A stretch of DNA of 61,449 nucleotides, counting the filler, from Collodictyon triciliatum (Eukaryota), in the NCBI GenBank assembly GCA_043381765.1. It is 6 parts of 6 records of this genome, joined end to end, with 100 filler letters (N's around TTAATTAATTAA, not from the genome) between each part and the next. Parts side by side here need not be neighbours in the genome. Positions count along the whole stretch, not along the records: positions 51,634 to 61,449 come from JBHJMP010002881.1; 5 more parts are not named here. One strand, written 5' to 3'. How positions within the stretch are numbered: position 1 is the first letter of the stretch; every line of letters starts with the position of its first letter. A program made the translations under genes and the position numbers. This document shows positions 1 to 61,449 of this stretch, in pieces. Below the pieces are notes generated by a model. That model was not told the DNA's origin and searched no databases. It worked only from the letters and a program-made list of their open reading frames with translations.

Positions 1-30880: not shown

Positions 30881-31678
30881 GTGTCCGTAGCTCAAGATCT
30901 CATGGAAAACACAACCCACGACCCGTCGAAGGCTTTGCAAGTTGCAGCCTATTCTTCTGGTTCCAACATTGGTGCAAAAAACCCCCGAGTTGCACGTAAG
31001 TCTAAGAAGACCCGTGCAAGGAAGCCGCCTGCAAGTCTGTCTGAGCGGACAGTATTTTTGCACAGGGTTGAGCAAGTCGTCTACAACAAGAACAAGGCCC
31101 GCAGGCTCACAGATGCGCTCGCCTCCTTCTTGAAAGCGAACAAACTTTGGGAAGAGTCTATCCAACTGCGCTTACCGGACAGCGAAGGCCTTTGCCTGAT
31201 CGCCTTCCGCACTGCAGAAAACGCCCGAAAGCCTCTGGAGATGAGGCAGGTAAGTTTGAGCGATATTATGAACAGCTTCAGCAGAAGTAAACCAACAGAG
31301 ACCTCGGTGATGCTCTAACAACTACCGCTGGACGTGTGGTCACAACTCCTTCGTGAGGAGCTGGAGCCGTTCAGACCGTCCCACGTGGAGATCAAAAAGG
31401 ACAAAGGCTTCTTCACAGACACGGCCGTGGTGAAGCTTCTTTGCCATAAGAACCAACTCCCTGCAAAGTTTACGGTCATGGGCAAAAAGTGTCCAAAGCG
31501 CATCCTCAAAGAGCGTCCACCAGCCGCGAACAACGAACGACAAGTAAAAGCCCCACAAAAGAATACACCTTCCAAGCAGACAAGCAGCAACGGGTTCAAG
31601 GAAGCCAAGGCCAGGCAACATCAGAGCCCGCAAGACTCACAGCAGATACGCGCATACAGCGACAGCGACGATGACATG
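30881..31678 (+). mobile_element. Decayed non-LTR retrotransposon ORF1 (gag-like) copy A
   Basis: Intronless and GC-richer than its surroundings, and closely similar to 41712-42449 (-). The motif TSVML*QLPLDVWSQLLREELEPF..TDTAVVKLL..LPAKFTVMGKKC resembles RRM-type LINE ORF1. In-frame TAA at 31316-31318. Ends at the contig break. Confidence 0.65.
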
Positions 31679-31778
31679 NNNNNNNNNNNNNNNNNNNNNN
31701 NNNNNNNNNNNNNNNNNNNNNNTTAATTAATTAANNNNNNNNNNNNNNNNNNNNNNNNNNNNNNNNNNNNNNNNNNNN
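31679..31778. other. Artificial contig linker
   Basis: Same 100-nt structure as 9846-9945. Confidence 0.97.
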
Positions 31779-32593
31779 AAAGGAAAGGAAAGGAAAGGAA
31801 AGGAAAGGAAAGGAAAGGAAAGGAAAGGAAAGGAAAGGAAAGGAAAGGAAAGGAAAGGAAAGGAAAGGGGGGGTCAAAAATTCTAACCAGCAGATAAGTC
31901 ATAACTTTTGGATCGCGCAGTATTATATATTCACATAATATCACAAAAAATATAAGAAAAAAAAAAACGTTATCTTGAGTATGATTCAAAAATTTAAAAA
32001 AAAAAAAAAAAAGAGCATGAAGGGAAGAAATACGGGATACATGGGAGCTCGCTTAACCTCATCAGTGGCGGTCTCAAAGTCTGCTGAGGCCAACCGACTT
32101 CTGCGAAGGCTCATGTCTGTGGATTCGTCCATGCTGAGAGGCCTGCTGGAGATCTGCAGGAAGATTCAGAGTCTAAACGCTTTTCAGGGGCTCTGTCCTT
32201 TGCGTTGCAGACAATCGTGACATGTCAACCACGTTCCTCTCTTACTGATTCATCCTCGGAATCTTCCTTTCTCTTTTTTCTATGGCGAACAAAAATTGTG
32301 TGATTATCAATTCCAGCTTTGGGAATTAAGAGAAAAAAACACTTCACACCGCGAAGGAAAGTCAGATTCTTTCGGTGGCGATAAACACAAACAGCAGAGA
32401 AGATACCCTATGGAACAATCAAGAAAAAGGAAGGAAAAAGAAAAAGAAAAAGAAAAAGAAAAAGAAAAAGAAAAAGAAAAAGAAAAAGAAAAAGAAAAAG
32501 AAAAAGAAAAAGATATCCAAGGATGAATAGCCAAACACGTATATATGTGGGCCCTTATTTTGTGACCGTGTTAGAAAACTTGTTTGGCGCCGC

Positions 32594-32883
32594 ATGGAGG
32601 ATATCGATCATATCCTGGGGAGGTTGGATCAACTGGAGAAGGCGCAGGCGCCGAAAAAGCCGCAAGGAAAAGGTGCGTTTAGTCGTGAAACAGTCAGACG
32701 TTTTCAGGCTTCTTGGTCTCTGCTATTGTTTTTGTCTGTGTCTTATAACTCTCTCTCACTCTTTCGCCACAATTCCTTTTTTATTCTAATCTGATTCATA
32801 TATTCTTGTGATCTCTCGATTACACTGCACCTCTTTACGTCATAGAATCTCTATTAGTGCTTCGGAGCGTGTCTATTTTTATT

Positions 32884-32954
<71 letters not shown>

Positions 32955-33887
32955 GCTCTGCTTTTCAACAGACACAATTGAAATCAGATATTTGCACACC
33001 TATTACTCGACAATATTTTTATCTATCCTTTTCAGCCACTTTTTGCTCTTGACTCAAAACTATAATCCTTCGGATCCAGCCAAACTCCCTCATTTGGACT
33101 TTGGTTTTGATATTGTCCTATCCGGTGATACATATCTCGCACAAGTTCCACGACTACGACCACCAATGGTTCCTGAAAAAAAAACAAGTTGTCCCGTCCT
33201 ATCTACGGTAACATACTCAGGCTGAATCTAACTTGTCTATTCTCCTACATCAACCATGTTGCTTTCTAAGCCCTAGTTCAAACTTTGTTAACATGACTTG
33301 TATCGGTTTATTTATTTTTTTTTGAAATTCTAAGGAATTAAGTAAGGAAAGAAAAAGACATTTCTTTAAAAGAAAAACTTTGAAAATAGAATCCCTTTCG
33401 TATTCCTGTTAAGTACCGTTCAGGCCTTGAAGAGGCTGTCAATGACTGCTTGTCTGTGGTATCATGTCCTTTCGTTCTGGCAACATGCTTGTCATATTAT
33501 TTTCCATCTTTTTTCATTCGCAGGTGAAATCATGTATATTTGTTCAACATCATTTTGATGCGCCATCAATATCCCTCAGTACCAGAATCACAACAAGATT
33601 GAGTATCGCATTCCTGATGTGGATATCACATTTGATGATTTAATTGAACCTTCAACGATTCACCCACACTTTGCCTTTTACCTTAACCGAGGTGTAGATA
33701 CTAACAGTCTTGTTCTGCATGAGGTGCACATTACATCCAAACTCCTTATTTTTTTATTTTGTAATTGTATCAATCGAAATGTGTGCTTTTAGTGTCCCTG
33801 GATAATGATAATGATAACGCACTTTCGATAACATAGCATCTTAAGCTAACTGAATAACTTGCTTTTCTTTTTCTTTTTTTTTTCGTG

Positions 33888-33924
<37 letters not shown>

Positions 33925-36900
33925 TTCCTAATTTGAATAATGTTTATGCGCCTATCCATTATCTCCTGCAGGCTGTAGGGTACAACCTTTTTCCTGTAGT
34001 GCGTGACGGAAACAAGTCGATGAACGCCCCATCTGGCCTGCCAAAGATGTTTTGTAGAGATGATGCAAGTTTGTTAAGAATTGTTTTAGAAAGGCAAATT
34101 TACTCATGTTACTTGCCCTTCGTAACAACCCTGATATTTCTTGAAAGGCTCAATAGGTATTTTAAACTCAGCGCTAGTACCCGAAGACGGAACAGCAGGT
34201 TTTTTTTTTTTTGTCATGGTATTTCATATACCTATTCAATAATGCATCGCGTGAGCTTATATGTTTTATGTGAAAAGTACCTTTTATGTTAAAAATAAAA
34301 ACTTTTATATTAAAGCTCTAAGCGGTGCGGATGAATTAGAACTGCTCGATTCTGGGAATGGTGCGTAAAAAGAAACCTGAATAGTTCAAGTTTCAAATTC
34401 TCTTTTTCTTTCTTTTGAAAACATAAAGATTCCACTCACAAGTGCCTCTTATTTTTCTTTTCTTTTTTTTCTTTGTAAGACCTTTTCGATAGGCCTGCTG
34501 GATTCGATCGTGGAATTCAACCACGATTTAAACAAGAAAATCGTATACTCAATAAGCCACAGGAGAGGACAGGCGTTCAAGAAAACTATGGAGGTAGCAA
34601 TATACCTTTTCATTTGATTAATTTTCCTTCATTTTGCTTAAATTTATTCATCTTTATTATCTCTTAGCCTTTTAGTGTTATACAACATCTTCTTGATTCG
34701 ATAGAAATGCTGTTGAATTAAAAGAAATATGTGACTTATAGGGCGGTCGTTGAAGTCAAAGCGTGTATTGATATCTACTAAAATGGAAATACCTGGAGCC
34801 AAGGCAATATTTAAATCCAGCTATTCACTTTCATCAAAACTCATGTCTCAGTTTCTTGACAATTCTGGTATGATAGTTGGTTTTTCACCTTTGTCAATAA
34901 CATACATACATATATTCAGACTGAGCTCACCCGCAAATTTACTGAAAGACTTTTCGATGTTTCGGAGATTGAACTAATGATTAATTCAGTCGAACCCGTA
35001 CAATTTTTTATCACTTTGATATAATTTCATTATGGGCTTCAAAAAGTTGAGAAGAATAACAGTATAATATCTAACCGCAACCCCCTTCATTTCATGTTTC
35101 ATTTGAATCAAGACGATCAAAGCCGCTCAAGGCCCAGTGGCTACATCCGAAAAAGCACCCAAAAAAAGTGGTACGTTTACTTTGTGCTTGAGAAAGGGAT
35201 GAAGCTCAATTTATGAATCCACGATCAAAGTATAATTTTTAAACCAGCCAATTTTCACTTCAATTATACAATAAAAAAAAAAAGCACCTTCTCTTCAACG
35301 CCGGTCAAGCCTTGATGAGTTGCTCGAGATCGATAACGTTTGCTTATATAAAATATCTTGCAACATTAAGAACCATCCCTCTCCTCTGAAGAACTAACCT
35401 TTTTTTTTTGTTTTTTTTTGTTTTGTTTTGTTTTGTTTTGTTTTGTTTTGTTTTGTTTTGTTTTGTTTTGTTTTGTTTTGTTTTGTTTTGTTTTGTTTTG
35501 TTTTGTTTTGTTTTTGTAATTAACAGAAACTACCTTCCGGAACGCAAGGGAATTCTCAAGCTCGGAAATATCACTATGCTATTGAGGAAAAATTGAAGTT
35601 TGAAAACATTTCTTCTGTTATTCCTGATATGGCCATGGAGGTAAATTTTTTACTTTAACTTTTGATCAGTATTTTTTCTTTTGGATTTCCAAATAAATGT
35701 GTTAGATGCGCTATTGAATGAAACCACTACGTATGTTTAGTACCCATTCAAGTTAGATGCATTCCAAGAGGAAGCCATTTATAGGGTTGAAAATCACCAG
35801 CAGTCAGTCCTCTTCTATTTTTCGAATGAATATTTTTAAATGGCATAATCAAAGAATTATGGACGCTATATGGTTGACCGTTTTTTTTTCTTTTATGCAT
35901 TTATTGGGTCGACTTTTCAAGCAACTTAATTTTTTCATCGCCATTGAAGTGTCTTTGTTGCTGCTCATACTTCGGCTGGAAAGACTGTTGTCGCGGAATA
36001 CGCCATCGCATCCGCATTGAAGCATATGACAAAGTAAGTTACATTACCTATTAAAATTTAGTTAATATGGATTCCATAAAAAGAAAATTGAGTTTTCTCA
36101 TTCACTTTGCTTTAAAAAAAAATCAAATGATAATTCATAGAGCTGTGTACACATCACCAATCAAGGCACTCTCAAATCAAAAATTCCGAGAATTCAAGGT
36201 ATTAAAGACTATAGTTATTTTTAAAAGGAAAGGTCAAGTATTTTGCTTCACAATATATCCAAATATCCCTTTTTTTTTAAAAAAAAAACCCCCTCATTAA
36301 ATTATAATTCATAGTCCACTTTTGGCGATGTGGGATTGCTGACTGGAGACGTTTCTATTAACCCCACTGCTGCGTGTCTCATTATGACAACAGAAATTTT
36401 GAGGTATGCTTTTCTTTTTCAGATATTTGGTAGACTTCATTGCTTATGGTATCATATGATAACCCTCTTGATTATTTCCTCCTTTGAAATAAGAAAGTAT
36501 AATCATAATATATTACATTCTTTTGCTTTATACAGACTTCATCTCTATAAAGGCTCTGACTTGATCCGTGATTTGGAATACGTTATTTTCGATGAAATTC
36601 ACTATGTCAATGACGCCGAGGTAATCGAGTCTGTGATTATTATTTTTTTTATTCTTCCTTTCAATTTTGTGCAGGATGGTGGAAATTTTGGCTTTAATCG
36701 TGTCTGTGATAAGAAATTATGATACAAATTTTATCATTTTATATGTACTATTTATGTATACATGTGGAATACTGATAATTATGATTATAAAGCGCGGTGT
36801 CGTTTGGGAGGAAGTTTTGATAATGCTGCCTGAACACATTACATTGGTTATGCTCTCTGCTACAGTGCCAAATGTGATGGACTTTGCTGATTGGGTTGGG

Positions 36901-39900
36901 TATGCTTATCATCGGTTACTTCTTGCGCAACATGCATCGTTTGGTGTCCTCTACGTACTACAACTTGAAAAGTGTTGTTGGTATTGCAATCATGGATGTA
37001 TTCATTAATAATTAAAATAAAATAAAAAAAATATCAAAAATCACTAACCTCTTGTAGACGATTAAACAAGAGGCAAGTCTACGTTGTTAGGTTTGCTTCA
37101 CTTTAGATAAGCATACTTCACCATTATATGTGGCAATGCACCTCTAATATAGTTATGTAAAAATGATAGCACTGCTAAGAGACCTGTCCCTCTTGACTTC
37201 TACCTGTTCTATAACAACAACTCTTACCCTATTTTCCAAACTGGGCAGAATGAAATTAACAGAAAAGGGTAATTGGAACATTCATAAACACTTAGAAACT
37301 CCATCTATTCAGATCGCTTGTGTAAGAGTACACAGAGCACCCTAAAAATATTAAACCCATTAATTCATTGATTTGCTTGAAAAATAGCTATAGCGAAGCC
37401 ATGGAAGCACACAAGGCAAAAAATGAGAAATCAAAGGGTGGACCTAAACAATTTTCTCGGCACACCGGCCCAGTAAGAATTCAACTTATAACCTAACCTT
37501 ATCACCCAACTTTCTGTTTATTCTTTGGCTTCAATTATGTTCATTTAGAGGAATCATTATTCACATTTACAATTTTGACTCAAGAACGCGGACGGGCTTT
37601 CAAAATTTGTCAACTTTTTAAAAACCAAAGAACTTCTTCCGTCAGTATGTATTGTCTCGAGCCTTTTCACAACTGACTCGTATTTTCATTTCAATTTAGA
37701 ACGTATGTGTGATCGAAAAAAAGGACTGATTTTTATAACCCTGTGAACGATACATCCAATAGGTGATTTTCGTATTTTCCAAAAAGAAGTGCGATGAATA
37801 CGCAGGACTGTTGTCAAAAACGGATTTGACTACATCATCGGAAAAGAGTCAAGTAGAAATTTTTGTTAGCTCTTGTCTTACAAAACTTCCAGGTAAAAAA
37901 AAAAAAAATTCGTGTGCGATTGTAATAATAAAAAGATAGGTTGAAAAAAAATTGCTCATTTGAAGTAGTCAAAATATTTAATTGTAAATCAGGGAGTGTA
38001 CAATACCATTTGAATTGACAATTATTTGATCGATCAGAATCCGATAGGCACCTTCCTCAAATTAAAGTAATTAAGGCGAATATGAAACGTGGCATTGGGG
38101 TTCATCACAGCGGCTTGCTTCCAATTGTTCGAGAAGTAATCTTTGTTCAAAACTTTGGCACCAATCGAAATATCATTTACAAGAGAACAGGATTTCATAG
38201 AGATACAAAATGGGGGAAAAAATAATACTTTCGCCACTTTAGATGGTGGAAATTCTTTTCAGTCGTGGAATTGTCAAAGTTCTTTTTGCAACAGAGACAT
38301 TTGCTATGGGTGTAAATATGCCGGCGAAATCGGTATCATTTATCAGCATCCGGAAACACGATGGCAAAGAGTTCAGAAATCTTCTTGCAGGTATGTATAT
38401 AATGCCAATGAAGACGAAAAGAATCACAGAATCACTCAAAAAATATTCCTCTGACAAAAGTTTGACTAAGATATTGATATATATTTTTTACATTGTTATG
38501 AACTGGTGGTTATATTTGATTCAACAGGAGAATTTATCCAAATGAGTGGGAGAGCTGGTCGCCGAGGTTTGGATCGAACAGGCACGGTACTCCTATGTTG
38601 TTGGGGTGAAATAACCGAGGTTTGTCATTTGCCTGTTTTTTGGACTATGTCAGCCAAGTCTTAAAATTGATTAATGGTGTAGATGACGGACTTGATGAGT
38701 ATAATGATAAAAGATCCCATTCCACTATCAAGCCAATTTCGTATTACTTACAACATGATTCTTAACCTTCACCGTGTTGACGACATAAAAGGTTTTGAGG
38801 GGCTTAAAATGCGTGTACCTTGCAAACATATAGCTATGGCGTGATTATATGCGCTCTTTGTTAAACTAGTCGTGAATATTCATTACTCAAATTTGCCCAA
38901 GACGAATCACTGAATGCGTAAACTTCAATTAAATTAATAGTTGAAGATATGATTCGCAAAAGTTTTTCTGAGCTACATTCTCAGAGAGGAAGCATCGACT
39001 ACAGAAGAAAACTGGAAATGGTCCCTTTTTTAACTCCAGCTTTGTATATATTGGCCTTGCTTACTTACTTTAATGGATTATTTTTTATGTGTATTAACTT
39101 ATGAAGAAAAAAGGCTGAAGCAAGACTGGGTTCGGTCGAAAAAGTCCAATGCATTATGGGCGACCCCGAGATTGACCATGTAGAGCATTTTCCTTGCTCC
39201 TTTTTATTTTTATTTATTTAATTTTGTAACCATTTTTCGTAAGATAATGATGAATTGATTCTTTTTATTTCAGTATTATGAATTATCAGCCGGTGCGCTG
39301 GCGTACGCGAAAAGCGTGAATGAGGTTTACCATAAAGCTTAATCTCCTTCAATTAATAATATATCAATGATATGATTTCGTTCGTCCTCGTTGGGTGGTG
39401 GTATTTATATATCTATCTTCTGGTTCGTTTTTAATAAAACAGGCAATCCTCGCAAACAAGTCTTCTGCGAGCCACTTGACGACGGGTAGAGTTGTAATGG
39501 TGAACACTAAGGTATTGCTTCCTTTCTTTTTCTTTTTCTTTTTCTTTTTCTTTTTCTTTTTCTTTTTCTTTTTCTTTTTCTTTTTCTTTTTCTTTTTCTT
39601 TTTCTTTTTCTTTTTCTTTTTCTTTTATTCATTAAAAATTATCTAAATTCTAAGTTCCCGCTCATCGATAATGTATTTCATATTTGAGTTTCACGTTTAG
39701 CTTTGTAATGTAGGAAATGAGAAACGGATATGCAGTACTAATGGAGTAAGTACCATGATTTAAATAGAGTGGGCTTATCTGTCATCTGAGAGAAAAGAAA
39801 GAAATACTCTTCCCATTATATATGTTTTGTTATAAACATGATATTGAAAATACAGCGGTGGACCGATAAAAGGCGGAAAGAAAATTTATCGTGCGGTTGG

Positions 39901-41492
39901 TTTCAACAAGTCCACCAGCAAACTTATTCAAGTCCCTGTAAGTGCTTCGAGTATCAAAAAAAAAAAATCTATATATTTGTCCTGGTTGATTGCAATTGAC
40001 CATCCATAACTATCGATACTCCTATTCTTTCTCTACTCCGTATATACTTGTCTTGTACTGTTCTATTTTTTAGATTAGAAACAATACCATTTACTCCTCA
40101 TGTCTTAATAGGTGGAGGATATCATGAAGATTACCACTATTTCAATAAAGGCAAGGATTCGCACATTCATAAAGAAAGAGTTAAAATATGAATGTATATG
40201 ATTTACAGCCTCTCCAAAGTGTTAGTATTTGTCGGCGACAATGATCCATTCTTTTTTTCTTGACAACTCTATTTCTCATCCAGGTTGACTCAAAGTCGAA
40301 GCCCCAAGACTTACCAACATACTATGTCGAGGAGGCTCGAAAACGTGCGGCATTGAAAGGAGATCCGTAAGTATCTAATTTTTCAGCATTCAACTAGACA
40401 AGTCAGTATCGGTGTTATTCAATTCAGTATTGCAAGGAGACACACTATTCTCGTTAAAAAATTAAAGTACACAACAGCTCACTTGGCTAGTGTAGTCATC
40501 TCTTTTTAGTATATACTCAAAAGTGACAAAAAAAAAAAGTAAACGCCCTATTCTTATAGTTTTTAATAAACATATATTGCAGGTATCCTCCTCTGAGTGC
40601 TGGAAAGGACTTGAAGATGGCAAATCTCGATTTTGTTGAGTTATACTCTAATCTTCAATCATATACCAAGAGACTGGACTCTGTTAAATGCCACAACTGC
40701 CCAATTCTGGATGAGCATGTAAGAACGTATCTACACTGTACTTTTCTGCATAGAATTGTAAAATACCTCTCCTTCTGTAATATTCTAATGACAAATTTCT
40801 CAATTGAAGTACTCAATCATTCATTTAATGAATTAGTATGAAAGTAATCGCCTGGAAAATATCTTGACCAACTATATCATTGAACACCGTTCAAAGTTGT
40901 CAGATTCGGGGCTGGGACTCATGCCAGATTATTCTGTGAAGGTGTATTCCGTTATCAAATAAAAAAACCATATATGAGAAAACGAAAATGGGCTCAAGAT
41001 ATTAGTATTTCATAGTTTGAATTTAATCTTTTGTGTATTTAAGAATTCATTTATTGCAGACTGACCCATGCACCACGTCATGGTTTTAATTTTACTTTTC
41101 TCATGCAATTCTCTGAATCATATTTTATTGCAAAAAAAAAAAAAGGTTCAAGTGCTTAAGAGACTTGGTTATATGAAAGAAGATGAGTCTCTCACATTGA
41201 AAGGGCGTGTCTCAGCCGAGGTATAAAAAATATTTTCCCATCTGACTTTCATTATTTTTTCCCTGATAATCATAACAAGATGCATTTTATTTTCTTTGAA
41301 GTGGGTTTAGACAACGTCATCTGATTTTTTCCTTCTTTTTTTTTTCCATTATTCGATTCAAAGTGACCTGAGTCTTTATAAATGACTATGATAATATACA
41401 TATAGTTTCGTTCGCCGCGATGCGAACTGATTGCTACTGAACTCATATTTCGTAATGTGCTCATCAACCTGACACCTGCAGAGGTTGTCGCG
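32594..41492 (+). CDS. SKI2: SKI2 RNA helicase (3'-partial, very intron-rich)
   Basis: [103 protein letters not shown] and LKGRV. The N-terminal PAGFDRG motif and the [10 protein letters not shown] variant favour SKI2 over MTR4. Confidence 0.95.
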
Positions 41493-41611
41493 AGTCTCGA
41501 TATGTTCTTTAATTCTCTTTTCTCTTTTTCTCTTTTTCTCTTTTTCTCTTTTTCTCTTTTTCTCTTTTTCTCTTTTTCTCTTTTTCTCTTTTTCTCTTTT
41601 TCTCTTTTTCT

Positions 41612-41711
41612 NNNNNNNNNNNNNNNNNNNNNNNNNNNNNNNNNNNNNNNNNNNNTTAATTAATTAANNNNNNNNNNNNNNNNNNNNNNNNNNNNNNNNN
41701 NNNNNNNNNNN
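41612..41711. other. Artificial contig linker
   Basis: Same 100-nt structure as 9846-9945. Confidence 0.97.
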
Positions 41712-42449
41712 CGTCGCTGTCGCTGTACGCGCGTATCTGCTGTGAGTCTTGCGGGCTCAGTTGTTGCCTGGCCTTGGCTTCCTTGACCCCGTTGCTGCTT
41801 GTCTGCTTGGTGGGTGTATTCTTTTGCGGGGCTTTTACTTGTCGTTCGTTGTTCGCGGCTGGCGGACGCTTTTTGAGGATGCACTTTGGACACTTTTTGC
41901 CCATGACCATAAACTTTGCAGGGAGCCGGTTCATGTGGCAAAGAAGCTTCACCACGGCCGTGTCTGTGAAGAAGCCTTTGTCCTTTTTGATGTCTACGTG
42001 GGTCAGTCTGAACGGCTTCAGCTCCTCACGAAGGAGTTGCGGCCATACGTCCAGTGGTAGTTGGTAGATCATCACTGAGGTCTCTGTTGTTTTACTTCTG
42101 CTGAAACTGTTCATAATGTCGCTCAAACTTACCTGCTTCAGCTCCAGAAGCTTTCGGGCGTTTCCTGCAGTGGGGAAGGCTATGAGTCAAAGGCCTTCGC
42201 TATCCGGTAAGCGCAATTGGATGAACTCTTCCCAAAGTTTGTTCACTTTCAAGAAGAAGGCGAGCACATATGTAAGCCTGCGGGCCTTGTTCTTGTTATA
42301 GACAACTCGCTCGACCCCGTGCAAAAATACTGTCCGATCAGACAGACTTGCAGGCGGCTTCCTTGCACGGGTCTTCCTAGACTTACGTGCAACTCGTGGT
42401 TTTCCGCACCATTGTTGGAACCAGAAGAATGGCTGCAACTTGCAAAGCC
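41712..42449 (-). mobile_element. Decayed non-LTR retrotransposon ORF1 copy B
   Basis: Aligns to about 30930-31670. It has an in-frame TGA at 42187-42189 where copy A has TGC, and TAC where copy A has its TAA. Confidence 0.65.
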
Positions 42450-43220
42450 TCCAACAAAAGTGTTTCCATCAGGCGCGGCATCTGTATTAATCAAGATAAA
42501 AACATAATAAAATCTTTTAGAATTAGCTTGTAAGAGAAATTTATGCGCCCGCTGGTAAATACGTTTTCTACGGATTTGATTTCTCGACATGAAACTGTAG
42601 AAAAGGAAACCCATGAAACCACGCGTAAATAAGACAAGAAGGGCGGGTTGTGATGTCAAATAAATACGAGCTCTGCGACATAAAAAAACAAGAGTAAAAA
42701 AAGAATCAAAAGTGATTAGCGAAGAAGCAAAACATATATGACGTGTTTTTAGGGACTATAAAGCAGAGGCAGAGTCAAAGAAATTTTTTGCTTTATTGTT
42801 ATTTGCCCAGTCGCTTTACACACAAAGATTTATAATACAAAAAAGTAGAAAGTATAAAAAAAAAAGGTACGTGTTTCCAGAAGCTCTAGACTTATGAACA
42901 TAAAAGAATTGTGTACAATCGGCCATGGTGCAGCACACGACTGAATAAACGCCACAGAATGCTACCTATCACCGGACACATACCATAAGACATATTGTTG
43001 TTCTGTATATACGCCACTAGATGAGATGGCATTGCACACAACCCATATTCATTCATTCATATTTTTTTTTTCATGTGCCACGGTCAATAGAAAACAAGAT
43101 ATTATATGGTCGGCATCAAATACAGAGCGAATCATTACTTTTTTTGTTATGATATGGTTTGAATTTATTTTGTTTGGCAGTGTTTTTTTGGCTGCGTTAT
43201 GCTGTTTCACCAATAAGGAG

Positions 43221-43918
43221 CTATGTATAGGCACACGCGCGGCAAAAGCTGGCAAAGTCTCCCAACAATGCACACTTTGCAGCAACGGTGATGAAACCAT
43301 TGAGTACACATTTGTGCAATGTCCCTTCGCTCAAAACCTGCGCGAAACAGCCGGCGAGATTGTTCGACTGACACTCAAGACGGCTGCGGCTGTTGGTCCA
43401 ATCCAGGCGATATTTGGGCCTCTTCAACAGCTGCGTCCAGATGCGAAAACATTCTGGGCAGTGACGCGAGGTCATTTGCTATGGACTATGTGGATAGCGC
43501 GCATATACTCACGCAAAGCAAGACTCAACAACCAGCCACCCATTCCTGATAATAGGCTGGATGACATCATACAAATCTCTTTCCTCAATAGCTTTCTTCG
43601 CCACCTGCGCGTTCTCTACTATTCAGACCCTGTGAGAAGAGAAATGTGGAAAGAAGCCGAGAAAGATATTAAACCTCGCCATGTATTTCTCATGCAAACA
43701 CAAGACCCAGGCTACAGGCCAAACCGCAGGATGCAATTCCTGATTACCGACTACTTCTCCGCCACCCGGCCAACAAGTAGCGTCCATATAAACAAAGGCT
43801 AGCGAACCAAAGCCAAAACGTCCATCATCTGCACAAAATGGGAAGGAAGAATTGTAATGGTGTAAATGTTGCATGATTTTCATGTGGGGCAAGTTTTGGT
43901 TATACTAGTAAAAAAAAA
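43221..43918 (+). mobile_element. 5'-truncated LINE (L1/Tx1-like) ORF2 C-terminus with zf-RVT-like motif
   Basis: CTLCSNGDETIEYTFVQCPFAQ (degenerate CxxC..ET..H...C) followed by LWTMWIAR. Stop at 43800-43802, a short 3' UTR and an A-run at about 43910-43918. Confidence 0.75.
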
Positions 43919-44142
43919 TAGAACAAATATTTTTGAACCGAGTGAGCTTTATAACACTTGAAAATAAGCAGGCGGATGAAAAAATTTCCATCGAACAGAG
44001 TGCTCCAAAGTTCAGGAGAAAAAATGAACCTTATACAAGGTAGTGATGTTTATTTAGAAGTGTGAATGTGAATACAATCATCATTATTCAGCTTCTGAAT
44101 GGTTTCTGTTGTAAAATGTGATGCAAACAGTGGGGGGTATAT

Positions 44143-45304
44143 CTAAGACTTTGACAGGGCTGCAAAGAAGGCTTTCAAAACTTCACTTTCCACCACTGTT
44201 TGCCTGGTGAAATGAGCTTCTGCCAAAGCCGCCATTTCGTGTTTTGGAATCTGGGGCTTGGTTTGAATATGATAGCGCCTGTGGTATCGACGCAGGCAGT
44301 TTGAATCTAGCTTGTTAAAGTCTACTACAGACGTTCCCGCCTGGCACATATTGGTCTTTGGATTCAGGGAGAGCAGCTCGGATGAAGCTGCAAGGCGATG
44401 CAACACAAGGGGTGAAACACGCTGTGCTTGCGTACTCGACATGCTCGAAGCAGCTGTTTGTCTAGGAAGAGAAATAATGTTGGACTTTTTGAGAGTTCTT
44501 TTCCTGGCAGCTGCGCCATTTGTTGGTGTCTGAGTAGGGATGTTTGATATTCGCGTCGATGCGATTGTATGGTGTGACGCTTGATGGTGGCGTTGATGAG
44601 ATTTCATAGGGTTTGCAGCTGCATTCGGCCCAGGGACGGTGCAAGACGAGTTCTTGATGATAATCTATAGTGGGGTGGATGATTTGAGATGATCAAGGAA
44701 ATAGAAATTCTTTGAGAAAGGCCACACAGACATGTTTTCAATAACCATTATTTTTAACTTATTTTTTTACATATGACTTAGTAAACGAGTTGATGATATG
44801 GCTGGTTTTTCGTCGACTTTTTTGACCTTTCCGCTCGGGACAGACGGCTGAGATGGATGGTCTTTTGGAGTACCACGACAGGAGGGGCATTTGTATGGAT
44901 TCACGGCAGTTGGGTCGGTGAGGCCGCCGTGGAGTGTTTCGCAGAGAACGTGAGTCCAGCGACGACACTTGTCGTCGTCGCAGCAAATCCATTCCTTTGG
45001 TAAATCAATGATAAAATCAATCAATCAATCAATCTATCAATCAATCTATAAGCGAGTCGATTTTTTCATTTTCATTTTCATTTTCTTTTCTTCTTCTTCT
45101 TCTTCTTTTCTTTTCTTTTTTCTTTCCTTTTCTTTTCTTTCCTTTTCTTTTCTTTTCTTTTCTTTTCTTTTTTCTTTTCTTTTTTCTTTTCTTTTTCTTT
45201 TCTTTTTCTTTTCTTTTTTCTTTTCTTTTTTCTTTTCTTTTTTCTTTTCTTTTTTCTTTTCTTTTTTCTTTTCTTTTTTCTTTTCTTTTTTCTTTTCTTT
45301 TTTC

Positions 45305-45339
<35 letters not shown>

Positions 45340-45995
45340 CTTTTTCTTGTTTTGTTTTGTTTTGTTTTGTTTTGTTTTGTTTTGTTTTGTTTTGTTTTGT
45401 TTTGTTTTGTTTTGTTTTGTTTTGTTTTGTTTTGNNNNNNNNNNNNNNNNNNNNNNNNNNNNNNNNNNNNNNNNNNNNNNNNNNNNNNNNNNNNNNNNNN
45501 NNNNNNNNNNNNNNNNNNNNNNNNNNNNNNNNNNNNNNNNNNNNNNNNNNNNNNNNNNNNNNNNNNNNNNNNNNNNNNNNNNNNNNNNNNNNNNNNNNNN
45601 NNNNNNNNNNNNNNNNNNNNNNNNNNNNNNNNNNNNNNNNNNNNNNNNNNNNNNNNNNNNNNNNNNNNNNNNNNNNNNNNNNNNNNNNNNNNNNNNNNNN
45701 NNNNNNNNNNNNNNNNNNNNNNNNNNNNNNNNNNNNNNNNNNNNNNNNNNNNNNNNNNNNNNNNNNNNNNNNNNNNNNNNNNNNNNNNNNNNNNNNNNNN
45801 NNNNNNNNNNNNNNNNNNNNNCTCGGCAAGGGCCTTACATGTTTGGCAAAAGAAAAGGCGTCGGCCGCGGAGGGTGCAAGGCGTGGCTTTGCTGCTGATT
45901 TCTGCCGCTTGCTCGGCTGAGTCGTTCTGTCCCTGGGCAGATCGCGACGCAAGCAGAAAGCGCTCTTCACAAAACTCGTTTTCGCAGTCGGTCAT
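44143..45995 (-). CDS. PHD-finger protein with C-terminal SAP30 Sin3-binding domain (internal gap)
   Basis: PHD half EWICCDDDKCRRWTHVLCE..YKCPSC. C-terminal VDFNKLDSNCLRRYHRRYHI..KHEMAALAEAHF..VVESEVLKAF matches the SAP30 Sin3-binding pattern. Cys-rich N-terminus MTDCENEFC..FFCQTC. N gap at 45435-45821. Confidence 0.75.
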
Positions 45996-46405
45996 TGTGC
46001 AGGCCAAACTCACCGGCCCTTATCTCTCCCCTGCAGTCGAGCGCCTGTTTGCTTGAGTGCGCGGTGTGGAAGAGCGGATGAGAAACGGTTGATCTGGATT
46101 GATTGCGGCTTAGCATCTTTTGACAGGTGATGAACGTTGTTGGGTTTTGGGTTTATTTCAGAGAAAAAGGTGGGCTGATTTAGCAGTTTCAGGTGAATGT
46201 TACGATGAAGAAGTCTCCAGGCTCAGACGCATGGATGAAAGGATGGCAGAGTTTACAGGTGAGAGTTTGGCTTGTCGAGGGAGTGGGGCAACAAGTATAG
46301 AGCAAGTTATATTATAAAAAGAGAGAGAGAGAGATGTATTATTTCTTGTCTTTTGGTACACAGAGAGCTGATGGATGCGGGGCGGACGTAGTTGCATCGG
46401 CTGGC

Positions 46406-48765
46406 TCACTTGAGGAAAAACACAACAGCGGTGATATCGTCGTGGAATGACCTTTTCACCTTTGTCGGAAGATTTTTGAATGCCTTCAAAGGCATCTGGT
46501 ATCTCTGGCTCACACGCAGAAGAGCATAGTCCACCAATATCTGCGCGAGGTCGTCTTGCTCAAAAATCTAATGATACAGAGTTGGGTCGAAAGCATGCGT
46601 GGTTAGACAAGGCAGCATCTTTAACTACAAATACAAATACACATTCCTTTTGCACAATCCATCATGAACATACAAGAGTATTTATCGTCTCTCAACCATT
46701 ATATATACGGCACATGCCTTGAACTTATTTGGTACGAGCAAAACGCTATACCTGCTGCTGCTCAATGTAGTCAGCCCCATGCAAAGTGCTTGAAGAGTCA
46801 TCGTCTGTCTGCAAATCTGCATCCGCTTCGGTATTGTCGTCTGCGTCCGGTTCATGAAGCTTCGGTGAAATGAGAAATGCCTTCGGAGTTAGGGAAAGGA
46901 ACGAAAAGCTGAGCCATCGGGACGGAGAAAAAATCTGCTCGTAGACTGAAGACGAATCATGCGGCTCAAGTGATTCGTCTTCATCATGGGTGTTGCTAGG
47001 ACGCGTCGGTGTTGATAGTCTCCCAGGGCTTTGAGAAAGGCCATCAGAGTTTTCAAGTTCGGAGTCACTTTGCCCACCGTTCCTGTCGCTGTATGAGCTG
47101 AATGTGGGGGAATCAGCGGATTCAGACTGGCGGCTTTTCCTGGGGAGGAAAAAGAAACCCTGTTAGCCGAGTAATTCACTCAACATATTTTGGAACGAAC
47201 AGTGAATCACCCAAGTTAATCATGATTAATTGTGCTTATGAAGATGATAAGTAACAGGAAGAAAGGTAAGCGAAAACGATGAAAACAATCAAAATAGATC
47301 TATAAGGCAATGTGAGATAAGTATAATTTTTTTCGGCCGAGCATGTCGACTTTGTTAAAGGGAAATATGAAGTAGTAAAAGTATATGGTCATTTAAGATG
47401 ACTTTTGGTCACAGTCATATTGATATATCTTATTTACTAGAGTTTGATATGAATGCACGTGTACTACGGAGAGAGCACGGATTTAAAAGTAGAGAAAATA
47501 ACAATAAAATAAAATACATCAGGTTAACTTTAGAGGCATGAAAAATACCTTGGCTTCGCCATCATCTTGAGCTTACGGGCGACAACTTGGACAGCTTCTT
47601 CATTGGACAAAACTTCCCAAAGACCGTCGGAGGCTAGAATCACGAAATCATTTTCGCTTTCTATCTGCAAGCTAACTATCTCAGGCTCGCATGTGATGTA
47701 CCTCGAGTGACAAATCTTGGCCATTCTACACAATCCGTCAAAATCAGTTCCAAGTTCGAAAAAAGTATCAGATGAAACGAGTAAAATCGAGGTGTGTTAT
47801 GCGATGAGAATACTCTGCAGGCGATGCTTACTTTGCCACCTCCGATATTTTTAAATAAGGATCTCCAAAGCTCCGCGTTACAGCCAAATAGCCGGCCACT
47901 CGCAAGGTCGCATTTGACGTGCCTATTGGGATTAAACAGTTGATTTTGAGGACGGCATATATGAATTACAAAACTTTTAAGTAGACATTTATGATAGCAA
48001 AGAAATGCTGCCTAATGAGAAATACTGGGCCTCTTACCAGCATACGGGTCATTTGGAGAAAATGTGACTGCGTGAGGGTCCCCTGACGATGACTTGACGC
48101 GCTCAACCTCAGCTCCATTAGTGCAGTTATGGTCCGTTGTCAATTGTTCAGAAACATAGACATCACTATATCTACCGGCACTGCGACAATCCAGTAAGGA
48201 GAAATAAGCATGATGATGCAGTGGTAAGTATAAAAAATAGAATGAAGAAGACAACAATTTTATGCTGAAATAAATGATGATAGTAATAAAAAAAATTGCT
48301 CCAATGAAGAAAGATTGTTGAACAGAAATTTAATACATGAACCGACCTCTTTGCTGCCTTTCCAAGAACTGCTCTACAATCACCGATGTTGTATAGATGG
48401 AGCCGCTTGTTGACGCGGTCCACGTAAGAAAACAGCGCGCATGAGCCGCAGTAGATCGAGTGGTGCTGAGAAACCATATTGTGCATTAAGTCGTGGTCGA
48501 GGCACTGAATTGCGTGACAAGCAATCTTCCTGGTGTCTCTGAAAATAAATGAATGTAGCGTTAGAAGAGAAGTGGACGGTAAAGAAATATACATATTGAT
48601 GAGGAAACAATCGAAAATGACTCACACGTTTCCGCGCTTCAGAACGTGCGAAAAGTAGCCCCATAGATTTTCTTGCAAAAAGTCTGCAGCCTCCGAGCCA
48701 CCGTGACCATCTTTCCAACGAAAAGAAAAGGTTATAAAAAATATCAAAAGATCAAAATCGGATAA

Positions 48766-48836
<71 letters not shown>

Positions 48837-49030
48837 TAAGAAGAAGAAGAATGACTATGATGACAACTATTATGGGACACACCAAAAACAGCGTAGAAGC
48901 CGTCCACTGGGCGCTCGATGAAGGCGTCTTCAGACCGCGGATAGTTTCCTTGGAAGCTGCTGGACCACGATGGACGTAGATAGCACCGTGCATTTGCAGA
49001 ACACGACCTTTGCTTTGGCGAATCAGCCAT
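46406..49030 (-). CDS. PP2C/PPM protein phosphatase
   Basis: RSEDAF, FYAVF|DGHGG, GSCAL, NIGDCRAVLG, QLTTDH, RVAGYLAVTRSFGD, FVILASDGLWEVLSNEEAV, and a last exon ending KRSFHDDITAVVFFLK*. Confidence 0.93.
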
Positions 49031-51365
49031 TTTTGTCTCTCCTCTTTTTTATCTTCCTACAAATTCTCTTGAGTATTCGTTTATTCATTTAATTGTTTTT
49101 TATTTTGCGTTCTTGAATCAATTTTTTTTCTCATGTAGCTTCTCCGCTTATATTTACAGAAGCGCAAGGAAAGAGGTTCTTTGAAGCGACAGCCTAAGCG
49201 CGGCGCCTTTCGGCTGGCTCTGTGCTTCATGCTGAACAAAACAAAGCCGTGTTGTTAAGCTCATATATATACAGATACAGAGAGCGAATTAGTGATGAGT
49301 GTGTCTATGTCAGTATTCATCACCGCGCACGAGTGATTGGGCTCGTTTTCCATTATGGATGGCGTTCTAGGTGCGAACTTGTGCATTTGCAAGGCAACTT
49401 TGGAGCGTCACTTGATGGCCGCAGTGATTGCCGTGATTGGGACGAAAGGAAGACAACGGATTCCCAAGCCGATTGAAAGGATGAATGTGACGTTGCGATG
49501 TGTCATTCTGTGAGTTGCCGACGTCAAAGAACGCAGCCATCACGTCAGATGAGTTCCTGCTTATGGCTATGGCGTGATTCACGCGCATTCTCATTCGCGC
49601 GATACTCTGTGTCAGCCATGCGTCATTGCAGAAGGGATATGGCTTTTCTTTTCCTTACCAAGGAGGTTAGAAATAACAGCGATTCAGGTTTGGGGGGGTG
49701 CTCAGAATGGATTGTAGTCTGCCAAAGAGGGAAAGAAAGAGAAAGAAGTACGAAGTCAAGCGCCTGGGTTTTTGCATTTATGATATCGCGTCATGAGCTT
49801 TTGTTTGACCGCAGTGTTTTCGTCCCGCTGCAAAAGACCATACGGATAAGAGTAAAAAGCAAGTTTTGGAGCTGGGTTTTTTTCTGGATTGAAGAGAATA
49901 ACCAAGCACGGATTAGTCTTATCTATAATGTTTATTTTATCATAATTTTCTTTAAAAGAGGCTGAGACTCAAGCACATGACAAGTTTTCTCATTTCTTCA
50001 CCTCTTCTTGAATTGGAGCCGATTTTATGTTATTATGCTTTGGCCCTGCCTTCGGTAGATGTGAATCAGCAAAACTGTATTATTCTTTCTTTTTTTCTTT
50101 CATCAACCCCAGAGATTATTTATTTTACTTACGGCTGCTGTATCTCGTTGGTTAAATGCATACTTTGGGAAATGGCGATTGAGCTCCACTAACAGTTTCA
50201 AGGATTGCATGCGAGGGTAGCTGTCGTTCTTTTCTCATATTTCTGAGCTGATGGTAAACAGTATCAGTCTCATTGAATCCATACGATTTGAAGGTATCAT
50301 TTAATGCATCATATATGTATAATAAACTAGAATTCTTTTATCATGAAAAATGAAGGACGGAATTAAATGCAAGATATGCTCTTGGCTGTAGCCTTATCGC
50401 ATGTGTAAATCCTTCAAAAAAAATAAGTCAGAATATGAGACGCGTAATATGGCATCGGCATTTTCCAGGAAACCAAAATGAGCTCAAAAGAGCGGCGAAA
50501 TGGATGGCAGCTGCAACGATTTGGATAATGAAACCACTTATGAATGGCATAGAGGAACCATGGAATGCAGAAACGTTGGATGGGATGACAGAATCCAGAT
50601 TCTGATGTCGCTATAGACATCCATTCATAACCCATGGATTGAACAAGCGGCAGCCATCTGACAAACTCAAATTGCCATCTCAAATCATGAGAAAATGAAA
50701 GGGGCACCCATCATTCTTCCATAGGCAGCGAGTTCACTAATAAGCTATTACTATTTACGAAGAATTATGCATGTACTCCCACCTGATATATATATATATT
50801 CCCTTGCAATGGAGGTAACGTTACTTTGTTATAATGATATGCGATTATGATGCGCTCATTGTATCTCCAAGTATTCACTTAATAATACAATTATTTTCCA
50901 TAAAATAAGTTCCCTTCCTTACAACCTAGCCACTGTATGAAACTTCTTGCAGCTCTCATACTTTACAGAGAATCTCAACTTTGTTTTTGATTGTGAGATT
51001 GTCTCCGTTCGCCCATTAACGCCCATTCATCTATTGAAAACATATTGGCGGCCGTGTTCCTTGCAGGCCGATGGATTGTCCTTTATACTGTCTCTGGAAC
51101 AGAAGTTATGTTACTTATAAGTTGGATGAACCTGGCACAAGGGAGGACTTATTCTCTTTTGAACCATCAACACAGCAACTTCATCGCCTAGCTTATGTTT
51201 TGTCGATATCTCAAAGAAGGATGCCGTGCTAATATGTAGGTTTTTTGAAGAATAAAATCAAGGAATTCTTTCTTTTTCACGCTACAAGACAAGCAATGAA
51301 TGTGTTAATATTACAAAAAAACAGCTTATTGTGGAACACATAGACTGGCTAAACTCCTTTTCTTT

Positions 51366-51430
<65 letters not shown>

Positions 51431-51432
51431 TT

Positions 51433-51532
<100 letters not shown>

Positions 51533-51533
51533 T

Positions 51534-51633
51534 NNNNNNNNNNNNNNNNNNNNNNNNNNNNNNNNNNNNNNNNNNNNTTAATTAATTAANNNNNNNNNNN
51601 NNNNNNNNNNNNNNNNNNNNNNNNNNNNNNNNN
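51534..51633. other. Artificial contig linker
   Basis: Same 100-nt structure as 9846-9945. Confidence 0.97.
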
Positions 51634-53044
51634 TCAGGGTCGTTCAACCCGCTGACGATCTCTCACAGGGAAATGTGTGTGGAAGCGTGTCGCTCGCTTT
51701 CGTCGACTCGGGCCCTTTTGCTGCTGCCCATCGACAACGCAGACAAAGGAGCAGGACAATTGTCTGCGGAGCTTCGTTTGGGGATGCTCTGTGACTTTGC
51801 AGCTGGACATGTAGATTTCATTTATTCGATATTATTTAGAATTGTCGATGTCATTTATACATATGAATTAATGAATAGCGAAATGCATGCTGCGCTAATT
51901 ACACATGCTTCTATTTTTTTCCTGTATGTTTGCCGAATTCATCTGAGATATGACTCTGGCCTATGATTTATATTTTTCCCTAGCGCAAAACCATCCAACT
52001 CCTTTTACTGACAACTAACCGCTATTTTTTTCGAGTCGATAGAATAGTCAAAGTAACAGCGTAGTACAGTTTGGGGTTGCAGCATGTAACAAAGGTCGCT
52101 TTGTTGACCAGGTTGGTCTATATCCGAACCACTTAACTCTGTTGCTTTATTCATTTCCTCAAAGACACACATCTGTTTATATAGTCTCAAATTGTGTTGT
52201 CTTTGTACTTTTTTTTCTTTTTCAATTTATAAGTAATTCCTAGGGCTTTGTTCTGAAGCTCCATATTTTTTTGATTAAACACTTGCTTCCCAAACAGGCG
52301 ACTGCCCTAAATGATGTGTACCCTGAAGATTTTCTCAATTTTGTCGTGGGATTTGACACATTAGTGCGCATTTTTAATCCCAAATATTACGACAACCTAG
52401 ACGCAGCAATGTCTATGTATGGTCACAAATACTTCAATACACATAAACCCAAATATCAATCCGCCACGTAGACGGGGAACATCTTATTCTTGGATAATCT
52501 AGGCTCTTCTCGAAGTGCAGCCTTATCTGCTTTAACCGTGGTAGTGACGGAAAAGAAGAAATATCTGCCTTTATGGGAAAGGTATTATGATCTAAATTGC
52601 TGCATTCAGCTGCGGATTGCACAAATATTAATGTGCTTTTATGGCAGCAAATCCAAAGATTGATATATTTAAACTTGAAACAATTGATTTGAAGGTTGCA
52701 ACAGCTCCGTACTCAAGTAACGTTCGTATTATGGATAAGAATCGAGGGTTTGTCTATTTAAATCTACTAAGAATCAAAATTAACAGAGCCATAGGTATAA
52801 AGTAAAATAAAAATTTAATAAATGAAGAAAATGAAATAAATCCCAATATCCTCTTACACACAGCTAAATTATAACAATTCGTATATACTGTTTACGTAAC
52901 TAATGATCAAAACTATTCAGATTTGCAGACATATCCTCAACACATGTCAGAGAAATGGTTCGGGCAGGCGAATCAATTGCTTATTTAATACCAGAGTCGG
53001 TCGCCACATTTATTAAATTAAAGAAGCTATACACAGAACCATAG
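51634..53044 (+). CDS. POF1-like nicotinamide-nucleotide adenylyltransferase (5'-partial)
   Basis: [47 protein letters not shown] and [20 protein letters not shown]. Stop TAG at 53042-53044. Confidence 0.85.
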
Positions 53045-53247
53045 GTCTGCTATAAAGAATTAATAATAACAACCACAATACTTACACCATCAAATAAAGA
53101 AGGCGTGTCAGTTCACGATTAATAAACATTTTTGGTCTTTATCATATGAGTAATTACGATTAGGTCTCAGCCACATTTATTTTCCGCAAGACGTGACGTG
53201 CAATGAAAATTAAATATATACAGGGTAAATATTATAGTGACAACTCT

Positions 53248-54752
53248 TTAGCCCTTCTCTGCTATGGCGTCCTCAAACGTGGCACTTCTCGCAGTTGCTG
53301 AGCAAAAGGGCTGCATGCGATTATATTGAAAGAAAAATAAACGAAAAACGCATAATTCAGTATTAAATGCGATAAATATGAAATAAAAAATGGTCTTTTC
53401 TTCTGATTCTCTAAGCTTTGACAGCAATCAGAGCGTAAACCCTATCACACTGGGTATGCGTAAACCTTTTTTCGAGATAGACTTCGATAAGTCTACGTCC
53501 CGGAATGTTGCACGTGTGCCATACAGAACACCATTGTTGATGGAGCTCTCAAACGGAGCCTTACTGTCCCGTTTGATTGTTGTGGTAAAATCGTGGCTAT
53601 TCACTATTTTATCTACTCAGAATTAGTTTCTGATGAATATATTCTGATTCTATCATAATCAACATATCAAATCTTGCTGTATGCAGATGGATTGTAAAAT
53701 AATATTTGCAATAATAAAAATACATAATAGTGACGATAACGATAACAAAAATGCCAAAGAATAACCAAATCAAACAAATAAACACAAAAATAAACAAACG
53801 AAAAGAACTATTCACATGGTTACTAAAAGACCTCTCATTGACGTATCGATCTTTCTCTCTTCTGAACGTGCTGCTTCGACAATGATGCATGGACTGGAAG
53901 CCTAGACAGATATCCTGGAGATTTTCTTTGCCTTCTGGTCTGATGTTGCTATAAAAATTTAGTAATAAATTTGCTTGGTTCGCTTTTGAATCGAATAAAT
54001 GAATGTATTTTGAATCTAGTAAAGGATGATTATTTTTGTCACCTGTTTCGCATCTTTGTATGAGTTACATTCATAAAGATATTGAAGGCAGATGTATAAG
54101 GAGGATATGCTGTGTTTGGCGATACAGATTCAAATTCAAAAAAAAAATAAAAAAATAAAAAAAATAAAAAAAATAAAAAAAAATAAATGGAGATGAGGAT
54201 ACACACTTTTAATGGGTGGTAGCTTCGACCTCTCTTCATTATCTTTGAGTCGTTGAACGGCTTTTTCCCTTTTAGTGCATTTATAGAAGGGACAGAATAG
54301 TTATTATATTTGTGAGTTTTGGAATTATAATTGTCTTACAATTAGAAAGCGATTCTGTTTTTTTTTTTATAGAGAATTTAGCTCGGAACGAACGAATAAA
54401 ACATACTTTCCCGGCTATACGGAGATGCTTTTACATAGGCAACCCGAGAATGGATGGCGGGTCATCTCGTTGGTACGGGGAATTGAAAACACCGGGTGTG
54501 ATTTTTGTGCTGATCATATGGTGCATTCCCAACACCATTTCCCGAACAGCCTTTTCTGCTTGTTCTTGCATCCTCATCTGAGCATGAGTCAAGCAGAAAT
54601 GTTATGAATTTTATAAAACAAATAAATAAACAAAAACAAACAAACAGAAGGTTAAATGATCGCTGTTAGATGACATCACACGTTTTCCTGCATCTCGACA
54701 TATTTTGCCTCTTGTTCCAACATGCTTTCCACTTTCTCGATCTAGAAAAAGG

Positions 54753-54791
<39 letters not shown>

Positions 54792-55687
54792 GACATCGCT
54801 TCCTTCGACCAAAAGCACTCATATGTAATGCAGAGTCAAAAGTCGGGCTAAACTTTTTAATAACAGAGTCTATGTAGCGCTTTCTCGCATAAAAGCCATG
54901 ACAATCCTTTCTGCTAAAGAACCCGCAAAAGCTGGGTAATGTCATATACTTGAGATGAATCAATTATGTAGATCAATCATGGGAAAAGTATACAGTAGAA
55001 AACGAATGAACATACATCTTTGGAATCAGCGTCGCCATCTTGTTGAAAAATGAGAGTCGATTTTGCTCTACTGACTCTCAGATTCGTACTGTCACAGCCT
55101 TTCTGTCTTTGTGCCCACAATAAACTTTCTGGATCTTTGTGGCTGCACGGCTTAAGGTTTTTTTTTTTTGTTTGGAAATAAATCAGAATGAGGTCATTTC
55201 CTTTTGCTATGATACTTCAAGTATGTAGACTAGCTCATATGAGGGGAAAAAAAAGTAACTGCATATTGTGGACTCTTCCTCTGGCAAAGCAGCCTCGAAT
55301 AAGCCTCTGTATGGTGATGGCTGCTTTGAATTCCTCCAAGTTGCGCTCAGAGGCAGCTCTGATTGAATATGTTATATGTGAAATCAAAAATAATAAATTA
55401 TATAACAAGTAATAACGGAAAGCGAACTCGAAGTCAAAGTTAACTCAGAGGCTTTTATCCTGTGAGGATCAACTATCCATCGAATACTTTGAATCGAATA
55501 AAGGAAAAAAAAAACTATCCATCGAATACACATAAGATGGAAAAGCAACTGCAAATGAGATAAGAAAAAGAGAAATGGAAAAGTTCTTTTATGGGTGAAC
55601 CGAAGTCACATCTACGGGCTTTAGCGAACGGGAGAGTTCATCTTGGACGCCCTGCTTCAGCATTCTTGCACGGAGATATAAGCTCAT
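53248..55687 (-). pseudogene. SPATA17: SPATA17/MOT17-like ciliary IQ-motif gene, disrupted
   Basis: Three tandem IQ motifs (IQRLIRG, IQKVYCG, IPKIFCG), FFSRK..FYARKRYI, MHHMISTKITPGVFNSPY, SV*ASSP and FRDVDLSKSISKK. In-frame TGA at 55078-55080, TAA at 54431-54433 and TAG at 53902-53904, plus exon phase mismatches. Confidence 0.8.
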
Positions 55688-56137
55688 CTTATATGAGGCA
55701 ACATTGAAGTATTCACGAGTTAGCGGCTTCAACCCAAGAAAGAGTCACGTCTCCACAACTGCTTCGTTCGCGGTTTCAATTATAGCCTGTTGCGTTGCTG
55801 TTTGTGTACCCTTCATCAAGATGCTTGGCGATTTTCTCTGATCATCTTTGATTGAAAACCGGTATTGACATATGTGGAAAGGGGAAGAATGGGTGTGGAT
55901 TCTGCATCCACACGGGTTTTCTCTGGGAAATGCCACACACACAAACCGAGTGTATCAAGATTATATTTTTTCTCTCCAATTTTTGCTGTGTCTTATATTC
56001 CGCACATTTCTCATTAATTTTTCATCAAGAAATTCATTCCCTTATCCTGGATGAGAAATGTCTCAGAATGATTGGTTTTTTTTTCTGTTAAAACCCCAGA
56101 TGACTCGCAAGATTTTTCCCCCATCTTTGGCCACTCG

Positions 56138-59352
<3,215 letters not shown>

Positions 59353-60099
59353 TTTTCTCAAAACCCCGCATGCAGAACGTAGTCATGGCGGGCTTCTCCC
59401 TATTCTCTTGTTTTTCCTTTCATTGGATGTGAGTAGAGTGTTGCGAACTTTCTGTTTGGCAGAGAGAAAGCCCTCGAGAAACCGGCGATCCTGCAGCATG
59501 GCTGTCAAACGTGCAAACTGGGTTCAATGGAAAAATTCCGATTCTGGATGGAATCTGGCTTTATATAATTTATCTACACAATAGATAATGCACAGTATGC
59601 TTTGGATTTTGCATTGTGGGTATTGTTGACATTGTTGAGGTCGTGTGCAGAGAACAATCCATATACAGCTTTTTTCTATCAGGTAGGAAGCCAGCTTTTC
59701 AGGACAGATGAATCAGATGTTCGCCTTTCCCTCACAGTGCGCCCATTGTTTGGCCACCGCGCGTCCACAACACACAGAGACTTCGAGGGAGCGCGCCCAA
59801 CCAAACGCCCTTCAGCAGCAGTGAACTGCTGGCTCAGAGGCAAAAGACCAAATTCATACTTGCTGCGGGTTCTTTCAAAGCTACAAAAGAGCGTTCGAGA
59901 TGAAATGTGTATGCAAAGTCTCCAACTGAAGAAAGGCTCCAGGACCAACCAACAAAGCGATCGGCCTCTCGTTTCGCACACTCAAAGCAACTACGCTCAT
60001 TCGACATGTGCTGGCCGCCTTCATAGAGCCATGAAGAACCATACAATCGTCCTCTCACTTTGTGTTACCATTGCTACAGATCGATATTCCTACGCCGAA

Positions 60100-60922
60100 A
60101 TGACCCTGTTCTTCCGCTCCCTCAAAGCCGCCTCCAACATCGCCGGCCGCCGTGCCAACGCCACTGTTTCAGAGAGCTTCGGCACCAAAGTCAACAAGGT
60201 GAAGCGCCTATACTTACCTTTGACTTACCTTTGACTCTTTCTTTTTTTTTATTGAGTAGCAACCTCGCACCTCCTTTACCTTTTCTCAAACTTCCCCTTT
60301 TGCACAGCATTTTACTTGCCCAGTGCCATGCCTCTTACTTTTCCTGCCAACCCCTTGAATGCCTTCCAATCTCTTCATATTATGCCATTGTGCAAGGCAA
60401 ACGAATCGTGACTTACGCGAAACCTTGTAACCCTATCTGTCTCTTTTCGCCTTTCATCATGCTTTTTTTCTTCGCTTGTAAAACCATAAGTTACACCCCT
60501 TTCCCTTTTGTTTATACTTAAACCAATGGTCACATGTCGCTAAAGTTATAGAGCTGAAGAATATACTGCATCTGTAGACCAATGTGTCCTAGCTGTTTTC
60601 CCTAACATTGAAACTACACTTCCTAGGCCACCTCCGAAGTCAAAACCGCTGTTGCCCTCGTCTCTTCTGTAATCAGCTACATTATCACTCACTCACGCAC
60701 TCACTCACTCACTCACTCACTCACTCACTCACTCACTCACTCACTCACTCACTCACTCACTCACTCACTCACTCACTACTTCGTCACACATGAAAGGGAA
60801 ACGCTACTGTCCGCCAAGTCCTTGTGGGCGGTGCTGTCTGCGTGGAGCTCCTCTTCTTCTTCACTCTGGGCGAGTGCGCCGGCCGCTTTGCGCTCTTTGG
60901 CTATGACATCAAAGTCCCGTGA
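60100..60922 (+). CDS. ATP20: Mitochondrial ATP synthase subunit g
   Basis: Three phase-0 exons give MTLFFRSLKAASNIAGRRANAT..|ATSEVKTAVALVSS|GNATVRQVLVGGAVCVELLFFFTLGECAGRFALFGYDIKVP*. The E..F..GExxGR...GY pattern is the subunit g signature, and the N-terminus looks like a presequence. Confidence 0.8.
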
Positions 60923-61361
60923 GTACCCATTCCCCAACTACGCCGCGGATTGCAAGGCCTCCCATACAAGCCTTCGCCTGCTGACTCTAGATTTCCTTGC
61001 GTCGCTTCATATAACCCCGATAGATAGGCCCCGGCCTTCCTTCTGTCATGGGGATACCCTTGCGTCCTCCTCTTTCTCTCCATTGATTTCTCCCTTTGCG
61101 ATTTGCGATTTGCGATTGGCGATTCCTTTGTCTTCTGACGCATCCAAACAACGCACAAATCAGGTCGGGCGGAAACTCCCACCACTAAGACAAGATATCC
61201 CGGCTGTGAGTGCGTCCTGCTGTCCTGCTGCGTTGCAGAGTGTGGCCTTTCGAGACCCGCCCCTGCCTTCCAATAAACCCAACACTTGCCCGCCCAGCGC
61301 CTCGCTGCCTCTCGTTCCTGCCTCCCGCCCGTTGCTTCGGCACTGCCCAGAGTCTCCTGCT

Positions 61362-61362
<1 letters not shown>

Positions 61363-61449
<87 letters not shown>
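61363..61449. repeat. (GT)n microsatellite at the window end
   Basis: Directly visible. Confidence 0.97.

Follow-up and report, generated by a model that had tools for sequence, protein, structure and literature searches.

Does the locus at 55687-53248 still encode a protein of the SPATA17/FAP305 family, and, if it is dead, does its death tell of a loss of flagellar function in the organism? The window, by which we mean the whole stretch of DNA analysed (61,449 nucleotides, filler included), is made of six contigs of about 10 kb joined by N44-TTAATTAATTAA-N44 spacers. On its minus strand, a SPATA17/FAP305(MOT17) homologue is laid out in ten exons, with the ancestral ATG at 55687-55685 and the ancestral stop, TAA, at 53250-53248. 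Besides the window, we used contigs from runs X1 and X2, which come from two differently named organisms, are possibly mixtures and have their kind ('RNA') guessed in the record, from a lake metatranscriptome (X6) and from a DNA metagenome (X3). All transcript-run data are contigs, whose depths are a poor gauge of expression, and stretches without contig cover (e.g., 55808-56100 and most introns) were excluded from the evidence. The organism lives in fresh water and has Diphylleia rotans (CRuMs) as its nearest sequenced relative; the closest protein found is P0002, the 327 aa protein of D. rotans TRINITY_DN7790, which serves as the reference in the following list of features.

53248..55687, minus strand: whole SPATA17/FAP305-like pseudogene; ten exons, all reached by tblastn with P0002, and splice joints
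55620..55735, minus strand: exon A and 5' UTR; coding part 55687-55620, transcript 5' end near 55735
55483..55518, no strand given: short dispersed repeat inside intron 1, with raised depth and loose ends
55358-55260, minus strand: exon B; IQ motif 1 (AAITIQRLIRGCFARGR), still intact; joints 55358->55620 and 55150->55260
55150-55016, minus strand: exon C; eroded IQ motif 2, TGA stop and start of eroded IQ motif 3
55080-55078, minus strand: in-frame TGA; codon 80 from the ATG and first stop of the ATG ORF, aligned with N of P0002
54931-54854, minus strand: exon D; ends ...AAAAA|GT where the homologous frame calls for ...AAAAAG|GT
54741-54682, minus strand: exon E; 20 codons, donor AAC|GTGTGA, joint 54577->54683
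54577-54407, minus strand: exon F; family signature block MHHMISTKITPGVFNSPY; joint 54267->54406 (cut +1) in X1 and X2
54433-54431, minus strand: in-frame TAA, at a Glu conserved in 10 of 12 other family members
54268-54207, minus strand: exon G; ..EKAVQRLKDNEERSKLPPIK, with one extra G at its start (54268/54267)
53948-53832, minus strand: exon H; contains the in-frame TAG
53904-53902, minus strand: in-frame TAG, aligned with Q of P0002
53612-53466, minus strand: exon I; alternative acceptors 53612 and 53603, A-run 53472-53467 and G 53466
53310-53248, minus strand: coding part of exon J; PFCSATARSATFEDAIAEKG and stop

The match to the SPATA17 family goes beyond chance, since exon F by itself has 22 matches at E <= 0.001 in a set of 1.84 billion representatives (exhaustive HMMER) and also matches FAP305 in the PDB (E 5.4e-05; SPATA17, 0.026). 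The best real match of exon F is P0002 (56% identity), which itself resembles the experimentally placed family members FAP305 (7n6g/7sqc; E 3.4e-33) and SPATA17 (9ijj; E 5.1e-30). Exon F contains the central block of the family, HHLLSTK..PG(I/V)(F/Y)NSPY, in the form MHHMISTKITPGVFNSPY, which keeps H, H, S, T, K, P, G and N and has L>M and L>I changes at family-conserved columns. A word-based protein search with exon F among longer proteins gave no candidate; the same kind of search with P0002 returned 8 proteins, none of them closer than Diphylleia. Three metagenome loci that matched exon F residues 1-24 were dropped, as none of them encodes a family member in searches with P0002, P0005 and P0022. 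A passage of PMC7999657 gives SPATA17, FAP305 and MOT17 as equivalent names, and passages of that article and of PMC9113940 describe FAP305 as an IQ-motif protein that forms the 'rachis' of the C1a arm in the flagellar central apparatus. Chlamydomonas FAP305 is placed by passages of PMC9113940 on protofilament 3 of the C1 microtubule, where it makes up the C1a arm core and binds calmodulin and the PF6 complex.

Comparison with known members defines both the kinship and the defects of the window copy. Its exon F aligns with the signature block of Chlamydomonas reinhardtii FAP305, written to cover both as HH(L/M)(L/I)STK..PG(I/V)(F/Y)NSPY, and both have N-terminal IQ motifs, P0002 aligning to FAP305 residues 15-210. 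However, FAP305 is longer (427 aa; the window copy has about 330 codons), and the window copy has lost RG or IQ residues from two of its three IQ motifs and cannot encode the family protein, with three in-frame stops and three frame breaks. Mammalian SPATA17 (9ijj) and fish SPATA17 (P0154, P0156) belong to the same family (P0002 versus fish, E 1.6e-24) but are distant, at 34-40% identity to P0002, and differ from the window copy in that the latter is a pseudogene. The Diphylleia rotans gene (P0002, P0023, P0024; EukProt EP00002) aligns with all ten exons, and the window copy is 50% identical to its protein across 326 aligned columns; the F/G intron sits after AGK in both, the isoform P0024 reading into it. 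Unlike the window copy, this gene has an open frame of 327-328 codons, and it belongs to a separate organism, the AMP deaminases of the two being 72-76% identical.

An uninterrupted frame of family length (roughly 300-430 codons) is absent from the window copy. From the ancestral ATG the reading frame stays open for 79 codons, up to the TGA; beyond it, the homologous frame contains two more stops and is broken three times by a single base. The D/E join (donor at 54853) lacks one base, the F/G join is thrown out of frame by the extra G at 54268/54267, and the I/J join is at +1 from the A-run 53472-53467 plus G 53466; all three breaks fall at A/G runs at exon ends. An alternative in-phase donor in exon D, TCT|GTTATT, is a candidate that would remove the D/E break. 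The three N-terminal IQ calmodulin-binding motifs of the family are no longer all present. While motif 1 still scores above the Pfam IQ cut-off (21.5 bits versus 20.3), motif 2 reads ..IQKVYCGHK (RG to CG, codon 67) and falls below it at 15.1 bits, and motif 3 reads ..LIPKIFCGFF (IQ to IP, RG to CG); in the Pfam scan, the exon D part of motif 3 had no match and exon C yielded no second IQ stretch. For comparison, the best motif of P0002 reaches 31.3 bits. The changes R>C, Q>P and R>C fall at family-conserved columns, and the window copy keeps 30 of the 40 columns conserved in >=75% of 12 other members, P0002 keeping 35.

The transcript contigs carry several of these lesions. The locus is transcribed and spliced in contigs from X1, X2 and the lake metatranscriptome X6, with splice joints for eight of the nine introns, of which 8 are GT-AG and 1 is GC-AG (intron 1, 55619-55359; its joint 55358->55620, with ends CT..GC, occurs in both X1 and X2). 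A single letter lies between the two sides of the exon E joint and corresponds to a C>A difference at 54682. Exon I is joined as 53612->53832 (X2, X6), 53603->53832 (X1) and 53312->53467, and the 3' UTR of exon J reaches at least 53000 (X2 contig rec 8 spans 53000-53312). At the other end, a loose end at 55735 in X1 may resemble a template-switch oligo. Seen outside the window are the TGA, the TAG and the extra G at F/G; the TAA and the D/E break are known from the window alone. More specifically, the reference letter at 55080, in the TGA, is kept at a depth of 71.5 of 89 in X1 and 32.9 of 56.2 in X2, the TAG is crossed by X1, X2 and X6 contigs at more than 40 letters from the piece ends with no difference listed, and both G's at F/G are present in spliced X1 and X2 contigs whose joint skips 138. 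Among contigs, exon D is covered by a diverged type alone (see below), and at the TAA the alignments of contigs rec 3/10 (X1/X2) end at 54434, next to the codon, with 3 letters remaining. We considered whether this TAA is instead part of an alternative donor site, GTAA in AT|GTAAAA (54434/54433), use of which would also cure the F/G phase, and rejected it as the main form: the spliced contigs cut at 54407/54406 and the Diphylleia intron follows ...AGK, although a minor isoform of this kind is possible.

Other lesions vary. Codon 67 is Cys (TGT) in the window and Arg (CGT) in all X1/X2 contigs (depth 44 of 44 and 56.2 of 56.2), an intron-retaining X1/X2 contig has an additional CAA>TAA at 54562, and the A-run of exon I has 6 A's in the window versus 7 in X1/X2, where the I/J join, at +2, is out of frame as well. 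X1 and X2 themselves differ at single sites (53266 and 54476 are changed in X2 only). Such strain-differing lesions fit with ongoing decay. We conclude that the locus is a genuine non-processed pseudogene of SPATA17/FAP305 (MOT17) that died recently. The initial annotation had come to the same description from the window, and the features on which it relied (exons, stops, joins, IQ erosion and the MHHMISTKITPGVFNSPY block) are all present where it had placed them. Its family assignment is borne out by the exon F and P0002 matches, its non-processed origin by the nine retained introns, the reality of its disabling lesions by the TGA, TAG and F/G frameshift in independent contigs, and the recency of death by the conserved columns still kept and the identity to the Diphylleia protein; the transcripts that might have shown the stops edited or spliced out retain TGA and TAG.

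That annotation had also held sequencing error to be an unlikely cause, as other cellular genes of the window showed no such lesions. This stands for two genes and is tempered by their location: the AMP deaminase and an ATG22-like gene are without breaks, but the latter is the sole compared gene on the pseudogene's own contig (51634-61449), most others lying on other contigs. The AMP deaminase aligns to Diphylleia P0026 residues 91-649 in exon-sized pieces with short gaps at exon joins, its stops being confined to intron stretches bridged by longer alignments, and the ATG22-like gene is covered by six stop-free ORF pieces (Pfam profile positions 2-430, with gaps). A Pfam scan of 296 ORF translations from the window (109 + 150 + 37), a set that leaves out nine ORFs inside the locus (of 196 listed), revealed no further ciliary gene. 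An Rfam scan of 52500-56500 gave one hit, at 20.6 bits against a gathering score of 70, and a role as host gene of a snoRNA or other RNA was rejected with this sub-threshold hit; the repeat scan found A/T-rich low-complexity families and nothing else.

Could the lesions nevertheless be compatible with a working product? A functional gene spoiled by errors of a fragmented assembly might be suspected: the window is pieced together from contigs of some 10 kb, each frame break lies at an A/G run where an exon ends, window and X1/X2 disagree in A-run length and at codon 67, and contig alignments end just before the TAA. We hold this to be extremely unlikely, because TGA, TAG and the extra G at F/G recur in independent contigs from two or three runs and two studies, the AMP deaminase and ATG22-like genes are free of such breaks, and the I/J join of X1/X2 is out of frame too. 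The same transcripts and lesion-free genes speak against a full-length protein made by reading through the stops (by a variant code, RNA editing, selenocysteine or programmed frameshifting). Such a reading could appeal to three stops at positions where the orthologue has sense codons and to three frame breaks at A-rich, slippery-looking sites; it is hardly credible when each stop is aligned with a different residue (N, E and Q), a diverged version has R at the TGA, the AMP deaminase (in its exon-sized alignments) and the six ATG22 pieces contain no in-frame stop, TGA and TAG stand unedited in transcript contigs, and conserved residues are eroded as expected without selection. A new role, either for a 79-residue calmodulin-binding peptide or for a spliced non-coding RNA or decoy regulating the conserved copy, would account for the retained transcription and accurate splicing, for contig depths like those of the conserved version (X6 included) and for an IQ motif 1 that remains above the Pfam cut-off. 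Recently dead genes commonly stay transcribed, however, no known RNA family was found in the exons or introns, and the lesions vary between strains as neutrality predicts, so that we consider a new role very unlikely.

Runs X1 and X2, which carry the dead version, also contain a second version of the gene, roughly 7-11% diverged and covered piecewise (exons B-D, part of I, and J). A 321-letter contig of this type has 10 differences over 135 letters of exon C and 9 over 79 letters in exon D, at depths of 17.5 in X1 and 23.3 in X2. It has CGA (R) where the window has TGA, and its exon D aligns through 54853, with 33 letters of the contig left over, which is consistent with an ...AAG exon end and an intact D/E join. 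At the I/J join the diverged version is in frame, the 255-letter loose end at 53468 giving S-K-K-P-F-C-S-A-T-G-R-S (30 letters translated by hand). Seven codons have listed non-synonymous differences: four are in the P0002 state (L42F, H69Y, G113D, F114Y), one goes the opposite way (E81D) and two match neither, numbers that are too small for a rate test; at codon 114 the Phe of the window is the majority state (9 of 12 family members), making for weak polarisation at that site. For exon H, no variant row occurs anywhere in the contigs. The second version may be a paralogue, a strongly diverged allele or haplotype, or a sequence from another genome.

These observations bear on the inference that the initial annotation had attached to the absence of an intact copy, namely that flagellar motility is decaying. 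It is not supported: X1 and X2 also carry a version with CGA at the TGA and an in-frame I/J join. The diverged version, in which four of seven differing residues are Diphylleia-like, fits the intact paralogue that the initial annotation had named as an argument against such decay, and would be one if it is whole over its full length and belongs to the same genome. The opposing reading is that the locus is a unitary pseudogene in an organism without a working SPATA17/FAP305, which is losing its C1a arm, central apparatus or flagellar motility, and that the conserved version in X1/X2 comes from an admixed sister strain or species. No intact protein from the organism occurs in the 1.84 billion representatives or in 90% clusters, tblastn with P0002 finds no second SPATA17/FAP305 copy in the window, passages of PMC12133344 place flagellum-less amoebae, the rigifilids, in the CRuMs clade, and lesions private to the window (Cys67 and probably TAA 54431-54433) are absent in X1/X2. 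Against this, both versions occur, with similar ratios of depth, in two runs distinguishable at single sites, which two copies per genome explain more easily; TGA and TAG are common to window, X1 and X2 (TAG also X6), so that dead and conserved copies coexist across strains; and had flagella been lost long ago, neither the 50% identity to Diphylleia nor nine usable introns would have survived. We regard the unitary reading as unlikely. To its furthest form, in which there is no working SPATA17/FAP305 at all and the C1a arm is being dismantled as an initial step toward a rigifilid-like, flagellum-less state with other axonemal genes decaying too, we give little credence. SPATA17/FAP305 forms the core of the C1a arm; a whole genome without an intact copy would therefore carry weight, as it would mean that a close kin of flagellated diphylleids has recently altered its central apparatus, in a deep-branching, genome-poor group of eukaryotes.

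Taken together, the locus is probably a transcribed non-processed pseudogene, the redundant partner of a conserved SPATA17/FAP305 version. The dead copy has retained its promoter and nine introns, and its transcription and splicing go on. It probably yields no SPATA17-like protein, the longest possible product being a 79-residue peptide that has one IQ motif, and its mRNA is probably a target of nonsense-mediated decay, given the eight exon junctions downstream of the stop; no product that takes the C1a-arm place or binds calmodulin would be expected from this locus. The function would be carried by the second, better conserved version, which is found at similar depth in two closely related strains, leaving the window copy under neutral decay. 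As that better-preserved version is expressed in close relatives, the locus looks like an ordinary dying copy and not like flagellar loss. Transcribed non-processed (duplicated or polymorphic) pseudogenes in general likewise keep introns and promoter, continue to be transcribed, carry nonsense and frameshift lesions that vary between strains and have a better conserved partner; relative to them, nothing unusual is established here.

As things stand, another transcribed dead gene copy matters little in itself. Its main practical value lies in warning annotators of this fragmented assembly that gene callers could output a shortened or wrongly spliced 'SPATA17' here. With one of the two versions decaying and their exons about 7-11% apart, there is also a slight indication that gene or genome duplication, or strongly diverged haplotypes, may exist in the lineage. 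A minor observation concerns intron 1, where the bins at 55392-55599 have depths of 181-333 in X1 and 159-298 in X2, compared with at most 83 (X1) and 102 (X2) in other exon-bearing bins, the exon H bin being higher (110/131). Many loose ends at 55482-55521 in X1, X2 and X3 mark the short dispersed repeat. The DNA metagenome X3 matches mainly short repeats, and one of its contigs, of 151 letters, lies over 55545-55695 with 4 other letters.

We built a ten-exon model of the SPATA17/MOT17 homologue from three-frame translation of the region and from splice joints in public transcript contigs. Of its nine introns, intron 1 is GC-AG and the other eight are GT-AG; the open reading frame from the ATG begins MSLYLRAR and reaches a TGA after 79 codons. 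In the homologous frame, this model confirmed all the coordinates, stops and frame breaks that the initial annotation had described, and the eroded IQ stretches it had reported (..IQKVYCGHK and ..LIPKIFCGFF) are present in the translation.

Exons of the locus and lesions in its homologous frame; P0002 is the Diphylleia rotans homologue, aligned by tblastn
55687-55620, minus strand: exon A
55358-55260, minus strand: exon B
55150-55016, minus strand: exon C
55080-55078, minus strand: in-frame TGA, aligned with Asn of P0002
54931-54854, minus strand: exon D
D/E join, minus strand: frame break; exon D ends in AAAAA before GT, the homologous frame needs AAAAAG before GT
54741-54682, minus strand: exon E
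54577-54407, minus strand: exon F
54433-54431, minus strand: in-frame TAA, aligned with Glu of P0002
54268-54207, minus strand: exon G
F/G join, 54268/54267, minus strand: frame break; one extra G
53948-53832, minus strand: exon H
53904-53902, minus strand: in-frame TAG, aligned with Gln of P0002
53612-53466, minus strand: exon I
I/J join, minus strand: frame break; six A's and G present, five A's and G needed
53310-53248, minus strand: exon J

A word-based protein search with exon F gave no match; exhaustive searching of 1.84 billion representatives with HMMER returned 22 matches at E <= 0.001. The best real match was P0002 (327 aa, 56% identity, block at residues 148-195), from the Diphylleia rotans transcriptome (EukProt). 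Among solved chains, P0002 matched Chlamydomonas FAP305 (7n6g/7sqc, E 3.4e-33) and SPATA17 (9ijj, E 5.1e-30), and exon F itself matched FAP305 directly (E 5.4e-05), so that the proposed SPATA17/MOT17 identity is borne out. A passage of PMC7999657 treats FAP305, MOT17 and SPATA17 as one protein and assigns it to the C1a-c-e projection, and an excerpt of PMC9113940 describes FAP305 as a rachis that serves as the foundation of the C1a arm, with its calmodulin and PF6 complex. The top match of the HMMER search, P0001, is a 777-aa predicted protein from an ENA metagenome assembly (6518 nt contig) with 11 tandem SPATA17 signature blocks (..HHMLSTHVLPGIYNSPY..). Separately, a scan of metagenome contigs found three loci, none of which encodes a family member.

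In a tblastn search of the window, P0002 aligned all ten exons and revealed no second SPATA17-like copy. Aligned with P0002 over 326 columns, the conceptual product shows 50% identity. When 12 other family members were compared, 40 columns were conserved in at least 75% of them; the locus keeps 30 of these and P0002 keeps 35. Some of the residues lost by the locus lie in the IQ motifs (R>C and Q>P), and the Glu at the TAA site is common to 10 of the 12. Pfam still recognises IQ motif 1 (21.5 bits, cut-off 20.3), motif 2 scores 15.1 bits against the same cut-off, and the scanned pieces gave no match for motif 3. Two differences separate the Diphylleia isoforms (P0002, P0023 and P0024): an alternative acceptor accounts for a single-residue difference following ..PPIKS, and the intron that follows ..AGK is read into. 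These differences show that intron positions are common to Diphylleia and the window gene.

Public sequencing runs yielded 11 candidates, none with half of the sampled window words, and four were compared with the locus, including X1 and X2 (from one study, coded as two organisms with different names), X3 (a DNA metagenome) and X6 (a lake-water metatranscriptome). X1 and X2 hold spliced contigs at least 99% identical to the window, and X6 a spliced 233-letter contig with the 53612->53832 joint. Across X1, X2 and X6, joints were seen for eight of nine introns; the D/E joint is missing and the C/D joint occurs in a diverged contig only. A loose contig end at 55735 resembles what we take to be a template-switch oligo, in which case the contigs would be cDNA with a transcript start near 55735. 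Exon I has alternative in-frame acceptors 9 nt apart (53603-53612): X1 splices at 53603, X2 and X6 at 53612. Within intron 1, a short dispersed repeat (55483-55518) reaches a contig depth of 159-333 in X1/X2, and many X1, X2 and X3 contigs enter or leave at 55482-55521.

The transcripts keep the TGA letter at 55080 (depth 71.5/89 in X1, 32.9/56.2 in X2), and X1, X2 and X6 contigs cover the TAG site far from piece ends with no listed difference. At the F/G joint they skip 138 letters, so both G's and the frameshift are present. The TGA, the TAG and the F/G shift are thus all carried by independent contigs; these core lesions are independent of the assembly, neither editing nor splicing takes them out, and assembly error is an improbable source. 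At the I/J join, X1/X2 contigs have one A more than the window, leaving the join out of frame in both (+2 in X1/X2, +1 in the window). At the TAA site, the alignment of two contigs (rec 3/10) ends at 54434 and leaves three letters unaligned, and differences that near a piece end appear to go unlisted, so X1/X2 may carry a sense codon at 54431-54433. Recoding or a variant genetic code is likewise of low probability, and the latter was rejected because the coding pieces of other genes contain no in-frame stop. More specifically, the AMP deaminase gene on another contig of the assembly aligns to residues 91-649 of Diphylleia P0026 in exon-sized pieces with short gaps at exon joins, its stops confined to intron stretches bridged by longer alignments, and the ATG22-like gene on the locus's own contig gives six stop-free ORF pieces (Pfam profile positions 2-430, with gaps).

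X1 and X2 also contain a second, diverged version, seen as a 321-letter contig in both (depth 17.5 and 23.3, respectively). Compared with the window, this contig has 10 mismatches over 135 letters in exon C and 9 over 79 letters in exon D. Its codons were obtained by applying the listed contig differences to the window's codons. It has CGA (Arg) where the window has TGA. Four of its seven non-synonymous codons have the Diphylleia state (L42F, H69Y, G113D, F114Y), one goes the opposite way (E81D) and two match neither; codon 114 is weak evidence because the window's Phe is the majority state in the wider family. The exon D alignment runs through 54853, consistent with an intact ...AAG end at the D/E join, and the contig has a further 33 letters beyond that alignment. 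A contig with T>C at 53515 departs from the window at 53468 and continues for 255 letters, the first 30 of which read in frame as S-K-K-P-F-C-S-A-T-G-R-S by hand translation (P0002 there has SKKPFCSASTRGS). Given this continuation and the CGA, the second version is repaired in two places, the TGA site and one of the broken joins, and is consistent with an intact join at a second of them; judged from exons B-D, part of I, and J, it looks to be under constraint.

We consider the locus likely to be a non-processed pseudogene that died recently and is still transcribed and spliced, and whose function would be covered by the second, conserved version (a paralogue or strongly diverged allele). Its transcript would be an NMD target and no useful product would be made from it. 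We regard the initial annotation's stronger idea, unitary loss of SPATA17/FAP305 with flagellar decay, as quite unlikely; it keeps this small probability because the second version may be incomplete or may come from a genome other than the window's. A new role for the locus also has low odds, the Rfam scan of it being empty; a repeat scan gave nothing useful. Codon 67 is Cys in the window only and Arg in all X1/X2 contigs, and an intron-retaining, window-like X1/X2 contig has an extra CAA>TAA at 54562; these differences point to decay of the dead copy still going on among strains.

Diphylleia rotans supplies the nearest SPATA17 relative by HMMER and, among those compared, the nearest AMP deaminases (two paralogues, 72-76% identity in the better-aligned exons; Colponema 63%, Porphyridium 59%). 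Its two paralogues share 73% identity, and the window organism is thus not closely related to Diphylleia. Pieces of the locus occur in lake/freshwater runs, spliced in X6 and genomic in X3. Excerpts of PMC12133344 and PMC11603278 describe diphylleids as flagellates that swim in freshwater and have a central pair, and rigifilids, of the same clade, as lacking flagella.

The window consists of six contigs of about 10 kb with ends in microsatellites, joined by five spacers.

Spacers, each N44-TTAATTAATTAA-N44
9846-9945
19789-19888
31679-31778
41612-41711
51534-51633

It is an artificial concatenation, and neighbourhood across spacers is no true linkage. On the contig of the locus (51634-61449), the only neighbour recognised is the ATG22-like (vacuolar effluxer / MFS) gene (56614-59272, minus strand), directly upstream of the pseudogene. 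The AMP deaminase gene (22169-26751, plus strand) is intact and multi-exon. Long N runs at 21370-21847 (478 bases) and 45435-45821 (387 bases), within T-rich simple repeats, may be gaps or masked stretches. A 285-aa ORF (42945-43799, plus strand), which matches zf-RVT weakly (25.0 bits, below the 27.5 cut-off), is probably what remains of a retroelement. Scanning 296 ORF translations of the window against Pfam revealed no other ciliary genes. Exons for adenylate/guanylate cyclase catalytic domains (3930-4277 and 7377-7829, plus strand) could bear on flagellar signalling.
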